From the NCBI GenBank assembly GCA_002479255.1, contig DLMJ01000021.1, forward strand, positions 68,943 through 132,942: a DNA stretch of 64,000 nt. Reading direction: 5' to 3'. This DNA is from Candidatus Binatus soli. Lineage in GTDB: Bacteria > Desulfobacterota > Binatia > Binatales > Binataceae. Under the pieces are notes generated by a model that saw only the letters and a list, made by a program, of their open reading frames with translations, searched no databases and had not been told where the DNA came from. Shown piece after piece: positions 1-64,000 of the stretch; positions within the stretch are counted from its first letter, which is position 1; every line of letters starts with the position of its first letter. The position numbers and the translations under genes are program-made.

Positions 1-1
1 C

Positions 2-298
2 GACACGCTCAAGTTGACGACGGCCATCAGTAATTCGGGTGGAATGAAACAGGCGGACGACTTTAAAGTCCACAAAGGCAAGAAGGCCGGCACTTGCACG
101 ACGAATCCTAAACTAAGTGGCAGCCGTTCCTGCGCCTATAAGATTACCTTTGAGCCTAAAGGTGAGGGCTCCGAGGCCATGCAAGCGCAATTGACGATCA
201 CCGGAAAGTTCATCTCCAACGGAAAGACTTGCAAGCAAACCGTCTCAGTGACTTTGGCCGGCGCTTCAGTGCCGCCGGCGGAGACGGGGCGGCCCTAA
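2..298 (+). CDS. 3'-end of a hypothetical protein (5' truncated by window edge); Lys/Gly/Thr-rich, no recognisable domain
   Basis: Open frame from the window edge to a stop at 298 (ORF track 14..298, frame continues to nt 2). A GC-rich hairpin lies 12 nt downstream. Confidence 0.35.
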   Translation, partial: DTLKLTTAISNSGGMKQADDFKVHKGKKAGTCTTNPKLSGSRSCAYKITFEPKGEGSEAMQAQLTITGKFISNGKTCKQTVSVTLAGASVPPAETGRP

Positions 299-309
299 TG
301 GTAAAATTC

Positions 310-336
310 GGCGTGGCGCGAACCGCGCGCCACGCC
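310..336. terminator. GC-rich perfect hairpin (11-bp stem GGCGTGGCGCG/CGCGCCACGCC, 5-nt loop) between convergent genes; possible bidirectional terminator
   Basis: Seen directly in the sequence. There is no downstream T-run, so intrinsic-terminator function is uncertain. Confidence 0.35.
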
Positions 337-522
337 GCGATTAGGAGAACCGGGCAAGAAGTCGCTCGGAACGCAACATCCTAACTCGGGCGAGATAAGG
401 GCGAACCCTTCCCCCATCACCCTTCTAACAGGGACGCCGTGGCGACGGCAGCGCAGTATTAAGCCGTTGGAAGGGGCCGCGCCCGCCAACGGCGGGCGCG
501 GCCTTAACGTCGGGTGCAGGGC

Positions 523-2502
523 TCAGCCCTGCTCACCCCTGCCTGCCGGCGCAGGAGTGCGGATCAATCCATAAGCCGTCACCGCGAAGAAGACCGCCAG
601 GTTGATCGAAGCAGCCGCGATCAGCGCGGCGTTCGGATGGTCGGGAAAATATGACGAGGTGTCGCTGAGATGCTTGATGTAGACGAGGTTGAACAGGAAC
701 GTCGCGCTTACGACGGCGAAGATCGAAGTGAGAAAGCCGCTCTCCAGCGCGATCGGAATCAGAAATACGATCGGGTAGTACAGATATCGCTCATGCATCC
801 GGGGCGCGAACATGAAGAATCCGAATAGCGCGACGAAAATCGCGAGCATCGCGCCGCCGGCGGACCGCGCGCGCCAGATCAGATACGACGCGATCAGGTA
901 AACGGCGCACGTCAGCGAAAGGCCGAACGCGCTGTACGAAACACCGCCGAAGATTTTGTCCGTGTCGGGCGTGTTCATCCCGCCGATCAGCCCCATGAAA
1001 TTGAACGCGCCCACCGAAGCGTCGCTGAATCGCGTGCCGAGATCCTTATATACGTTGATTATCCAATCCCACGAATGTCCGAGTTGATACGGGATGATTC
1101 CAATCGCAGCCGTGCCGAAGAATGCGCCCGCAGACCATCCGCATTCGCCGACTCCCGCGTTGCACAGCGTCCACAGTCCCAGCGGCGGCGTGAATGCGAT
1201 CGCTTGCGGCTTGGCCAGGATCGCGATCGCGGCCGCACTCCATCCCAGCCGATAGCGGCCGGTCAGGATCAGGATCGCGGCGGCGATCATCGGCAGCGCG
1301 ACGATCGAATCGCTCTGGCCCCATACCACCGTATCGAAGATAAGCGCCGGGTTAAGCGCGAACAGCATCATTACCACGATGGCGCGCAAGCCGCGTCCGT
1401 CGCGCCACGCCGCAAAGTACAGCGTGAGACCGATGAAAAGATCGGCAATCAACGGCGGCGTCTCGACGATCACGCGGAAACCGTTTGCGGTCGGCTCGAT
1501 CAACCTGCCGATCCACCCTGAGAGCCACAGCAGGTACAGCGACCCGGGCGGATAGGCGTCAACCGGCAGACCGGGATCGTAAATTCGTGAGGGGCCCAGA
1601 ACGGTGGCCAGCAAGGCGCGATTGGTCTTCGCCCAGATGTCCCAGTAGAAGCCGGTGAAATGAAATAGCGCGGCAAACTTGACCGCGGTGATCGCGAGCA
1701 TGAGGCCGGCAGGGAGCATCCACGCCGATCGCCCGGCCGCAAGCCCCGGCCGCCAGATTACGGCGAGCGCCCATCCCAGCATCCCCAGCAGGATCAGGCC
1801 GGATACGACGCCCATCGCACGGATCGAGCCTCTCACATCGGGCTGAAGAGCCTGGTCCTTGTAATGTTGGCGAATTGCGGCGAGATCGAATTCGCGCGCG
1901 CGGCTCACCGGCGGACTCGCAACGGCGATCACTTTGATATTGCGAAATGACGCGCGGCCCGTGTCCGGGAAATCCGCCACACCGAGCTGGCAGAGCAATT
2001 CAGTCGAATCGCCCCATCGATCTTCCTTCAGAAAGAATGAGAGTTTCTGCCAGCCCGTCGTGCCGTGCAGATGTGTCGAGATGAGTTTGATTCCGTCGTA
2101 GGTGCTGACGGCTATATTCGCGCCGCCTGCATGCGGCTGCGCACCCTCCACGCTCACTTCGGCGCTGATTTCGTAAATCCCGGGCCGTAGTATCAGCGCC
2201 TGATGCCAGCTCGCATAGTTCGGATTCAGATTGGAGATTCCAAGCGCGCCGCCCTCGGCCGGCGTATAGGTCCATGAAAACTTGCTCAGCTTCCTGTCGG
2301 AAGACAGCGCGTACCAATCAGCCGGCGCGCCGTCGAAGCCGGCGGTAAGGTCGCCGTTCTTTACCAGATTAGTCTCAGCGAAGGCGCAAATTGGCTTCCA
2401 GAGCCATGATACGCACGCTGCGAGCGCCACAACCGCGATGAATCGCCACATTGCTCGATCGAATCCGATGCCGTGAGGGGCTATCGATCCCCGCGCATCC
2501 AA
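523..2502 (-). CDS. Large polytopic membrane protein, putative GT-C-fold glycosyltransferase (DUF2029/GT87/PMT-like), with an N-terminal ~200-aa soluble beta-rich ectodomain
   Basis: 659-aa ORF. After one N-terminal TM helix comes a hydrophilic domain, then about 10 hydrophobic helices with short charged loops (HERYLYYP) typical of GT-C mannosyl/arabinosyl-transferase-like proteins. Family assignment is by pattern recognition only. Confidence 0.5.
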   Translation of the reverse strand: MDARGSIAPHGIGFDRAMWRFIAVVALAACVSWLWKPICAFAETNLVKNGDLTAGFDGAPADWYALSSDRKLSKFSWTYTPAEGGALGISNLNPNYASWHQALILRPGIYEISAEVSVEGAQPHAGGANIAVSTYDGIKLISTHLHGTTGWQKLSFFLKEDRWGDSTELLCQLGVADFPDTGRASFRNIKVIAVASPPVSRAREFDLAAIRQHYKDQALQPDVRGSIRAMGVVSGLILLGMLGWALAVIWRPGLAAGRSAWMLPAGLMLAITAVKFAALFHFTGFYWDIWAKTNRALLATVLGPSRIYDPGLPVDAYPPGSLYLLWLSGWIGRLIEPTANGFRVIVETPPLIADLFIGLTLYFAAWRDGRGLRAIVVMMLFALNPALIFDTVVWGQSDSIVALPMIAAAILILTGRYRLGWSAAAIAILAKPQAIAFTPPLGLWTLCNAGVGECGWSAGAFFGTAAIGIIPYQLGHSWDWIINVYKDLGTRFSDASVGAFNFMGLIGGMNTPDTDKIFGGVSYSAFGLSLTCAVYLIASYLIWRARSAGGAMLAIFVALFGFFMFAPRMHERYLYYPIVFLIPIALESGFLTSIFAVVSATFLFNLVYIKHLSDTSSYFPDHPNAALIAAASINLAVFFAVTAYGLIRTPAPAGRGEQG

Positions 2503-2596
2503 TCAAGTCTCAATATGTATATGCAAGACCTGATGCGTTTCACGCGCCCGCCGACTAGGATGTAGCGCAGCCAGCTCGAAAACCAGGGGTACCAGG

Positions 2597-2992
2597 ATGG
2601 AAAAGAAACCACGCGGCGCGGCTCTGACGATCTTCGCGCTGCTGTTCGCAGTTCTTGCGATATCCAACTTCCTCAAACCATTTCATCTCGAGGCCAATGA
2701 GGGCTTCGTTTTCCTAGGCACCAAGCTGACCGGCACCGGCAACGCGATCATGGGTCCGCTCTTTGGGTTCCTCCTCCTGGTCTATGTATATGGCATCTGG
2801 GCGATGCGGAAGTTTGCATTACCGATCGCGTACATTTTTTTGCTCTGGGTGCTGCTCAACATGACTCTGTTCGCTGTCAAGAACCAAAGCGCGCAGCCGC
2901 TCGCTGCCAACCTTGCCGCCGCCATCGTGGGGATTGGCGTTCCGCTCGCATCGGCGATCGTTCTGCGTCGCCGCCGCGCCGATCTCACATGA
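2597..2992 (+). CDS. Small 4-TM membrane protein, paralog A of a tandem pair
   Basis: 131-aa ORF. It is clearly homologous to the next gene (shared motifs TIFA(L/M)L(F/L)A..AISNF.KPF, GFVFLGT.L.G, VYVYGI.AMRKFALPI). Confidence 0.55.
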   Translation: MEKKPRGAALTIFALLFAVLAISNFLKPFHLEANEGFVFLGTKLTGTGNAIMGPLFGFLLLVYVYGIWAMRKFALPIAYIFLLWVLLNMTLFAVKNQSAQPLAANLAAAIVGIGVPLASAIVLRRRRADLT

Positions 2993-2999
2993 ATCACCT

Positions 3000-3425
3000 A
3001 TGGAGGTATCCACGGTGGCGATAAAGTCGCGCGGCGCCACTCTGACGATCTTCGCGATGCTGCTCGCCCTGATGGCGATTTCCAATTTCGGCAAGCCATT
3101 CTCGGATCATCCCGGCGTCGGCTTCGTCTTCCTGGGCACGCGCCTTTCGGGCCTGCCCAACATGATTGTCGCTCGGATTTTCAGGATCACTCTCGCCGTG
3201 TACGTGTACGGAATCATGGCGATGCGCAAGTTTGCGCTGCCGATCGGGATTTTTTACGCGGCGTACGTGATCATCAACATGCCCCTGTTCATACTGAAGT
3301 ACGACGGCACCGCGGTGATGCAGGAGCACTCGTGGGCCTACCTTGTTCCCTACCCATTCGTCGCGATCGGCGTGTCGTCTGGCGCAGCAATTCTTCTTTA
3401 CCGCCGCAAAGCCGACCTCAAATGA
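3000..3425 (+). CDS. Small 4-TM membrane protein, paralog B of the tandem pair
   Basis: ATG at 3000 (MEVSTVAIKS...) lies 8 nt after the stop of paralog A. The ORF-track start at 2913 overlaps paralog A and is unlikely. Homology to paralog A supports coding. Confidence 0.55.
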   Translation: MEVSTVAIKSRGATLTIFAMLLALMAISNFGKPFSDHPGVGFVFLGTRLSGLPNMIVARIFRITLAVYVYGIMAMRKFALPIGIFYAAYVIINMPLFILKYDGTAVMQEHSWAYLVPYPFVAIGVSSGAAILLYRRKADLK

Positions 3426-3514
3426 GCGAATGCGTCTCGCGTCAGGCGATAGTTTGGCGGTAGAATCGGCGCTGGCCGCGACGGACCGGCCCCGCGGCTC
3501 CGCGAGGTGCTCAG

Positions 3515-4753
3515 ATGAAACGATCGCGCGACGGATCGATCATTGGACGACGCGAATTCCTGAAACGGGGCGTGCTTGCCGGCGTGGGCGTATCAATCCT
3601 GCCGCTGGCCGGCGTCGCCAGCGCATCGGTCGAGGCGGCTGCGCACGTTCGCCGTTACTCGACGCTTGGCCGCACCGGTCTCAAGATTTCTGACATCTCA
3701 TTCGGCGCCAGCCGCCTGACCGCCGGAAAGGAAGACCTGGTCCGTCACGCATTTGATTGCGGGATCAACTACTTTGACTCGGCCGATACGTACACCGACG
3801 GCGAATCGGAAACTACGATAGGCAACGCGCTCAAGGGCAAGCGCGACAAGGTATTCCTGACCTCGAAGACGATGGCGCGCGCGGACGACAGCCGCGGTTC
3901 GATGATGACCGCGCTCGAAACAAGTCTGCGCCGCCTGCAGACCGATCACATCGACGTGTACTTCAACCATGCGGTCAACGATCCGGCGCGGCTGAAAAAT
4001 CCCGAGTGGCACGAATTCGTCTCCCAGGCGCGCAGCCAGGGCAAGATTCGGTTCACCGGGATGTCGGGCCACGCGGGGAATCTCGCCGAATGCCTCGACT
4101 ACGCGATCGACAGCGGCCTCTGCGACGTAATCCTGTGCGCGCACAATTTCGGCCAGGACCCGCGCTTCTACCAGCGCTTCACGCGGAACTTCGATTTCGT
4201 CGCGATTCAGCCCGAGTTGCCGCGCCTGATGGAAAAGGCCAACCGCCACGGCGTCGGCGTGGTTGTGATGAAGACCCTGATGGGCGCGCGCCTGAACGAT
4301 ATGCGCCCGTATGAATCCGGCGGCGCCACCTTCTCGCAGGCGGCGTTTCGATGGGTATTGTCGAATCCCAACGTGGACGCGCTGATCGTCTCGATGACGA
4401 GCCTGCCGCTCATCGACGAATACCTGGGCGCGTCGGGAGCGCGCGCAACTGCCGCGGATGACCTGCGGCTGTTGAATCGCTACGCGAGTCTCAACGGTGA
4501 TTCGCAGTGCCGTCCCGCGTGCAACGAGTGCGCGAATGCATGTCCCTACGGCGTGCCGATCGCCGACGTGATGCGCACGCGGATGTACGCCCGAGACTAC
4601 GGCGATATCCGCCTTGCGCGGAGCGAATACGCGATGCTCTCTGAGAACGCCGCAGCGTGTCTCAGTTGCGATGCGAAGCCGTGCGCAGGAGCGTGTCCGC
4701 ATGGGATCGCGACCGAAGTGTTGCTGGCGCCGACGCATCGCATGCTCGCATAG
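3515..4753 (+). CDS. Tat-signal aldo/keto reductase with a C-terminal 4Fe-4S ferredoxin-like Cys-rich domain
   Basis: GAGGTG RBS. The N-terminus has a twin-arginine motif (RREFLKRGVLAG..). The AKR core has YFDSADTY and tetrad-like residues. The C-terminus carries CRPACNECANACPYG ... CLSCDAKPCAGACPHG. Confidence 0.8.
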   Translation: MKRSRDGSIIGRREFLKRGVLAGVGVSILPLAGVASASVEAAAHVRRYSTLGRTGLKISDISFGASRLTAGKEDLVRHAFDCGINYFDSADTYTDGESETTIGNALKGKRDKVFLTSKTMARADDSRGSMMTALETSLRRLQTDHIDVYFNHAVNDPARLKNPEWHEFVSQARSQGKIRFTGMSGHAGNLAECLDYAIDSGLCDVILCAHNFGQDPRFYQRFTRNFDFVAIQPELPRLMEKANRHGVGVVVMKTLMGARLNDMRPYESGGATFSQAAFRWVLSNPNVDALIVSMTSLPLIDEYLGASGARATAADDLRLLNRYASLNGDSQCRPACNECANACPYGVPIADVMRTRMYARDYGDIRLARSEYAMLSENAAACLSCDAKPCAGACPHGIATEVLLAPTHRMLA

Positions 4754-4797
4754 CCGCTCAACGGACTCTCAAATGCTTTCGACGCACGAATGCCGCG

Positions 4798-5004
4798 CTA
4801 GCCTTTCTGAATCATGACCTCCGTGGCCTTGATGACGGCGGCCACCTTGTCGCCCTTCTTCAGGTGAAGTTCTTCCGCGCTCTTCCTGGTAATAACGGAC
4901 TCGATGATATTGTCGCCAACCTTGACAGTGATGAGCGCGGTAACGGTCCCAAGAACTACCTCGGTAATTTCGCCCTTTAGATGGTTGCGAGCGCTGAGTG
5001 CCAT
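4798..5004 (-). CDS. mop: Molybdopterin/molybdate-binding protein Mop (single TOBE-domain molbindin)
   Basis: 69 aa from ATG at 5004 (MALSARNHLKGEITEV...VGDNI..K..EV), preceded by a GGAG RBS. This is the classic TOBE-domain consensus (SARN.L.G.V). Confidence 0.75.
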   Translation of the reverse strand: MALSARNHLKGEITEVVLGTVTALITVKVGDNIIESVITRKSAEELHLKKGDKVAAVIKATEVMIQKG

Positions 5005-5139
5005 AGAAATTTTCTCCTCACGTGACTTTTGGCCCCTGCCAATGTGAGCATGGGGCCTCGATGCGTTTGTCGGCCGGAGCCGGACTCTATCGCCGGCGCT
5101 CAATCACTGCAAATCGCTCGCCAATCCGGACGCCGCATT

Positions 5140-6033
5140 TCAGAACGGAATCCGCGCGGTCAGAATGAGGTTGTGGTTGTATTTCTCATGATACGTCGCC
5201 GCGACCTGGTAGCTCGCGCCGAACGTCAGGCCGACGCGGTCGTGAATCGGAATCCGTCCGATCAAAATCCCAGGCGTGAGGTAGAGCGTGCTGTGCCCGG
5301 TGTCGCCGCCGTACGACTGCCAGGTGTAGTTGGTTTCAAACTCCGGCCAGAAATATTTGAAGAGGCGATACTGGAAGGTGGTATTCCAGGCCACCGGCAT
5401 CCCCAGCCGGTCCAGAGTGGCGTGACCGCCGGCGGCGAAGGTGACGCCGAGCGTCGATTGGACATCGAAGTCGCCGAAGCCTTTGCCGGCCGCCAGCGTC
5501 GGCGTGAAGAGCCCGTGCCCGTTGCCGTTGACGTTCGAGCCGGTCGGCACGCTGAACCCCATGAAGGCGGTGACGATGTAGTTGTCGTGCTCCTCGTTGG
5601 AGGAGAGCAGCCGCACCTTGACCAGAAACGGCCAGTCGCCGAAGCCGTCGGTGTTCTTCGGCGTGTTGCGGTTCAGGTACGGCGGGATCCCGACTATGAT
5701 TTCAGTAGCTTGAAACGGGATGAGCTCCAGTCCCTTGCCGTTGCCGAAGTTGTTAGTCGCGACGCCGTTTTTCGACGACTCGAATAACTGGTCGTAGCGC
5801 ACCTCCTCTTCGAGCCGCGGGGTAACGGTCACCAGCGGGGTTACCCAGTGGGGCTGCTCGTTCTGGATTTCAGTGACACGTGGAAACCAGTTTATGAAGT
5901 AGTCCGCTATCGCAGACCCAAACGACGAGCTACTTTGTGCTCGGCACGGCGTCGCCGCGGTGAGCGCGACGGCCACAACGATTATTGCACAGACCGCACG
6001 CGGCAGGGTGAACCAGGTTGCAAGGTTTTTCAT
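5140..6033 (-). CDS. Small outer-membrane beta-barrel protein (signal peptide, C-terminal Phe); MetA-pathway/OmpW-size barrel
   Basis: N-terminal signal peptide (AVALTAATPCRAQS). It shows alternating amphipathic beta-strand pattern, Gly/Asn/Thr-rich loops and a terminal ...TARIPF. It lies directly upstream of mop on the same strand. Confidence 0.55.
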   Translation of the reverse strand: MKNLATWFTLPRAVCAIIVVAVALTAATPCRAQSSSSFGSAIADYFINWFPRVTEIQNEQPHWVTPLVTVTPRLEEEVRYDQLFESSKNGVATNNFGNGKGLELIPFQATEIIVGIPPYLNRNTPKNTDGFGDWPFLVKVRLLSSNEEHDNYIVTAFMGFSVPTGSNVNGNGHGLFTPTLAAGKGFGDFDVQSTLGVTFAAGGHATLDRLGMPVAWNTTFQYRLFKYFWPEFETNYTWQSYGGDTGHSTLYLTPGILIGRIPIHDRVGLTFGASYQVAATYHEKYNHNLILTARIPF

Positions 6034-6075
6034 AGTCCGGTTTTATGCCATATTAAGAGCGAATTGACAAGTATC

Positions 6076-7215
6076 ATGGCATCGATTGGCAAGGCTCTGG
6101 CGCGCGCGCGAATGGCGCGGGATCTCACGCAGACCGAACTGGCGAGGCGCGCGGGAATCTCGCGGCAGGCGTTGGGCGCGATCGAGGCGGGCGCCTATCA
6201 TCCGGGTGTCGCAATCGCGATTCGCCTTGCGCGCGAGCTCGGCGCAAGCGTGGAATCGCTGTTCGGCGAAATCGACGATGAGACCTCAACGCTCGTCGAC
6301 GCCACCTGGTTCGACGACCAGCGACGCCCCCCTGCCCGCTCGCAATCCCGTGTCGCGCTCGCGCGCGTGGGCGGAAGAGTCGTGGCCGTGGCGCAACCTG
6401 CCACGCATCTCACGCTCGTGCCCGCGGCTGGCGTGTTGCAGCGTGCGAGGCGACATCGCGCCGACGTCGCCACGTTTCAACTGCCGGATGAAATTGACTC
6501 GACACTCCTGATGGCCGGATGCGATCCGGCGGTCGCGATTCTGGTGGACTGGCTCGCGCGCCGGCGGTCGCCGGTCCACGCGGTGGCCCTTTCCTGCTCG
6601 AGTCGCGAAGCTTTGCGGGCAGTAGTCAATGGCCGCGCGCACGTGGCCGGCGTGCATCTCCGGGATCAAAAGAGCGGCGAGTACAACCTGGCGCCGATCA
6701 GCCGCGCTTTGGGCCATCGCCGTTCGATAGTCGTGAACTTTGCCCGGTGGGAATTGGGGCTTGCGACGGCGCCCGGCAACCCGCTGGCGATCCGCGGGTT
6801 CGCCGACCTGGAGAGACCCGGTCTCAGAATCGTGAACCGCGAAGATGGCTCGGGAGCGCGCTCAGCTCTCGACCAGGCGCTTGGCGAGCTCGGCCTCCAG
6901 CCAGAGCGCATCGCAGGATACCAATTCGAAGTCGGCGGCCATCTCGAAGTCGCAGCTGCAATCGCGGCGGGACTGGCGGACGCCGGAGTCACTATCAGAC
7001 TGGGGGCAAATGCCTACGGACTGCATTTTCTTCCGCATCGAGACGAGCGCTACGACCTCGTGATCATGCAGCGAGAGGCCGAATCGACGCCGATTAAGGC
7101 GATGCTCGACGCTCTGAATTCGCGGCGCTTTGCGAACGAAATCAGCCAGTTATGCGCGTACGACACCGCGCAGATGGGACAGATTATCCGCGCTCGCTCC
7201 GCTCCCGAGCTGTGA
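6076..7215 (+). CDS. Transcriptional regulator: N-terminal XRE-type HTH plus C-terminal PBP-like (ModA/TupA-like oxyanion-binding) domain
   Basis: ATG at 6076 (MASIGKALARARMARDLTQTELARRAGISRQALGAIEAG = canonical HTH_XRE). The C-terminal ~280 aa resemble the PBP_like domain family that accompanies HTH domains near Mo/W transport genes. It is divergent from the barrel–mop pair. Confidence 0.7.
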   Translation: MASIGKALARARMARDLTQTELARRAGISRQALGAIEAGAYHPGVAIAIRLARELGASVESLFGEIDDETSTLVDATWFDDQRRPPARSQSRVALARVGGRVVAVAQPATHLTLVPAAGVLQRARRHRADVATFQLPDEIDSTLLMAGCDPAVAILVDWLARRRSPVHAVALSCSSREALRAVVNGRAHVAGVHLRDQKSGEYNLAPISRALGHRRSIVVNFARWELGLATAPGNPLAIRGFADLERPGLRIVNREDGSGARSALDQALGELGLQPERIAGYQFEVGGHLEVAAAIAAGLADAGVTIRLGANAYGLHFLPHRDERYDLVIMQREAESTPIKAMLDALNSRRFANEISQLCAYDTAQMGQIIRARSAPEL

Positions 7216-7438
7216 ATTTCCGCTAATCTTTGACGCCTTGCGGCGTTAAATTTCGCGCGTCCGTAACAATCGACTCATCATGTCGTAACGTCACCTCTTT
7301 AGTTTGCGCCTGCCGCGGAGGATGGACGCCGGTTTCCTGTACTGAATGGGGGCCTTTGGCGTCCTAAGGTTCTCGCCGTAACCGGTTCGGGCCGGCGGGA
7401 GTTTTCGCATCGTGGAATAGGAGAGTCCAGGGAGGACG

Positions 7439-9175
7439 ATGATGAGACAAACGATACGAATGGTTGCGCTATCGATGTTTGGCGCGGCGTTGACGCTCGG
7501 CGCCGTCGCGATCACACCGATGCCGGCGCGGAGCGCGGATGGACAGACGATCACGCTGTACACCGATCCAGGCACAGGGCAGGTGTACACCAAGCGATGC
7601 AAGCACTGCGTCAAGCTCGGCGAGTACATCCCCGCCGGATCGACCGAAGAGATCGAGCGCAAGGTCGAGCGGCGAGTCACCCAGCAGACGCAGGCGCAAC
7701 TGGATCAGGAACGCGCCGCTATGCAGGCTGACCAAGCCGCCAAACAGGCGCAGCAGCAGCAGTGGAACGCCGAGATGGCCAAGCAGGTCTCCGAGATTCA
7801 GCCGTTCGCGCGCGAGTTCGGCGACCGGTGGTTCAAGAAGATCTCGATCGGCACGCTGGTGTATGGATATTACGGCTTTTGGTCGCACACCGGGTTCGGT
7901 CCACAGTTCATGGACGCCAACCAGCAGTGGCCTGGCCCAGGGAACAGTACCTTCAACGAATTTGCCATCAACCGTACCTATATAGACCTCAAGTTCACGC
8001 CGGTTGACGACGTTTCGATGCGTATTACGCCCGATATGTACGCGATGGTTAACACTGGCGCCAAATGCACGGCGACCTCGCCAGTTAAGTGCACCGCGAG
8101 CAGCGGCGACACGGTCGGCCAAAACAGCGGATGGGCCCAGACCAATGATGGAAACCTCGGACTTCGTTTGAAGTACGCGTATCTCGACTACAACACCTTC
8201 TTCGAAAAAGTGTTGAAAGTCCCTGCGATGCGCGATGACCAATTCACCTTCGGCCAGCAGCCGAATCCGCTCGTCGATTGGGAAGAGCATCTCTGGGGCT
8301 TCCGCTATACCGCCCTGACGCCGTGGAACTATACGAGCATAAGCTCGGCACAGGTCGGCGCTTCGATGAAGGGGCCGATCAAAGTTAACGAGATTCAATA
8401 CGCCGACTACGACGTCGGCGTGTACGACGATGCCAGCTTCCATGCCCTCGAGCAGAGCGCAACCAAGCAGGTGATGGGTCGCGTGACGATCAATCCGTTC
8501 GGCGCCAAGTCACGGTACGACAGCTTTGGTCTCACCGGCTTCTACGATTTCGGCTACAAAAACTCGTGCACGCCAGACGATAATTCCATTACACCAAACA
8601 ACAGCGCGTGCGCGCATATCGCGCGCGCCGCGGCGCTGGCGCACTACACAGCCGATACCTGGGGCCTCATCGGCGAGTGGGATTACGGTCACAATGCGTT
8701 CAGCAGCAGCAACCTGTTCTCTGGCAGCGGGCCTTCCGACGCAATCGGTGTCACGAGCCCTTATGGAACGGCGCCGAGCACCGGACCGTGCAAGGTTAAA
8801 GGCAGTTGTGGCAGCTGGTACGGTATGGTCGGCGATATTCTGAACACTCAGGCGGTCCAGATGGGTTGGGATTTCCTGGGTCACTACGATATCCCGCACA
8901 CGCCGTTTACGGCCTTCGGCCTGTTCCAACAGTTTCTGCCCAACACGCGCGTACAGAAGGACCCGCTCGACTTCCAGCGCTATGACCTGGGCGTGCAGTG
9001 GCTTATCAACAAGTACCTGCGCGTGTCGTTGGACTCACAGGCCATCATGTACTACCAGCACCAGTTCACGTACCCCGAACTCGTGGCAAAGGGCCAGGCG
9101 ACGCAGCCCGCGGTGCCGTACGCGGTGCCGCGCGACACCCACGCATTCTTCCTGCACATGGAGTTCAGATATTAG
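7439..9175 (+). CDS. Secreted outer-membrane porin-like protein with an N-terminal Cys-pair/coiled-coil region
   Basis: GGAGGACG RBS, signal peptide, Q/A-rich coiled coil (aa 80–120). A long region rich in aromatic beta-strand dipeptides follows, ending in C-terminal ...FRY. Confidence 0.6.
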   Translation: MMRQTIRMVALSMFGAALTLGAVAITPMPARSADGQTITLYTDPGTGQVYTKRCKHCVKLGEYIPAGSTEEIERKVERRVTQQTQAQLDQERAAMQADQAAKQAQQQQWNAEMAKQVSEIQPFAREFGDRWFKKISIGTLVYGYYGFWSHTGFGPQFMDANQQWPGPGNSTFNEFAINRTYIDLKFTPVDDVSMRITPDMYAMVNTGAKCTATSPVKCTASSGDTVGQNSGWAQTNDGNLGLRLKYAYLDYNTFFEKVLKVPAMRDDQFTFGQQPNPLVDWEEHLWGFRYTALTPWNYTSISSAQVGASMKGPIKVNEIQYADYDVGVYDDASFHALEQSATKQVMGRVTINPFGAKSRYDSFGLTGFYDFGYKNSCTPDDNSITPNNSACAHIARAAALAHYTADTWGLIGEWDYGHNAFSSSNLFSGSGPSDAIGVTSPYGTAPSTGPCKVKGSCGSWYGMVGDILNTQAVQMGWDFLGHYDIPHTPFTAFGLFQQFLPNTRVQKDPLDFQRYDLGVQWLINKYLRVSLDSQAIMYYQHQFTYPELVAKGQATQPAVPYAVPRDTHAFFLHMEFRY

Positions 9176-9188
9176 CTACCAATCGGAA

Positions 9189-9232
9189 GGGCCGGCGCGA
9201 GCATGCGAAATGCTCGCGCCGGCCCCCGCTTT
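9189..9232 (+). terminator. Intrinsic terminator downstream of the porin gene
   Basis: Perfect 15-bp stem GGGCCGGCGCGAGCA/TGCTCGCGCCGGCCC with a 7-nt loop, followed by CCCGCTTT. Confidence 0.6.
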
Positions 9233-9789
9233 GCACAGCGCCGTCGCCGCAGCCATTCTTGTGACTTCGAGGGATGGCAGCTATCCTTAACCTCGAAGTG
9301 CTGCGAAATTTTCTGAAATCGAGCGGACGAGCAATCGCCACGACTCTCCGTGCGGCGGCGTGCATCCTAAGCGTGGCAATGCTTCTTTCCTTTCCCACTG
9401 CCAGGGCTCATCACTTTGGCCAACACGTTGGCGCCACCGAGATACGTCAGAATATCGTACGCCATACATTCGTCGCAGGCCCTGAGACCGGTGGCGTGGA
9501 GAAGATTGCGCATATCGATGCGCAGCCGGCGATTCCGATGCCGGTGATTATCGAGAATGTCGCGAAGGGCTTCTTCCCCCTGGCAATAGCCTCGGAAGTC
9601 CCGACCTTCCGTCTCCTCCAACACTTCAAGCTCGGGCCTTCGCGCTCGGGCGCACCCGACCCGCTGCTCTAGCCTCTGGATCAGGCGATCGCGTTCCCGT
9701 CGCCGCTTAAGTTTGCGTACACCCGGCGGGATTGATCCGGAAACATTGCTGGAGTTCGCTCCAGCCCTAATCGCGCGAGGTCATTTACA

Positions 9790-12700
9790 GTGCCTGGTTT
9801 TTCATTGCGCAATCCGCATGCCGTAATCGTGGGCGCGCTGCTCACGATAATCCTGGGTGTCGCGGCATTCCTCAGCATGCCCGTCGATGTCTTTCCCACT
9901 CTCGACATCCCGGTCGCGGTCGTGGCCACGTTCTATCCGGGGATGCCGCCGCTGGATATGGAGGCGGACATCACGACCCGCTTCGAGCGTTTCTTCACGC
10001 TCGGCAGCGACATCGAACACATGGAATCGCGATCGCTTCCGGGAGTCAGCATCATCAAGGTCTTCTTCCAGCCGGGCGTTGATTTGAGCGCCGCGACCGC
10101 CTCGCTGGGCAACCTCGCGATGGCCAATTTGCGCCATCTGCCTCCCGGTACGCTGCCGCCGCTCGTCCTGAAATCCGGCGCATCGTCGTTGCCGGTCACG
10201 CTCGTGACCGTGGCGGGCAAGGGATTCAACGAGGCGCAGCTCCACGACCAGGCGCAGTACAACATCCGCAACTGGATCGCGACCGTGCCCGGTGCGTCGG
10301 TGCCTCCGCCGTTCGGGGGCAAGGAGCGGCAGATCATGGCGTACGTCAATCGCGACGCCCTTCAGGCGCGCGGGCTGACCTTGATGGACGTCGTTAATTC
10401 GCTCAACGACGCCAACCTCATCATTCCGGCGGGTGACGCGAAGATCGGCTCGACTGACTACTTCGTTTATAGCAACAGCATGATTGAGGACCCGACCGAT
10501 ATTGATCAGGTGCCGGTCAAGGTCGGGGCCGGTGAAGCTCCGGTGTTCATGGGCGACGTCGGGCACGTCGAGGACGCGGCGCAGATTCAGCAGAACATCG
10601 TGCGCATCAACGGCCAGCGCTCGGTGTACATCGCCGTGATGAAACAGGGCAACGCCAACACGATCGCGGTCGTTGACGGCGTCGGCCAGGTGATCAAAAG
10701 AATCGCCGGTCTGCCCAACGGGATGAGCGTCAACGCGATCTTCGGGCAGGACGCGTACGTGCGCGCGGCGGTCGACAGCCTCGAGCATGAGGCTGCCTCG
10801 GGCGCCGTCCTCGCATCGCTGATGATCCTGATTTTCCTGGGCAGCTTCCGCTCGACAGTCGCGATTTTTTTGTCGATCCCGCTGTCGATTCTTGCCGGCG
10901 CGTTCGGCCTGCGCATGAGCGGCGCCACCATCAACGTGATGACGCTCGGCGGCTTCGCGCTCGCAATCGGCCGTTTGGTTGACGACTCGACGGTCGTGCT
11001 CGAAAACATCAACCGCCATCTGGCCCAGGGCAAGGCTCCGCCCGACGCCGCGCGCGACGGCGCCAACGAAGTCGCGCTGGCGGTCCTTGCCTCGACGATC
11101 ACAACCGTCATCGTCTTCTCGCCGGTGATGTTTCTGTTCGGCGTAGCGAAGTCGCTGTTCAGCGCGCTGTCGCTGGCGGTGGTCCTCTCGATGCTGGCGT
11201 CGTACGTGGTCTCGATGACGGTGATCCCGGTTTACTGCGCGTATTTTCTGACGGCGGACGCGGCGCGCGAGGCGGAAGAAGGCACCGGCCGTGGCTTTCT
11301 GGCCGCGTTCATCCGCAGCTACGACCGCTTCGCGGAACGTTACGAGCGTCTGCTTGATCGGGTGCTCAATCACAAAAGCGCGGTGATCGTTGCTGCCACG
11401 ATTCTCTTTGCGGTGAGCATGGCCGCATTTCCTCTGCTCGGCGCCGAACTGTTCCCCAGAACGGACGCCGGTCAGTTTGTCATCCAGTTCCGCGCGCCGC
11501 TCGGAACGCGCATAGAGCTCACCGAGCAACTGGCTGAACGTCTGGAAAACACGATTCGAGAGGTGATACCGCCGGCTGAACTCGCGACGGTGGTCTCGAA
11601 TATAGGTTTGGAGCCGGAATTCTCGGCGATCTATTCGCCAAACGCGGCCAGCGATTCGGGCTTCGTGATGGTGGCGCTCAAGCACGAGCACCGCGTCTCG
11701 ACCTGGGACTACGTCGCGAAGCTCAAAGCGATTCTACCCGCGCGTCTTCCGGAAATTCGCACCTTCTTTTCATCTGGAAGCATCATCGACTCGGTGCTTA
11801 ATTTCGGGCTGGCGGCGCCGATCGATATACAGATGAGCGGCCAACGCTACTCCGAGCTGTTCGACCTGGCGCGCAAAGTCGATGCGCGCGTGAAAGGCCT
11901 GCCGGAAGTCGCCGGGACGTTCATTCCCGAGGAATCGAACTATCCGACGCTCAAGATCAACGTTGACCGGGTGAAAGCCGCGCGGCTGGGTCTCACCCAG
12001 CGCGACGTCGTCACCAACGTGATCACCGCGCTCACCTCGAATCAAATGATCGCACCGTCAATCTGGATCGATCCGAAGACGGGCAATGATTACTTCCTGA
12101 CCGTGCAATACTATGAAGATCAGATCAATTCACTCGACACGCTGCGCAACATCCCGGTGCGAAGCAGCGGCGGCGACCATTCGCGAGCCGACGCACTGCT
12201 GCTGCGCAACGTCGCTACCATAACCCGCGAGCAGCATCCCGCCGAGGCGGACCATTACGACATTCAACGCGTCGTCGATGTGCTGGTTGCGCCGAGCACC
12301 GATGACATGGGCGGCGCGCTGAAGGCGGTGCGGAAGGCGCTGGCCGACCTCAAATTGCCGGCGGGAACTGAAATCGCATATCGCGGCTCGGTTGAATCGA
12401 TGCAGCGATCGTTTTCCAGCTTCGGTTACGGCCTCGCGATGGCGGTGGTGCTGCTTTACCTCGTGATGGTGGCGCAGTTCCGCTCGTTCCTCGACCCTTT
12501 CATCATAATGTTCGCGGTTCCGATGGGTCTGATCGGTGTCGTGTGGACGCTTTATTTCACCGGCACCACGCTCAATATCGAGTCGTTCATGGGAATCATC
12601 GCGATGGTCGGGATCGTGGTGTCCAACGCGATCCTGCTGGTGGATTTTGCCAACCGGCGCTTCCGTGGCGGGGAGGAACTCCGCCTGGCAATCGTGGAGT

Positions 12701-12918
12701 CGGCGAAAATCCGGATGCGCCCGATTCTGATGACAACGCTGGCGACGGTGGTGGGCCTGATGCCGATGGCGCTCAAGCTGGGCGCCGGATCGGAAGCCTC
12801 CGCTCCGCTCGCGCGCGCAGCCGCCGGCGGACTGGCAGTCTCCACGCTGCTGACGCTGTTCCTGGTCCCTGCACTCTACGAAACATTCTACGGCCGTCGT
12901 CAGCAGGTATCTAAATGA
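9790..12918 (+). CDS. RND efflux transporter permease subunit (AcrB/CzcA/HAE family)
   Basis: 1042 aa from GTG at 9790. It shows the typical N-terminus (FSLRNPHAVIVGALL), 12 TM helices and two large periplasmic loops. Confidence 0.9.
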   Translation: MPGFSLRNPHAVIVGALLTIILGVAAFLSMPVDVFPTLDIPVAVVATFYPGMPPLDMEADITTRFERFFTLGSDIEHMESRSLPGVSIIKVFFQPGVDLSAATASLGNLAMANLRHLPPGTLPPLVLKSGASSLPVTLVTVAGKGFNEAQLHDQAQYNIRNWIATVPGASVPPPFGGKERQIMAYVNRDALQARGLTLMDVVNSLNDANLIIPAGDAKIGSTDYFVYSNSMIEDPTDIDQVPVKVGAGEAPVFMGDVGHVEDAAQIQQNIVRINGQRSVYIAVMKQGNANTIAVVDGVGQVIKRIAGLPNGMSVNAIFGQDAYVRAAVDSLEHEAASGAVLASLMILIFLGSFRSTVAIFLSIPLSILAGAFGLRMSGATINVMTLGGFALAIGRLVDDSTVVLENINRHLAQGKAPPDAARDGANEVALAVLASTITTVIVFSPVMFLFGVAKSLFSALSLAVVLSMLASYVVSMTVIPVYCAYFLTADAAREAEEGTGRGFLAAFIRSYDRFAERYERLLDRVLNHKSAVIVAATILFAVSMAAFPLLGAELFPRTDAGQFVIQFRAPLGTRIELTEQLAERLENTIREVIPPAELATVVSNIGLEPEFSAIYSPNAASDSGFVMVALKHEHRVSTWDYVAKLKAILPARLPEIRTFFSSGSIIDSVLNFGLAAPIDIQMSGQRYSELFDLARKVDARVKGLPEVAGTFIPEESNYPTLKINVDRVKAARLGLTQRDVVTNVITALTSNQMIAPSIWIDPKTGNDYFLTVQYYEDQINSLDTLRNIPVRSSGGDHSRADALLLRNVATITREQHPAEADHYDIQRVVDVLVAPSTDDMGGALKAVRKALADLKLPAGTEIAYRGSVESMQRSFSSFGYGLAMAVVLLYLVMVAQFRSFLDPFIIMFAVPMGLIGVVWTLYFTGTTLNIESFMGIIAMVGIVVSNAILLVDFANRRFRGGEELRLAIVESAKIRMRPILMTTLATVVGLMPMALKLGAGSEASAPLARAAAGGLAVSTLLTLFLVPALYETFYGRRQQVSK

Positions 12919-14057
12919 ATAAGTTTCTTGGCCGCACAATCGCGGCCGTCTGCATACTAACGGCGGCGACTGGATGCTCGCGTGCGCATAACGAGGCACC
13001 GAACGATTCGCGGCGCACGGTTGTGGTGATTCGGCCGCAGCGCGGCGACATGATCCGTTCGATCACGTTGCCCGGAGATTTGGTCGGGCTATACCAATCG
13101 ACTCTCTATGCGAAGGTTACTGGCTATTTGAAAAGTATCTCAGTTGACAAGGGCGATTGGGTAAAGAACGGGCAGGTGCTTGCCGAAATCGAAGTTCCCG
13201 AGCTTCAGCAGCGACTCGCACGCGCCAGGGCCGATCTGGAAGTTCAGCACCTCACCTATCAGCGCCTCGAGCAAGTCTGGAAGAGCGACCCGCGGCTGGT
13301 CGCGCGCCAGGACGTCGATATCGCGCATGGCAAATATTTCGAGGCGAAGGCGCAAATGGACGAGCTCGAAGCGATGGTCTCGTACACCAAAATCGTCGCG
13401 CCGTTCGACGGAGTCATCACGGGCCGTTTCGTCGATCCGGGAGCGCTCATCAAGGCCGGCGGAGAGCAGACGACCTCCGCTCCGGATCAGGGCTCGGCGC
13501 ATCCCAATGGCGGCACGTCGCCGGTTCTTAGTCTCGCGTTGATCGACACGATGCGCACGTATGTTTACGTGCCGGAGGACGGAGTCGGATCGATCAGGCG
13601 CGGAACGCCCGCGAAGCTGACGCTGCGAGATTTGCCCGGACGCTCGTTCGAGGGATCTGTCGCGCGCTACTCGAACTCCCTTGACCTGGGAACGCGCACC
13701 ATGCTGACCGAAATCGACCTGAAAAATCCCCGCCATGAGCTTTATCCCGGGATGTACGCGAATGTGACGCTCGAACTCGAGCGGCATCGCGACGCGCTCA
13801 AGCTGCCCGAGGCGGCCATCGGCGATTCGCCCGGCGGGAAATACGTAATGATCGCGCAGGACGGGAAGCTGCGGAGACAGGACGTAACGGTCGGGATCAA
13901 TACCGGCAACAGCGTCGAGATAGTCCACGGTCTTGGCGGCGGAGAAACGGTGGTGGCGACTCTGGATCCTTCAATAGTTCCGGACGAAGTAGTCAATATC
14001 GTAGAGCAGAAGGCCCAGCCTGATGAACGATCGAACATGGCTGCAAAAACCCAGTGA
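12915..14057 (+). CDS. RND efflux periplasmic adaptor (membrane fusion protein), lipoprotein
   Basis: ATGA overlap with the permease stop. It has a lipobox (LTAATGCS) and the lipoyl/beta-barrel hairpin pattern of HlyD-family MFPs. Confidence 0.85.
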   Translation: MNKFLGRTIAAVCILTAATGCSRAHNEAPNDSRRTVVVIRPQRGDMIRSITLPGDLVGLYQSTLYAKVTGYLKSISVDKGDWVKNGQVLAEIEVPELQQRLARARADLEVQHLTYQRLEQVWKSDPRLVARQDVDIAHGKYFEAKAQMDELEAMVSYTKIVAPFDGVITGRFVDPGALIKAGGEQTTSAPDQGSAHPNGGTSPVLSLALIDTMRTYVYVPEDGVGSIRRGTPAKLTLRDLPGRSFEGSVARYSNSLDLGTRTMLTEIDLKNPRHELYPGMYANVTLELERHRDALKLPEAAIGDSPGGKYVMIAQDGKLRRQDVTVGINTGNSVEIVHGLGGGETVVATLDPSIVPDEVVNIVEQKAQPDERSNMAAKTQ

Positions 14058-14073
14058 GTATCGGAGACATACT

Positions 14074-15465
14074 ATGCGGAAATCGATTATCAGAACTGCA
14101 GTTGTGTTCGCAGGTTGCCTACTGACTATAGCCACTCCGCAATTCGCCTGGGCGCTCGAGACCTTGCAGCCGGGTGAGAAGCTCACTCTCGAGCGCGCAA
14201 TCGAACTGACGATCCGCAACCATCCGCGCGGACTGGAGATGAAATCCGAGGCCGTCGCCGCGGGCGAGCGCGTGGGGGAGGCTCGCGCAGCGCTTCTGCC
14301 GCAGGTGTACAGCGTCGGCGAATACCTGCGTTCTACAGACAATCCGATCGGAAACACCACGTATCTCAATCCGGGGTTCATCCCGCGCATCACCGGAACA
14401 CTGCACGGCGCACCGGCGAATGCCGGGCAAAGCTTTTCGACCACCGATAACTTTCTGACCGGAGTGGCCGTGCAGCAGTACCTATTCGACTTCGGACGGG
14501 TTCGCGGCCTGATCGAGCAGCGCGATGAAGAAGCGCATGCGGCATTGTCTCAGGCGCAGTCGACGGAACTCGATCTTGCCTTCGAAGCAGCGCAACGCTA
14601 TTTCGCGCTGCTGGCGGCCGCGCAAAAGGTAAAGGTCTATCAGAAGGAGATCGAGCAGCGCTCCGAGCAGCTGCATGCCGCGCAGGTGAAGGCCAGCGCC
14701 AACCTCACTCCCCAGATCGACGTGCTTACAGCGCAGGCTGCGCTGACACGCGCGCAAACCGACCTGCTGGAGGCCTCCGATCAGCAGGCCATAGCCCGGG
14801 TGGCGCTCAACAATGCGATGGCGATAGATCGCAACGCACCGGACTACGAGCTGGCGGACGTGCTCACTTATAAGCAGGTTTCAGGGAGTCTCGAGTCATT
14901 CTTCGCTTCCGCAATCGCAATGCGGCCGGACCTGCGCGCGCTCGAAGCCGAAGCGCAAGCGGCCGGTGCGCAAGTCAAGCAGGCCCGCAGCGATTATTTT
15001 CCTTCGGTGGGAGCGACGGCCGGCTACAGCGCGATGGGCGCGGGTCTTCCGGCGGCGAACAACTTCAACGCGGGAATAGTAGTGACGTGGCCTATCTTCA
15101 ACGGCTTCGCGACGGAGCATCAGGTCCAGGAAGCAAAGGCCCTCCAGAACGCCATTCGCTACTCGATCGAAGATCTTGAGCAGCGCGTGTGGCTCGACGT
15201 AAAGAGTGCTTACCTCGAGCTGCAGACCTCGGTGGAGCGAATCCATCAGGCAGAAGCAACGCTGGCTGCGTCTTCGGGGCAGCTCGAACTGGCGGACAAG
15301 CGTTACAACGCGGGTCTCGGCAATATAATCGAGCTCACCGACGCGGAGCGTTTCTATATCGAGGACGACGCAGCATACGTCGACGCGCTGTACGGATACT
15401 CAGTGGCAGAAGCGACGCTCGATCGTGTTACCGGCGCGTCAATCCGCTCGGCGCCTGACAAATGA
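14074..15465 (+). CDS. TolC-family outer membrane efflux factor
   Basis: ATG at 14074 with a GGAG RBS (the ORF-track start at 14023 overlaps the MFP). It has a signal peptide and two OEP repeats with coiled-coil heptads. Confidence 0.85.
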   Translation: MRKSIIRTAVVFAGCLLTIATPQFAWALETLQPGEKLTLERAIELTIRNHPRGLEMKSEAVAAGERVGEARAALLPQVYSVGEYLRSTDNPIGNTTYLNPGFIPRITGTLHGAPANAGQSFSTTDNFLTGVAVQQYLFDFGRVRGLIEQRDEEAHAALSQAQSTELDLAFEAAQRYFALLAAAQKVKVYQKEIEQRSEQLHAAQVKASANLTPQIDVLTAQAALTRAQTDLLEASDQQAIARVALNNAMAIDRNAPDYELADVLTYKQVSGSLESFFASAIAMRPDLRALEAEAQAAGAQVKQARSDYFPSVGATAGYSAMGAGLPAANNFNAGIVVTWPIFNGFATEHQVQEAKALQNAIRYSIEDLEQRVWLDVKSAYLELQTSVERIHQAEATLAASSGQLELADKRYNAGLGNIIELTDAERFYIEDDAAYVDALYGYSVAEATLDRVTGASIRSAPDK

Positions 15466-15506
15466 AACGGGCCGGGGTAAAAGAATCAAGGCGAGGTACA
15501 CTGCCC

Positions 15507-16019
15507 ATGACCATGAAGATTCCGCTGCCCGACGAAGCACGGCTCACGCCGGAAATCGCTGCGACGCTGGGCAAGCTCCCGCCGCTGAACGTGTTCCGAA
15601 TGATGGCGAACGCGCCAGCGAGCTTCGAGCCGCTCGTCAACTTCGCGATGTCGATTCTGCTCCGCAGTGAGTTCGACAAGCGCAAGCGCGAGATCGCGGT
15701 GCTCCGCGTCGCACACGTTACGCGATCGAGCTACGAATGGACGCACCACGTAGCGGTCGCGAAGAGCGTTGGCGTGACCGACGACGAGATCGCCGCGATC
15801 AAGGCGGACGGCGCCGTCACGCGGCTCGATGCCGAGGGAAACCTGCTGTGCCGCGTCGCGGACGAGATCAGCCGCGACGTGCGGCTGAGCGACGAGGCGC
15901 TCGCCTCAATCATGGACCGCTACGGCGTGCGCCAGGCTACCGAACTCATCCTGTGCTGCAGCTATTTCAACATGCTGAGCCGATTTCTCGAATCGACCCG
16001 TGTGGAGCTGGAGCCTTAA
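15507..16019 (+). CDS. Carboxymuconolactone decarboxylase (AhpD-like) family protein
   Basis: MTMKIPLPDE... start with a GAGGT RBS. An alternative start at 15462 would give an ATGA overlap with the OMF. Conserved CMD-family pattern (E..H...CSYF). Confidence 0.7.
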   Translation: MTMKIPLPDEARLTPEIAATLGKLPPLNVFRMMANAPASFEPLVNFAMSILLRSEFDKRKREIAVLRVAHVTRSSYEWTHHVAVAKSVGVTDDEIAAIKADGAVTRLDAEGNLLCRVADEISRDVRLSDEALASIMDRYGVRQATELILCCSYFNMLSRFLESTRVELEP

Positions 16020-16101
16020 GCCGCCGCTCCCTTCTGCCCGACGGCCCGGGAATTCGTGAAGGGTTGGATCGCTTGCTGCCCGCTTGCAGCCGGCCGCCGG
16101 G

Positions 16102-17108
16102 TTAAAGATTTTTCGGCAGCGAGTAGGAACTCAGCACGCGCACGTAGTTGGGGCGCTGGAAGGCCGCCGGGTTGGGTACATTGCGCTGACTCATGCTGCC
16201 GCACATCTGGCGAATGGATTCGTACTCGTGTTCTTCCATCCAGCTCAGGAGATCGCACAGGACGACGCCGAGATGCTTGATGCCGTTGTGCAGCAGTGCC
16301 GAGGTCATCATCGTAACGCGCGCGCCCGCCATCACCGCCTTCAACACATCTTGCGCGCTATGGACGCCGCCGGTGATCGCCAGGTCGGCGCCGACGCGGC
16401 CGAAGATGATCGCGACCCAATGCAGCCTCAGCAGCAATTCCTCGGGGCTGCTCAGCGTCAGGCTCGGCACGACTTCGAGCTGTTCGAGATCCAAATCCGG
16501 CTGATAGAAGCGATTGAACAGCACCAGCGCATTGGCGCCGGCAGCATCGAGTTGTTTTGCCATGTTGGCGGGAGCACTGAAGAATTGCGACACCTTCACC
16601 GCAAGCGGAATCCGTACGCTTTGTTTTACCGCCTGAACCAGCTCGGTGTATGCCCGCTCGATGTGGCCGGCGGTGAGTTCCGGGTCGGTCACAATCGAAT
16701 AGAGGTTCAACTCGATGGCGTCGGCGCCCGCTTGCTCAATCTCGCGCGCATAGCGGATCCAACCGCCGGCTGAGACCCCATTGAGGCTGCCGATGACGGG
16801 AATCGAAACGCTCGCCTTGGCCGTGCGAATCAGCTCCAGATAGCCGTCGGGGCCTAAGTTGTACGTCGTCAGGTCGGGAAAGTAGCCCAGCGATTCGGCG
16901 AAACTTTCAGAGCCGCGAGAGAGATCCGCGTCAAGCGTCTCACTTTCCAGCGTGAGTTGCTCTTCGAAGAGCGAAGGCAGCACCACGGCGGCAATCCCGT
17001 GATCTTCGAGACGCCGAATACGGTCTATCGAATCGCAAAGCGGCCCGGCCGAAGCGACGATGGGGTTCTTCAGGACGAGGCCAAGGTATTTGGTCGCTAG
17101 GTCGATCA

Positions 17109-17109
<1 letters not shown>
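16102..17109 (-). CDS. Dihydroorotate dehydrogenase-like (FMN TIM-barrel, PyrD/PreA family) protein coupled to PFOR
   Basis: ATG at 17109 ([23 protein letters not shown]...), with an ATG/TAA 1-nt overlap with the PFOR stop. DHOD class-1 motifs (NPI..ASG, GG.. late Gly-rich) are present. The ORF-track upstream extension lies inside PFOR and is rejected. Confidence 0.8.
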
Positions 17110-20717
<3,608 letters not shown>

Positions 20718-20997
20718 TTTGAGACCCGCAATGTATTTCGTCAGCGCCTTTTCAACAAGATAGCAATAGATTTAACAGCGTATCTAGCCATCTGGTTTGA
20801 AGTCGCGGCTGTAGTTGAGTAGCGCAGCCGGCGACCCCGCTCAAGGGTCTCCAGGACCCGAACCTCATCGAGCATGAGCGCGGCGCCCGCCATCCCTCGT
20901 GGCGCGATGCGCCCTCCGATCCGAACCGATGGCTTCCCTGTCCTTGCCTCTAGCCAGGGACAAAGCTTCGTCCTACCATCTCGCGCGGGAGGCCATC

Positions 20998-21420
20998 ATG
21001 CCCAATCGAACCGCCGTTCATTCCGAACTCTACTCGCCGGACTCCGCCGACAATCCTTCCCTGAACGGCGGGAGATGCCGCTCCTGTGGCTATGTCTTCT
21101 TTCCCCCGCAGCGTTATGGATGCGAGTCCTGCGGTGCGCCGCCCGAAAAGCTCGAGGCAGTACAATTGGGCGGACGCGGCACGCTTCATTCGTACGCAAC
21201 CGTTCATCTCCATATGGGCAGGGACATCGAGGCGCCGTTCACGATCGGCCTGATCGTCCTCGATGACGGCCCGGCCATTTCTTCCACGCTTGCCAACCGC
21301 ACCGACGAAGGCCTCGCCATCGGCGATCGCATGAAGAGCGTGCTCGTTACGGCCAGTACCGATCAGGCCGGTAACGAGATGGTCGAGCTGCGCTTCGCCA
21401 AGGCAGAGGGATCCAAATGA
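20998..21420 (+). CDS. Zn-ribbon/OB-fold protein (DUF35 family), partner of the SCP2-type thiolase
   Basis: ATG at 20998. CRSCGYVFFPPQRYGCESCG rubredoxin-like ribbon followed by an OB fold. The stop overlaps the start of the thiolase gene (ATGA). Confidence 0.75.
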   Translation: MPNRTAVHSELYSPDSADNPSLNGGRCRSCGYVFFPPQRYGCESCGAPPEKLEAVQLGGRGTLHSYATVHLHMGRDIEAPFTIGLIVLDDGPAISSTLANRTDEGLAIGDRMKSVLVTASTDQAGNEMVELRFAKAEGSK

Positions 21421-22568
21421 AAAAGAACCTTCGCGATATGCGCCCGGTCTATGTAGTCGGCATCGGCCTCCATCGATATCAGCGCCTCAGTGAAACCCCG
21501 TACGTGACGCTCGGCCTTACCGCGGTGCGGGAGGCGCTTGCGGATGCTGCCCTTGAATGGCGATCGGTCGAGTCGGCCTACACCGGCACGGCGCTGATCG
21601 GAATGGCGGCTTCGCGACCGATGCTGCGCCATCTCGGCGCGACCGGAATTCCGATGGCCCAGGTTGAGAACGCGTCCGCTTCGGGATCGACCGCATTTCG
21701 CCAGGCGTGCATCGATGTCGCCAGCGGCTTGACCGATGTTTCACTCGCGCTGGGAGTGGACAAGCCGGGACCGATCGCGATGGCGGCGGGGAAGACCGGA
21801 ATGCGCGATCTGGTCGGCTCTCGCATGATGCCTTTCACCCATTTCGCCCTGCTCGCGCAGGAGTACATGACTCGCTACGGTGTGAGCGCGCCGCAGATCG
21901 GCATGGTCGCGGTCAAGAACAATCGCAACGGCGCAAACAATCCCTACGCGCAGCGCCAAAAGGCAAAAACCTTGGAAGAAGTGATGGCCGGCCCGGCTAT
22001 TTCGGGCTCGCTGACGCGCCTTCAATGCTGCCCCATCGGGGAGGGCGCAGCCGCGGTGATAGTCGCCTCCGACGATGCGATCGCGCGACTCGGGATCGAT
22101 CGCAAGCGCCGAGTCAGAGTCATCGCGTCGGTCACGAAAACCGAGCAGATCTACCCCGGCGCGAAAAATTTTGACGCAGAGTTGACTCGCGAAACTGTCG
22201 AGCAGGCCTATCGCGAAGCCGCCATAGGACCCGGCGACCTGAATCTGATTGAACTCCATGACGCGTTCACGATCGAAGAGCTACTGTACGTGGAGGCAAT
22301 GGGGCTGTGTGCGCCGGGCAAGGCTGCGGGCGCGATCGCCGCAGGCGAGTTCGATATAGGCGGCCGCTGCGCGGTAAGCGCCTCAGGAGGACTGCTCGCG
22401 ATGGGCCATCCGATCGGTCCGACCGGCGCCGGGCAGATCGCCGAGATCACGCGCCAGTTGCGCGGCGAAGCCGGCGTGCGCCAACAGCCCAACGCAAGGA
22501 CAGGCCTTGCTCACTTGGTGGGCCTCGGCGCCGTCTGCGTCGTTCATATTCTGCAGAAGCAGGCCTGA
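21417..22568 (+). CDS. Thiolase-like protein (SCP2/lipid-transfer-type acetyl-CoA C-acyltransferase family)
   Basis: 383 aa with a condensing-enzyme fold (GxGxHP near the C-terminus: MGHPIGPTGA). The DUF35 plus thiolase pairing is a known two-component arrangement. Confidence 0.85.
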   Translation: MKKNLRDMRPVYVVGIGLHRYQRLSETPYVTLGLTAVREALADAALEWRSVESAYTGTALIGMAASRPMLRHLGATGIPMAQVENASASGSTAFRQACIDVASGLTDVSLALGVDKPGPIAMAAGKTGMRDLVGSRMMPFTHFALLAQEYMTRYGVSAPQIGMVAVKNNRNGANNPYAQRQKAKTLEEVMAGPAISGSLTRLQCCPIGEGAAAVIVASDDAIARLGIDRKRRVRVIASVTKTEQIYPGAKNFDAELTRETVEQAYREAAIGPGDLNLIELHDAFTIEELLYVEAMGLCAPGKAAGAIAAGEFDIGGRCAVSASGGLLAMGHPIGPTGAGQIAEITRQLRGEAGVRQQPNARTGLAHLVGLGAVCVVHILQKQA

Positions 22569-22593
22569 ACGACGCTGAGGAGAGTCTGATTTT

Positions 22594-22632
22594 TGCGTCA
22601 TTCTAGAGCGAAGCGAAGAATCCCGAATCCTT
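22594..22632. repeat. Copy of the short intergenic repeat family with core GTCATTCT(A/G)AGCGAAGCGAAGAATCC
   Basis: Near-identical cores occur at 37468, 39215, 39533 and (reverse-complemented) 39781. Confidence 0.7.
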
Positions 22633-23006
22633 CCTAGCCTCTCTTTATTAGAGAGAGCTTAGGCGAACAGGCGGGTTTCTGCGACTGTTCGGACTCGCGA
22701 TCGGTTAAGGTTGCGACGCGGCGTCGAGGCGATGGACAACAGCTACCGGTTGCTCGACTTGACCGTCTACGGGCGGCAGGAGACGTGGGAGGACTCGCCG
22801 ACTGGCTGGCCACAACGGTTTGAAGGCACGCAGGTTACCCGTACCGATGGACGTCCCACCGCCCAATGGTCCCGCCTGAAGGCCGGGTATTCGGACGACC
22901 TGGGAACCGGCAGACGCTGAACCGCCCCTACCATTTAAGGCGGGAATGGGGCTTTGGGGACAGCGGAGGCATCGGCATACAATTCGGAGTATACATGTAA
23001 TTTAGT

Positions 23007-23369
23007 ATGGCACTGTCAAAGGGAAAAGGTCTGCTCGTTGGCTATGGTATCCTAGCATGTCTGATTGTTGTAGTCACGGTTGTCAGTAAGGCATGCACCT
23101 TAAATACCGCAGCCTATGCGGCGGCAGACCACTTTGTCCGGGCCGATGCAGGAGTGTCAGCCAAGCTAGGTACTGTCAAAGAAACGTCGATGAAATGGTA
23201 CCACTTTTCAACAGGTAGCCGAGGCACATCTGCCATGTTTAGGATTGCGGTGAGCGGAGCGAAGGATCGTGGAATCGCGAACCTGAAACTGGAGAAACAC
23301 GAGAACGTCTGGCGAGTTACGACAGCTTCCTTGCTGCTATCATCCGGAGAGGTCGTCGCGCTGAGATGA
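23007..23369 (+). CDS. Hypothetical membrane-anchored small protein (AT-richer islet)
   Basis: 120-aa ORF with one N-terminal TM helix. GC content is visibly below the flanks. Its 4-nt overlap with the next ORF suggests real coupled genes. Confidence 0.4.
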   Translation: MALSKGKGLLVGYGILACLIVVVTVVSKACTLNTAAYAAADHFVRADAGVSAKLGTVKETSMKWYHFSTGSRGTSAMFRIAVSGAKDRGIANLKLEKHENVWRVTTASLLLSSGEVVALR

Positions 23370-23650
23370 ACGCCGTGGGGGGAACTCTTTTCGACCGGAT
23401 TGTATACCGAGTACAGTTGCTCGGAATCGCGTGGATGTGGTTCTGCAGCTGGCTTTGGCTGGCGACCTTAGTCTATTTCCTTTATCGCAAATTCGGAGTT
23501 GACCACTGGCGCCCTCGTCGTCTCTCGGATGTCGTGCTTCTAGTGATTATACCGCCTCTCGCTGCGCTTCCGTTTGCCTTCACCAGATTCTCTCGCAAAT
23601 TGGTTCTTCGTTCCTCTGCCGCTGCCAGCGTTCGGCCGTCGCGCGATTAA
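23366..23650 (+). CDS. Hypothetical 2-TM membrane protein (AT-richer islet)
   Basis: 94-aa ORF with an ATGA overlap to the preceding gene and two hydrophobic helices. Confidence 0.35.
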   Translation: MNAVGGTLFDRIVYRVQLLGIAWMWFCSWLWLATLVYFLYRKFGVDHWRPRRLSDVVLLVIIPPLAALPFAFTRFSRKLVLRSSAAASVRPSRD

Positions 23651-23771
23651 AGCCATCGCCGGTACCGCGACGGAGTTTCTCTATGACGGTCTCAACCCTG
23701 TCCAGGAGCTGCAGTCGGGAACTCCAAGCGCCAATCTGCTGACGGGGCTCAGTGAAAACGGAAACCCGTAA
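23651..23771 (+). pseudogene. Orphan YD-repeat (Rhs-like) fragment
   Basis: Translation ...TEFLYDGLNPVQELQSGTPSANLLTGL... matches the YxYDxxGNL-type Rhs/YD repeat unit. It is only about 40 codons, with no core or toxin domain. Confidence 0.3.
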
Positions 23772-26186
23772 TCATAGGTTCAACGCGGGGAGCGGGATTG
23801 TCAGAGTGTCATAAACGGTAATTCTCGGACCGTAAGCGGCTTGAAAAACCCCAATCCCCGTCGTCGGCCTGATCAGGTTGGTGCGATCGAAGATGTTAAG
23901 AATCGTGATCCGGTTGCTCACTTCGCCGATCGATGGCACCTCGAAACTTCTCTGCCCGCTGAGATCAACCTGGACCACGTGCGACAGCGATTCCAAATCG
24001 GCAAAGCCTCCCCGCAAACCGCTGCTATAGAGAGCTTCGGCGCTGAAAACCCATGGCTTCCATCGATAGGTGATCCCGCCTGAGGCGCCGTAAAGCGGCT
24101 GATGATCGAGCACGATGTAGTGCCGGTTGATGTAGCCCAGCTCTTCCGGATCGAAGTTGAACTGCCCGGTCGCTACACCTTTCTCCATGTTCCTGCCGAT
24201 GGTGGTGCTGGCATGAATCGAGAAATTTGCACCACTGTACGTAACCGCGGTTTCCGTGCCCCAGATGTAGCCGTGCTTGTAGTTGAAGGGTGCAAAAATC
24301 GGCACTACCCCAAACTGTCCAATATCGAGGTAGTGTTTGGTGTATTCGTAGAAAGCATCTTCCGAGACGGTTATGTGGTTCGCCAGTTGATGAACCACGC
24401 CCGCATCCCACTCATAGTCGTCTTCGGTTTCGGGCGTGACCGTCCCGGTTCCCGCCAGGCCTGTCGTGCCGGCAAACGCGGCAGGCGCCCCCGGCGAGAT
24501 TCCCTGAAAGCTCGGCACCTGCATGTAGCGGGCGAACCCGCCATGGAGCGTGGTGTCGGGCCGTAGCAAATAGACGAGATTGATTGTGGGATCGATCTGA
24601 TTGTTGTAGGTAAAGCCGCTCAAACGATCCCATCGCACGCCGACATTGGCGCGTAGTCTCTCGGTCATTTGCCAGGTGTCTTGCAGGTAGATGCCGGACA
24701 CCAGATTGATCTTGTTGGTATTGTTGACTACCCGGACCGGGACGAAAGGAGGCCCTATCTGATGGCCGGCGGAATCGACTTTGAACACCCGAGAGTTATC
24801 GTCGGACTCCACCCCGTATTCACCAAGGTAGATGCCCGTGCCAAGTGTGTGGCTGCCAAGCTCGTAGGTCAGGTCACCCTCCAGAGTATTGTCGAGATCG
24901 CTGTGAAAGGCGGTTGACGCTACGCCTTGATAAAGAAGTTCGCCTACATTGTCGGGCTCGTAGGCCTGCGAGATATAGTGGGCCGAATATGCGAGCTGGT
25001 AGGAAAGTCCGGGCGCAGGCGCTCCATTCAGCGCCAATATGCCGAGATAGTCGCGAAAGTCGAGATAGGAGTTGATATCGGCCGACGGTTCGAAACCGGC
25101 ACCCGATAGCTGGAATTGAGGTGTGAGATTGGCCTGGTTGGGCAGTTGGTTGTCACTTGCAGCTACCGAGGTGATGAGACTCAGCCGGGTAGTTGGGTTC
25201 AAATCGTAGGCAAAGAAACCAAATGCCTGACCCTGATTGGTATGATCGTGAATTGCATCCGGCGCCGGCGTGGCGGAGCTGAACGCGGAGTTGCTTTGGC
25301 TATACAGTCCGCTTAGGTAGTAGCTGAACTTGCCGTCGCATCCGCCGTACTGGAAGCTCGGCTGAACCGTGTTGCGCTGCCCGCCGTACATGCTGACACT
25401 GCCACCGGGCTTGTCGCATCCGTCTTTGGTCTCGATGTTCAGCACTCCGCCGGTGGCGTAGCTGTAGCGCGACGGCAAGATGCCATCGAGGAGACTCATC
25501 TGCTTGATGAACATCGGATTTATCATCGAGAGGAAGGGTGGGTTGGTGTTGATGTCGAGCGGCACCGTGACGCCGTTTATCTGATACTGAAATTGCGGGC
25601 CTTCGGTGTTGCGGATGTGGATTTGCTGATTTTGATCGATCGCGACGCCGGGCATCTGCGCCAATACGTCGGTGAGATTGGTGTTGTCGCCGCGCGGCAG
25701 GTTGGAAATGTCCTGTGCGGTTACGGTGTACTTGTTTGCGCCTGTCGTGGAGACGCCATTGGGCGCACGCATCAGACTGGCCTGGACCGGAACGCTTAGC
25801 GCGGTCTCAGCATCAAGGCTCAGCAAGATCGGCTCTTCGCGGCTCGGCGGGAAGCCGACAATTTTGTTTGCGGACTTGAATCCGGGCTTCATCGCCACGA
25901 GCGAATAAACGCCCGGCTCAGCGGGAGCGATTTGGAACCGTCCGGCCCGGTCGGTGGTTGCGCGGGCGACCGCGGCGCCACTCTGGGTGCGTAATTCGAG
26001 GTTCACCTTGGCCAGCGGCCGGCCGAGCGCGTCGCTGACGGTGCCGGATATTTGTTGCGTGCCGGCTGAACAGGGGGACGCGAAGGCAAGCGCCAGCGAG
26101 AATGCGAGCGTGAGCGCGCGCCATATCGGCGTCGTAATGGCCGCCGATCTGGCGCCCCGGCAGAGGGTTGGTTGATACTTTGACAT
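23772..26186 (-). CDS. TonB-dependent receptor with N-terminal carboxypeptidase-regulatory-like (CarbopepD_reg) domain
   Basis: Signal peptide, then a Big-like domain (GTVSDALGRPLAKVNLEL..), plug, a 22-strand barrel and a C-terminal aromatic (..PLPALNL). The probable start is the ATG at 26186 (MSKYQ...); the ORF-track TTG at 26198 is the alternative. Confidence 0.85.
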   Translation of the reverse strand: MSKYQPTLCRGARSAAITTPIWRALTLAFSLALAFASPCSAGTQQISGTVSDALGRPLAKVNLELRTQSGAAVARATTDRAGRFQIAPAEPGVYSLVAMKPGFKSANKIVGFPPSREEPILLSLDAETALSVPVQASLMRAPNGVSTTGANKYTVTAQDISNLPRGDNTNLTDVLAQMPGVAIDQNQQIHIRNTEGPQFQYQINGVTVPLDINTNPPFLSMINPMFIKQMSLLDGILPSRYSYATGGVLNIETKDGCDKPGGSVSMYGGQRNTVQPSFQYGGCDGKFSYYLSGLYSQSNSAFSSATPAPDAIHDHTNQGQAFGFFAYDLNPTTRLSLITSVAASDNQLPNQANLTPQFQLSGAGFEPSADINSYLDFRDYLGILALNGAPAPGLSYQLAYSAHYISQAYEPDNVGELLYQGVASTAFHSDLDNTLEGDLTYELGSHTLGTGIYLGEYGVESDDNSRVFKVDSAGHQIGPPFVPVRVVNNTNKINLVSGIYLQDTWQMTERLRANVGVRWDRLSGFTYNNQIDPTINLVYLLRPDTTLHGGFARYMQVPSFQGISPGAPAAFAGTTGLAGTGTVTPETEDDYEWDAGVVHQLANHITVSEDAFYEYTKHYLDIGQFGVVPIFAPFNYKHGYIWGTETAVTYSGANFSIHASTTIGRNMEKGVATGQFNFDPEELGYINRHYIVLDHQPLYGASGGITYRWKPWVFSAEALYSSGLRGGFADLESLSHVVQVDLSGQRSFEVPSIGEVSNRITILNIFDRTNLIRPTTGIGVFQAAYGPRITVYDTLTIPLPALNL

Positions 26187-26389
26187 ACTAGAAGACAATG
26201 AGAATCATTATCAATAGCCCACGCGCCAGTTTTGGTCAAACGCCCGCTCACCCTCCGGCTGCTCTCCGCCCAGGGAATCGCCGGCCCAAGCGACACGATG
26301 TGGCCGGCCACGTTCGTGCGAGCCGGGTTCTTCGCGCTTGAATGGAACCTGATCGCTGGTAGTAAGATGCGATCATTGGAGGAAGCACA

Positions 26390-26995
26390 GTGACAAAACT
26401 TTACGGAACTTCACGATCGCGCAGCGCTCGGTCCTTGTGGGCTCTCGAAGAACTCGGCGTCAAATACGAGCACGTTCCGATTGCGACGGCCGAAGCCAAG
26501 TCGGCCGAGAATCTCAAACGCAATCCCAACGGGCACGTGCCGGTGCTTGAAGACGACGGCGTGGTGGTTTGGGAATCGATGGCGATCAATCTCTACCTGG
26601 CCGAAAAGTACGGGAAGAATTCGCTGTGGCCGCCGGACCCCGCCGCCCACGCCGACATCTACAAGTGGAGCTTCTGGGCGATGAGCGAGGTCGAGCCGCA
26701 TCTCATCACGCTCTTGCGCAATCGAGTAATGAATCCCCCCGAGCAGCGTGACGAAAAAGCCGCGCAGGCTGCCGTCGAAACTTTGAAGGCGCCGCTGAAC
26801 GCGCTCGAGGAATCGCTCAAGGGCAAGGAATATCTGCTCGGCAAGAACTTTACGATCGCGGACTTGAACGTGGCCGCCGTCATGAGCTGGGCGCCGATGA
26901 TGAAGCTCGACTTGTCGTCGACTCCGAACGTGCAGGCGTGGTTGCAAAAGTGTCTTGGGCGGGAAGCCAATAAGAAGGTTCGCGGGCTGAAGTAG
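26390..26995 (+). CDS. Glutathione S-transferase
   Basis: Thioredoxin-like N-domain (LYG...S.RS..V.W.L.EL) and ES..I motif, plus an alpha-helical C-domain; GTG start. Confidence 0.85.
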
Positions 26996-27113
26996 TCGAT
27001 CATCGCGACCGCCTGTAGAACGGGGTACCGATCAGCGGGTCGGCGCGCGGCTTGTGTTAAGGTTGTGCGTCAAATCGCGCCGGCTCAATCGCGCCGACGG
27101 TGAGGTGAGAACT

Positions 27114-28301
27114 ATGGGAGTGTTGTCAGGCTATCGCGTCATCGAACTGGCCGGGATTGGCCCCGGACCAATGTGTGCGATGCTGCTCTCGGACATGGGC
27201 GCCGACGTGCTACGCATCGATCGCGCGACGGACGCGGGCTTGGGCATCGCGCTGGAAACGAAATACAGCCTGCTCAATCGCGGGCGGCGCTCGGTGGCGT
27301 TCGATCTCAAACGGCCCGAAGCGACAGCGGCCGTGTTGCGGCTGGTCGAGAAAGCGGACGCATTGATCGAAGGCTTCCGTCCCGGCGTAACCGAGCGGCT
27401 CGGCCTGGGTCCCGACCGCTGCCTCGCGCGCAATCCCCGCCTGATCTACGGACGCATGACGGGATGGGGACAGGAAGGGCCGCTGGCGCATGCGGCCGGT
27501 CACGACATCAACTACATCGCGCTGTCCGGCGCGCTGCACAGCATCGGGCGCAAGGGCGAGGCTCCGGTTCCGCCGCTGAACCTGGTTGGCGATTTCGGGG
27601 GCGGCGCACTTTACCTGGCGCTGGGAGTGGTCGCGGGGCTGCTTGAGGCGCAGAAATCCGGCAAGGGCCAGGTGGTGGATGCCGCGATGGTGGATGGAGC
27701 GGCGTCGTTGATGACCGCGATCTACGGTCTGCACGGTTCGGGTTTATGGAACAACGAACGCGGCGACAACGTCCTCGACACGGGCGCTCATTTCTACGAG
27801 GTTTACGAAACCAGGGACGGCAAGCACGTCGCGATCGGATCGATCGAAGCAAAGTTCTACAAGGAATTGCTCCGGCTGTCGGGCCTCAAGGGCGAGAATC
27901 TGCCGGGTCAAGTCGATCGCAAATCGTGGCCTGCGATGAAGGAGCGGCTGAAGACGCTGTTCCGCACCAGGACGCGCGACGAATGGTGCAAGATCATGGA
28001 GGGCAGCGACGTTTGTTTCGCGCCGGTGCTCAGCATGGATGAAGCGCCGCGCCATCCGCACAATCGGCATCGCGGAACTTTCGTCGAGCACGGGGGCGTG
28101 ACGCAGCCGGGGCCGGCGCCCCGATTCAGCCGGACGCCGAGCGCGATTCAGCGCCTGCCGGCAAGGCCGGGCGAGCATAGCGAAGAAGCGTTGCGCGACT
28201 GGGGCTTCGCCGACTCGGATTTGGAGAGGCTGCGCAAATGCGGCGCGGTCGCGCAAAGTCAGCGTGACCGCAAAGTCAGCGTGACGCGGCGCGAAGCCTA
28301 G
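27114..28301 (+). CDS. CoA-transferase family III (CaiB/BaiF/Frc-like)
   Basis: ATG at 27114 with a GAGGTGA RBS. N-terminal [27 protein letters not shown] consensus of family III CoA-transferases. Confidence 0.85.
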
Positions 28302-29206
28302 GCGCGACCGGTCAGACGAGCGCGTTCCAGCACGCCTTCGAAGATTCGCACCGCGACCGCGTCAATGAGCATCCCGCCCGCGCCGGCAGCGCCCGCGCCT
28401 TCGCGCGTGGCGGCCTGGTAGGCCTCGGACATTTTGCGCGCGGTTTCAATTTCGTGCGGCGTCGGCGCGAACACGTCGTTGGCGATTTCGATCTGGCTCG
28501 GGTGTATTGCCCACTTGCCGACCGCGCCAAGCGTCGCCGCCCAGGTGGCCTCGCGCCGATAGCCTTCCGGATCCCTGAAGTTACCAAAGGGTCCATCGAT
28601 TGCGTCGATGCCGTTGGCACGGCACGCGGTGATCATGCGGACGCGCGCATGATGCCACATATCGCCGGGATATCGATTTGCCGGATCGGACGCGACGCCG
28701 AAGCGCATGCCCTGGCTCGCCGAAAGATCGCCGAAGCCGAGGATCAGAGCCTCCAGCCGCGGCGACGACGCGGCAATTTCCTCGACGCGGGCGAGCGCCG
28801 CACTTTCTTCGATCAGCGCCTCGAGGCCGATCTTGTTCTTCAGATGGAGCTTGGTCTCAAGCTGGGTCAGCAGCGTGTCGAAGAACCAGATGTCGCGCGG
28901 CGCCTTCGGCTTCGGGACGATTATGATATCGAGCTTGTCACCCGCGCCCTCGACAACTTCGATCACATCGTCATGCGCCCAGTGCGTGTCCGCACCGTTG
29001 ACGCGCACGGCGCGAATCTTTTTGCCCCAATCGAGATTGCGGAGCGCCTCGATGGCGTTCTTGCGCGCCGCCTCTTTCTGCGACGGCGCGACGGCATCTT
29101 CAAGATCGAGGAAAACCATGTCGGCCGCGGTCCCCATCGCCTTCTCGAACATTTTGGGACTCGAAGCCGGCGTCGAAAGTTCGGAACGTCTTAGTCGAAG
29201 CGTCAT
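28298..29206 (-). CDS. CitE/HpcH-family acyl-CoA lyase (citramalyl-/malyl-CoA lyase-like)
   Basis: VFLDLEDAV motif and the general CitE beta-subunit architecture. Last gene of the operon. Confidence 0.85.
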
Positions 29207-30414
29207 GATTGCTCCTTGTGCGCGATTGATATTCCCGCCTCAGCGAGTATCTGCTCGGTATTTTCGCCCAAGCGCGGCGCGCGCGCGTAAATCCCCGACG
29301 GCGTACCCGTCAGCTTGATCGGACATCCCGCCAGCACCAGTGGAGGATTGTCGCCCGGCTGTTCTACCTCGATCAGCATGCCGCGCGCCCTCGGATGCGG
29401 ATCCTCGAAGATATCCTTGGCGCTGTTGACCGGGCCAACCGGCGCCTTGCCGCCGATCGCGGCTACGATTTCGCGCGTGCTATGCGCTTTCGTCCACTCC
29501 GAGATAAGGCCGCGCACGAAATCGGCATTTGCGACTCGCCTCCTGCCGTTGCGGGTGCGGTCGTCGCTCACAAGCTCGGGCCTGCCGATCGCATCGCACA
29601 GAATCTTCCAATGATTCTCGCCGGGCGCCGCGATGGCGACGGCGCCGTCGCGCGTGGGAAAAATATCGAATGGACACAGCACCGGGGTCCCGTTGCCGGC
29701 CGGTTCCCTGATGACGCCGGCGCCCGCGTAGCTGTAAACGATCATTTCGCACAGGGCGAGAACCGCGTCGTACATCGCTACGTCGAGAAATTGTCCCTGC
29801 CCGGTCCGACGCGCTGCATGAATCGCCGACACCACTCCAAGCGCGGCCAGCGTGCCGGGATAGATGTCGCCGACCGCGGGGCCGGCTCTGTAGCCGGCGC
29901 TGCCTTGCGGACCCGTGACGGCGACCAACCCGCCCATGCTTTGCGCAACGATGTCGAACGCGGGCCAATCCGCATACGGGCTCAGGCCGGTCCGCGGATC
30001 TCCGAAGCCGCGAATCGCGGCATAGACGAGGGCGGGATTAATTTCGCGCAGCCGCTCGTAGCCGATTCCCGCGCGATCCATCACGCCGACCTTCGCATTC
30101 TCGACGACCGCGTCCGCCGTCTTCGCGAGCCTGAAAAGCGCGGCGCGGCCGGCGTCGGTCTTGATGTCGAGCACGATGCTGCGCTTGTTGCGATTGACGC
30201 TGGCAAAGTAACCGCCGTAGTCACAGCCCTTTCGATCGGCAGGATGCGGTCCGATGCTTCTGCTCATGTCGCCGCCGGGCGGCTCGACCTTGACCACGTC
30301 GGCGCCAAGGTCAGCCAGCAGCATCGTGCAGTACGGACCGGCCAGCGCCTGCGTCAGATCGAGGATGCGAACATCCGACAACGGCCCCGTGCGCGCGTTC
30401 AACGATTGCCCCAA
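29203..30414 (-). CDS. CoA-transferase family III (itaconate/succinyl-CoA:dicarboxylate CoA-transferase-like)
   Basis: VRILDLTQALAGPYCTMLLADLGADVVKVE family III signature. It has a 4-nt overlap with the lyase gene. Confidence 0.85.
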   Translation of the reverse strand: MGQSLNARTGPLSDVRILDLTQALAGPYCTMLLADLGADVVKVEPPGGDMSRSIGPHPADRKGCDYGGYFASVNRNKRSIVLDIKTDAGRAALFRLAKTADAVVENAKVGVMDRAGIGYERLREINPALVYAAIRGFGDPRTGLSPYADWPAFDIVAQSMGGLVAVTGPQGSAGYRAGPAVGDIYPGTLAALGVVSAIHAARRTGQGQFLDVAMYDAVLALCEMIVYSYAGAGVIREPAGNGTPVLCPFDIFPTRDGAVAIAAPGENHWKILCDAIGRPELVSDDRTRNGRRRVANADFVRGLISEWTKAHSTREIVAAIGGKAPVGPVNSAKDIFEDPHPRARGMLIEVEQPGDNPPLVLAGCPIKLTGTPSGIYARAPRLGENTEQILAEAGISIAHKEQS

Positions 30415-30884
30415 TGCGAGCGTCGCTTGATCAGCACCGTGCGCTCGCCTTCGAAGACGATCGTCCCGTCATGCTTGGTTCCCCAATGCTTGAAGCGGAC
30501 GATGCCGGCGTCGGCGCGATCGGCGTCGCGCTTTTCAAGAACTTCGCTATAGGCGTACAGCGTGTCGCCATGAAAGACCGGCGAGGTGAACCTGATTCCC
30601 GTCAAGCCGAGTTCGGCGAGCGCATTTTCGCCCGTGTCCTGCGTCGCCAGCCCGATGCACACCGAGCCGGTCACCAACCCGAAGACGAGCCGCTGGCCGA
30701 ATTGCGTCGAGCGCATGCGATGCTCGTTGTAGTGGCTGTCGGCGGTGTTCAGCACGAGCTTGGTGAGCATCTGATTTTCGACCTCGCCGATGGTGGTGCC
30801 GCGTGCGTGACGCAATTTCGCGCCGACTTCGAAGTCTTCGAAGTAATTGCCGGCGCCGGTCAGCTTCGAGATCGATGCGCTCAT
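30399..30884 (-). CDS. MaoC-like (R)-hydratase hot-dog subunit
   Basis: 161-aa hot-dog fold with a MaoC dehydratase pattern. Confidence 0.8.
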   Translation of the reverse strand: MSASISKLTGAGNYFEDFEVGAKLRHARGTTIGEVENQMLTKLVLNTADSHYNEHRMRSTQFGQRLVFGLVTGSVCIGLATQDTGENALAELGLTGIRFTSPVFHGDTLYAYSEVLEKRDADRADAGIVRFKHWGTKHDGTIVFEGERTVLIKRRSHWGNR

Positions 30885-30895
30885 TTTTTACCTTT

Positions 30896-32071
30896 TCACC
30901 TTCTCGCTCTCGGCAGCAGACGATCGGAGATAATCCGCAGCTGGATTTCGGAAGTTCCCTCGAAAATCTTGGTCAGACGCGCGTCGCGCCAGTAGCGCTC
31001 GAGCGGAAAGTCCTTGGTGTATCCGTAGCCGCCGTGAATCTGAATCGCCTCGCTGGTGACGCGCTCGGACATTTCGGAGGCGAACAGCTTCGCCATCGAA
31101 GCCTCCTTGTCGCATCGCCGCCTGCCGTCAATTTCGGTGGCGACAAAGTGGGTCAACTGGCGCGCGGCTTCGATCTCGGTCGCCATCTCGGCCAGCTTGA
31201 AGCGAATCGCCTGGAATTCTCCGATCGGCTGCCCGAATTGGACCCGCGTCTGCGCGTATGCCAATGAGTCTTCGAGTCCGCCGCGTGCAAGCCCGATCGC
31301 TCGCGCCGCGGTATGCACCCGGGCGACCTCGAGTCCGCTGACCGCGCCGTAGAATCCCTTGCCCTCGCCGCGGTCTTCGCGCTCGCGGCCGAGCAACGCG
31401 TCGGCCGGCAGCTTGAAGTTGTCGAAGTGCAGCTCCCACGTCTTCCAGCCGAAGTAGCCGATCTTGCGAATCGGCGAACCCGTCAGCCCCGGCGGAAACT
31501 TGTCGCGTTCTTTGAGGACGAGGAATTGACTGATGCCTTCGTGGCGGCGGTGTGGATCGGACGGTTGCTTGGTGCGCGCCAGCACCGAGATGAAATCCGC
31601 GCCGTCGGCAAACGTGCACCACATTTTGCTGCCGTTCAGCATCCAGCCATCGCCGTCGCGGGTCGCTTTGCACGAGACGTTGGCGAGATCTGAGCCCGCC
31701 TCTGCCTCCGACAGCGCAGCCGCGCCGAGGAATTCTCCACGCGCCATCCGCGGCAGATATTGGCGCCTTTGCTCCGCCGTGAAACCGCCGCCGAGTCCGT
31801 TGCCGCGCGCGATTATGCTGGCGACGCTCATCCATGCGCGCGCGAGTTCTTCGGTGATCAGCACGTACTCGAACGCCCCCAGGCCAAGTCCGCCATACGC
31901 CTCCGGGATGACGATTCCGAAGTAGCCCATCTCGGCAAGCTTGTCCCGCAACGACATCGGGATATCGCCTTGTTCGGGATCGAGCTTGTTCGCAAGCGGC
32001 AGAACTTCGTTCATGGCGAAATCGCGCGCCGCCTGCTGAATCATCCGCCGCTCGTCGGTCATGTAACTCAC
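30896..32071 (-). CDS. Acyl-CoA dehydrogenase
   Basis: Full ACAD architecture with a catalytic Glu near the C-terminus (..IFEGTSEIQ..). Confidence 0.9.
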   Translation of the reverse strand: MSYMTDERRMIQQAARDFAMNEVLPLANKLDPEQGDIPMSLRDKLAEMGYFGIVIPEAYGGLGLGAFEYVLITEELARAWMSVASIIARGNGLGGGFTAEQRRQYLPRMARGEFLGAAALSEAEAGSDLANVSCKATRDGDGWMLNGSKMWCTFADGADFISVLARTKQPSDPHRRHEGISQFLVLKERDKFPPGLTGSPIRKIGYFGWKTWELHFDNFKLPADALLGREREDRGEGKGFYGAVSGLEVARVHTAARAIGLARGGLEDSLAYAQTRVQFGQPIGEFQAIRFKLAEMATEIEAARQLTHFVATEIDGRRRCDKEASMAKLFASEMSERVTSEAIQIHGGYGYTKDFPLERYWRDARLTKIFEGTSEIQLRIISDRLLPRARR

Positions 32072-32562
32072 TGTGGCGCTCCTCTGCGTTTGGCGACCAG
32101 GTTCGTCCGCTCGTAGCTGATGACGAGTTCATCGCGCTGATTGCGGGCTTCGGTACGCCACGTGACGATTCCGAAGTTGCCGCGGCTTGCGGATTCGCGC
32201 GTGGAGATGACGGTGCTGCGCGCGGTCAGCGTATCGCCCGGATAGACCGGGCGGTGAAATTCCAACCCGTTGATGCCGAGAAACGGTCCGCCCGCTTCGC
32301 TCAAATCCTCGACCGAAATGCCGACCACCGTGCACGCGACCAGCATCGGATTAACCACCACGTCGGGATGACCGTGCGCGCGGGCATACTCGGCGTTGAA
32401 GTACAGCGGGCAATGCGCGAGCGTCGCGGTGGTGAAAATCGAATTGTCGCCGGCGTTTATCGTGCGCCCCCAATGATGCTCGAAAACCTGGCCTTGGTGG
32501 AATTCTTCGAACGAATGGCCTTTCGGCACGAGTTTGAACTGACTGAAATCGGGATCTGCCAT
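32068..32562 (-). CDS. MaoC-like hydratase hot-dog subunit (second subunit)
   Basis: ATG at 32562 (MADPDFSQF...) with an AGGAG RBS 9 nt upstream. The ORF-track TTG at 32580 is rejected. It has a 4-nt overlap with the ACAD start. Confidence 0.8.
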   Translation of the reverse strand: MADPDFSQFKLVPKGHSFEEFHQGQVFEHHWGRTINAGDNSIFTTATLAHCPLYFNAEYARAHGHPDVVVNPMLVACTVVGISVEDLSEAGGPFLGINGLEFHRPVYPGDTLTARSTVISTRESASRGNFGIVTWRTEARNQRDELVISYERTNLVAKRRGAPQ

Positions 32563-32752
32563 GGACCATGCTCCTAGCAAAACTCTCGTCGCGCGGCGAA
32601 CTCCGACAACGGGTTTCTAATCGCTATGCGACGCCGTTAATTTGCGACTATTGCACGGACCCGCGGCTTTCAGGAAATGGCCCTATCGACAGCTTCAGCG
32701 CGATTCCAGCCGCCGGCATTCTTCGCGAACTGAATCCGCGAAAATTGTGAGC

Positions 32753-33715
32753 CTAAGGGATCAGAAGAACCCTGCCCACTGCCTGCCGGCTCTCGATGTA
32801 AGCGTGGGCTGCCGCGGCCTCCGATAGAGGGAAGGTTCGATCGATCACGACCTTGAATTCGCCTCTGGCGATCTCGTCGATCAGGCGCTGGATCATATTG
32901 TGCACGCGCTCGGTGCCAATTTCGGCACCCAGAAAAACTCCCGTCAAAGAGCGGTTGCCTGCCATCAGCGGGGAGACGTCCACCGTCATCGGTTCGCGTC
33001 CCGCCGCGCCGACCATCGAGACGCGGCCGCGATAGGCAAGCGATAGAAGGCTGCCCTGCAAGGTCGCGCCGCCGACCGGGTCAACAACGAGATCGACGCC
33101 CCTCTGATTGGTAATTTTCATGACCGACTTTACGACGTCATCGGTCCGGTAGTTGATCCCATGATCGAGGCCGAGCGGCTTCAGCCGTTCCAGCCGCTCA
33201 TCGCTCGATGCTGTCGCGAGCACTGTCGCGCCTGCCCGCTTGGCGAGCTGAATTGCGGCAACGCCGACACCGCTCGCGCCCGCCTGCACCAGAACCGTTT
33301 CTCCCGCCTTGAGCCGGCCGTACTCAAACAGGCAATCGTCGGCGGTGCCGAACGGCACGGGGATCGCTGCCGCAAGCTTGACGTCGAATCCTTTTGGGAC
33401 CGGCCATGCGTTGCGGGCCGGCACCGCTCGCAGCGCGGCGTGAGAGCCGAAGTTGTAAACGGTAGTTACCTTCTGGCCGACCCGCAGGTTGGTCACCTGC
33501 GAACCAACCTCGACAATCTCGCCAGCGGCCTGGTAGCCAACCACATGCGGCTTGGTGAGCAGTGCTCCATGCCAACGATTGAGCGTGTCGCCGCCCTCGA
33601 TGCTCACCGCCTCGACGCGGATCACAACGCCTTTCGGATGGCATACGGGATCGGGAACATCCTCGTACTTGAGAACCTCCGGACCACCGTTTTGATAATA
33701 GACAGCAGCCTTCAT
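32753..33715 (-). CDS. Zinc-independent MDR-family NADPH:quinone oxidoreductase / alcohol dehydrogenase-like
   Basis: GroES-like N-domain and a Rossmann GASGVGVAAIQLAK motif. Confidence 0.85.
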   Translation of the reverse strand: MKAAVYYQNGGPEVLKYEDVPDPVCHPKGVVIRVEAVSIEGGDTLNRWHGALLTKPHVVGYQAAGEIVEVGSQVTNLRVGQKVTTVYNFGSHAALRAVPARNAWPVPKGFDVKLAAAIPVPFGTADDCLFEYGRLKAGETVLVQAGASGVGVAAIQLAKRAGATVLATASSDERLERLKPLGLDHGINYRTDDVVKSVMKITNQRGVDLVVDPVGGATLQGSLLSLAYRGRVSMVGAAGREPMTVDVSPLMAGNRSLTGVFLGAEIGTERVHNMIQRLIDEIARGEFKVVIDRTFPLSEAAAAHAYIESRQAVGRVLLIP

Positions 33716-33846
33716 CGCGCATCTCCTCCAATCAGTTTGCCGTCAGCGGCATCAGCCTCGCTGATGATCTAGTACGAATTCGCACAATTGTCGCGCGTCG
33801 ATAAGAGTGCGGCGGCGGGCGTTCCTCCGCTATAATCCATCCCAAG

Positions 33847-34674
33847 ATGACAACCCCGATTCGAGTCCATCTTATCACGGGAGGATTTCCTCCTGGTTCC
33901 TTCGCCGGCCATGACATGGATTTCGTGCGGCTGCGCATCCTGGGCCTTCTGCAACAGAACTCGCAGGTGCTTACGACCAGCGGCAATGATTTCGCCGATA
34001 TCGCGAAATGGTTGCCCGGCAGCCGGTTGATGATCACCTATGTCGCCGGGCCGTATCCCAGTGACGAACAGAATTATTTCATTCGCAACTGGCTCGAAGC
34101 GGGAGGCCGATGGCTCGCGCTTCACGGCACCAGCGGCGGAAAGGCTGCGCCAGTGGGCGGGAAGCGTTACGTCCGAAAAATGGTGAAGGGCAGTTATCAC
34201 GACACGCTTGGCTGCTTTTTTCTCAATCATCCCCCGGTGCGCAAGTTTCGCGTCGACGTAGCCGATCGCGAGCATGCCCTTACTCAGGGCCTGCCGGCAT
34301 CCTTCGATGTCATGGACGAACTCTATCTCATTGAGCTTCAGGACCCCGCCAACAGCCATGTGCTGCTCACGACTCTGCTCGAAAAAGACCCATCGCCGCC
34401 CGGATTCGGTTTCGTCTACGACCACGATACTTCGCTGATGCCCGACGGCAAAACCCGCGTGCTCGGATACACGCGCGAGACCGGGATGGGGGGAGTGACC
34501 TACATCGCGCTCGGCCACTGTCACTCGCCGATAAGCAACGTTCAGCCGTTTGTCGATTCGAGCGTCGAGCCTTCAGGAACTACTCCAATGGTTTTCCGCG
34601 GCTCGTGGGAGACCCCGGAATACCAGACGCTGATTCGTAACGCTCTGCACTGGGGCATTGGGGCCAATTCCTAG
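33847..34674 (+). CDS. ThuA-like / class-I glutamine-amidotransferase-like domain protein
   Basis: 275-aa ORF; the N-terminus IRVHLITGGFPPGSFAGHD resembles ThuA-family proteins. Assignment is tentative. Confidence 0.5.
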   Translation: MTTPIRVHLITGGFPPGSFAGHDMDFVRLRILGLLQQNSQVLTTSGNDFADIAKWLPGSRLMITYVAGPYPSDEQNYFIRNWLEAGGRWLALHGTSGGKAAPVGGKRYVRKMVKGSYHDTLGCFFLNHPPVRKFRVDVADREHALTQGLPASFDVMDELYLIELQDPANSHVLLTTLLEKDPSPPGFGFVYDHDTSLMPDGKTRVLGYTRETGMGGVTYIALGHCHSPISNVQPFVDSSVEPSGTTPMVFRGSWETPEYQTLIRNALHWGIGANS

Positions 34675-34775
34675 CGCGCGCGTTCGATCGAGCGCGACGA
34701 CCCTTCGCGGCTAAGACAGGTTCCGCATCAATAAAGTGATTCCCCCTTCCCTACTGCGCGCGTGCGCGCGCTGGG

Positions 34776-35597
34776 TCATTTCACTCCAATTCTGAGCCGG
34801 TAGCTCCAGAACCACGGCACGACAGCGTCGCCGAGCGCGTGGCGCGCCGCCTCACGCAACGCGGTGATCCCGATCTCATCCTCGCCGATGCCGTGCTTGA
34901 GCAGCGTAGCGATCTCGCCTTGGCTGAGCGCGAGCCCGACCAGCCGCTCCGCGCCTCCGCTCTCGACGTGATGAAGCACGACCTCCTTCACGTAACGGAA
35001 CCGCCCGCTCTGCCTGATCCTTTCCAGATGCCCGCCCTTGTTCCACTGATGGACCTCGGGCGCGAGGCGTCGCGAGCGCTCGAGCGCCTCCGCCTTTGCT
35101 CGGCATGCGTTGTAGGCCTGTTCGGCTTCAGCGTTGAGCGTCGGCGGCCAGTCGCAGTCGTAAGCGGCAAACACCCCGTTGTCGCGCAAAATGCGCGCAA
35201 CCTCGGCGAATGTGGCGTTCGGCTCCATCCAGTGCAGCGACTGCGAACAAGTCACGATGTCGGCGTATCGGTCGGGAAGGCCGGTCGCGGTCGAGAGCCC
35301 CTCGATGAACCTGACCGTGCCCGCACCGGAGTCGGCCACGCGGCGCTCATCAGCCTGCGCGCGCATGTCGGCATTGGGCTCGACCCCGACGGCCTCGGAT
35401 GCGCATCGCGTCCAGATGAGGGTCGAAAGCCCGCTGCCGCTGCCGAGATCGACGACCACGGGCCGCGGCTTTGCGGCTAGCTGCGTCAGGAGATCTACGA
35501 TGACTTCGGGCGGTCTCGGCCGGTACCTGTCGTAGAGTTCGGCGAAACCCGAGAAGCGATCGGTATTGGCGGCAACGTGGGCGCGATCGGCGCTCAT
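34776..35597 (-). CDS. Class I SAM-dependent methyltransferase
   Basis: ATG at 35597 (MSADRAHV...). It has motif I (VVDLGSGSGLST) and a post-I acidic residue. Confidence 0.75.
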   Translation of the reverse strand: MSADRAHVAANTDRFSGFAELYDRYRPRPPEVIVDLLTQLAAKPRPVVVDLGSGSGLSTLIWTRCASEAVGVEPNADMRAQADERRVADSGAGTVRFIEGLSTATGLPDRYADIVTCSQSLHWMEPNATFAEVARILRDNGVFAAYDCDWPPTLNAEAEQAYNACRAKAEALERSRRLAPEVHQWNKGGHLERIRQSGRFRYVKEVVLHHVESGGAERLVGLALSQGEIATLLKHGIGEDEIGITALREAARHALGDAVVPWFWSYRLRIGVK

Positions 35598-35735
35598 GAA
35601 GTGAACCCCCGCATGCGCCAAGTCTAGTTGCGCCGCGTTATCGAGGCGAGCGATCCGCCGTTGGCACGGCTGGCCAGTATCAAGAAAGGGAAACCCGGCG
35701 CGCTGTAATCGGACTTTTCACTCTCCCCTAACCCC

Positions 35736-35890
35736 TTTTAACAGGCCGTCAGGCCGCATCTTCTCTTTTCTCTTATCACTGGGTGCAGGGGTCACCCCTG
35801 CCCAAGGAGGTGCGGAACCCACGGTGGGTTCCGCATACAATTAAGTGATTTCCCCCCTTCCCCACTGCACGCGCGCCGCGCGCGTGCGGT
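35736..35890. repeat. Composite intergenic repeat (left inverted repeat flanking the M28 peptidase gene): AGGCCGTCAGGCCGCATCTT ... GGGTGCAGGGGTCACCCCTGC ... GGAACCCACGGTGGGTTCCGCATACAATTAAGTGATTT
   Basis: About 85% identical, in inverted orientation, to 37321–37440. Sub-modules recur at 480–545, 34715–34790, 35625–35735 and 39811–39990. Confidence 0.75.
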
Positions 35891-37284
35891 CACCCCTGCC
35901 CCTGCCAACGGCCCGCACTCACCCCGTGAGTTGACGCAATGATGCGGATAGCGGCACGGGTGACGGGCGCCAAGCTCGGGCGATGAATCTTGTCGAGCGT
36001 GTCGATCGCGTCGAAGAGGTAGAAGGGCGCCGTCAGGAAGTTGACCAGCGGCACGCCGGCAAGATGAAAGGGGCCGCCGTCGGTGGTCGGTGATGGGCCG
36101 AAGACTTCGGGCGGCAGGATCAGCGACCGCTCGAGCTGCTCGGCGACGATCGCCTCGCGCACGATAGCCTCGAGCGATGCGAGCCTGCTCGTGAACCACC
36201 AGCGCGGCTCCGGATGTCCGGAAGCTGCCAGGCCACCGTCACGCTCGACCATCTCGATGGCGGCGTGCTCGAGATGGACTTCGAGCACCACGCGAGCCAG
36301 TTCCGTCCTGTGCCGGTCGATGAACGCGTGTACTCCGGCCCCGCCGGCCATGTGCCCCGCGTTGAGGAGAAAGACCAGGCGATGCGGGCGCTCGGCCGGC
36401 GCGATGCGCGACCAGTAGCTGGCCTGCGCCAGGACCATCGATACGCCTGACGCGTCCTCGACGGCGGACGCCCACGGGCCGTCGTGATGGGAGCCGACGA
36501 TGACGCTGTCGTCGTCGGCGCCCGGGATTTCGCCAACGACGTTATAGCTGGTGATGTCGTGGCGGATCGCGCGGCTGATCAGCGTGACCTGCACGCGACC
36601 CGCGTCGCACAGCTGCCGCAGTCGCGCGCCGTCGCTGCCGCTGATCCAGACTCCGGGGATCGCGCGGGCTACGCCATCGTAGGGGACGTAGTACCGGTTC
36701 GAGTCGCCGGGGTAATCGCTCAGCACCCCTACGAATCCCACCGCCCCTGCCGCGATCGATGCGTCCATAACTGCCATCAACTGATGGCTGAACGGCAGCA
36801 CCTGGGTTGCCCCGGCAAGAGTGCCAGCCGGATCGTATCGGCGCCAACTGGTATCGGCTTCGCGTGTCACGGCGCCTGCGAGCATCAGGGGAAGATCCGC
36901 CGGAGCACGCATCAGCGGCACATCGACCAGAGCGAGCGCGCCACGGACGGCGCCGGGCGTTTCGTCACGCCACTGGACGAGCGGTGCATCGAGACCGTCA
37001 CCGTCGGTCGCCGCCGAATGCGGCAGGGAGAAACATGGGATGCGCGACTCGCGGCCATCCGCACGCACGATAATCGCCGACTCGAGCGGCTCCCAGTAAG
37101 GCAGCGTCACGGGCTCGAGCCGGACCTGCTCCAGTCCGAATTGGAGGAATTTTTCGCGGCAGAAATTCTCGGTCCATCGATCGGCCGCATACCCGGGCCG
37201 CCGCACGCCGCGGGCAAAGACGGTCTCGATCCAATCGAAGATGGTGCGCTCGTCCGGGACGAACGCCTCTTGCAGAGTACTCAT
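35890..37284 (-). CDS. M28-family peptidase with PA domain
   Basis: 464 aa. Metal-ligand context (..GSHHDGPW.., ..ED..G..) and overall M28/PA architecture. It is bracketed by the inverted repeats. Confidence 0.65.
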   Translation of the reverse strand: MSTLQEAFVPDERTIFDWIETVFARGVRRPGYAADRWTENFCREKFLQFGLEQVRLEPVTLPYWEPLESAIIVRADGRESRIPCFSLPHSAATDGDGLDAPLVQWRDETPGAVRGALALVDVPLMRAPADLPLMLAGAVTREADTSWRRYDPAGTLAGATQVLPFSHQLMAVMDASIAAGAVGFVGVLSDYPGDSNRYYVPYDGVARAIPGVWISGSDGARLRQLCDAGRVQVTLISRAIRHDITSYNVVGEIPGADDDSVIVGSHHDGPWASAVEDASGVSMVLAQASYWSRIAPAERPHRLVFLLNAGHMAGGAGVHAFIDRHRTELARVVLEVHLEHAAIEMVERDGGLAASGHPEPRWWFTSRLASLEAIVREAIVAEQLERSLILPPEVFGPSPTTDGGPFHLAGVPLVNFLTAPFYLFDAIDTLDKIHRPSLAPVTRAAIRIIASTHGVSAGRWQGQG

Positions 37285-37309
37285 TGCACTGACTCTCCCA
37301 GACGCGCGC

Positions 37310-37445
37310 AGAATAGCAAAAGTGAGAACTTAATTGTATGCGAAACCCACCGTGGGTTTCGCGCATCCTTGGGCAGGGGTAACCCCTGCACTCAATATTA
37401 AAACAAAGATGCGGCCTGACGGCCTGTTAGAACTTTTTCAGGGGG
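37310..37445. repeat. Right inverted copy of the composite repeat
   Basis: Its reverse complement aligns with 35741–35862. Confidence 0.75.
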
Positions 37446-37467
37446 AAACTGATGTGCTCTGCTGTTG

Positions 37468-37510
37468 TGTCATTCTAGAGCGAAAGCTGCTGTAGCGAAG
37501 AATCCCGGCT
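37468..37510. repeat. GTCATTCTAGAGCGAA..GCGAAGAATCCCGG repeat copy
   Basis: Same family as 22594. Confidence 0.7.
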
Positions 37511-37734
37511 CTTGCCTCGCCCGTTATTTCACGGGACGTGCCACGAGCACACGGCGGCCGAGCGCAGCGGGACAAGGTGAGGGTGAATGGCGAAGCGGTC
37601 CGCATCAGTGCCGCAGGCAACGGCCCAATCTGCGCCTTGCAATGCCGTGAGCAAAGACGAGAATACAAATCGTGGAGTGGTGGCCGCCAACAAAGATTCT
37701 TCCGATCCTCAGGTACAGGGGCACCTAAGAGGCG

Positions 37735-37836
37735 ATGGGATCAGCAAACTTCGCGCAACCGACCTTCATCGACCTGTTCTGCGGAATCGGCGGGACGCGG
37801 CTGGCGTTCGAAAGCGCAGGGTGTCGGTGCGTGTGA
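37735..37836 (+). pseudogene. dcm: N-terminal remnant (motif I) of a DNA (cytosine-5)-methyltransferase
   Basis: A 33-codon ORF translating MGSANFAQPTFIDLFCGIGGTRLAFESAGCRCV* is the canonical FxGxGG AdoMet motif I plus following residues of C5-MTases. It is truncated by a stop. Confidence 0.6.
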
Positions 37837-38019
37837 GGCTTTGTCCGCTATGGCTCTAGAAATCTATTACGAAGATGAAAATGGCGAGCATTGGGTGTGG
37901 CCCTGCAAATCGTTGGCCGAAGCCAAAGAGTTCGTGAAGCAGCTTAAACAATTCGGCTGCGTGCCAGTTCACGTCGGATAACGCGCCAAGAGTGTCTTGA
38001 AGATCATGACGGGAGAGAA

Positions 38020-38880
38020 ATGGCTTCCAAAGCAAAGTTTGGGACGCATTGGCAGAGCGATGAACTCGATGCGATTGTCGCCGACTATTTCGCCATGCTG
38101 GCGGCCAACCTTTCTGGACAGCGGTACGTCAAATCCAGCCACAGCAAGGGCCTCATGGCTCGGATAGGCCGGACGCACCATTCCATCGAATTTAAGTACC
38201 AGAACATTTCGGCGGTGTTGGATGAGTTGGGCCTGCCGTGGATTCCCGGCTACAGACCCAAGAGGAACTACCAAAGCGCGATCTTCGATGCGATTGACCG
38301 TTACCTCACGAAGCACTCCGATGTTCTCGAATCTGTCCCAATTTCACCGACACCGCCGGCATTGCCAACTGAAATCTTTGTCGCGCCGCCACCGCTCGTA
38401 TCAGTTCCTGAGCGGATTCCAGAGGGTTTAAAGCGCCTTGTCCGGAAATTTGATCCGGTCGCGCGCGATCATCGCAATCGTTCTCTTGGCAAGGCCGGCG
38501 AAGAGTTTGTCTACAATCTTGAGCGCCGACGACTCGCTGCAGTTGGCCGCTCAGACCTAAGCCAGAGGGTGCGATGGGTCGCCGCGGAAGAAGGCGATGG
38601 CGCAGGCTATGATGTCCTTTCGTTCAATACGACCGGAGGAGAGCGATTGCTGGAGGTGAAAACCACCAACGGATCCGCGCGCACCCCTTTCTTCCTGACC
38701 CGCAATGAGTGTGACGTCGCAAAGGAGCGCCCTGAGGACTGGTGCATCTATCGGGTCCACTTGTTCGCGAGGGAACCGCGTATTTTTACGATTTCGCCGC
38801 CGCTGGAACTCAAACTGGATCTCCATGCGGAGTTGTGGCGCGCCTCGTTTTACAGCCGTGCAGAGGAGAAGCGACAATGA
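38020..38880 (+). CDS. DUF3883 (NOV_C, restriction-endonuclease-like PD-(D/E)xK fold) domain protein with an uncharacterised ~150-aa N-terminal domain
   Basis: GGAGAG RBS. The C-terminal region GAGYDVLSF..GGERLLEVKTT...FFLTRNE..A....W.IYRV matches the DUF3883 core with a D...E.K triad. The region is AT-richer than the flanks. Confidence 0.7.
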   Translation: MASKAKFGTHWQSDELDAIVADYFAMLAANLSGQRYVKSSHSKGLMARIGRTHHSIEFKYQNISAVLDELGLPWIPGYRPKRNYQSAIFDAIDRYLTKHSDVLESVPISPTPPALPTEIFVAPPPLVSVPERIPEGLKRLVRKFDPVARDHRNRSLGKAGEEFVYNLERRRLAAVGRSDLSQRVRWVAAEEGDGAGYDVLSFNTTGGERLLEVKTTNGSARTPFFLTRNECDVAKERPEDWCIYRVHLFAREPRIFTISPPLELKLDLHAELWRASFYSRAEEKRQ

Positions 38881-39152
38881 GAGAGAAGCAAGCGGGTGAC
38901 TTCAAATCGGCTGCCGAGGTGGCGCAGCACGTCGAAACACTGGTTGAAGGCTGGGCTTCGGTAATCCGCTGCAAAGCCGAAAGCTTTGGCGGCACTCCGT
39001 GCGGCCGGATCGTAATGGTGGTGTTCCGCGATTTCTACCAGCCGTTAATCGGCGATGAGATAGAGGAGTGGGATTCATCGCGGGCGCTGGTGTGCGAAAA
39101 CTGTGCAACCCGCCTCGGAATGCTGGACCACGGATCCAAGAGGCGCGCATAG
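38877..39152 (+). CDS. Small Cys-rich (putative Zn-ribbon) protein translationally coupled to the DUF3883 gene
   Basis: ATGA overlap with the upstream stop. 91 aa with C..(10)..C and CENC pairs. Confidence 0.5.
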   Translation: MREKQAGDFKSAAEVAQHVETLVEGWASVIRCKAESFGGTPCGRIVMVVFRDFYQPLIGDEIEEWDSSRALVCENCATRLGMLDHGSKRRA

Positions 39153-39213
39153 CTGGCGTACTCCATCAGATGGGTACCATACCATCCGGGGTTTCAAGCG
39201 CGCGTCTTCCACT

Positions 39214-39262
39214 TTGTCATTCCGAGCGTAGCGAGAAGTCCCGGATTTTTCCGCTGCGTTTC
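39214..39262. repeat. GTCATTCCGAGCGTAGCGAGAAGTCCCGG repeat copy inserted in the vsr remnant
   Basis: Same family as 22594; it lies immediately upstream of the Vsr C-terminal fragment. Confidence 0.65.
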
Positions 39263-39328
39263 TGAGCGCTGCCGTACCTTCTTACCCTTTCCGAGCCAAA
39301 TCCGCGCCCGGGATTTCTCGCGCTGAGG

Positions 39329-39511
39329 ATGGCGCTCGAAATGACAAAAGAGGAAGCTTCGCTCGAACTCAAGCTTCAAGCCAACCGCAGGCGCGATCGT
39401 ACCGTTAACCGGCTGCTTGCTCGCGACGGCTGGGCGGTGGTCAGAATCTGGGAGCACGAGTTGAGGAAGCCAGCGCTGGTTGTAAAAAGGTTGCTGAAGG
39501 GTCTGGCTTAG
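39329..39511 (+). pseudogene. vsr: C-terminal remnant of a very-short-patch-repair (Vsr/DUF559) endonuclease
   Basis: ...LQANRRRDRTVNRLLARDGWAVVRIWEHEL... matches the Vsr C-terminus (..N.ERD.R....L...GW.VL.IWEC.L). Only about 50 codons remain. Confidence 0.6.
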
Positions 39512-39532
39512 CAGCAAAGCGCGGTCCATACC

Positions 39533-39606
39533 ATCATTCTGAGCGAAAGCTGCTGCGCGCGAATGTTCGCGGATCCGGGGTCCCTCGGCTTCGCTCGGGA
39601 TGACGG
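39533..39606. repeat. Palindromic repeat unit CATCATTCTGAGCGAAAGC...GCTTCGCTCGGGATGACGG
   Basis: Its core is shared with the other copies and its two arms are self-complementary. A further reverse-complement copy lies at 39781–39808. Confidence 0.65.
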
Positions 39607-39810
39607 AATCGGAAAGCGCGATTCGTCTTTCGTTCTCCTGAACTAAAAACGTTTCACGTGAAACATTCGTCTCTGGATCCTAGGAAATAACCCCTGTTTC
39701 GCAAAATGCGCCGTAATTGCAACGCCATCGGACGCGCGTCGGCCTCGTCCCGCGTGAGGCGAGGCCAGGAAGGAACCGGGTTCCTTCGCTGCGCTCAGGA
39801 TGACACAAAA

Positions 39811-39990
39811 AAAGTTCTAACAGGCCGTCAGGCCGCATCTTTTCTTAGCATCGGGTGCAGGGGTCACCCCTGGCCGTTGGCACGGCTGCCAGTATTAAGA
39901 GACCGCGCCCGCGGCAGTGGCCGCGCGCGACAACGGAGCGCGGCCTTAACATTGGGTGCAGGGGTCACCCCTGCTTAGTGAAAGCGGTCG
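39811..39990. repeat. Partial direct copy of the composite repeat (AGGCCGTCAGGCCGCATCTT / GGGTGCAGGGGTCACCCCTG x2 / TTGGCACGGCTGCCAGTATTAAG)
   Basis: Aligns with 35741–35800 and 35655–35680; a second GGGTGCAGGGGTCACCCCTGC hairpin lies at 39955. Confidence 0.7.
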
Positions 39991-41489
39991 TATCCCAGCC
40001 AGAGCGTCAGCAGGATAAGCGGCCTGACGATCGGTTCCTCCGCGCTGCCGATTATCCCCTCGATTGAATCGGCCGGGCCGCGTGCTTCCCGGCCCTCATC
40101 GCCGGTGTAGCTTGTGTCGGAGACGGGGAAGCCCAGTTCGCGTGCTTGGGCCAGCAGCGTGCGCGTAACGTCGGTGCCGAAATGAGGATTGATGATGAAC
40201 AGTCCCTCGTCGAGTGGGCTTACGTACTCAACGATGCCCATCTCGTAAGGCGGCGGATCGTAGCCGAGCTGATCCTCGGCAAGCGAGAAGAGGTAGTGCC
40301 CTTGCGCGGTCACGCGCGCTTCCATCGTGAGTTGCGTTTCGGGAAAAGACTCGCCCGGCACCGCGGCAAAGAAGAGCGTGCCGATTCGCACCGCGCCCAC
40401 CAGCGTGCGTATGTTGCTTTTGTTGTCCGCCATATAGGGTTCGCGGTTCGAGCGCATCACGCGATCGACACCGGCCCTTCCGTTGATCATCAGGCCCGCC
40501 AGCACAGGATTGTCGGCCGGCTCTTCGAGGATTGTTTCGGCGGTCGCGATCGGGCCGTCGATTTTCACCGCATCCGCCTCCGCTTGGAGGGCGAGCCTGG
40601 CGACGGTTGCGCCGTAGCTTTCGGCTGCCAATGGCCCGCGTGCTCCGATCGCGTTCAGATCGGGCTGGGTGCGCCCGACCGAGGCGACCATCACGAGCGC
40701 CGTCGAATCGGGATTGGCCTTCTCGACGGCTCCCACAGCCGCGGCGGGCCAATCGGGCGAGATCAGCGTATTGTCCTTGCCAAGCGCGGTGACATGCGCG
40801 CTGAAGTTGATCAGCGTCGCGAACGGCGCGCCGTCGGAACCCTTGGCGAACAGCACGCGCAGCTTGGTGTCGAGCGGATACCCGGGGAGGATGCTTCTCA
40901 GGAGATGGGACGGCGCGGTATCGATTTCGCCGGAGTACAGCGATGCCGGCCGTTCGGCGCGGATGGCAGATTCGATTGCGGCGACTGTCTGATCGGCAAC
41001 GAACTTCAAGTATTCCGCTGGTACGCCACCCCATACTCCAATGTCGTCGGGTCCGGAATGATCGTGCGTGCTGGCGATGATCATGGCGCCTTCGGGAATG
41101 CCTGTGTCTTTCGACACGCGCCGGCGGATGTCCGCAGAGCCATACGGTGCGTCGTCCCCCTGGTAGGCGAGAAAATGCCCTTGCGTGTCGATCGCGCAGA
41201 AAACCACGGTCCGTTCACCGCGCGAGATCGCGATTGCACGCGCGTAGATGGGGCTCCGGACCCCGGTCGATCGCCTGACAGGACCGAAGCCGTAACCCCC
41301 GAGATAGACCGGCGAGGTCGGCGTGATTTCGCGCTTGGATGCGCCCACGCAATATTCGCCGCTCGATTCGGAGGCCGAACAGGCGGCCGTCGTCGCCGCC
41401 CCCGCAACCGGCTTGGACGCGCCGAACCAAAGCACGCATGCAGCGGCGGCCAGAATCGCCCGATGAATCTTTGGCGATGCGCGCACCAT
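39975..41489 (-). CDS. Neutral/alkaline ceramidase-family secreted hydrolase
   Basis: Signal peptide from M at 41489 (the ORF track extends to 41537). Motifs ..YLGGYGFG..R...G....IYARA and THDHSGP resemble the neutral ceramidase N-domain. Confidence 0.65.
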   Translation of the reverse strand: MVRASPKIHRAILAAAACVLWFGASKPVAGAATTAACSASESSGEYCVGASKREITPTSPVYLGGYGFGPVRRSTGVRSPIYARAIAISRGERTVVFCAIDTQGHFLAYQGDDAPYGSADIRRRVSKDTGIPEGAMIIASTHDHSGPDDIGVWGGVPAEYLKFVADQTVAAIESAIRAERPASLYSGEIDTAPSHLLRSILPGYPLDTKLRVLFAKGSDGAPFATLINFSAHVTALGKDNTLISPDWPAAAVGAVEKANPDSTALVMVASVGRTQPDLNAIGARGPLAAESYGATVARLALQAEADAVKIDGPIATAETILEEPADNPVLAGLMINGRAGVDRVMRSNREPYMADNKSNIRTLVGAVRIGTLFFAAVPGESFPETQLTMEARVTAQGHYLFSLAEDQLGYDPPPYEMGIVEYVSPLDEGLFIINPHFGTDVTRTLLAQARELGFPVSDTSYTGDEGREARGPADSIEGIIGSAEEPIVRPLILLTLWLGYDRFH

Positions 41490-41580
41490 CTCGGCGGGAA
41501 GCTCCCTGCTGGTTCCGAGTTCGGATCGTAATTTCAACGCGTCAGATCTTTCCGACCCGGCCGCGCGCGTATCTGAACAT

Positions 41581-43011
41581 TCAATCCCAAACCGGCGGCT
41601 TACGACCGATCCACGGCTGTGCCTGTTCGAGCTGGCCCGCGAGCTGGATCAGCGTCGCTTCGTCGCCGTAGCGCCCACCGAACATCGCTCCGATTGGCAA
41701 GCCCTCGCGATTCCAATAGAGCGGCAGCGAGATCGCCGGTTGCCCGGTGATGTTGTACACGGGGCATGGAATCGCAAAGTTCGCAATCTCGTCGAGCAGC
41801 TTCGTGGCCGGACTCATGAAGTCGATAGTGCCGATCCGCAGCGGCGGCTGACCCAAAGTGGGCGTCAGGAACAGATCGTGTGATTCGAAGAATGTCGCAA
41901 ACTGACGCGCGGCCTGTTGGAGCATCGCCTGCGCAATCAGATATTGCGACGCCGACACCTGCCTCCCGCGCTCGTACAGGTTCCACGTGAAGGTCTCGAA
42001 CTTGTCGGGCGTCGGCTCGGCGCCGGTCAGCATGCGCGTCGCCTCGATGGAGAGCGCCACTCCCGCCGCATAAACGGTTTCGAAGAGCTGCGCGAGCATC
42101 TGGTAATTGAGTTGCGGCACCGCCTCTTCGACCTCGTGTCCGAGTTCCGCGCACAGCTTTGCCGCTCGCTGTGTGGCCTCGATGCAGTCCGGATGAATGG
42201 CGCCGCCCAGCGGATTCACGGCCGAGAACGCGATTCGAAGCCGCTTGGGCGGCGTCGACGCTTCCTGCAGATAGGGGCGGATAGGCGGCGACGGGAAGTA
42301 TGGATCGCCAGGCATCGGACCCGCGGTTGCGTCGAGTGCCGCCGCGCTGTCGCGGACGGTTCTGGTCAACACATGCTCGACCGCCAAGCCGCCGAGAACG
42401 TCGCCGAGAGTCGGCGCGAGCGAGATACGTCCGCGCGTCGGCTTGAGTCCGACCAATCCGCAGCACGCTGCGGGGATTCGAATCGAGCCGCCGCCGTCGT
42501 TGCCGTGCGCGACCGGCACGATTCCTGCCGCGACCGCCGCGGCTGAGCCGCCGCTGGATCCGCCCGGCGTACGCTCGAGGTTCCACGGGTTATGCGCCGG
42601 CCCGTAAAGACGCGATTCGGTTACGGGGGGAATTCCCAATTCAGGCGCGTTGGTCTTGGCGAACGGGATGAAGCCCGCGCGCTTGTAGCGGGCTACCACC
42701 TCCGAGTCCGCCGGCATCGGCGTGGCCGGAATGAACGCGCACGCCGAGCGCGTCGGCATTCCGGCGCAGTCGCCCAGAATGTCCTTGAGCAGCATCGGCA
42801 CGCCCGCGAACGGCACAGCACCGGCCTCGTGCGTACGCGCCGTGGCGCGCGCGCGATCGTAATCCTTGAAAACGATCGCATTGAGCTTCGCGTTGTGTTT
42901 TTCCGCGCGCGCAATAGCCGCGTCCATCAGCTCGGCCGGCGTAATCTTGCGCTCGCGCACCATGCGGCCCAGGGCCAGGCCGTCGAAGGAAGCGTATTCG
43001 TTGAATGACAT
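41581..43011 (-). CDS. Amidase (amidase-signature family)
   Basis: [14 protein letters not shown] signature and a Ser-cisSer-Lys triad context. Confidence 0.85.
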
Positions 43012-43128
43012 GTGACGCTGCAGGCTCCTTTCCCTCTCTCGCTGCTGAGAACTCCCGGTACGTTGGGAAACCTAGCATCTTTGCGATTGGCTGCCATAGC
43101 GCCGCCCGCTGGTGGCTGCCGAAAACCA

Positions 43129-43827
43129 TTAGTAAGTTGCCTGCGAAGGCGCAGTCGCCGCGGCGGGCGAGGCGCCCGGAGCGGGCGTTGCGGCATTGAC
43201 CGCGACGATGTGAAAGCGAACCGTCGCCTCATCGCCGGCCAGAATCGCGCCAAACAGAACGCCGGGGACCTTGACGCCGAACTCCTCATAATTGAACTTC
43301 ACTTCGCCGTCGCCGGTGAAGACGCCATCTGCGCCGAGCGTCGCATGAACAGACATGGTCATGGCATGCGCTTCGCCGTGAAGGGTAAGGAAGCCGGATA
43401 CTATCGCGGTGCCTTCGTGGCCACTGGTCATCACGACGCCGACGACACTGTTGCTCTCGAATCCGATGGTGGGAAATTTGTCCGCCTCGAGCGATTTTTC
43501 GGTGACGGCTCGATCGCGCGACGCATTATCGCTGCGATAGCTGGTCGCGTCGATCAGTATCCTCGCCTTCGCGCTGGCCGGGATGTTGGCGGGATCGGCG
43601 CTCACCGCGCCGTCGATTATGCGAAACGTCCCGGTGGCGCTGCCGCGGATGAAGGCGGCCGGTTCCGCGACCGACACGCTTACCGTGCTGCGGTCAACGT
43701 CCATCTTGAATCGCATCGTGGCTGCGCCGGCAGCGCACGGTCCGAAAGCAATCAGCGCGAATGCGCCGGCCATCGCAATCAGTGCGTGCGTGAGGACGGC
43801 GTGAAACTCAGTTGCGGATTTTTTCAA
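43129..43827 (-). CDS. YceI-like periplasmic protein
   Basis: Signal peptide plus a YceI lipocalin-like fold pattern, with a C-terminal Ala/Pro-rich tail. Confidence 0.7.
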   Translation of the reverse strand: MKKSATEFHAVLTHALIAMAGAFALIAFGPCAAGAATMRFKMDVDRSTVSVSVAEPAAFIRGSATGTFRIIDGAVSADPANIPASAKARILIDATSYRSDNASRDRAVTEKSLEADKFPTIGFESNSVVGVVMTSGHEGTAIVSGFLTLHGEAHAMTMSVHATLGADGVFTGDGEVKFNYEEFGVKVPGVLFGAILAGDEATVRFHIVAVNAATPAPGASPAAATAPSQATY

Positions 43828-43853
43828 TTGGCAAGTGCTCCATTTTAGTGCGA

Positions 43854-45593
43854 TCAGCCGAAACGCCGACGCGCGATTGCGATGCCTACCACAGTGTAGA
43901 TAATTCCGAATCCGAAGTTGACCGCGGCCGGAACCAGCGCGCTCGACGCGGCGAGGTTGCGGATCATCAAATCGTTAAAGGCGCGCATCGCCCACGTGGT
44001 CGGCAGCGCGAGGGCGAGCTGCTGCATCCAGGCGGGTTCGAAATCGATCGGCCACCAGCATCCGCCGATCGCCGCCATTGTCATGATCACAATTGCGCCC
44101 ACGGGCAGAACGGCGTCGCGCGTCCGCCCCACTCCGGCAACGACCAATCCGAACGCCGCGCCCGCGAAAGCGATCGCCGCGGCGGGCATCATCAGCGCGG
44201 CCGGCGTGCGGCCGAGCGAAATTCCGAACAGCGCGTATCCGGCGGCGAACAGCACCGCCATCTGGATGAAGCCGACCACGAAGCGGGCAAGCAACATTCC
44301 GCTGAGCGTAGTCCACAGCGGCGCCGACGCCGAGCGCAGGCGTTCGAGCGTGCCCCAATCGTGCTCGTCGATCAGCGCCAACGACACGCCCATCAACATT
44401 CCGATCAAAAGAAAGGTCACGGCGAAACCCGGCACCTGGAGATCGAACGCGTTGAATCCCGCGACCGCACCGATTTCCCGGCCGGCCAGATCGACCTCGG
44501 TGTAGCCGAGCGTGCCGGGAATCGCGCGGCTCGAATCGATTCGAGGCAGGACAGGAATGTTGACGGGCGGGATTTTTGGCATCGCCGGCAGCTCGGGCAG
44601 ATTAAGATCGATCGGCGCAACCGTGAGCGCGCTTTCGAGCCTGGCCCGGGCATCCTTGATCTCCGCGCCGGCTTCGAGCTTGATTGCGCCGAGATCCAGA
44701 TCGGCCGGCAGAGTCGGGATGGCCGGCGGCGGCGGGATGTCGGCGGCGTGGCTGCCGGCAAGCTGCTTGAGTTGGCCGAACCAGGTCTCGAACTGGGCGT
44801 GCGCGATGTCGAGGCGCTTCAAATAATCCTCGAGCTCATTGAGTTTCGCCTGCTGCGCGGCGGCGTCGGCGTCGATCTTGCGCTGGATCCGATTCAACTC
44901 GGCGTCGAGCGCGGCTTTGGTTTTATCGCGCGCGTTGGTCAAAGCAGCCTCGAACTGCGCGCGAATCCGCGCCGCGAGCGCAGCGCGCGATGCAGCAGCC
45001 GCGGCGGCGAGGCGCGCGGCTCCGGCGCGGGCTTGCGCGACGGACTCGCGCGCTTGCTCGATCTGACGGGTCAAGTTGCGAGTTTGTTCGGCGGCCTGTA
45101 TCCGCGCCTCGGCGGCGGCGCCGGCGCTGATTTTCCGGCACAACTCCGAAAGCGTCAGCTCGATCTCCGTGGTCTGCAGGTACTTGACCGGGTCGGTATA
45201 GAGAATGAGCTGCGCGCCGCGGCCGTGTCCGATCGCGTCGGTTGTTCCGGGAGGAATGACTATTCCGACCACCGCCAAGTTTCGCTCGCGGACGGTCTGC
45301 TGAGCGTCGAGGCGGCTCGAAGAATGAATGAGGGAGAGCTCGGGCCGATGCGCGATTGCGTCGAGGATCGCGCGCGCGACAGCGCCGTGGTCTTCGTCGA
45401 GAATGGCCACCGAGTATTCGCCGCGCGGAGCGGTTCGACCGCCAAAAATTTTCGCCAGCGAAAAACCGGCGGCAGCGATGACGGCGATAGGCGCGACCAG
45501 CAGCATGAACAAGCCGATGCGGTCGCGCCGGATGAGCAGGAATTCCTTGCCGATCGTCAGCCACACCGCGCGCAGCATCATCGCCTCAAGCAA
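43854..45593 (-). CDS. ABC-2-type transporter permease with a large extracytoplasmic coiled-coil domain (YhgE/Pip-like)
   Basis: One N-terminal TM helix, a ~350-aa Ala/Gln-rich coiled-coil ectodomain, and five C-terminal TM helices. Confidence 0.7.
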   Translation of the reverse strand: MLEAMMLRAVWLTIGKEFLLIRRDRIGLFMLLVAPIAVIAAAGFSLAKIFGGRTAPRGEYSVAILDEDHGAVARAILDAIAHRPELSLIHSSSRLDAQQTVRERNLAVVGIVIPPGTTDAIGHGRGAQLILYTDPVKYLQTTEIELTLSELCRKISAGAAAEARIQAAEQTRNLTRQIEQARESVAQARAGAARLAAAAAASRAALAARIRAQFEAALTNARDKTKAALDAELNRIQRKIDADAAAQQAKLNELEDYLKRLDIAHAQFETWFGQLKQLAGSHAADIPPPPAIPTLPADLDLGAIKLEAGAEIKDARARLESALTVAPIDLNLPELPAMPKIPPVNIPVLPRIDSSRAIPGTLGYTEVDLAGREIGAVAGFNAFDLQVPGFAVTFLLIGMLMGVSLALIDEHDWGTLERLRSASAPLWTTLSGMLLARFVVGFIQMAVLFAAGYALFGISLGRTPAALMMPAAAIAFAGAAFGLVVAGVGRTRDAVLPVGAIVIMTMAAIGGCWWPIDFEPAWMQQLALALPTTWAMRAFNDLMIRNLAASSALVPAAVNFGFGIIYTVVGIAIARRRFG

Positions 45594-45623
45594 CCCGGCC
45601 GTTGGTCGTGGGACGCATCATGT

Positions 45624-46559
45624 TCATGGCGTATCGCGAAGCGCGCGGCCGGTGAGTTTCAGGAAAGCGTCCTGGAGATTGGGACGATGGACGTGGAACT
45701 CGACGACCTCGCCGCCAATCTCGCCGGCGCGGCGAATCACGTCGGGCACCTGGTCGAGCGTGCGCAGCGTGAGCGCAGCCGCGAAGCCGTCGAGGGCATC
45801 CCCCGGCAGTTCGCCGACGCCCGCGATCCCATTGGACCATCCGGGCAGCAGCGCTTTTTTGGTCAAGATTTCGATCCGCGGTTCGGTTCCCGCCAATGCG
45901 ATCAGTTCCCGGTCGGTGCCCTGCGCAACTATTTTCCCGTGATCGATCAGCACGATTCGGTTGCATAGCCGTTCTGCTTCTTCCATGTAGTGCGTGCTGT
46001 AGAGGATCGCGCCGCCGGCTTGCGCGGCCGCCTCGACGATCGCGAAGATCCGCCCGCGCGATTGCGGATCGACGCCGACGGTCGGCTCGTCGAGCATGAG
46101 CGCCGCCGGAAAGTGCACCATTGCGCACGCGATGTTCAGCCGGCGCATCATGCCGCCGGAAAATTCGTTTACCACGTCGTCAGCGCGATCGCCCAGCCCG
46201 ACTTCCTCGAGCAAAGTGCGGGCGTGGCTCAAAGCGTCGCGCGAGGCCATCCCCTCCATCCGTCCAAAGAACACGAGGTTTTCAAGCGCGGTGAGCGTGG
46301 GGTAAAGAGCGAGCGATTGCGGCACCAGGCCCAGCCTCTGGCGCGCCAGGCGCGGCGCGGTGGCGAGATCGTAAGAGCCAATCGAGGCGCGGCCGGAGTC
46401 CGGAGCGATCACGCCCGACAGAATCAAGAGCGCGGTGGTCTTGCCGGCGCCGTTGGGACCGAGCAGGCCGACGATCTCGCCTGCGTTGACGGTAAACGAC
46501 ACGCCGTCGAGCGCGACGCGGTGGCCGTAACGCTTGCGCAGACCTTCGGCGCGGATCAT
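45624..46559 (-). CDS. ABC transporter ATP-binding protein
   Basis: ATG at 46559 (MIRAEGLRKRYG...). Walker A GPNGAGKTT, signature SGGMMRRL and Walker B LMLDEP are present. Confidence 0.85.
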   Translation of the reverse strand: MIRAEGLRKRYGHRVALDGVSFTVNAGEIVGLLGPNGAGKTTALLILSGVIAPDSGRASIGSYDLATAPRLARQRLGLVPQSLALYPTLTALENLVFFGRMEGMASRDALSHARTLLEEVGLGDRADDVVNEFSGGMMRRLNIACAMVHFPAALMLDEPTVGVDPQSRGRIFAIVEAAAQAGGAILYSTHYMEEAERLCNRIVLIDHGKIVAQGTDRELIALAGTEPRIEILTKKALLPGWSNGIAGVGELPGDALDGFAAALTLRTLDQVPDVIRRAGEIGGEVVEFHVHRPNLQDAFLKLTGRALRDTP

Positions 46560-46593
46560 GGGGCCTGAGTTCATCGATAATGAACCACGGGTT

Positions 46594-49026
46594 TCATCGC
46601 GGGCGCCCAATCAGATTATTCATGAGAGTTGTTGATGATGAAGATGCGGCCGGCGTGCGGCTTTCCAGGTCGGGGCGCCTCGATGCGACTGCGCGTTCCT
46701 TCTCGCGGCGGATGAAGGCGGGATCGAAAGTCACGATCAAGACGGGCAGAATGGTCATCGCACCAAGCATCGAAACGAACATCCAGACCGCCAGCAGCAG
46801 GCCCATCTCGGCGTCGAAGCGGATGCTCGACCAGTACCAGAACAGAACCGACGCGACCAGCGTCAGCGCGGTGAATGCGACGGCCTTTCCCGAGGTGATC
46901 AAAGCAGTATAGGTACTGCGCTTGAGATCGCAGCCCAGGGCGAGTTCTTCGATAATCCGGCTTACTATGTAGATGGAATAGTCAATCCCAAATCCGACGC
47001 CGACAGTGACTACCGGCAGAGTATTAATGTTGATACCGATGTTATGTGCGCCCATGTAGGCATTAATAGCAGCGTTGGCGAGCGCCAGGGGGAATAGCAA
47101 ATAGAGTCCCGCCATGAACGAGCGATAGGTTATGAGTATTATTATGTAGATAGTGGCGAACGCGAGTACGTTCAGCAAAAGATCATTGTCGATGATTTCC
47201 TGATTGGCGGCGGCGAGCTCGCCGATTATTCCGGCGGCGAGCGAAAACGTCACGCCGGGCACGCGATGCTTGGGCTCGTCGAAGAATCGCTGGGTGCGCA
47301 ACACGATTCGTTGGACGTTTTCGCCCTCGCGATCCTTGGAATACACCGTCATCTGGGTGGCGTCGCGCCGTGGCGTGATGATGTAGGCGGTCGACAGCGG
47401 AGACGCGCCGGCCAGCAATCCGCCGAGCAGCTGTCCGGTTTCGCGCGTGGTGGTCGGCAGCACGTTCCACTTGGGCTGGAATTCCCTGAGCGCGGAGCCG
47501 CCGTTCGACAGCAGATCGGCAACCGAGAATGTGCGCCCAACCGCCGGATCGCGCTCCATGTAGCGCTCGTACTCGTCCATGACGTGGTACAGCTTGGGAT
47601 CGTTGAGCGATTCGCGCCGGGCGAGCTCCGCTACAACGACGAACTGCTCAATCGCGCCAAACTCGCTCTGGATGGCGGCCATCGAGCGGTTATACGCCGA
47701 GTCGGGCCACAAAATGGGCGATTCAGACGACGGGTCGCCGACCCTGAGTCCGGACCAGAAGAACGCGCACATCGCGATCGCCGCGATCGTGGCGGCGAAC
47801 GCGGCGATGCGGCCCGATCTTTCCAGCATCGGCCTTGCGATCGACTGCAGCATTCGTTTGAAGAAGCCATGCTCGCGGCGCTCGATCACGTCGATGCGCG
47901 GCGGGTCGAGGTAGTAGTACACGATCGGATTGAGTATCAGCTCGCTCACGATGATCGCGGCGATCCAGAAGCTCGCGGTGATCGCGAGTTTCTGCAGAAA
48001 CAGAACCGGCACGAGCAGGATGATGAGCACGCCGAACGCATCGGCCAGAATTCCCGACAGCGACGGAACGAACAGCTCGGAAAACGACGACAGGATGGCC
48101 CTTTCCTTGTCGCGCAGGCGGTAAAACTCTTCGTAGTACCGATCGTGCATCTGCACTGAATGGCTGACGGCGCGCGCGGTTATCAGGAACGGGATGACGA
48201 GCACCAGCGGATCGAGTCCGAAGCCGAGCAGCCGGATGAAGCCGAGGCCCCAGATGGCGCAAATCACGCCGGAGATCGTCGGGCGCAGCGCACCGCGCCA
48301 ATCGCTGAAATAAAGATAGAGCAGGGTCCAGACGGCGAGCACCGTGGCGACAAAAATCCAGAGAAATTCCGGCGTGTAGTGATACACCCATCCGTACAGG
48401 ATCGGCTGTCCGCCGTAGTAGATATGCACCGACGCGTCGCGCTCCGGGTCCACCACGATACGCCGAATCTCGTCGAAGATGCGCGTGTAGTCGAGTCGCG
48501 TCTCGAGGAAGCTGCCCTCGATCACCGCCGCCTTGTCGTCGAGCGAGACGAAGCGGCCGAAAATCACGCCGGGATTTTTGTGGACGTTGCTCTCGAGTTC
48601 TTCCAGCTCGCCGGCGGTCTTGGGAACGTCGCCGTTGGGCAGCACGGGGGTATTGAGAATCACGCCGCCGGCCAGCGGGCGGAAATAGCTGGAAGTCGCG
48701 ATCGAGCGCACCGAGCCGTGCTGGATGCCGTAAACGAGATCGATGTCGCGCGTCATCCGGACTATTTTGCCGATGATCGCGGTGTTGTAGATCGTCCCCT
48801 CTTTCGCCTCGATCATGATCGTGACGTTGTTGACGCTGCCGAAGTACTGGTCGTACTTGTGCGCGACCTGGATGAACGGATGGTTCTGCGGAAGCAGTTC
48901 GCCGAAGCTCGTAACGAGTTGGGTTTGCGCCGCGAAGTAGCCGAAGAATACGGTGAGCGCGCCGACGACGCCCAACACGATGAAGCGCCGGCGCAGAATC
49001 CATTCACCAAAACGATACCAGGTCAT
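46594..49026 (-). CDS. MMPL/RND-superfamily exporter (HpnN/MmpL-like, 12 TM, two periplasmic loops)
   Basis: ATG at 49026 (MTWYRFGEWILRRRFIVLG...). Duplicated 6-TM bundles with sterol-sensing-domain-like regions. Confidence 0.8.
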   Translation of the reverse strand: MTWYRFGEWILRRRFIVLGVVGALTVFFGYFAAQTQLVTSFGELLPQNHPFIQVAHKYDQYFGSVNNVTIMIEAKEGTIYNTAIIGKIVRMTRDIDLVYGIQHGSVRSIATSSYFRPLAGGVILNTPVLPNGDVPKTAGELEELESNVHKNPGVIFGRFVSLDDKAAVIEGSFLETRLDYTRIFDEIRRIVVDPERDASVHIYYGGQPILYGWVYHYTPEFLWIFVATVLAVWTLLYLYFSDWRGALRPTISGVICAIWGLGFIRLLGFGLDPLVLVIPFLITARAVSHSVQMHDRYYEEFYRLRDKERAILSSFSELFVPSLSGILADAFGVLIILLVPVLFLQKLAITASFWIAAIIVSELILNPIVYYYLDPPRIDVIERREHGFFKRMLQSIARPMLERSGRIAAFAATIAAIAMCAFFWSGLRVGDPSSESPILWPDSAYNRSMAAIQSEFGAIEQFVVVAELARRESLNDPKLYHVMDEYERYMERDPAVGRTFSVADLLSNGGSALREFQPKWNVLPTTTRETGQLLGGLLAGASPLSTAYIITPRRDATQMTVYSKDREGENVQRIVLRTQRFFDEPKHRVPGVTFSLAAGIIGELAAANQEIIDNDLLLNVLAFATIYIIILITYRSFMAGLYLLFPLALANAAINAYMGAHNIGININTLPVVTVGVGFGIDYSIYIVSRIIEELALGCDLKRSTYTALITSGKAVAFTALTLVASVLFWYWSSIRFDAEMGLLLAVWMFVSMLGAMTILPVLIVTFDPAFIRREKERAVASRRPDLESRTPAASSSSTTLMNNLIGRPR

Positions 49027-49063
49027 TGCGTTGTCCGCAGTCCCCGTGCTCGCGCGTTTGCGC

Positions 49064-50200
49064 TCAACCCTGGCACAAGCGCCAGGTCTTGCCGCCGTCC
49101 TCGGTGTAAAGGATGGTGCCGTAGCCGACGATCCATCCGTGCTGCGCGTCGAAGAACCGCACCTGGCTGAGCGGGAACGGTATCGCGGGCACGGTCGGAT
49201 CATGCGCCCATGCGCCGTTGGACTGAAGGCGCAGCACGGCGCCCGTCAGTCCGGTAGTGATTCCCTGGTCGCCGGCAAACAGATCGATCGAGAACAGCGG
49301 ATCGCGCGCTGGAATCTGCACCGCTCCCGGCACCAGCGTGTCAGGCTCCGCGCCCGGCTGGTCCGACTGATGGGCAAACCGCCAGCTCTTGCCGCCGTCG
49401 TCGGTCTGCACCACCCATCCCTCGAGTCCGCACGCCGCGCCATGCTTTTGATCGCGGAACGAGACGCTGAATAAAGTCGGCAGGATAAAATCGGCGAAGC
49501 GCGGATCGTCGCCGGGTCCGAGCGGACGTTTCCATTGCGCCACCAGCGGTTGCTGCTGCTCATCCCAGCTCTTGCCGCCATTTTCGGTCGCCCAGATTCG
49601 CCCCAACTCGCCGACCACCCATCCGTGATCGACGTCGAGGAAACTCGCACTGTACAGAATCGGCTCCTCGTACGGCAGCGCGTAGTCGGCCAGCTCCTGC
49701 GGAAAAAGCCGCTGCAACTGGCGCTTGATGAAACTCTCGCCGCCGTTGGTCGTGCTCATCACCAGCGCGCGGTCGCCGACAAAGAAGCCATGAAGCGCGT
49801 CGGGAAACGACAGGCCGAAAATGAACAGGTGGGTTCGCGAGTTGAGCCGCTCCCAGCTCTTGCCGCCGTCGCGCGTGCGCATCACGAGGCCGTCCTGCCC
49901 GCACAGGTAGCCGTTCTGATCGTCGGCCATCTGGATTCCGAAGATGCCCAGGCTGGTGCCGATGTCGATCCGCTTGAAATGACGGCCGCCGTCCTCGGTC
50001 AACAGCACCTTGCCCCGATCGCCGACGACAAATGCGCGCGTCGGGCTGGTCGGCCATACATCGAAAAACTTGTCGGTCAGCGTGATATTGGGAAGCGGCA
50101 ACGGCGGGAGTGCAACTTGCCGATGACACGCAGCGGTCGCGAGCGCGATTAGAGCAAATAGGGTCTTGATTAAGCTGTATGCACGGAGGTTTCGCTCCAT
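49064..50200 (-). CDS. Ycf48/BNR-like beta-propeller lipoprotein
   Basis: Lipobox-like signal (ALATAACH). It has repeated ..DGGK(S/T)W.. blades (TEDGGRHF, TRDGGKSW, TENGGKSW, TDDGGKSW, TEDGGKTW). Confidence 0.7.
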   Translation of the reverse strand: MERNLRAYSLIKTLFALIALATAACHRQVALPPLPLPNITLTDKFFDVWPTSPTRAFVVGDRGKVLLTEDGGRHFKRIDIGTSLGIFGIQMADDQNGYLCGQDGLVMRTRDGGKSWERLNSRTHLFIFGLSFPDALHGFFVGDRALVMSTTNGGESFIKRQLQRLFPQELADYALPYEEPILYSASFLDVDHGWVVGELGRIWATENGGKSWDEQQQPLVAQWKRPLGPGDDPRFADFILPTLFSVSFRDQKHGAACGLEGWVVQTDDGGKSWRFAHQSDQPGAEPDTLVPGAVQIPARDPLFSIDLFAGDQGITTGLTGAVLRLQSNGAWAHDPTVPAIPFPLSQVRFFDAQHGWIVGYGTILYTEDGGKTWRLCQG

Positions 50201-50517
50201 TCGGCCGATCCCGCGGAAAAATTTGCTCTATACTCAAGCAAACCCGGGGTCTTGGCAAGTCGCATTTTGCGCGCGAAGAATCGGGCCACTGCGGTTCCGT
50301 ACCGCGCCCACCAGACGCGCAACGGACTCCTCCCACCGCCGCTGGGAACACCGTGTGTTATCGCGAATGCAATCTCTGAAGCTTCTGGAGGGGGAGCCAG
50401 TGACGGACGCTACAAGTGCGATTGCGAAGCGAATGTGGCGTTCGAGAGCGCTCGCCATCTTGCAGGTCACGGTGCCAAACGCTGCAACATGTTGCTTGCT
50501 GGGGCTTTTGAGCAGGA

Positions 50518-51714
50518 TTACAGATCCGCCAGCAACAGGCCCGTCAGGTACTCGCCCTCTGCGTGACCGAGCAGCACAGGATGGTCCGGGCCAGGGCCGA
50601 GATGCGCAATCAAGCGAAGATTGCGGCCGGCATTGGACGCGGAAAATCGCACGGCGCGGACGAAATCCTCGGCGCGGAAATGCGTCGAGCACGAAAACGT
50701 CATCAGACGTCCGCCCGGCGCCAGCGCCCTCATCGCGACCGAGTTGAGTTCGACGTATAGCCGGCCCGCGCGCTCCGCATCGCCTCGGCTGCGCGCCAGC
50801 GGCGGCGGATCCAGCACGATCAGATCGAAGCGATCCGCCGTCTCGGCCATCAACTTGCCGGCTTCGCCGTGAACGAACTCGACGGCGGTGGCGGCATACC
50901 CGTTCAGTTCGAGATTTTGCCGCGCGATTTCGAGTGCCCGCGCGGACGTATCGACGGCGACGATCCGCGCGGCGCCGCCCGCAATCGCCGCGAGCGAGAA
51001 TCCGCCCTGGTAGCAGAAAGCGTCGAGCACCCGCGCATCGGACGCGATCCCGCCGGCAATCGCGCGGTTGTCGCGCTGATCCAAAAAATAGCCGGTCTTC
51101 TGCCCGTGCTCGAAATCTATCTTGATTTTAATTCCGTTCTCGGCCGCGATCGTCCCGGTCACGGGTTCGCCGGCTAAAATCGCGGCGTAGTCGTCGAGGC
51201 CTTCCTGCTTTCGCACCGCGCCGTGGCTTCGTTCGATGATCGAGCGCGGATGAAGCAGTTCGCCCAGCGCGGCAACAATCGTCGCGCGCATCCGGTCCGC
51301 GCCGGCGGTCAGGATTTGCACGACGAGGACATCGTCGAATCGATCGATGACCACGCCTGACAGCCCGTCGCCGGCACCGTTCACGAGGCGGTACGAATTC
51401 GTATCGTCGCGGATGAAACGGCGGCGGATTTCAAGCGCGCCGCCGAGCCGGCGCGCAACCAGCTCTTCGATTGCGGGCGCCTCTCCCCACGCCAGCATCC
51501 GGATCGCGATCGTGGTCGCAGGGTTGCAGTAACCCATGCCGAGCAGCACGCCCGATGCGTCGTGCACTGTGACGGGAGCGCCGGCTTCGATCGAGCGCGG
51601 TTCAATCCGATCGATCGCTTGCGAGAAGATCCACGGATTTCCGCCGCGGACCGGTCCTTCCCTGCCGCGCTTGAGGACCGCGCGCGCAATTGGCGCGCTC
51701 ACCGCGCCGGCCAT
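50518..51714 (-). CDS. Class I SAM-dependent rRNA methyltransferase (RlmI/RlmK-like, PUA plus MTase)
   Basis: Rossmann motifs (VLDAFCYQGGFS, DLIVLDPP) and the overall 396-aa RlmI architecture. Confidence 0.8.
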   Translation of the reverse strand: MAGAVSAPIARAVLKRGREGPVRGGNPWIFSQAIDRIEPRSIEAGAPVTVHDASGVLLGMGYCNPATTIAIRMLAWGEAPAIEELVARRLGGALEIRRRFIRDDTNSYRLVNGAGDGLSGVVIDRFDDVLVVQILTAGADRMRATIVAALGELLHPRSIIERSHGAVRKQEGLDDYAAILAGEPVTGTIAAENGIKIKIDFEHGQKTGYFLDQRDNRAIAGGIASDARVLDAFCYQGGFSLAAIAGGAARIVAVDTSARALEIARQNLELNGYAATAVEFVHGEAGKLMAETADRFDLIVLDPPPLARSRGDAERAGRLYVELNSVAMRALAPGGRLMTFSCSTHFRAEDFVRAVRFSASNAGRNLRLIAHLGPGPDHPVLLGHAEGEYLTGLLLADL

Positions 51715-52238
51715 GGCTGTTCGCCGGCGCGGGCGAAGTCGCCGCTGCGGCCGCCGCGTTTAGCGACCAGCCGGATTGCGCCGATTTCCATCGCGCGATC
51801 GATAGCCTTGGCCATGTCATAAATCGTCAATGCCGCCGCACTCACTGCGACCATTGCTTCCATTTCGACACCGGTGCGCGCGTCGGTGACTGTGCGCGCC
51901 TGGATTTGCAGTGCAGAGTTGGAAGAATCGGGCGTGAAATCGATCTCGACGACTTCGAGCGGGATCTGATGGCAGAGCGGAATCATCTCATGCGTGCGTT
52001 TCGCCGCCATTATTCCCGCGATGCGCGCCGCCGCCAGCGCCTCGCCTTTTTTGAGTTTCCCCCCAACTATCGCTTGAAGGGTCGCCGGCGCCATCCGGAC
52101 CTGGCCGCGCGCGATCGCCTCGCGCCGCGTTACCGGTTTTTGGCCGACATCGACCATCCGGATTCGCCCGCGGGCATCGAGATGCGTCAGGCGCGCGGAG
52201 ACGGCGCGCGGCTTTTGGGATTGTTTCTTGCCCGCCAT
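51699..52238 (-). CDS. moaC: Cyclic pyranopterin monophosphate synthase MoaC
   Basis: ..LTHLD..G...MVDVG.K..T.R.A.A.G.. and ..MIPLCH.I consensus. Confidence 0.85.
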   Translation of the reverse strand: MAGKKQSQKPRAVSARLTHLDARGRIRMVDVGQKPVTRREAIARGQVRMAPATLQAIVGGKLKKGEALAAARIAGIMAAKRTHEMIPLCHQIPLEVVEIDFTPDSSNSALQIQARTVTDARTGVEMEAMVAVSAAALTIYDMAKAIDRAMEIGAIRLVAKRGGRSGDFARAGEQPWPAR

Positions 52239-52343
52239 TGTAAGGAAGTGGTTAGAGCTTATGTTGACCGCGCGCGAATATACAATAAACTCTTGATTCC
52301 CAGTTCAACAAAACATCTCAAACCATTGCGCAGGGCAGGTTAT

Positions 52344-53291
52344 ATGGCTGACGAAATCAACAAGGTCGTAATCCTCGGTTCCGGTCCCGCCGGACTAACC
52401 GCGGCGCTCTATACCGCGCGCGCCAATCTCAGTCCGCGGCTGATCGAGGGGAATGAACCCGGCGGCCAACTCACCATCACCACGGAGGTCGAGAACTATC
52501 CGGGCTTCGAGCATGGCATCCAGGGCCCCGAGATGATGGACGTGTTCCGGCGCCAGGCGACTCGCTTCGGCACGCGTTTCATGACCGGCGCAGTGACCGA
52601 GGCGCGCCTGGGCAAGCGGCCTTTTGAACTCATGGTGGACGGCAAAATGGTCAAGGCCGAGGCCGTGATCATTTCGACCGGCGCGTCGGCAAAGCTGCTC
52701 GGAATCGAATCGGAAAAACGCTTGATGGGTTACGGCGTGAGCGCATGCGCCACCTGCGACGGCGCATTCTTCAAAGACAAGGAAGCCATCGTGGTTGGCG
52801 GCGGAGATACCGCGCTGGAGGAAGCGAACTTCCTGACCAGATTCGTCACCAAAGCCACGATCGTGCATCGCCGCGACGCGCTGCGTGCATCGAAGATCGT
52901 GCAGGATCGCGCGCGCCGCAATCCGAAGATCGCGTTCATCTGGGATTCGGCAATCGACGAGATTTTTGGCGACCCCAAAAACGGCGTGAGCGGCGTCAGG
53001 TTGAAAAATCTCAAGACCGGCGCGACCACCGACCACAAGACCGACGCCGTCTTCGTCGCGATCGGTCATCAGCCAAACACCGCGCTCTTCAAAGGCCAGC
53101 TCGCGATGGACGAGGTCGGCTATCTGAAAGTGAAAGCGGGATCGACTTACACCAACATCGAGGGCGTGTTCGCCGCCGGCGACGTCGCCGACAGCGTGTA
53201 TCGTCAGGCGGTCACAGCCGCGGGCACGGGATGCATGGCGGCGATCGACGCGGAGCGCTGGCTGGAAGCGCAAGAAGCCGGCCGGCGATGA
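52344..53291 (+). CDS. trxB: Thioredoxin-disulfide reductase
   Basis: ATG at 52344 (MADEINKVVILGSGPAGLTAALY). Redox-active CATCDG and NAD(P) GGGDTA motifs are present. Confidence 0.9.
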   Translation: MADEINKVVILGSGPAGLTAALYTARANLSPRLIEGNEPGGQLTITTEVENYPGFEHGIQGPEMMDVFRRQATRFGTRFMTGAVTEARLGKRPFELMVDGKMVKAEAVIISTGASAKLLGIESEKRLMGYGVSACATCDGAFFKDKEAIVVGGGDTALEEANFLTRFVTKATIVHRRDALRASKIVQDRARRNPKIAFIWDSAIDEIFGDPKNGVSGVRLKNLKTGATTDHKTDAVFVAIGHQPNTALFKGQLAMDEVGYLKVKAGSTYTNIEGVFAAGDVADSVYRQAVTAAGTGCMAAIDAERWLEAQEAGRR

Positions 53292-53448
53292 CTTCGCGCA
53301 TATGCCGAACTTCATCCTGCGCGGACTCAAGGTACGCGCGGCTCGCGCGCACCGGCGCGCTTGATTTCGACCCGGTCGTTTGATCCAGTGCAAGAGCGGG
53401 CTGCGCGCCAGTGATGCCTCCCTGTCATAGAGAGCTTGCGGTACCGCG

Positions 53449-54045
53449 ATGATCGGCAGCGAATTCCTGACGTGGCTGCATCTGTGCGCGATGGCGGCAT
53501 ACGTCGGCGCGCAGTTCGCGGTCATCTATATGCTGATCCCGGCCGCGGAGACCGCGCCCAACGAGGCGGCGCGGCGCGCGAGCCTGATCGCCGGGTTCAA
53601 GTTCTACAACCCGTTCACGATCGCGGTGCTGGGAGTTATTGTGATTAGCGGTGCGACGCGCCTGACGGACTTGAAAGCGTCGATGAAGTTCGACTACTTC
53701 GCGCGTATCGGTTCGGCGCTCGAGCTGAAGCTGGCGCTCGCCTTCGTTCTCATCTTGATCCAGACCTACATCACGTTCGGACTGGCATTCAGAATCGGCC
53801 GGCAGGAAGAGGTGGCCGCACACGGCGACGGCGAGGCGTTTACCGTCGAACAGCTGAACTCGATGCTGCGGCGAATTCGCGCGATGGCATGGTTCACGAT
53901 CATGCTGGCGGCCGCGGTCATCTGGGTGTCACTCACGATGGTATCGCGAGCGGTGGGTGAGCCCGCCACCGCGTCCCCTACCGTAGCTTCTTCGGACGAT
54001 TTCACGCCAGCGCGAGCAGCGAGCCCAGGATGTACACGACGGTGA
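53449..54045 (+). CDS. Hypothetical 4–5-TM membrane protein
   Basis: 198-aa ORF with several hydrophobic helices. Its 3' end overlaps a convergent small ORF. Confidence 0.45.
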   Translation: MIGSEFLTWLHLCAMAAYVGAQFAVIYMLIPAAETAPNEAARRASLIAGFKFYNPFTIAVLGVIVISGATRLTDLKASMKFDYFARIGSALELKLALAFVLILIQTYITFGLAFRIGRQEEVAAHGDGEAFTVEQLNSMLRRIRAMAWFTIMLAAAVIWVSLTMVSRAVGEPATASPTVASSDDFTPARAASPGCTRR

Positions 54046-54179
54046 TGATGCCGAAAATCGCGCCCGGGATTTCATTCAGCATGTTGTACTGTGCGAGCCG
54101 AGTCACATCGCTGACGGCAGCCGTCTGGTCGATCGATGCGATTCCCGCGAGTCTTGCTTCGTTGGTCGTTGCGTTCATT
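54003..54179 (-). CDS. Small (58 aa) C-terminally membrane-anchored protein, absent from the ORF track (<60 aa)
   Basis: ATG at 54179 is preceded by GGGAGGA at the ideal 8-nt spacing. Translation: MNATTNEARLAGIASIDQTAAVSDVTRLAQYNMLNEIPGAIFGIITVVYILGSLLALA*. Confidence 0.45.
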
Positions 54180-54487
54180 TTCAGGTCCTCCCGTATTCAG
54201 TTACTGACTGGGATAACGCAACTCACGTGCCAGTCTAAAGCTCTCGATTTGACGACGCTTTTTCCAGCCAACCACTCACTCGAAGCAGTTCACGCTATAA
54301 AAAATGCTTCAAATTCAATATCTTAAGTGCGGTAGCAGAATGCGAGAGAGAATTCGCCAATTTTCGATATTCGCGGTAAATTTCCTTATTCGCGAATCAG
54401 CGCAATCGGCCAGCTGCACCTATCTCACTGCGGCTCGGCTCTCGCTTGGTCCCTCTTTGATCATCTCAATACATCTGCAAAAGTGGC

Positions 54488-55261
54488 GTGATGGCGAGTG
54501 AAATGAATCAGGACGCGCCCCAGTCCAACGGCAAGGCGACCGGAGGGTTGAAGCCGCCCACCGCGTTGCTCGCAGCCGACGCTGCCGCGCCGGGCGCGCA
54601 TCCGCATTTCATCCGCAGCCTGGCGCTGCGTTTCGCGGAGGCGGCGATCTTCCTGACAGCCGTCGTCGGCGCGATCGCGATGGGACTCGGAATCACCGCC
54701 TACTTTGCCGAGCATCACTATGTGCTCGCATACCTGGCGGCATATGCGGGCTTTTGCTTTGCCGATTTGATTGTGCGCGAAGACGCCGAGGACAGTCCCG
54801 CACACGAAGAACTCAGCCAGCGGATCGCCGTGCAGCTTCCAATCCTCGTGACGTTTGCGGCGGCGCCGTTCGAGCGCACTTATCTTTACGGCGGCTCAGC
54901 GCCCGCATTCGTCAGCGCGCTTGGACTGCTGATCGCACTGTGGGGGATGTGGCTGGCGCTTGGCGCGCGCGTTCAGCTCGGATTTTTTACTTCGGGCAGA
55001 ACGGCCGAGCATCCGGTGCTCGTCAAGCGCGGCTTTTATCGTTACGTCAGGCATCCGATCTACGCGGGTACATATTTGGTAACGTTCGGATGGCCGCTCA
55101 TCTACGGAGCGCCGATCACCGCGATCCTGACGCTGATCGTCGGAGCGATTTTCTTGAGTCGACGAATGAAGTCCGAAGAGGCCGCGATGCGCGCGCTATT
55201 TGGCGAAGAGTACGACGCCTACATGCGCGAGACGGACGCGTTGGTTCCGTCGATCTGGTAA
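54488..55261 (+). CDS. Isoprenylcysteine carboxyl methyltransferase (ICMT/PEMT)-family membrane methyltransferase
   Basis: C-terminal RHP.Y....L..G........L......EE signature (VRHPIYAGTYL ... EEAAMRALFGEEY). Confidence 0.75.
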   Translation: MMASEMNQDAPQSNGKATGGLKPPTALLAADAAAPGAHPHFIRSLALRFAEAAIFLTAVVGAIAMGLGITAYFAEHHYVLAYLAAYAGFCFADLIVREDAEDSPAHEELSQRIAVQLPILVTFAAAPFERTYLYGGSAPAFVSALGLLIALWGMWLALGARVQLGFFTSGRTAEHPVLVKRGFYRYVRHPIYAGTYLVTFGWPLIYGAPITAILTLIVGAIFLSRRMKSEEAAMRALFGEEYDAYMRETDALVPSIW

Positions 55262-55305
55262 CGCCCATTCCGCCAGCGCCATCGAAAAGAACGAGAACGA
55301 TCGCT

Positions 55306-55938
55306 TCAGCCACGGCGTGCTTCAAGCTGGCAGCGGGCGTGCGAGCAGAAGTCGTTTTCGTTGTCGTCGCCGAGGCTGACAAACTTCGCGCCGCAGGCCG
55401 TGCATTCGCGAATCGATTCGCCGGGCTTGAGCCGCGCCGCGAGCTCGGCGGTCTCGGCTGAGTCGTCGGTCTTCGAGCCTCGCGCGATACGTCGCGTCCG
55501 CGGCCTCTCCGGCAACGCTCCATCGGCGATCAGCCGGCCATTCGCACCCATCATGGCGAGTTCGTCGGCGCGATTATTGATCGGATCGGTGTCGTGTCCG
55601 CGAACCCATTCGAATCGCACGCGTCGCGCCGCCGTTTCGGCGTCGAGCAGTTCCCACAAATCGTGATTCTTGTTGCGCTTGTAATGAAGCATCATCGAAT
55701 TGACGACGTACCTGCTGTCACTGCGGATAACAACGTGGGCGCCGCGTTCGGTCGCGCGCAAACCCTCGATCGCGCCCATCAATTCCATTCGGTTGTTGGT
55801 GGTTGAAGGATGGTGGCCGTTAAGTTCGGTCACAACGCCATCGGGATCTTGCACCACGACGCCCCATCCGCCCGGCCCCGGGTTACCGATGCAGGAGCCG
55901 TCGGCGTAAACGAGATATTCGCGAGGCGCGGTTGCCAC
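55306..55938 (-). CDS. rnhA: Ribonuclease HI with a C-terminal Cys4 zinc-ribbon-like extension
   Basis: DGSC..N.G.GG.G, E..A, D and D catalytic residues are present (YADGSCIGNPGPGGWG; MELMGAIEGL; SDSRYVV; HDTDPINNRADELA). The tail carries CTACGAKF...CSHARC. Confidence 0.85.
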   Translation of the reverse strand: MATAPREYLVYADGSCIGNPGPGGWGVVVQDPDGVVTELNGHHPSTTNNRMELMGAIEGLRATERGAHVVIRSDSRYVVNSMMLHYKRNKNHDLWELLDAETAARRVRFEWVRGHDTDPINNRADELAMMGANGRLIADGALPERPRTRRIARGSKTDDSAETAELAARLKPGESIRECTACGAKFVSLGDDNENDFCSHARCQLEARRG

Positions 55939-55947
55939 GGCCGGATT

Positions 55948-57405
55948 CTAGCTGAGGCCGCGATCTTTTCGCAGCCGCGTGAACCACGCGACGTATTGCC
56001 CAACAGCCCGCTCCCACGAGAAATCCGCCGCAAAGCAATTTTGCATCAGCCGCCGCCACGTCGTGCGCTCCCCGAACGTCGCCACCATCCGGCCTAGCGC
56101 CGCGACCATTTCAGCCGCGTCGAACTTGTCGAATACGAAACCGTTGCCGGTCGCGCGCCGGGGATCGAAGTCACTTACCGTGTCGCGCAGTCCTCCGGTG
56201 GCGCGGGCCACGGGCACCGTGCCATAGCGCAACGCGTACATCTGCGTGAGTCCGCACGGTTCGAATCGCGACGGCATCAGGAGAGCGTCGCTGCCAGCCT
56301 GGATTCGATGCGCGAGCGTGTCGTTGAACTCGATTATTGCTCGAAGTTTTTCAGGGTAGCGTGACTCTGCCTGTTTGAAGAATTTCTCGAGCACCGGATC
56401 GCCGCTCGCGAGCATGACGAGTTGCAAATCCAGGTGCATCACGGCGTCGAGCGCGTCTCCGAGCAGGTCAACGCCTTTTTGCCCGGTCATGCGGGTGACC
56501 ATCCCGACCATCGGCCAATGCTCGCGGTTCGGCAGACCGAGTGAATCGCGCAACGCGCGCGCGCATGCACGCTTGCCGTCGGGTTTCGCGGGCGTGTAAG
56601 TCGCGGCGATGGCGCGGTCGGTGGCGGGATTCCACTCATTGTAGTCGGCGCCGTTGAGGATTCCCACGAAATCTTCGCCCTTGTCGCGGAGCACCCCCTC
56701 CAGTCCAAAGCCGAGTTCCGGGTCCGTAGTCACTTCGTGCGCGTAGGAGGGGCTCACGGTTGAGGCGCCGTCGCACAGAACGATAGCGCCCTTCATCAGA
56801 TTCAAGTGGCCGTAAAATTCCAGGTAATCGACCGAAAAATACGGCGCGCCGATATTGAGCAGCGCGAAGTCCTCGCGTTTGCCGATACCCTGGAAGGCAA
56901 GATTGTGAATCGTGAAGATCGAGAGCGCCTTCTCGAACCGGGGGCGAAGAGCGTTGTCGGCGCGCATCGCAATCGGCACGGCGGCCGAATGCCAATCGTG
57001 AGCGTGTACTACGTCCGGCGCGACTATCTCTGCGGCTGCGACGGCGGCGGCGCGGCCAAAGAAGACAAAGCGCCGCATGTTGTCGGGATAGTCGTTGCCG
57101 TTCTCGCCATAGATTCCGCGCCGGGCGAAAAATCCAGGATGATCGATCAGGTACATCGGCACGCCATGCTGATCGGCCGCACGCAACACCGAAAAACGTT
57201 CGACGCCGGTACCGAATCGCATCGGGATATCGCGCACGACCGGCGAATTCTCGACGTTGTCCACAATCGACGCGTAACCGGGCACGATCAGCGACGGTTC
57301 CTCGCCGGCCGCCTTCAATGCCCCTGGCAGCGCGCCGATCACGTCGGCGAGACCGCCGGCTTTTGCGTGAGGAGCGGCTTCCGCCGCAACGATCGCTATC
57401 TTCAC
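55948..57405 (-). CDS. glgA: Glycogen synthase (ADP-glucose type)
   Basis: KAGGLADV motif, a GT-B fold and a GTG start. Confidence 0.9.
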   Translation of the reverse strand: MKIAIVAAEAAPHAKAGGLADVIGALPGALKAAGEEPSLIVPGYASIVDNVENSPVVRDIPMRFGTGVERFSVLRAADQHGVPMYLIDHPGFFARRGIYGENGNDYPDNMRRFVFFGRAAAVAAAEIVAPDVVHAHDWHSAAVPIAMRADNALRPRFEKALSIFTIHNLAFQGIGKREDFALLNIGAPYFSVDYLEFYGHLNLMKGAIVLCDGASTVSPSYAHEVTTDPELGFGLEGVLRDKGEDFVGILNGADYNEWNPATDRAIAATYTPAKPDGKRACARALRDSLGLPNREHWPMVGMVTRMTGQKGVDLLGDALDAVMHLDLQLVMLASGDPVLEKFFKQAESRYPEKLRAIIEFNDTLAHRIQAGSDALLMPSRFEPCGLTQMYALRYGTVPVARATGGLRDTVSDFDPRRATGNGFVFDKFDAAEMVAALGRMVATFGERTTWRRLMQNCFAADFSWERAVGQYVAWFTRLRKDRGLS

Positions 57406-57508
57406 GAGATCAGATTTCCGCGGGCCCGGTGGCCGTCAAAAACATACGCGCTGCGGCTGGACCGTTCCAACATCGCAGCGCATCATTTTCCAAATTATGC
57501 CGAGCTGA

Positions 57509-59995
57509 TTAGTTCAGGACCGTGCGCTCGGTCCGCGCCGCCGCCGGCGTGGGCGCGGCCGCGGGAGTGGGCGCCGCCGCCTCCGCCGCGGGAGCGGGTG
57601 CGGGCGCGGGTGCAGCCTGCACGGCGTCGCCGTCACGCAGCGCGTGCCGAATGACCTCATCGACCGTATCGACGAAAATCATTTCGAGCTCTTTGCGCAC
57701 TTCGGGCTGGATGTCATCGAGGTCGCGCTCGTTGCGGCGCGGCAGAATGATCGTCTTGATCCCGGCGCGCCTTGCCGCGAGCACCTTCTCCTTGATTCCG
57801 CCGACCGGCAGCACCTTGCCGCGCAGCGTTATCTCGCCGGTCATCGCGACGTCGGATCGCACCGGCCGGCCGCTGAGCAACGACGCCAGCGACGCCGCGA
57901 TCGTCACGCCGCCCGACGGCCCATCCTTGGGAATCGCTCCGGCGGGAACGTGAACGTGGATGTCGGATTTCTCGAAAAAGTCCGGCGCGATTCCCAGCTC
58001 CGCCGCGTGGGTGCGCACGTAAGAAAGCGCGGCCTGCGCCGATTCCTTCATCACGTCGCCGAGCGAGCCGGTAAGGTTGAGACCTTTCTGCCCTGACATC
58101 CGGGTGCTCTCGATGAACATTATCTCGCCGCCGTTGGGCGTCCATGCCAGCCCGGTCGCAACCCCCGGCTCCTGCGTGCGTTCGGCGACCTCGGAAAAGA
58201 AGCGCGGCGCGCCGAGATAGCGTTGCACGTCGGCTCCGGAAACGATCGTGGGCGCCGTTTCGCCCTCGGTTATCGAACGCGCGATCTTGCGGCAGACGCG
58301 CGCGATCTCGCGCTCGAGATTTCTAAGCCCGGCCTCGCGCGTATAGCTGTGGATGATCTCGCGCAGCGCCTCCTCAGAGAATTCGATCTTCCGATCGCCG
58401 AGTCCGTTTTCATAGAGTTGCTTGGGGATCAGGTGCCGCTGCACGATTTGCAGCTTCTCTTCCTCGGTGTATCCCGGCAGCTCGAGCACTTCCATCCGGT
58501 CGCGCAGCGCGTGCGGAACCGGGTCGAGCACGTTGGCGGTGGTCAGGAACAGCACTTTGGAAAGATCGAACGGCACGTCCAGGTAATGATCCGAGAACGT
58601 GTTGTTCTGTTCCGGATCGAGCACCTCGAGCAGCGCCGACGCCGGGTCGCCGCGGAAGTCCATGCCGAGCTTGTCCACTTCGTCGAGGATGAACAGCGGG
58701 TTGTTCGAGCCCGCGTTGCGAAGCCCCTGGATGATTCGGCCCGGCAACGATCCGATGTAAGTGCGGCGATGGCCGCGAATCTCGGCCTCGTCGCGGATGC
58801 CGCCGAGCGACAGGCGCACGAATTTGCGGCCGAGCGCGCGCGCGATCGACTTGCCCAGCGAGGTTTTGCCCGTGCCCGGAGGCCCGACGAAGCACAGGAT
58901 GGGTCCCTTGGTGTCGTTCTTGAGCTTGCGCACCGCGAGAAACTCGAGGATGCGTTCCTTTATTTTTTCGAGGTCGTAGTGGTCCTCGTCGAGCACCTGG
59001 CGCGCGTGGCGAATGTCGAGATTGTCCTCGGTGGAGGCGCCCCACGGCAGGCTGACCAGCCAGTCGAGATAGGTGCGCACGACAGTGTGCTCCGCCGACT
59101 CGGGCGGGATCATCTTGAGGCGCTCAAGTTCCTTGTCCGCGACTTTGCGCGCCTCGGGCGACATTTTCGCCTCTTCGATCTTCTTTTCGATCTCCTCGAC
59201 TTCGGAAGTGCGCGCGTCGCCCTCGCCCAGCTCCTTCTGAATCGCCTTGAGCTGCTGGCGCAGATAATACTCGCGTTGATTTTTGTTGAGCTCGGTCTGA
59301 ACCTGGGACTGAATCTTATGGCCGAGTTCGAGCATCTCGATCTCGCGGCCCAGAATCGCGATGAGCTTTTCCAGCCGCGCGCGAACGTCGAGCGTCGCGA
59401 GGAGATCCTGCCCCTCTTCGATCGGAATCTTCAGATAAGAGGCGACCATGTCGGCAAGCCGGCTGGCCTCCTTCACCTGCATCGCCATCACCTGCAATTC
59501 GTCGGGCAGGTACGGCACCAGCGAGACGAACTTGGAAAACTGGCTCACCAGATGCGCATGGAGCGCGTCGATTTCCCGGTCGGAGGAAACCGGCTCGTTG
59601 AGCCGCTTCACGTGCGCGAGGAAGTACGGCTCGCGCTGGGTGAACTGGCCGAGTTCGATTCGCGCCAATCCCTGCACCAGCACACGTACGCTCTGATCCG
59701 GATAGCGCAACATCTTGAGGATGCGCACCGCGGTGCCGAGTTGGAACAATCCCTCGGGCGCGGGCTGCTCGTCTTCCGGGTTTTTTTGCGCCGCCAGCGC
59801 GATCACCTTCGAGGTCTGACCGCAGTCCTCGATCAACTTGAGCGACGACGGCCGCGAAACCAGGAACGGATGAATCTGACTCGGGAAAATCACGATGCCG
59901 CGCAACGGCAGCACCGGCAGGATCTCGGGAATCTCGGCCTTGCTCAGATCCTCTTCAATCTCGAAACGTTTTTCCCCTTTGGGTTTATCTGCCAT
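57509..59995 (-). CDS. lon: ATP-dependent Lon protease (LonA) with a C-terminal Ala/Pro-rich tail
   Basis: LON N-domain, Walker A GPPGTGKTS and the protease site PKDGPSGG. The tail is AAPAPAPAPAAEAAAPTPAAAPTPAAA. Confidence 0.95.
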   Translation of the reverse strand: MADKPKGEKRFEIEEDLSKAEIPEILPVLPLRGIVIFPSQIHPFLVSRPSSLKLIEDCGQTSKVIALAAQKNPEDEQPAPEGLFQLGTAVRILKMLRYPDQSVRVLVQGLARIELGQFTQREPYFLAHVKRLNEPVSSDREIDALHAHLVSQFSKFVSLVPYLPDELQVMAMQVKEASRLADMVASYLKIPIEEGQDLLATLDVRARLEKLIAILGREIEMLELGHKIQSQVQTELNKNQREYYLRQQLKAIQKELGEGDARTSEVEEIEKKIEEAKMSPEARKVADKELERLKMIPPESAEHTVVRTYLDWLVSLPWGASTEDNLDIRHARQVLDEDHYDLEKIKERILEFLAVRKLKNDTKGPILCFVGPPGTGKTSLGKSIARALGRKFVRLSLGGIRDEAEIRGHRRTYIGSLPGRIIQGLRNAGSNNPLFILDEVDKLGMDFRGDPASALLEVLDPEQNNTFSDHYLDVPFDLSKVLFLTTANVLDPVPHALRDRMEVLELPGYTEEEKLQIVQRHLIPKQLYENGLGDRKIEFSEEALREIIHSYTREAGLRNLEREIARVCRKIARSITEGETAPTIVSGADVQRYLGAPRFFSEVAERTQEPGVATGLAWTPNGGEIMFIESTRMSGQKGLNLTGSLGDVMKESAQAALSYVRTHAAELGIAPDFFEKSDIHVHVPAGAIPKDGPSGGVTIAASLASLLSGRPVRSDVAMTGEITLRGKVLPVGGIKEKVLAARRAGIKTIILPRRNERDLDDIQPEVRKELEMIFVDTVDEVIRHALRDGDAVQAAPAPAPAPAAEAAAPTPAAAPTPAAARTERTVLN

Positions 59996-60144
59996 AGGTC
60001 AATCGAACCTCGTAGGGGCAAACCCCGCCACGCCTTCCACGCAACCCAAATTTCACCGTAATATACAGTTGTGGCGCGGACAAGGTCACCTCTTGGATAA
60101 GAAGTTAATCACGGTGACCGGCTCGCGCTACTGATGAGGAAACA

Positions 60145-60570
60145 TTGTCTAATATTGGGTTCGATAAGCTATTCAGCGAGGAAGAAGCCAACGAGCTGAT
60201 TCCGCGTCTGGAAATTCTGATGCGCCAACTGCAGATGCAGGCGACGTCGTTGCGCACACGGATCGACGAATTATCGGTCACCGATCCCTCGATCCTGCAC
60301 TGCACGATGAACGAAATCGTCGGGCGTTATCCCGAGCTGCGGTCGTTCGCGACCAACATGGCCGACGCCGCCGCGCAAATCGAATCGTTCGGATGCATCC
60401 TCAAGGATATCGAGATGGGGCTGATTGATTTTCCCTATGACGCGGACGACGAAGTTGTTTTCCTATGCTGGCAGTTCGGCGAGCCGCGCGTCGTCGCATG
60501 GCACAGCATCAACAGTGGATTTTCCGAGCGCCAGCCGCTGCCCGGCGCGCCGAACCGCTGGCTCAACTGA
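60145..60570 (+). CDS. DUF2203-family protein
   Basis: 141 aa; a ..EEAN.L.P.LE.. N-terminal helix plus C-terminal beta region typical of DUF2203. Confidence 0.6.
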   Translation: MSNIGFDKLFSEEEANELIPRLEILMRQLQMQATSLRTRIDELSVTDPSILHCTMNEIVGRYPELRSFATNMADAAAQIESFGCILKDIEMGLIDFPYDADDEVVFLCWQFGEPRVVAWHSINSGFSERQPLPGAPNRWLN

Positions 60571-60600
60571 CCAGCGAACAGCAGGAATTCTGACAGCCAA

Positions 60601-61071
60601 ATGATTTTAACTTTGTCGATTTACCTGGCCGCACTTGGATGCTGGCTCGGCGGAATCGTTTTCTTCTCGTTTTTCACCGCGCCGGCGGTTTTCACGCGTC
60701 TGCCGACAGCCGAGGCCGGCCAGCTGATCAGCGCAATCTTCCCGCGCTACTACATGCTCGGCTACGTCGCGGGAACGGTGAGCTTCATCCTCGCGGTGTA
60801 TTTCACCGCCGTGCGCGGACCGCGGATGTGGTGGGGCGCCACCACGGTCGCGTTGGCAATCGCGCTCGGAATTACCTTTTATGCCGGCACGGTCATTCTG
60901 CCGCGAGCCGACGCCATCCGCAGCGTCACCGAAGATCCAAATCCCGACGCTGCCCGCAAGGCGGAGTTCGACCGGCTGCACCACATGTCGGTGATTCTCA
61001 ATGGCACCGTGCTGCTGTTGAATCTCGCCGCAATCGTGGGCACTTCGGGAGCGTTGACCGCGCGTGGCTGA
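60601..61071 (+). CDS. DUF4149-family 4-TM membrane protein
   Basis: 156 aa with 4 TM helices and the F..YY..G motif of DUF4149. Confidence 0.55.
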   Translation: MILTLSIYLAALGCWLGGIVFFSFFTAPAVFTRLPTAEAGQLISAIFPRYYMLGYVAGTVSFILAVYFTAVRGPRMWWGATTVALAIALGITFYAGTVILPRADAIRSVTEDPNPDAARKAEFDRLHHMSVILNGTVLLLNLAAIVGTSGALTARG

Positions 61072-61828
61072 GCATCGTTACAAGGCGGTCGTGATCGATT
61101 TATTCGACACGCTCGTCAACTGGAATGTCGAAGCGCTGCCGCTCATGCAATGGCGCGGGCGCGAAATTCGAAGCACGACTCCCCTGCTCTTCTCCGCGCT
61201 GGAAACGGCGCTCGGCGAGCGCTTCGACCGCGACACCTTCGCAGAGGCACACGCATCGGTTTACAGCGAGATATTCACCGAGCGAGCGAAGGCGGACGCG
61301 ATCGAGACTACCTGCTTCGAGCGCTTCTCGCGCACGCTCAAACTGCTCGGCGTCGACGAGGACCGGGCAGCGCCCCTGGCCGAAAGCCTGCGCCGAATCC
61401 ACATGGGACGGGTGCGCGAGGTCACCTGGGCGCCGAAGCCGCGAATCGACGCGATGAAAAGAATCGCCAGGCATCTGCGCGTCGGCTTGATCTCGAACTT
61501 CGACGATTCCGAGACCGGCCACCTCATCATGCATGACACCGGCATCCGCGAGCTCTTCGACGCCGTGATTATCTCGGCCGACACCGGCTACCGAAAACCC
61601 AACCCGCTCATCTTCAAAAAAATTCTCGACCTGATGGGGCTCGCGCCCGCCGATATCCTGTTCGTCGGCGATACTCCGCTCGACGACGTGCTGGGCAGCA
61701 AAGGCGTCGGGATGCATTCGGCGTGGATTCGCACGCGCGATCGCGAGCTGCCCGAGGGAATTCCTGCGCCCGACATCGTCATCTCGGACCTCGCGGAACT
61801 GCCCGACGCGCTTGGTTTGCAAGAATAG
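61064..61828 (+). CDS. HAD-superfamily hydrolase (subfamily IA)
   Basis: Motif I VIDLFDTLV, motif II S/T, and motif III/IV K...GDTPLDD. Confidence 0.7.
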   Translation: MAEHRYKAVVIDLFDTLVNWNVEALPLMQWRGREIRSTTPLLFSALETALGERFDRDTFAEAHASVYSEIFTERAKADAIETTCFERFSRTLKLLGVDEDRAAPLAESLRRIHMGRVREVTWAPKPRIDAMKRIARHLRVGLISNFDDSETGHLIMHDTGIRELFDAVIISADTGYRKPNPLIFKKILDLMGLAPADILFVGDTPLDDVLGSKGVGMHSAWIRTRDRELPEGIPAPDIVISDLAELPDALGLQE

Positions 61829-62238
61829 TGGCCGATCACGATCGAAGCCGCTTTGTCCGGGCGCTTGAAAGCGCGCCGTTCGCCGCGATGCTCGGGCTGA
61901 AGATCGAATCCGCCGCCGACGGCGCGGCGTTGGTGCGGATGCCATTCGACTTGCGGCTGCTCAACGAAGGCGGCCGGACCGCTCCCATTCACGGCGGCGC
62001 GATTGCCTCGCTGGCCGACGTTGCTGCATGCGCCGCGGTGTGGACTCTCGCCGAGACCGTACGCACCGCGACCATCTCGATCACGGTGAACTACACGGGC
62101 TTCGCCGTGAATTCCGACCTGACCGCCCGCGCCCGGGTGAAGCGGACGGGCAAGCGCATCGCCAGCCTGAGCGTCGAAATCGCCGACGCGTCCGACGCCC
62201 TCATCGCCGACGCGCTCGTCACCTACAAGATCGCCTAG
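61828..62238 (+). CDS. PaaI/YbgC-type hot-dog thioesterase
   Basis: GTG at 61828 overlaps the HAD stop (TAGTG). ..GG..HGGAIASLAD.A hot-dog thioesterase motif. Confidence 0.65.
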   Translation: MADHDRSRFVRALESAPFAAMLGLKIESAADGAALVRMPFDLRLLNEGGRTAPIHGGAIASLADVAACAAVWTLAETVRTATISITVNYTGFAVNSDLTARARVKRTGKRIASLSVEIADASDALIADALVTYKIA

Positions 62239-62279
62239 CAAGATCGCTTGGCTCAATCCGGTCGCATACACTTGAACTG

Positions 62280-63044
62280 GTGTCATCGACTCTGGATAAA
62301 ATCCGCCACGCCGCCGCGCCGCACGGACTCAATCTGGTCGCGGCGACTCCCGTGGCGCGCTACGACAACGAAGCCTCTATCAAGGGAATTGCGCGCGCCT
62401 CGGCGATCGATCCCCATGCACGCTCGATCGTCGTCATCGGCAATGGCGGCGGCGCGCTCTGGGATGCGCTCAAATCCCACGCGGCGCGCCATCCGCGATG
62501 GTGGGATCTTGAAAATCCGCTCGACGAATTCACTCGCGAAGTTGTCGAGCGCGACGTGGCCGGCCCCCTTCGCGCATCGGGCGCGCGATGCACCACCGTT
62601 TACCCGTTCATGAACAGCGGCCGCACGCTCAACTTCATCGAGCTGGGCAAGGTCGCGGGAGTCGCCGGGCCGAGCATCCTCGGCGTCACCGTGCATCCTG
62701 TATATGGACCGTGGATCGCATTTCGCGCCGCGCTCCTGCTCGACGAGGAGCTTGATTCACCGGGCGACGCGGTCGGCTTCGATCCGTGCCCCCGATGCAC
62801 CGCGCGCACTTGTATTCCCGCGTGCCCGGCCGGCGCGGTAAGGGCAGATTCGGGATGGGACATCCCCAAATGCCTGACGCATCGCGTCGAAGTCGAGGCG
62901 GATTGCACGCCGCAATGCCACGCGCGGGCGGGATGCGTGCTCGGCCCCGAGCATCGTTACCCCGCCGACGAACTCGCCTATCATCAGATGCGCGCGCTGC
63001 GCTCGATGCGTCCGTACTACATCTCCCAGCTCAAACCCCGTTGA
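62280..63044 (+). CDS. Putative Fe-S protein with a C-terminal Cys-rich ferredoxin-like domain (QueG/epoxyqueuosine-reductase-like?)
   Basis: The first in-frame start after the upstream stop is GTG at 62280. The C-terminus reads CPRCTARTCIPACPAGAV...C.......C...C. Family is uncertain. Confidence 0.4.
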   Translation: MSSTLDKIRHAAAPHGLNLVAATPVARYDNEASIKGIARASAIDPHARSIVVIGNGGGALWDALKSHAARHPRWWDLENPLDEFTREVVERDVAGPLRASGARCTTVYPFMNSGRTLNFIELGKVAGVAGPSILGVTVHPVYGPWIAFRAALLLDEELDSPGDAVGFDPCPRCTARTCIPACPAGAVRADSGWDIPKCLTHRVEVEADCTPQCHARAGCVLGPEHRYPADELAYHQMRALRSMRPYYISQLKPR

Positions 63045-63272
63045 GAAACAGCTTGAGTCTGGCAACCTGAAGAGCGCAACGGGCGTGATTCTTTTCAGCG
63101 ACGCGGATTTGCTTCGCGTCACGGCGAAGAAAACCCAACGCGGCCAGCGTGGGCGCGATTGTGGACGGCCAATTGGGCGGAAAAGAACAATTTCTACCTT
63201 CCGTTGTGGTTTTGTGACGGCTACGCTCTAGGGCTAGTTTCGTTCCGTCAAAAATTATTCCTGCCGCAAGTG

Positions 63273-63298
63273 CGGCTCGCCCGACTTCGGGCGAGCCG
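63273..63298. other. Perfect 11-bp-stem hairpin CGGCTCGCCCG-ACTT-CGGGCGAGCCG in the non-coding stretch
   Basis: Seen in the sequence, with no adjacent T-run; it could be a terminator or attachment-site relic. Confidence 0.3.
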
Positions 63299-63396
63299 GG
63301 CGAGTACGGGACATCCTGGCGGTTGACCATACCGTACGCATAGCACGCCAAATCCGGCGGGGGCAGGATGAACTAGTTCATCCCGTTGATCGAAAC

Positions 63397-64000
63397 CTAA
63401 TGAGTGCCTGACTTTCTCGCCCTCTGCCAAACGCCGCGCTGCATGGCCTGCCACATCGCCTCGATGACAGCGGGCGAGGTGAAGTGAGCGTTCGGTGTCG
63501 AGGCGCGCGCGGCTTCGTATTCGTCCTTGGTCAGAAGTTCACGGAGTTGGTTCGCGACCGGCTGCCATTCCTGCGGCGGGTACGGGCGAAAGGCACCCGG
63601 CATCGCGCCCCATCCCGCGTAGCGGACGAGGATGGATTTTCCCGCTTCGGTCGCGTCGCGGTTTTCTGTTTCGATCAGTTTGAGGGTGCGGATGGCGTCG
63701 ATGTTGGCGAGGGCTTTTTCCCGGAGGCTGCCCTCGCCGATGTGATGGGCTGAGGTTATCCGGAAGTCGCGGGCGGGTGTTTCTTCTTTCTCGGTCTCGA
63801 GTCCGCGAACGATCGTTGCGGCGGGCGGTCCTCGCTCGGCGGGAAGGTCCATTCGCGCGTCACCGTCTCCCACGCCGCCTGGTAGTCCATTTTCCAGACC
63901 GAGATCAGTTCGTACAGGAGGTCCCCTGCCCGCTCCTGAGTTTCGTGGAGCGTCTGCTCCAGTTGATGGTTGCTCTGGAGTTCGGCCAGCATCTTCGGGT
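63397..64000 (-). pseudogene. Frameshifted N-terminal fragment of a mobile-element-type DNA methylase/SNF2-helicase large protein (runs off the window edge)
   Basis: Two adjacent minus-strand frames overlap, 63756..>64000 and 63397..63873. The second encodes ...ANIDAIRTLKLIETENRDATEAGKSILVRYAGWGAMPGAF..., the characteristic N-terminal block of large ICE/plasmid methylase-helicase proteins. It ends at a stop after about 158 codons. Confidence 0.45.

Follow-up and report, generated by a model that had tools for sequence, protein, structure and literature searches.

Whether a molbindin gene, two outer-membrane barrels and a regulator that lie side by side form a single molybdate- or tungstate-responsive uptake module is the question raised by this locus. 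The outer-membrane passage of molybdate and tungstate is rarely addressed, and small oxyanions are usually assumed to cross through general porins. The window analysed here is the whole stretch of 64,000 nt of Candidatus Binatus soli (contig DLMJ01000021.1, assembly GCA_002479255.1), within which the locus occupies positions 4798-9175. A first-pass annotation had described four genes there, called mop, B (barrel), R (regulator) and P (porin) below, and all four are present where it had placed them. Its reading of them as one oxyanion-responsive module stands for part of the locus. The balance of evidence leans toward a composite of two adjacent units, a Mo/W module at 4798-7215 and a separate phosphate-type porin unit that begins at 7259. 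The evidence upholds a Mo/W-linked unit of R, B and Mop; P falls outside it as a phosphate-type porin with its own pstS-like promoter and is not supported as a member of an R regulon. The features are as follows.

3515-4753, plus strand: Tat-signal aldo-keto reductase (AKR) with C-terminal 2x[4Fe-4S]
4798-5004, minus strand: mop, 68-aa single-domain molbindin, predicted cytoplasmic Mo/W-binding TOBE protein, second gene of the B operon
5140-6033, minus strand: B, 297-aa secreted outer-membrane beta-barrel candidate, divergent COG4313/PF13557-like, opposite R
6034-6082, unstranded: R/B control region, 42-bp spacer plus inverted repeat ATGCCAT-N24-ATGGCAT
6076-7215, plus strand: R, 379-aa XRE-HTH plus PF12727 (PBP_like) regulator, VnfR-like, predicted to sense an oxyanion in the cytoplasm
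7259-7309, plus strand: pstS-type (Pho-box-like) promoter of P, three 7-mers with an 11-bp period that match a pstS matrix
7310-7438, plus strand: P leader with two hairpins, one variable and one terminator-like with a U-run, and the Shine-Dalgarno sequence GGGAGGA (26 leaders aligned)
7439-9175, plus strand: P, 578-aa OprO/OprP-like porin with an N-terminal CxxC mini-domain and coiled coil, from an unannotated pstS-linked family
9274-16019, plus strand: probable continuation of the P operon, comprising o (132 aa), RND permease, MFP, OEP and a CMD-family protein

Two neighbours had been brought in as supporting context. The Tat-exported AKR/Fe-S gene (PF00248, E 2.2e-30; Fer4_9) is indeed adjacent, as a syntenic neighbour of mop and B; it sits beside mop/B within the genus only and is missing at the R-B loci L055, L057 and L146. 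The moaC gene, said to be nearby, lies at 51735-52196 on the minus strand, about 43 kb off, so the argument from its proximity fails. None of modA, wtpA, pstS or modABC is encoded in the 64-kb window. No near-identical DNA was found, and the plasmid collection held no relatives of B or P.

The regulator, its divergent barrel and Mop

The R reading frame starts at ATG 6076 (or at the in-frame TTG 6064) rather than at 5848 and ends at 7215. It is made up of an N-terminal HTH_3 domain (residues 8-60, E 3.9e-13, 49.6 bits) and a PF12727 PBP_like domain (residues 160-347, E 3.7e-59, 199.6 bits), with an additional SBP_bac_11 match at E 1.3e-7. The DNA-binding matches, HTH_3, HTH_31 and HTH_19, are all XRE-type. 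The proposal that the C-domain resembles ModA/TupA-like PBP_like sensors was borne out by this HMM search, which identifies it as a bona fide PF12727 domain. A sequence search of the domain against PDB chains returned no match, so the oxyanion-binding residues of R are not mappable onto ModA or WtpA.

Full-length homologues of R, found by tblastn in three other phyla, share 31-39% identity across 93-96% of the protein. Four of them immediately precede modA (T. roseum, D. psychrotolerans, D. aetherius and D. actinosclerus), and two lie upstream of vnfH on vnf plasmids (Nostoc C057 and C052). The D. psychrotolerans locus reads R-modA-TOBE-small Mo-oxidoreductase-permease, where the TOBE protein is 50% identical to Binatus mop and the oxidoreductase is 31% identical (E 6e-25) to Binatus oxMo. 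The mop-oxMo cassette that follows B in Binatus has a counterpart within the Deinococcus string. The Nostoc homologue occupies the VnfR2 position, before vnfH, and it is from this position, not from the VnfR2 sequence, that we infer it to be VnfR2, a Mo-dependent repressor (PMC4284476, PMC6645180). Phosphate is the ligand of both PF12727 proteins whose structures have been solved (PMC10443332), and a split HTH/PBP_like homologue in R. capsulatus adjoins ars genes, so it is from gene context only that we infer the specificity of the R sensor. On that context, the PF12727 domain would bind a tetrahedral oxyanion, most likely molybdate or tungstate.

The spacer between R and B carries the inverted repeat ATGCCAT-N24-ATGGCAT, with arms at 6045-6051 and 6076-6082, a motif that has a single occurrence in the window. 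Inside the repeat, on the minus strand (6050-6055), is a -10-like TAATAT for B. The spacer is near-invariant across 25 distinct orthologous loci, while the adjoining B signal-peptide codons vary, and L057 displays a related layout. The right arm overlaps codons 1-3 of R, so conservation there is partly coding. The first-pass annotation had pointed to the intergenic regions 6034-6075 and 7216-7438 as places to look for conserved palindromes; the inverted repeat lies at the first and extends into R, whereas the second lacks the R/B operator and holds another motif instead. An R dimer may occupy the two ATGCCAT half-sites, which bracket the B -10 element and overlap the R start, and could thereby repress B-mop and its own gene when Mo/W is sufficient.

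B is a secreted protein with a signal peptide ending ...TPCRA/QSS, a mature size of about 265 aa and a C-terminus, ...ARIPF, that ends in Phe. Its tentative family assignment comes from some of its relatives. The window copy has no PF13557 match in Pfam even at E 10, whereas the relatives P0121, P0122, P0126 and P0138 (84-95% identical) reach 26-29 bits where 22 is the cut-off; PF13557 was matched in just 1 of 22 aligned B relatives. A profile search of B against PDB sequences gave no match. Behind B on the minus strand lies the Mop molbindin, and here the earlier assignment is secure, with TIGR00638 at 67.4 bits (cut-off 55) and PF03459 TOBE at E 1.1e-17 and 64.4 bits (cut-off 22.3). The listed mop reading frame, 4798-5103 on the minus strand, is over-extended from a TTG, and the conserved protein starts at ATG 5004. 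About 10 of 28 Binatus loci lack the gene, whose product would serve as a cytoplasmic buffer for the oxyanion.

The pairing of R with B extends beyond this locus. The divergent pair, with a spacer of about 31-44 bp, is found at about 28 Binatus loci and also, in other Binataceae surroundings, at L055, L057 and L146. An SBP_bac_11 protein follows B in L055 and L146, and the L055 protein scores as WtpA at E 2.8e-71. In sister genomes the gene partner of B encodes either a WtpA-like periplasmic binding protein or a secreted protein that resembles Mo-oxidoreductases. B is a candidate channel that would let Mo/W, or a Mo/W complex, through the outer membrane.

It is also conceivable, if rather unlikely, that the place of B is a coincidence, with B an ordinary COG4313 channel for hydrophobic compounds, R regulating only itself, mop and oxMo, and the locus having no outer-membrane Mo/W function. 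COG4313, the family nearest to B, with TcpY, SphA and Pput2725 as precedents, is associated with the uptake of hydrophobic molecules and not of anions (PMC4493636), and three of six B relatives examined beyond the main locus have no adjacent R. The assumption that general porins pass small oxyanions would likewise leave B without such a task. Against this, every locus that has R also has B as the first gene past the conserved operator, and mop, oxMo or WtpA comes next on the strand of B. In L036, where R is deleted, B appears frameshifted and P is intact, although that MAG may carry sequencing errors. The reading of B as an outer-membrane Mo/W channel is the one kept here, as a putative function.

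The porin, its promoter and its operon

The description of P as a 578-aa porin with an N-terminal CxxC and coiled-coil region proved sound. The protein has a signal peptide followed by C54/C57 (CxxC), and its AlphaFold2 model (pLDDT 76.5, pTM 0.70) shows a helix (residues 82-132) followed by a beta-barrel (135-578). The model was made from a 123-sequence alignment, as the 32 close relatives alone gave a pLDDT of 35. Foldseek on this model placed OprO first (4rjx/4rjw, E 4.4e-11, target-normalised TM-score 0.54), with OprP (2o4v) at rank 20 and DcaP (6eus) at rank 21. Neither P, nor its 32 close relatives, nor 10 distant relatives match any Pfam family, PF07396 Porin_O_P included, and P has no match among PDB sequences. 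Basic residues are invariant in the barrel strands (R179, R195, R243, K245, R289, K343 and R348). P would then be an OprO/OprP-like anion channel of the trimeric-porin type that has a periplasmic coiled coil.

The P family, which no Pfam model covers, falls into about 350 clusters at 50% identity; it is found in Binatia, Acidobacteriota and some Alphaproteobacteria. Its members occur in operons of the order pstS-P-pstCAB-phoU-phoB and phoB-phoR-phoU-P, and pstS is followed by a P relative in at least 16 metagenome loci. The pstS-P pair of L029/L030 includes a true PstS (396 bits). As far as the predicted model and the gene neighbourhoods indicate, the family behaves like OprP/OprO in fold and pst linkage.

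The promoter of P agrees with this linkage. Three 7-mers, CCGTAAC (7261), GACTCAT (7272) and TCGTAAC (7283), end 10 nt upstream of a -10-like TAGTTT (7300-7305). A matrix built solely from 34 Binataceae pstS promoters gave its top score in the window at the P leader, in register (3.1; the next score was -10.3, with a mean of -84.8 and an sd of 15.8). The motif is conserved in all Binatus loci, those without R and B included, and P keeps its leader where R and B are missing and the neighbours are unrelated. Similarity to Binataceae pstS promoters, and not a known Binatia PhoB site, underlies the Pho-box reading, under which PhoB may control P. With a promoter of the pstS type, P would be induced by phosphate limitation and not by R. 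The region upstream of P has no copy of the R/B operator motif, and the idea that the P leader motif is itself an R operator was rejected, as it has no sequence in common with the R/B spacer and persists without R.

The lack of Rfam matches, of more than slight covariation and of excess folding rules out a Moco riboswitch, or one of another kind, in the leaders. Rfam gave nothing at the gathering threshold across the window and nothing relevant at E up to 10 in 5900-7500; in the P leader, RNAalifold covariation was almost nil and the fold energy was no better than that of shuffles (z -0.31). Generic scans of 4600-9800 returned zero sigma-70 promoter-like sites and a single terminator-like site, fewer than in shuffled sequence. 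R and P are read in the same direction and no terminator was detected in the gap, so transcription may run on from R into P.

Downstream, P probably heads a P-o-RND-MFP-OEP operon that takes the second unit to 16019, and would be co-transcribed with the small gene o and an RND efflux pump. The pump genes are assigned by Pfam to ACR_tran, HlyD and OEP, and by NCBIfam to the RND multidrug (HAE1-like) type. The P-o-RND-MFP-OEP string recurs, and follows pstS in L029/L058 and L030/L108.

These data bear on the single-module reading, in which R controls both B-mop and P, and P is the main channel for molybdate or tungstate. The order B-R-P, with B divergent, is kept in about 28 Binatus loci, the barrel of P is of the anion-porin type, and molybdate and tungstate resemble phosphate in being tetrahedral oxyanions. 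The missing terminator between R and P also fits, and in L043 a distant P paralogue (35% identity) lies in one string with mop and oxMo behind it, so a Mo/W role is possible for part of the P family. However, the leader of P matches pstS promoters instead of carrying the R/B operator, P with this same leader occurs beside unrelated genes where R and B are lacking, the R-B pair occurs without P in L055, L057 and L146, and P homologues sit within pst/pho operons. Every B-R-P locus comes from one genus, so the conserved order may reflect vertical inheritance; gene order conserved inside one genus is, as a caution, poor evidence for a regulon. We therefore regard a single module as improbable. What survives of it is the R sensor, the ties of R to Mo genes, and the travel of R and B with Mop, oxMo or WtpA-like proteins; what does not is P, with its pst linkage, pstS-type promoter and lack of an R/B operator.

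Least probable by a clear step is a detoxification role, in which R senses excess Mo/W and turns on the Mop buffer and the RND pump with B and P incidental: molybdate tolerance in Desulfovibrio vulgaris does require an RND pump (PMC10102598), the R, P and RND genes are all on the plus strand and an RND gene adjoins R-B in L057, but the pump here is of the multidrug type and goes with P and pstS, not R, the L057 RND gene is convergent with B and so belongs to a different operon, and the genes that R homologues precede elsewhere serve uptake (modA, modB), not efflux.

Known systems and implications

Under the two-unit reading, each unit has its own precedents. R is most like VnfR1 and VnfR2 of Anabaena variabilis and unnamed regulators from Deinococcus and Thermomicrobium, which share its two-domain build over the full length and lie beside Mo-related targets. 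Unlike the VnfR and modA-linked regulators, its divergent target is an outer-membrane barrel and Mop, not modAB or vnf genes. The sensor of the TaoR/TupR regulators is also PBP-like, as in R, whereas the DNA-binding domain of TaoR is excisionase-like (HTH_17); the XRE-type HTH_3 of R therefore places it outside the TaoR/TupR family. TunR, with a ModE-like sensor and an XerC/D-like DNA-binding domain, was dropped as a comparator because its domain make-up differs. Among the regulators of this build, Mo-dependent repression, that of V-nitrogenase genes, is documented only for VnfR1/2 (PMC4284476). In the accounts that cite Rajeev et al. 2019 (PMC10102598, PMC12327845), TaoR/TupR are described as tungstate-responsive regulators of Mo/W transport and Mo/W enzymes.

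The Mo/W unit also recalls the ModE-modABC/Mop systems, in that it has a canonical single-domain Mop and an oxyanion-sensing repressor, the role proposed for R, adjoining uptake genes. It differs in that R has no ModE-type wHTH, TOBE or Mop domains and the window holds no modABC. B is comparable to the COG4313/PF13557 channels in size and signal peptide, and some of its close relatives score above the Pfam threshold. The known channels handle hydrophobic molecules (PMC4493636), whereas the gene links of B are to Mo/W, and its window copy falls below that threshold. P resembles the P. aeruginosa phosphate and diphosphate porins OprP and OprO in best structural match, pst/pho linkage and Pho-type promoter, but has no detectable sequence relationship to them and carries an extra N-terminal CxxC mini-domain and a coiled coil of about 50 residues. 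A periplasmic N-terminal coiled coil followed by a porin barrel is shared with DcaP of Acinetobacter baumannii (6eus); DcaP, however, has no sequence similarity to P, takes dicarboxylates and lacks pst linkage.

Defining the unannotated P porin family should improve the annotation of phosphate acquisition in soil metagenomes. A barrel beside a Mo/W-type sensor and then Mop or a WtpA-like protein makes B a concrete, testable candidate in a widespread uncultured soil phylum. More tentatively, and with less confidence than the division into two units, Binataceae may own dedicated outer-membrane routes for Mo/W, consisting of a COG4313-like B, controlled directly by a VnfR-like sensor and expressed together with Mop, a WtpA-like binding protein or a small secreted Mo-oxidoreductase-like protein, and, in some genomes, also of a diverged OprP-like paralogue in a mop-oxMo operon, as in L043. 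If true, it would define for the first time a step in Mo/W acquisition at the outer membrane that involves neither a TonB-dependent receptor nor a general porin.

Genes of the region

The first-pass annotation had read four genes, encoding the molbindin Mop, the small barrel B, the regulator R and the porin P, as one molybdate/tungstate (Mo/W)-responsive outer-membrane uptake module. All four are found in the region, along with the sites listed below.

ATG start at 5004: Mop, 68 aa; TIGR00638, 67.4 bits (cut-off 55)
5140-6033, minus strand: B, 297 aa, a candidate outer-membrane barrel with a signal peptide and a C-terminal Phe
6045-6051 (ATGCCAT) and 6076-6082 (ATGGCAT): inverted repeat in the R/B spacer, around the -10-like TAATAT of B
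ATG start at 6076, not 5848: R, XRE-HTH regulator; HTH_3, E 3.9e-13; PF12727 PBP_like, E 3.7e-59; weaker SBP_bac_11 (ModA-type)
Upstream of P: 7-mers CCGTAAC, GACTCAT and TCGTAAC with an 11-bp period, 10 nt 5' of a -10-like TAGTTT
7439-9175: P, 578 aa

The Mop open reading frame had been listed with a TTG start and was over-extended. By the names of its homologues, the window belongs to Candidatus Binatus, family Binataceae. The observation of these genes is confirmed and its interpretation is partly supported: gene arrangements tie R and B to Mo/W, but P appears to head an operon of its own under a Pho-type promoter. An aldo-keto reductase/Fe-S (AKR) gene with a Tat signal does adjoin the module, whereas moaC, also said to be nearby, is located at 51735-52196, 43 kb away. 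No modA, wtpA or pstS is present within the 64-kb window. Two tandem paralogous small membrane proteins (2597-2992, 131 aa, and ~3000-3425, about 140 aa) match no Pfam family; the position of their genes 5' of that for AKR, beside a zf-C4_ClpX-like small ORF, is conserved in sister genomes.

The regulator R, the barrel B and Mop

The ModA-like sensor proposed for the C-terminal domain of R holds up as the strong PBP_like match. A tblastn search of annotated plasmids and megaplasmids returned full-length homologues with 31-39% identity over 93-96% of R. These are found as R-modA-permease in Thermomicrobium roseum, as R-modA-TOBE-small molybdopterin-dependent oxidoreductase-permease in Deinococcus psychrotolerans, and as R-modA-modB in D. 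aetherius and D. actinosclerus. Two Nostoc homologues (C057 and C052) lie immediately 5' of nifH-nifE-nifN on the vnf-bearing plasmids (PMC6645180). The Anabaena variabilis gene found 5' of vnfH is vnfR2; both VnfR1 and VnfR2 are HTH proteins that repress in a Mo-dependent manner (PMC4284476). Because its homologues stand beside modA and vnf genes and VnfR1 and VnfR2 are Mo-dependent repressors, R belongs by analogy to a class of regulators for which a response to Mo is documented, and we count it among the VnfR-like XRE/PF12727 regulators as a new member. Homologues of the sensor domain alone likewise occur in Mo contexts, such as between modAB/anfO and nifH in Clostridium butyricum. The PF12727 domain also forms the end of a MoeA paralogue (PMC10102598; hit to NF011068). 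As to the ligand, two caveats apply. The PF12727 proteins whose structures are solved bind phosphate (PMC10443332). On Rhodobacter capsulatus plasmid pRCB133 (3267-7357), a split homologue, an HTH gene plus a PF12727 gene, lies directly 5' of arsR, an ArsJ-associated GAPDH gene and arsJ, an arrangement suggesting that arsenate-type oxyanions are sensed by some members of PF12727.

A 42-bp spacer separates the divergent genes R and B. It hardly changes across 25 distinct loci, while the neighboring signal-peptide codons of B are free to vary. As the right arm of the inverted repeat overlaps the first codons of R, unambiguous non-coding conservation is limited to the left arm and central block. 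Of the two intergenic regions in which a search for palindromes had been suggested, this is the one that carries the repeat; the R/B operator motif was not found upstream of P.

Independent gene arrangements link the R-B pair to Mo/W. Outside the main locus, the pair occurs beside RecO in three loci (L055, L057 and L146), and in L055 and L146 the next gene after B encodes an SBP_bac_11 protein, which in L055 matches WtpA with an E of 2.8e-71, slightly below the equivalog cut-offs. Behind B, about 19 Binatus loci carry mop and/or a gene for a secreted, Oxidored_molyb-like protein of 163-181 aa (oxMo). This protein (e.g., L002 4952-5476 and L139 7109-7654), for which there is no NCBIfam model, always occurs with mop, both in Binatus and in one Deinococcus mod operon, where Mop is 50% and oxMo 31% identical (E 6e-25). 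In the window, oxMo has been deleted, leaving only 45 nt between the AKR stop (4753) and the mop stop (4798). Mop itself is an ordinary molbindin. B is only a marginal PF13557/COG4313 protein, the substrates known for the COG4313 family are hydrophobic (PMC4493636), and of the six B relatives examined three lack R, so it is by association that we infer B to be a Mo/W channel.

Lesions in the pair are seen in two loci. In L036 (6827-8000), all of R but its first codons is deleted and a frameshift splits B, with P and its leader intact; in L009 (4542-5355), only a degraded C-terminal remnant of R is left. Sequencing error may account for these lesions, as several such long-read MAGs (L044-L047) are rich in frameshifts.

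The porin P and its putative Pho-type promoter

The sequence of P matches nothing in Pfam, NCBIfam or the PDB. An exhaustive profile search of 1.84 billion proteins places it in a small family of 353 clusters at 50% identity, whose distant members have no Pfam family either, and a second search added homologues of 34-49% identity in Terriglobales, Acidobacteriaceae and Micropepsaceae. P is representative of an unannotated family. An AlphaFold2 model built from 123 sequences (pLDDT 76.5, pTM 0.70) consists of a signal peptide, a small β mini-domain with C54 and C57, a helix (82-132) and a barrel (135-578). In a Foldseek search of the PDB, the top match is OprO (4rjx/4rjw, E 4.4e-11); porins of the OmpC/OmpF type come next, and OprP and DcaP are at ranks 20 and 21, respectively. 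Seven barrel-strand Arg/Lys residues are invariant throughout the family. The predicted barrel, the porin matches and these invariant residues together support P as a porin, one that would work like OprP/OprO although it is not a member by sequence, and whose predicted coiled coil resembles that of DcaP. The CxxC of C54 and C57 (mini-domain residues 38-63; 7550-7630) is invariant in Binatus-clade P; in distant relatives its position reads PGRGRR, and it is absent from pst-linked acidobacterial members.

Between R and P lies a strongly conserved spacer of 223 bp, which is retained with P where R is missing. The 7-mers within it are arranged as in the Pho boxes of E. coli. The same layout is seen 5' of pstS in about 35 Binataceae loci (GACAC-N-GTTCAT-N4-CCTTAAT/CCGTAAC-N10-TAGCTT). 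A weight matrix derived from 34 distinct pstS promoters, with the P leaders left out, was run over the two strands of the 64-kb window. The top-scoring position, 7259, lies within the P leader and in register (score 3.1; second best -10.3; mean -84.8, sd 15.8). The leader matches no Rfam family, and the stability predicted for its fold does not exceed that of shuffles. The leader contains two hairpins (~7323-7405), the second GC-rich and followed by UUUU in the manner of a terminator; L001, L013 and L022 lack the first through a clean deletion.

Among the 45 genome loci retrieved with P, about 28 from Binatus keep the order AKR/[mop] B/R/P. In five others (L011, L014, L017, L019 and L035), P occurs without R or B amid unrelated genes for an amino-acid permease, a rhodanese-MBL protein, a catalase-peroxidase and an NHL protein. 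In Binataceae loci L029 and L030, P (59-61% identity) lies immediately 3' of a true PstS (TIGR00975, 396 bits), and a metagenome scan using this PstS found the adjacency in at least 16 further loci. Distant homologues are found in pstS-P-pstC-pstA-pstB-phoU-phoB (L051), in phoB-phoR-phoU-P (L050), and 3' of pho genes and a TonB-dependent receptor (L052). Downstream of P in the window, on the same strand and with short gaps or overlaps, are a 132-aa gene (o), a multidrug-type RND permease, an MFP, an OEP and a CMD protein; with P included, this string spans 7439-16019. The P-o-RND-MFP-OEP string stands directly behind pstS in the basal Binataceae (L029/L058 and L030/L108; L029 6910-16084). Because the leader matches pstS promoters, the R/B motif is absent, and the o-RND-MFP-OEP string also follows pstS, we read P as the probable head of a distinct operon under a Pho-type promoter. 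No terminator was detected between R and P, so read-through from R into P is possible. RND pumps also adjoin P relatives in other phyla (L053 and L054).

Proposed mechanism

When Mo/W is sufficient, oxyanion-bound R would sit on both half-sites, which flank the -10 element of B and the start of R itself, turning off B-mop and autoregulating R. We infer this repressor logic by analogy with VnfR and from the site positions. When Mo/W is limiting, B would be produced and let the oxyanion into the periplasm, where it would pass to ABC-type systems encoded elsewhere; in sister genomes, a WtpA-like partner would be co-expressed with B. Mop would act as a cytoplasmic oxyanion buffer, and P and the pump behind it would respond to phosphate status.

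Behind a distant P paralogue (35% identity) in L043 (8001-10488) lie, on the same strand, mop, whose product is 87% identical to the Mop of the window, and an oxMo gene; no R is present in this 17.7-kb locus. This paralogue is possibly a Mo-dedicated porin, and its place in one string with mop-oxMo hints at a second Mo/W-linked outer-membrane route. The new element in the window would be a small outer-membrane barrel wired to a Mo/W sensor.

Follow-up and report, generated by a model that had tools for sequence, protein, structure and literature searches.

How does an intact nuclease gene come to lie between the broken ends of two other genes, dcm and vsr? The question arose in a 64,000-nucleotide stretch of Candidatus Binatus soli DNA (GCA_002479255.1 DLMJ01000021.1:68943-132942), referred to here as the window. 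A preliminary description of the locus had proposed that a resident dcm–vsr operon was opened by a foreign cassette of two genes. The two gene remnants, the genes between them, the limits of the insertion and the distribution of the nuclease family in other genomes were each analysed.

The dcm remnant had been correctly recognized at the outset. It occupies 37735–37836 on the plus strand, where 33 codons containing motif I run into a stop. In profile searches it matched positions 2–25 of the Pfam model PF00145 DNA_methylase (E = 8.4e-6; 25.9 bits, with a gathering cut-off of 22 bits) and the NCBIfam dcm model TIGR00675 (E = 3.4e-5). The AdoMet-binding motif I (F-x-G-x-G) is present as FIDLFCGIGG at residues 11–20 of the 33-residue product. 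No further dcm sequence corresponding to motif IV (P-C-Q), motifs VI–X or the target-recognition domain was found anywhere in the window. When all 1,367 segments of the window were scanned in six frames, the dcm fragment (E = 1.3e-12) and vsr (E = 1.5e-6) were the only hits to either gene. Judged by its sequence, the dcm of the window is a relic and would not yield a working methyltransferase. The 33 codons retain an open frame with a dN/dS of 0.05–0.23, which implies that the relic either diverged inside a working gene or is itself constrained.

The vsr remnant is real as well, but shorter than was first described. In the ORF called at 39329–39511, ANRRRDRTVNRLLARDGWAVVRIWEHEL matched positions 89–119 of 119 in the NCBIfam vsr model TIGR00632 (E = 2.5e-7), and a local Vsr HMM matched the relic at its positions 89–132 of 141 (window-wide E = 1.5e-6). 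Only residues ~14–58 of this ORF (nt ~39368–39500) are Vsr-like, while its first codons derive from a small palindromic repeat. The relic proper thus comprises the last ~45 codons of vsr (39368–39511, plus strand) and keeps the conserved C-terminal segment N-x2-RD-x10-GW-x-V-x3-WE. Profile positions 1–88, which include the catalytic and Zn-binding residues, had no match in any frame of the window. The palindromic repeat itself (GTCATTCCGAGCG... / ...CGCTCGAAATGAC) spans 39213–39348, with 16-nt inverted arms at 39213–39228 and 39333–39348. It abuts the 5′ end of the relic and occupies the place expected for the N-terminal two-thirds of Vsr; related copies begin at 39587 and 39787. A repeat interrupting vsr had been suspected, but since no vsr sequence lies upstream of the element, the gene is truncated and not simply interrupted.

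Of the cassette between the relics, both genes originally described proved to be intact, but a third conserved ORF at 37850–37981 had been overlooked. This plus-strand ORF of 43 codons (orf43) has the lowest GC content in the island (0.485). Searches of the Pfam, NCBIfam and PADLOC models returned nothing for it. In two Binatus-like genomes, L010 and L011, orf43 is conserved at 95–98% protein identity and 98.5–99% nucleotide identity; a different small ORF stands at the same position in L005 and L012. At the other end of the cassette, a 91-aa protein is encoded at 38877–39152 (plus strand), its start overlapping the stop codon of the nuclease gene (ATGA). It has four invariant cysteines (C32, C42, C73 and C76) and a dN/dS of ~0.2. 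Its family comprises only 15 clusters, and those with a source name come from Binatus/Binataceae. The AlphaFold model of this protein had a pLDDT of 52, too low for use.

The central gene (38020–38880, plus strand) encodes an intact predicted nuclease of 286 aa, in which a linker joins an HTH-like domain of three helices at the N-terminus to a C-terminal DUF3883/NOV_C domain of the PD-(D/E)xK type. Residues 160–258 match PF13020 (NOV_C; E = 7.9e-21), and residues 8–277 match positions 4–279 of 280 in the PADLOC model PDC-S36 (E = 4.3e-106). The description of the cassette as uncharacterized is apt insofar as PDC-S36 is a candidate with no described function, but the candidate was already listed by PADLOC. 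Structure prediction gave a confident two-domain model. The predicted C-domain resembles Hjc, I-Ssp6803I and NhoI, and the N-domain is homeodomain-like. A profile search against PDB sequences produced a chance hit only (E = 0.02), and Foldseek searches against the PDB and against viral structures returned nothing at E <= 0.001.

Across 74 sequences of the nuclease family, the putative catalytic residues D198, E212 and K214 are invariant, and those of a putative recognition helix, EFKxQNIS (E57, K59, N62 and S64), are invariant or nearly so. With a dN/dS of 0.10–0.14, the nuclease is, as far as its sequence reveals, under purifying selection with its catalytic residues intact. No modified-base sensor of the SRA, PUA/EVE, DUF3427, McrB-N or winged-helix types was recognizable in it, the N-domain having the look of an ordinary HTH. 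Pfam searches of the nuclease and of ten longer family members with N-terminal extensions detected NOV_C only.

Relics and cassette lie together within one insertion. Alignment to the empty site of a related genome, L101, paired window positions 37087–37345 with L101 positions 6198–5940 and window positions 39857–40203 with L101 positions 5939–5600. Because the two L101 end points are adjacent, 37346–39856 represents a single clean insertion relative to L101. Comparison with related genomes, which had been suggested as a way of finding an intact dcm–vsr at this site, set these boundaries and recovered neither dcm nor vsr there in any relative. No target-site duplication was found: the empty-site alignments abut without overlap and only a resident GCAGGG..CCCTG palindrome is doubled, with one copy in the empty site and one at each end of the insert in the window. 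The spacer concerned, flanked by genes for a ceramidase-like protein and an M28 peptidase, is empty (57–176 nt) in L099, L101 and L103 and holds 2.3–3.7 kb of unrelated cargo in L094, L096, L104 and L111, in agreement with the variable hotspot originally proposed.

The GC content was reported as low in the gap, and the cassette genes (0.49–0.59) do fall below the flanking genes (0.64–0.67), but the relics are low too. At 0.62 for dcm and 0.59 for vsr, they are nearer to the value of the island (0.571 for 37439–39808; 0.616 for the 64-kb window) than to those of the flanks. Since the relics share it, lower GC is a property of the whole island and not of the gap alone. An Rfam scan of 35500–40200 at E <= 0.1 detected no RNA family, and the number of promoter and terminator consensus sites in the island did not exceed that in shuffled sequences.

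The island is bounded by a dispersed, REP/MITE-like repeat of ~110 nt that has only three copies in the window. The left bounding copy lies at 37328–37438 and the right, inverted relative to it, at 39809–39875; the third (35736–35846) lies beyond the M28 peptidase gene. The bounding pair is 88% complementary over 68 nt, and the 80-nt arms at 35767–35846 and 37328–37407 are 86% complementary. Short repeats had been noted on either side of the cassette. There is indeed a perfect 34-nt inverted repeat (37405–37438 / 39809–39842), but it encloses the entire island, including the relics. The ~110-nt repeat also borders different cargo in L094, L096 and L104, and the bounding repeats are missing where the same genes stand at another site in L010 and L011. 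They are thus a property of the site and not of the mobile unit, and the idea that the 34-nt repeats are the ends of that unit was rejected.

What other genomes have in common with the window is an operon-shaped unit, 37634–39515 on the plus strand, extending from ~100 nt ahead of the dcm start codon until shortly after the vsr stop codon. It contains, in order, dcm′ (33 codons), orf43, the DUF3883 nuclease gene, the four-cysteine protein gene, the small repeat and ′vsr (~45 codons). Window positions 37634–39043 are 95–97% identical to L010 and L011, and 39094–39515 are 94.8% identical to L011, in which the palindromic repeat of 39213–39348 is found too. In both of these genomes the unit is flanked by oppC and oppD, in opposite orientations, and shares no flanking homology with the window. 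Both have the same relic junctions, namely the 33-codon dcm truncation, with identical reading frame and stop codon, and the repeat-plus-vsr stub. The position of the relics inside the insertion, together with the same junctions at opp, indicates that they came with the cassette.

A sister unit, at a third site in L005, contains a dcm fragment, the nuclease gene and the four-cysteine gene. Its dcm fragment has 94 codons and reaches motif IV (PCQ; GFPCQPFS) before stopping. Over 33 residues it is 73% identical to the window relic (~88% in a 26-codon core). Values of 81% for the relic and 77% for the genes were also obtained for this site. Comparison between genomes also shows the unit to be a mosaic, with a centre that is 98.5–100% identical, distal relic arms at 64–93% and a gradient within both relics. 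At the opp slot of L141–143, the four-cysteine gene adjoins McrBC, which takes the position of the nuclease there; McrBC in the same slot is a weak pointer to a shared function. That the four-cysteine protein is an obligate partner of the nuclease was considered and rejected: its gene is found behind McrBC too, and most loci of the nuclease family lack it.

The cassette had been considered foreign to dcm and vsr. The survey of its family showed otherwise, the nuclease being a regular neighbor of both genes in many Acidobacteriota and Binatia genomes. PDC-S36 has ~4,850 homologues, which form 770 clusters at 50% identity. Among 81 loci, vsr was found near the nuclease gene (from −5 to +3.5 kb) in 42. 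A full-length HMM detected dcm in 16 loci and a dcm 5′ fragment lies immediately upstream in 17, giving ~27 in all; neither dcm nor vsr was present in ~33. In at least 10 loci vsr is partial and the nuclease intact, and in about a dozen vsr is intact and dcm truncated. Three arrangements recur, including RHH–dcm–vsr–nuclease, a tightly packed operon with a controller-like RHH gene and 4–11-nt spacers, and dcm fragment–nuclease–HNH–vsr. Full-length dcm–vsr–nuclease operons occur in L018, L024, L028, L039 and L045. In loci of type (c), DUF4928, a candidate restriction gene, adjoins dcm.

Seventeen loci have dcm sequence immediately before the nuclease gene, and in every one of them it is a 5′ part that breaks off close to where the nuclease begins; at least seven different junctions and four unrelated dcm types are represented. 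Full-length dcm was seen only with vsr or other genes between it and the nuclease, and in L019 the fragment preceding the nuclease is from the 3′ end of dcm and not from the 5′ end. Simple random decay leaves the constant 3′ truncation of upstream dcm unaccounted for. Accessory genes beside the nuclease vary by lineage. The loci belong to variable, horizontally moved islands, near HEPN, WYL, McrBC or Schlafen-type genes, and the family is also present on conjugative and resistance plasmids. Two plasmids were inspected (p1108-NDM and Sphingobium p1) and neither has dcm or vsr beside the nuclease gene, which in p1108-NDM lies between IS26 and ISCfr1. The apparent link of the PDC-S36 nuclease to 5-methylcytosine methylase/Vsr modules is drawn here from these neighborhoods.

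The closest precedent is the M.MspJIP–V.MspJIP–MspJI system, in which some homologues keep the methylase–vsr–nuclease association and others do without it; decay of a methylase that is no longer needed was the explanation proposed (Zheng et al. 2010, PMC2938202). The present family shares with MspJI a PD-(D/E)xK-type nuclease with a separate N-terminal DNA-binding domain, encoded with C5 methylase and vsr genes, and the same pattern of keeping or losing this association across the 81 loci. The nuclease domains differ, being Mrr_cat in MspJI and DUF3883/NOV_C here, and the SRA-like base-flipping N-domain of MspJI is replaced by a predicted three-helix HTH. The modification-dependent enzymes YenY4I and McaZI use DUF3883 for catalysis, and some enzymes of this group are encoded next to C5 methylases (Lutz et al. 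2019, PMC6765204). Those enzymes resemble the nuclease in their catalytic domain, in their stand-alone genes, some of them beside C5 methylases, and in their occurrence in defence islands. Nevertheless, they are ~600 aa long with PUA and/or DUF3427 sensors, whereas the nuclease has 286 aa and an unrelated helical N-domain. PDC-S36, which the nuclease matches over the full profile length, is a single-gene phage-defence candidate established bioinformatically in PADLOC-DB v2. The dcm/vsr link and the relic structure are apparently not part of that entry, and literature searches on PDC-S36 and on DUF3883 with defence found no functional study of this architecture. As to the relics, they correspond to the dcm 5′ end and the vsr 3′ end in the operon order of E. 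coli dcm–vsr and of vsr-carrying Type II 5mC systems. In contrast to these, ~90% of dcm, including the catalytic Cys motif, and about two-thirds of vsr are gone, a nuclease gene lies between the remnants, and there is no working methylase in the window.

Taken as a whole, the following account is in our view probable, and we hold it with moderate confidence. The region 37346–39856 is a 2.5-kb island, acquired horizontally into a repeat-rich hotspot, the spacer between the ceramidase-like and M28 peptidase genes, and the unit within it is a decayed dcm–vsr module that keeps a methylase-independent defence nuclease, one that outlives its dcm and vsr partners. The nuclease would once have been the partner in a 5-methylcytosine methylase/Vsr module, whose methylase and Vsr genes later decayed while selection retained the nuclease. 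The unit was already decayed on arrival at the present site. Its centre is probably still exchanged among Binatus-like genomes by homologous recombination, with crossovers within the two relics. The nuclease is predicted to bind DNA through its homeodomain-like helix-turn-helix domain and to cut through the PD-(D/E)xK site (D198, E212 and K214), and it would not need protection of the host by a cognate methylase. With MspJI as the model, it most likely serves in defence as a stand-alone, modification-dependent (Type IV) endonuclease. The evidence for its Type IV-like independence from a cognate methylase is comparative, consisting of lone loci, plasmids and purifying selection. The anatomy of the unit, its history and its gene association are shown, and the activity, target and defence role of the nuclease are inferred.

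Less probable, but the strongest of the alternatives, is a homing-like invasion, in which a selfish nuclease cassette would have taken the place of the 3′ portion of dcm and the 5′ portion of vsr and would spread by recombination via the remaining gene ends. This amounts to a weaker form of the original proposal, with the middle of a dcm–vsr operon replaced at another location. The chromosomal site in the window would then not be where the event happened. The split operon itself would be the vehicle, and the split dcm–vsr shells with four unrelated dcm types would be footprints and not random decay. Such an origin would suit the uniform 5′ fragments directly upstream of the nuclease (17 of 17 loci, four dcm types, at least seven junctions), most of which have vsr or a vsr 3′ stub downstream, and a shared unit bounded exactly by the region upstream of dcm and the stop codon of vsr. 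The young centre, older relic arms and gradients in both relics are the expected trace of co-conversion. In the dcm relics dN/dS is low and dS is high, which would fit divergence in working genes before they were cut, and the family-wide invariance of the putative recognition helix suggests one conserved target. Free-standing homing endonuclease genes (T4 seg/mob; the PD-(D/E)xK enzyme I-Ssp6803I) are likewise small nuclease genes within host operons, and the mosaic of young centre and older flanks is again a likeness.

Nevertheless, intact dcm–vsr lies beside the nuclease in the five full-length operons named above, where a nuclease cutting dcm or vsr would not be expected to sit. Searches for an uninvaded dcm–vsr allele matching the relic arms recovered none, nor was a cleavable empty allele identified; the dcm sequences that came closest were short fragments without exception. 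The 3′ fragment in L019 does not fit, nor do the differences in accessory genes among lineages, and the family is also common without adjacent dcm–vsr. The gene is carried by 1,212 plasmids, 472 of them from E. coli, whose K-12 strain has dcm–vsr on its chromosome. Ordinary allele replacement between already-split islands would yield the same mosaic.

It is improbable that the nuclease is a classical Type II enzyme that has lost its cognate dcm methylase here, its gene being either inactive or protected by a methylase elsewhere. An intact cognate methylase beside the nuclease, a Type II feature, has as its only counterpart 33 codons of dcm, with no other dcm in the 64-kb window. Across the family, an adjacent methylase is missing from ~33 of the 81 loci and from both inspected plasmid loci. 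The RHH–dcm–vsr–nuclease layout with its 4–11-nt spacers could be that of a classical Type II system with this protein as its restriction enzyme, and an archaeal REBASE survey places DUF3883 in a presumed Type II R group (PMC10609329), but in type (c) loci DUF4928 already adjoins dcm as another candidate restriction gene. The apparent purifying selection on the nuclease and its intact putative catalytic residues also speak against this reading. Specificity varying with the methylase, a further Type II feature, is not seen in the putative recognition helix, which is the same in nucleases from loci with four different dcm types. These types presumably differ in specificity, and the constancy of the helix across them argues against a specificity matched to each methylase.

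A role outside defence, with the nuclease as an accessory of very-short-patch repair or of another repair or recombination function involving Vsr, is very unlikely. In its favor, vsr is the commonest neighbor (42 of 81 loci), about a dozen loci with a truncated dcm have an intact vsr, the best structural matches are Holliday-junction resolvases, and the putative DNA-binding helix is conserved family-wide. The gene persists, however, where vsr is truncated or absent, it resides in variable, moved islands and on conjugative and resistance plasmids near HEPN, WYL, McrBC and Schlafen-type genes, and its product matches a PADLOC defence-candidate model. Hardly credible, finally, is the original proposal that a dcm–vsr operon resident between the ceramidase-like and M28 peptidase genes was opened or replaced by a foreign two-gene cassette: the relics enclose the cassette in the expected order and orientation and the site is a hotspot, but the relics lie within the 2.5-kb insertion, relatives have no dcm or vsr at the site, identical junctions occur at the opp operon of L010 and L011, and in GC the relics resemble the island more than the flanks.

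Read as a decayed module that has kept its nuclease, the locus is an ordinary but instructive case of the decay of a defence module. It would be a clear natural example of the route proposed for MspJI, along which a module loses its methylase and vsr by erosion but keeps its nuclease. PDC-S36 is an abundant, unstudied candidate defence gene, present also on E. coli and Klebsiella resistance plasmids, and it gains a testable function, that of an endonuclease which would need no methylase, may depend on modification and would read DNA through a homeodomain-like domain. The mosaic units suggest that dcm–vsr shells can serve as homology arms for swapping defence cargo between genomes. Should the always-truncated upstream dcm reflect targeted invasion, it would represent a new kind of conflict between defence genes.

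Two host genes on the minus strand border the region, one for an M28 peptidase (35890-37284) and one for a ceramidase-like protein (39975-41537). Between them, all on the plus strand, lie a 33-codon ORF (FIDLFCGIGGTRLAFESAGCRCV; 37735-37836), the dcm relic; a 43-codon ORF, orf43 (37850-37981); a 286-aa ORF for a DUF3883 nuclease (38020-38880); a 91-aa ORF for a Cys protein (38877-39152), whose own ATG overlaps the TGA of the 286-aa ORF; and a 60-codon ORF (39329-39511), the vsr relic, whose C-terminal end is DRTVNRLLARDGWAVVRIWEHEL. A small palindromic repeat (39213-39348) lies between the Cys gene and the vsr relic. The two-gene cassette between the relics is intact, as the preliminary description had claimed.

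Both relics proved to be real. The 33-aa ORF matched positions 2-25 of Pfam DNA_methylase over the gathering cut-off (E = 8.4e-6) and also the NCBIfam dcm model, while the 60-aa ORF matched positions 89-119 of the 119 in NCBIfam vsr (E = 2.5e-7). The C-terminal stretch of the latter gave no match to the Pfam Vsr model; the Pfam matches of this ORF were MTES_1575 and DUF559, families related to Vsr. When the entire window was translated in six frames (1,367 segments), a profile made from the Vsr proteins of neighbouring loci matched the 60-aa ORF only (E = 1.5e-6), and the longer dcm fragment of a related locus matched 37735-37833 only (E = 1.3e-12). Both relics are therefore significant across the window, and the scan found no further dcm or vsr in its 64 kb. 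Mere interruption of vsr by the palindromic repeat, as first supposed, was not borne out. No Vsr-like sequence was found 5' of the repeat in any frame, so vsr is missing its first two-thirds, which is more than an interruption. The dcm ORF is identical in extent (33 codons plus stop) in the window and in L010 and L011, loci of two other Binatus-like genomes. Its frame is open and its dN/dS is 0.19-0.23 against these loci and 0.05 against locus L005, from small numbers in each case. This excess of synonymous over non-synonymous change is unexpected, as it is not what dead sequence predicts.

Scanning metagenomes for the M28 peptidase gave 33 orthologous loci. The ceramidase-M28 spacer is 57 nt in L103, 108 nt in L099 and 176 nt in L101 and L102. 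Alignment of the window with L101 runs to 37345 and resumes at 39857, the two L101 end points being adjacent; 37346-39856 is therefore a single insertion. One copy of a GCAGGG..CCCTG palindrome is present at the empty site, and one at each insert end in the window. Both ends of the insert (37346-37633 and 39516-39856) consist of repeats that border other cargos too, 39570-39718 being 98% identical to part of L096; a perfect 34-nt inverted repeat belongs to these site repeats. The spacer is occupied in L096 (2.5 kb; 3471-6000), L110, L113 and L114 (2.5 kb each), L104 (2.3 kb; 3725-6000, with a Schlafen AlbA_2 protein), L094 (3.5 kb; 2039-5577) and L111 (3.7 kb; 2308-6000, with a 1,091-aa repeat protein). 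The L094 cargo comprises ORFs of 294, 177 and 193 aa, which have no significant match in Pfam, and part of the M28 5' end in a second copy. The ORFs of the occupied spacers are unrelated, and none of these spacers has dcm, vsr or DUF3883. With the spacer of relatives either empty or filled with unrelated cargo, the earlier suggestion of a hotspot holds.

Two repeat types were observed around the site. A repeat of ~110 nt with the palindrome GTGCAGGGGTCACCCCTGC occurs at 35736-35846, 37328-37438, 39809-39875 and 39941-39976; within the window it occurs nowhere but around the island and the M28 peptidase gene, and in L094, L096 and L104 it borders other cargo at this same site. Short palindromic repeats of the GTCATTCYGAGCG type (37470-37492, 39216-39233, 39531-39604 and 39787-39804) cluster where the island is non-coding, with one weak match elsewhere in the window, at 49966.

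The relics were found at other chromosomal sites together with the cassette. Window positions 37634-39043 are 95-97% identical to L010 and L011, and 39094-39515, which take in the vsr stub with the small repeat in front of it, are 94.8% identical to L011; no match to either locus was found beyond these two segments. In L010 as in L011, the unit is flanked by an oligopeptide permease gene on one side and the ATPase genes of that permease on the other, but it is oppositely oriented in the two genomes. L005 and L013 hold a more distant unit in a third genomic context, consisting of a dcm fragment of 94 codons (motif I to GFPCQPFS), another small ORF, a nuclease 76% identical to that of the window and a 93-aa Cys protein; at the nucleotide level the dcm piece is 81% and the genes 77% identical. 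From these occurrences, the relics are therefore part of an imported unit, which on the alignments extends from ~100 nt 5' of the dcm start to just beyond the vsr stop. The GC content of the relics (dcm 0.62, vsr 0.59) and the island (0.57), against 0.64-0.67 in flanking genes, agrees with this. The view that a resident dcm-vsr locus was replaced in place fails, since the relics lie inside the 37346-39856 insertion and share their junctions with L010 and L011.

The oppC-oppD spacer is a second hotspot in three Binatus-like genomes (L010 5220-7540, L011 5157-7683, L141 736-5639). It holds the nuclease unit in either orientation in L010 and L011, and in L141 McrB-McrC, with the same Cys gene and a pair resembling toxin-antitoxin genes downstream. 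An inverted copy of window 37634-37744, 5' of dcm, lies downstream of the Cys gene in L010 and L141.

Identity to the window varies along the unit. It is 64% (L010) and 87% (L011) 5' of dcm, 81% and 93% in the dcm relic, and 98.5-100% and 95-100% in the centre (37837-39043; for L011, orf43–nuclease 99–100% and the 5' part of the Cys gene 95%); the vsr relic is absent from L010 and 89.5% identical in L011. Synonymous divergence from these loci is 0.02-0.035 in the nuclease gene and 0.18-0.64 in the dcm relic. Mismatches form gradients rather than steps, becoming fewer and fewer across the latter half of the dcm relic and returning only within the final ~50 nt of the vsr relic. Such a mosaic bears the signature of allele replacement via homologous recombination, with crossovers within the relics. 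An additional crossover lies within the Cys gene, at about 39043; from that point L010 and L011 carry the variant adjoining McrBC.

Across 81 loci, of which one is the window and the other 80 come from species genomes, vsr, whole or partial, was found at -5 to +3.5 kb from the nuclease gene in 42. A full-length profile detected dcm in 16, and a dcm 5' fragment lies immediately 5' of the nuclease in 17, for a dcm total of ~27; neither gene was found in ~33. Some loci have the order RHH-dcm-vsr-nuclease with few-base spacers (L018, L024, L028, L039, L045). Others, including L053, L055, L058, L059, L062, L069 and L071, have dcm 5' fragment-nuclease-HNH protein-full vsr, which is the gene order of the window. 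At least 10 loci have a truncated vsr beside an intact nuclease. The nuclease thus habitually partners dcm and vsr (vsr in 42/81, dcm in ~27/81), and its cassette cannot be called foreign to either gene. The observation behind the preliminary description is confirmed and its interpretation partly right; its central claim, a resident locus split open by a foreign cassette, is wrong.

Further arrangements were noted. L012, with the closest non-identical nuclease relative (81%), has two differing vsr C-terminal stubs in tandem 3' of the nuclease (2038-2265 and 2205-2408); 5' of it come a dcm fragment belonging to a third type and then a 92-aa ORF. In L019, one frame at ~-874 to -176 from the nuclease start fuses vsr residues ~4-113 with dcm C-terminal motifs, which implies that the ancestral order was vsr-dcm-nuclease and that a deletion occurred inside it. 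PLSDB holds the family on 1,212 plasmids, 881 of them conjugative; 472 of the plasmids come from E. coli and 318 from Klebsiella. On E. coli plasmid p1108-NDM (NZ_MG825381.1; L144 5716-6852) a relative lies between IS26 and ISCfr1; it has 378 aa, is ~41% identical and sits inside a multi-resistance region. On a Sphingobium plasmid the gene follows a HEPN gene. Neither dcm nor vsr is present at these two plasmid sites.

Wherever dcm lies directly 5' of the nuclease (17/17 loci), it is a 5' fragment ending near the nuclease start; full-length dcm was seen only with vsr or other genes in between. Their dcm genes are of four unrelated types, and seven or more different junctions were seen, among them the window type (end after codon 33), L005 (end after motif IV), L012, L067 and three end points of the LLDLFCCAGG type. 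One reading of this truncation bias is that deletions were constrained to retain the operon promoter and translational coupling, and the nuclease start does frequently abut the upstream stop as TAAATG. The other, a homing-like process in which the cassette would time and again take the place of the central part of dcm-vsr operons, is opposed by intact dcm-vsr-nuclease operons, by the dcm 3' fragment 5' of the nuclease in L019, and by the abundance of the nuclease gene on plasmids of E. coli, where the K-12 chromosome carries dcm-vsr. An uninvaded dcm-vsr allele, decisive between the two, was searched for and not found.

The 286-aa protein has NOV_C/DUF3883 at residues 160-258 (E = 7.9e-21) and, along its full length, matches PADLOC candidate PDC-S36 (E = 4.3e-106). 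Its family gave 4,853 matches in a 90%-clustered database and 770 representatives at 50% identity (E <= 1e-30). In 74 aligned sequences, 35-81% identical to the window protein, the PD-(D/E)xK motif (D198, E212, K214) is invariant; in EFKxQNIS of the third helix, E57, K59, N62 and S64 show no variation or almost none. PDB sequence and fold searches found no counterpart of the two-domain architecture among solved structures. By these comparisons, the nuclease belongs to an already known candidate family, and its architecture is new among described DUF3883 enzymes. Its gene has dN/dS of 0.10-0.14 at dS 0.7-1.9, and purifying selection acts on it. The 91-aa protein has four cysteines, all invariant, and its family numbers 15 clusters only, the source-named ones all from Binatus/Binataceae; its predicted structure was too low in quality for use.

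A classical restriction enzyme does not survive loss of its own methylase. This nuclease often persists without a methylase gene, and its putative recognition helix is unchanged across loci with four different dcm types. In the oppC-oppD slot of L141-143, McrB and McrC take the position of the nuclease, adjoining the same Cys gene. The nearest published parallel is MspJI, in its methylase/vsr association, retained or lost: it was found as methylase-vsr-nuclease and shown to be modification-dependent, its homologues keep methylase and vsr in some cases and have lost them in others, and its authors suggested that the methylase decays afterwards (PMC2938202). DUF3883 is also the catalytic domain of the modification-dependent YenY4I and McaZI group, some members of which adjoin C5 methylases (PMC6765204). 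Methylase loss, the constant helix, these parallels and the McrBC slot together favour a stand-alone, methylase-independent defence nuclease as the predicted role. By analogy, the predicted nuclease probably follows Type IV logic, a weak point being that its N-domain is no known modified-base reader. The island is best read as an imported, decayed 5mC methylase/Vsr module in which the nuclease has been retained.
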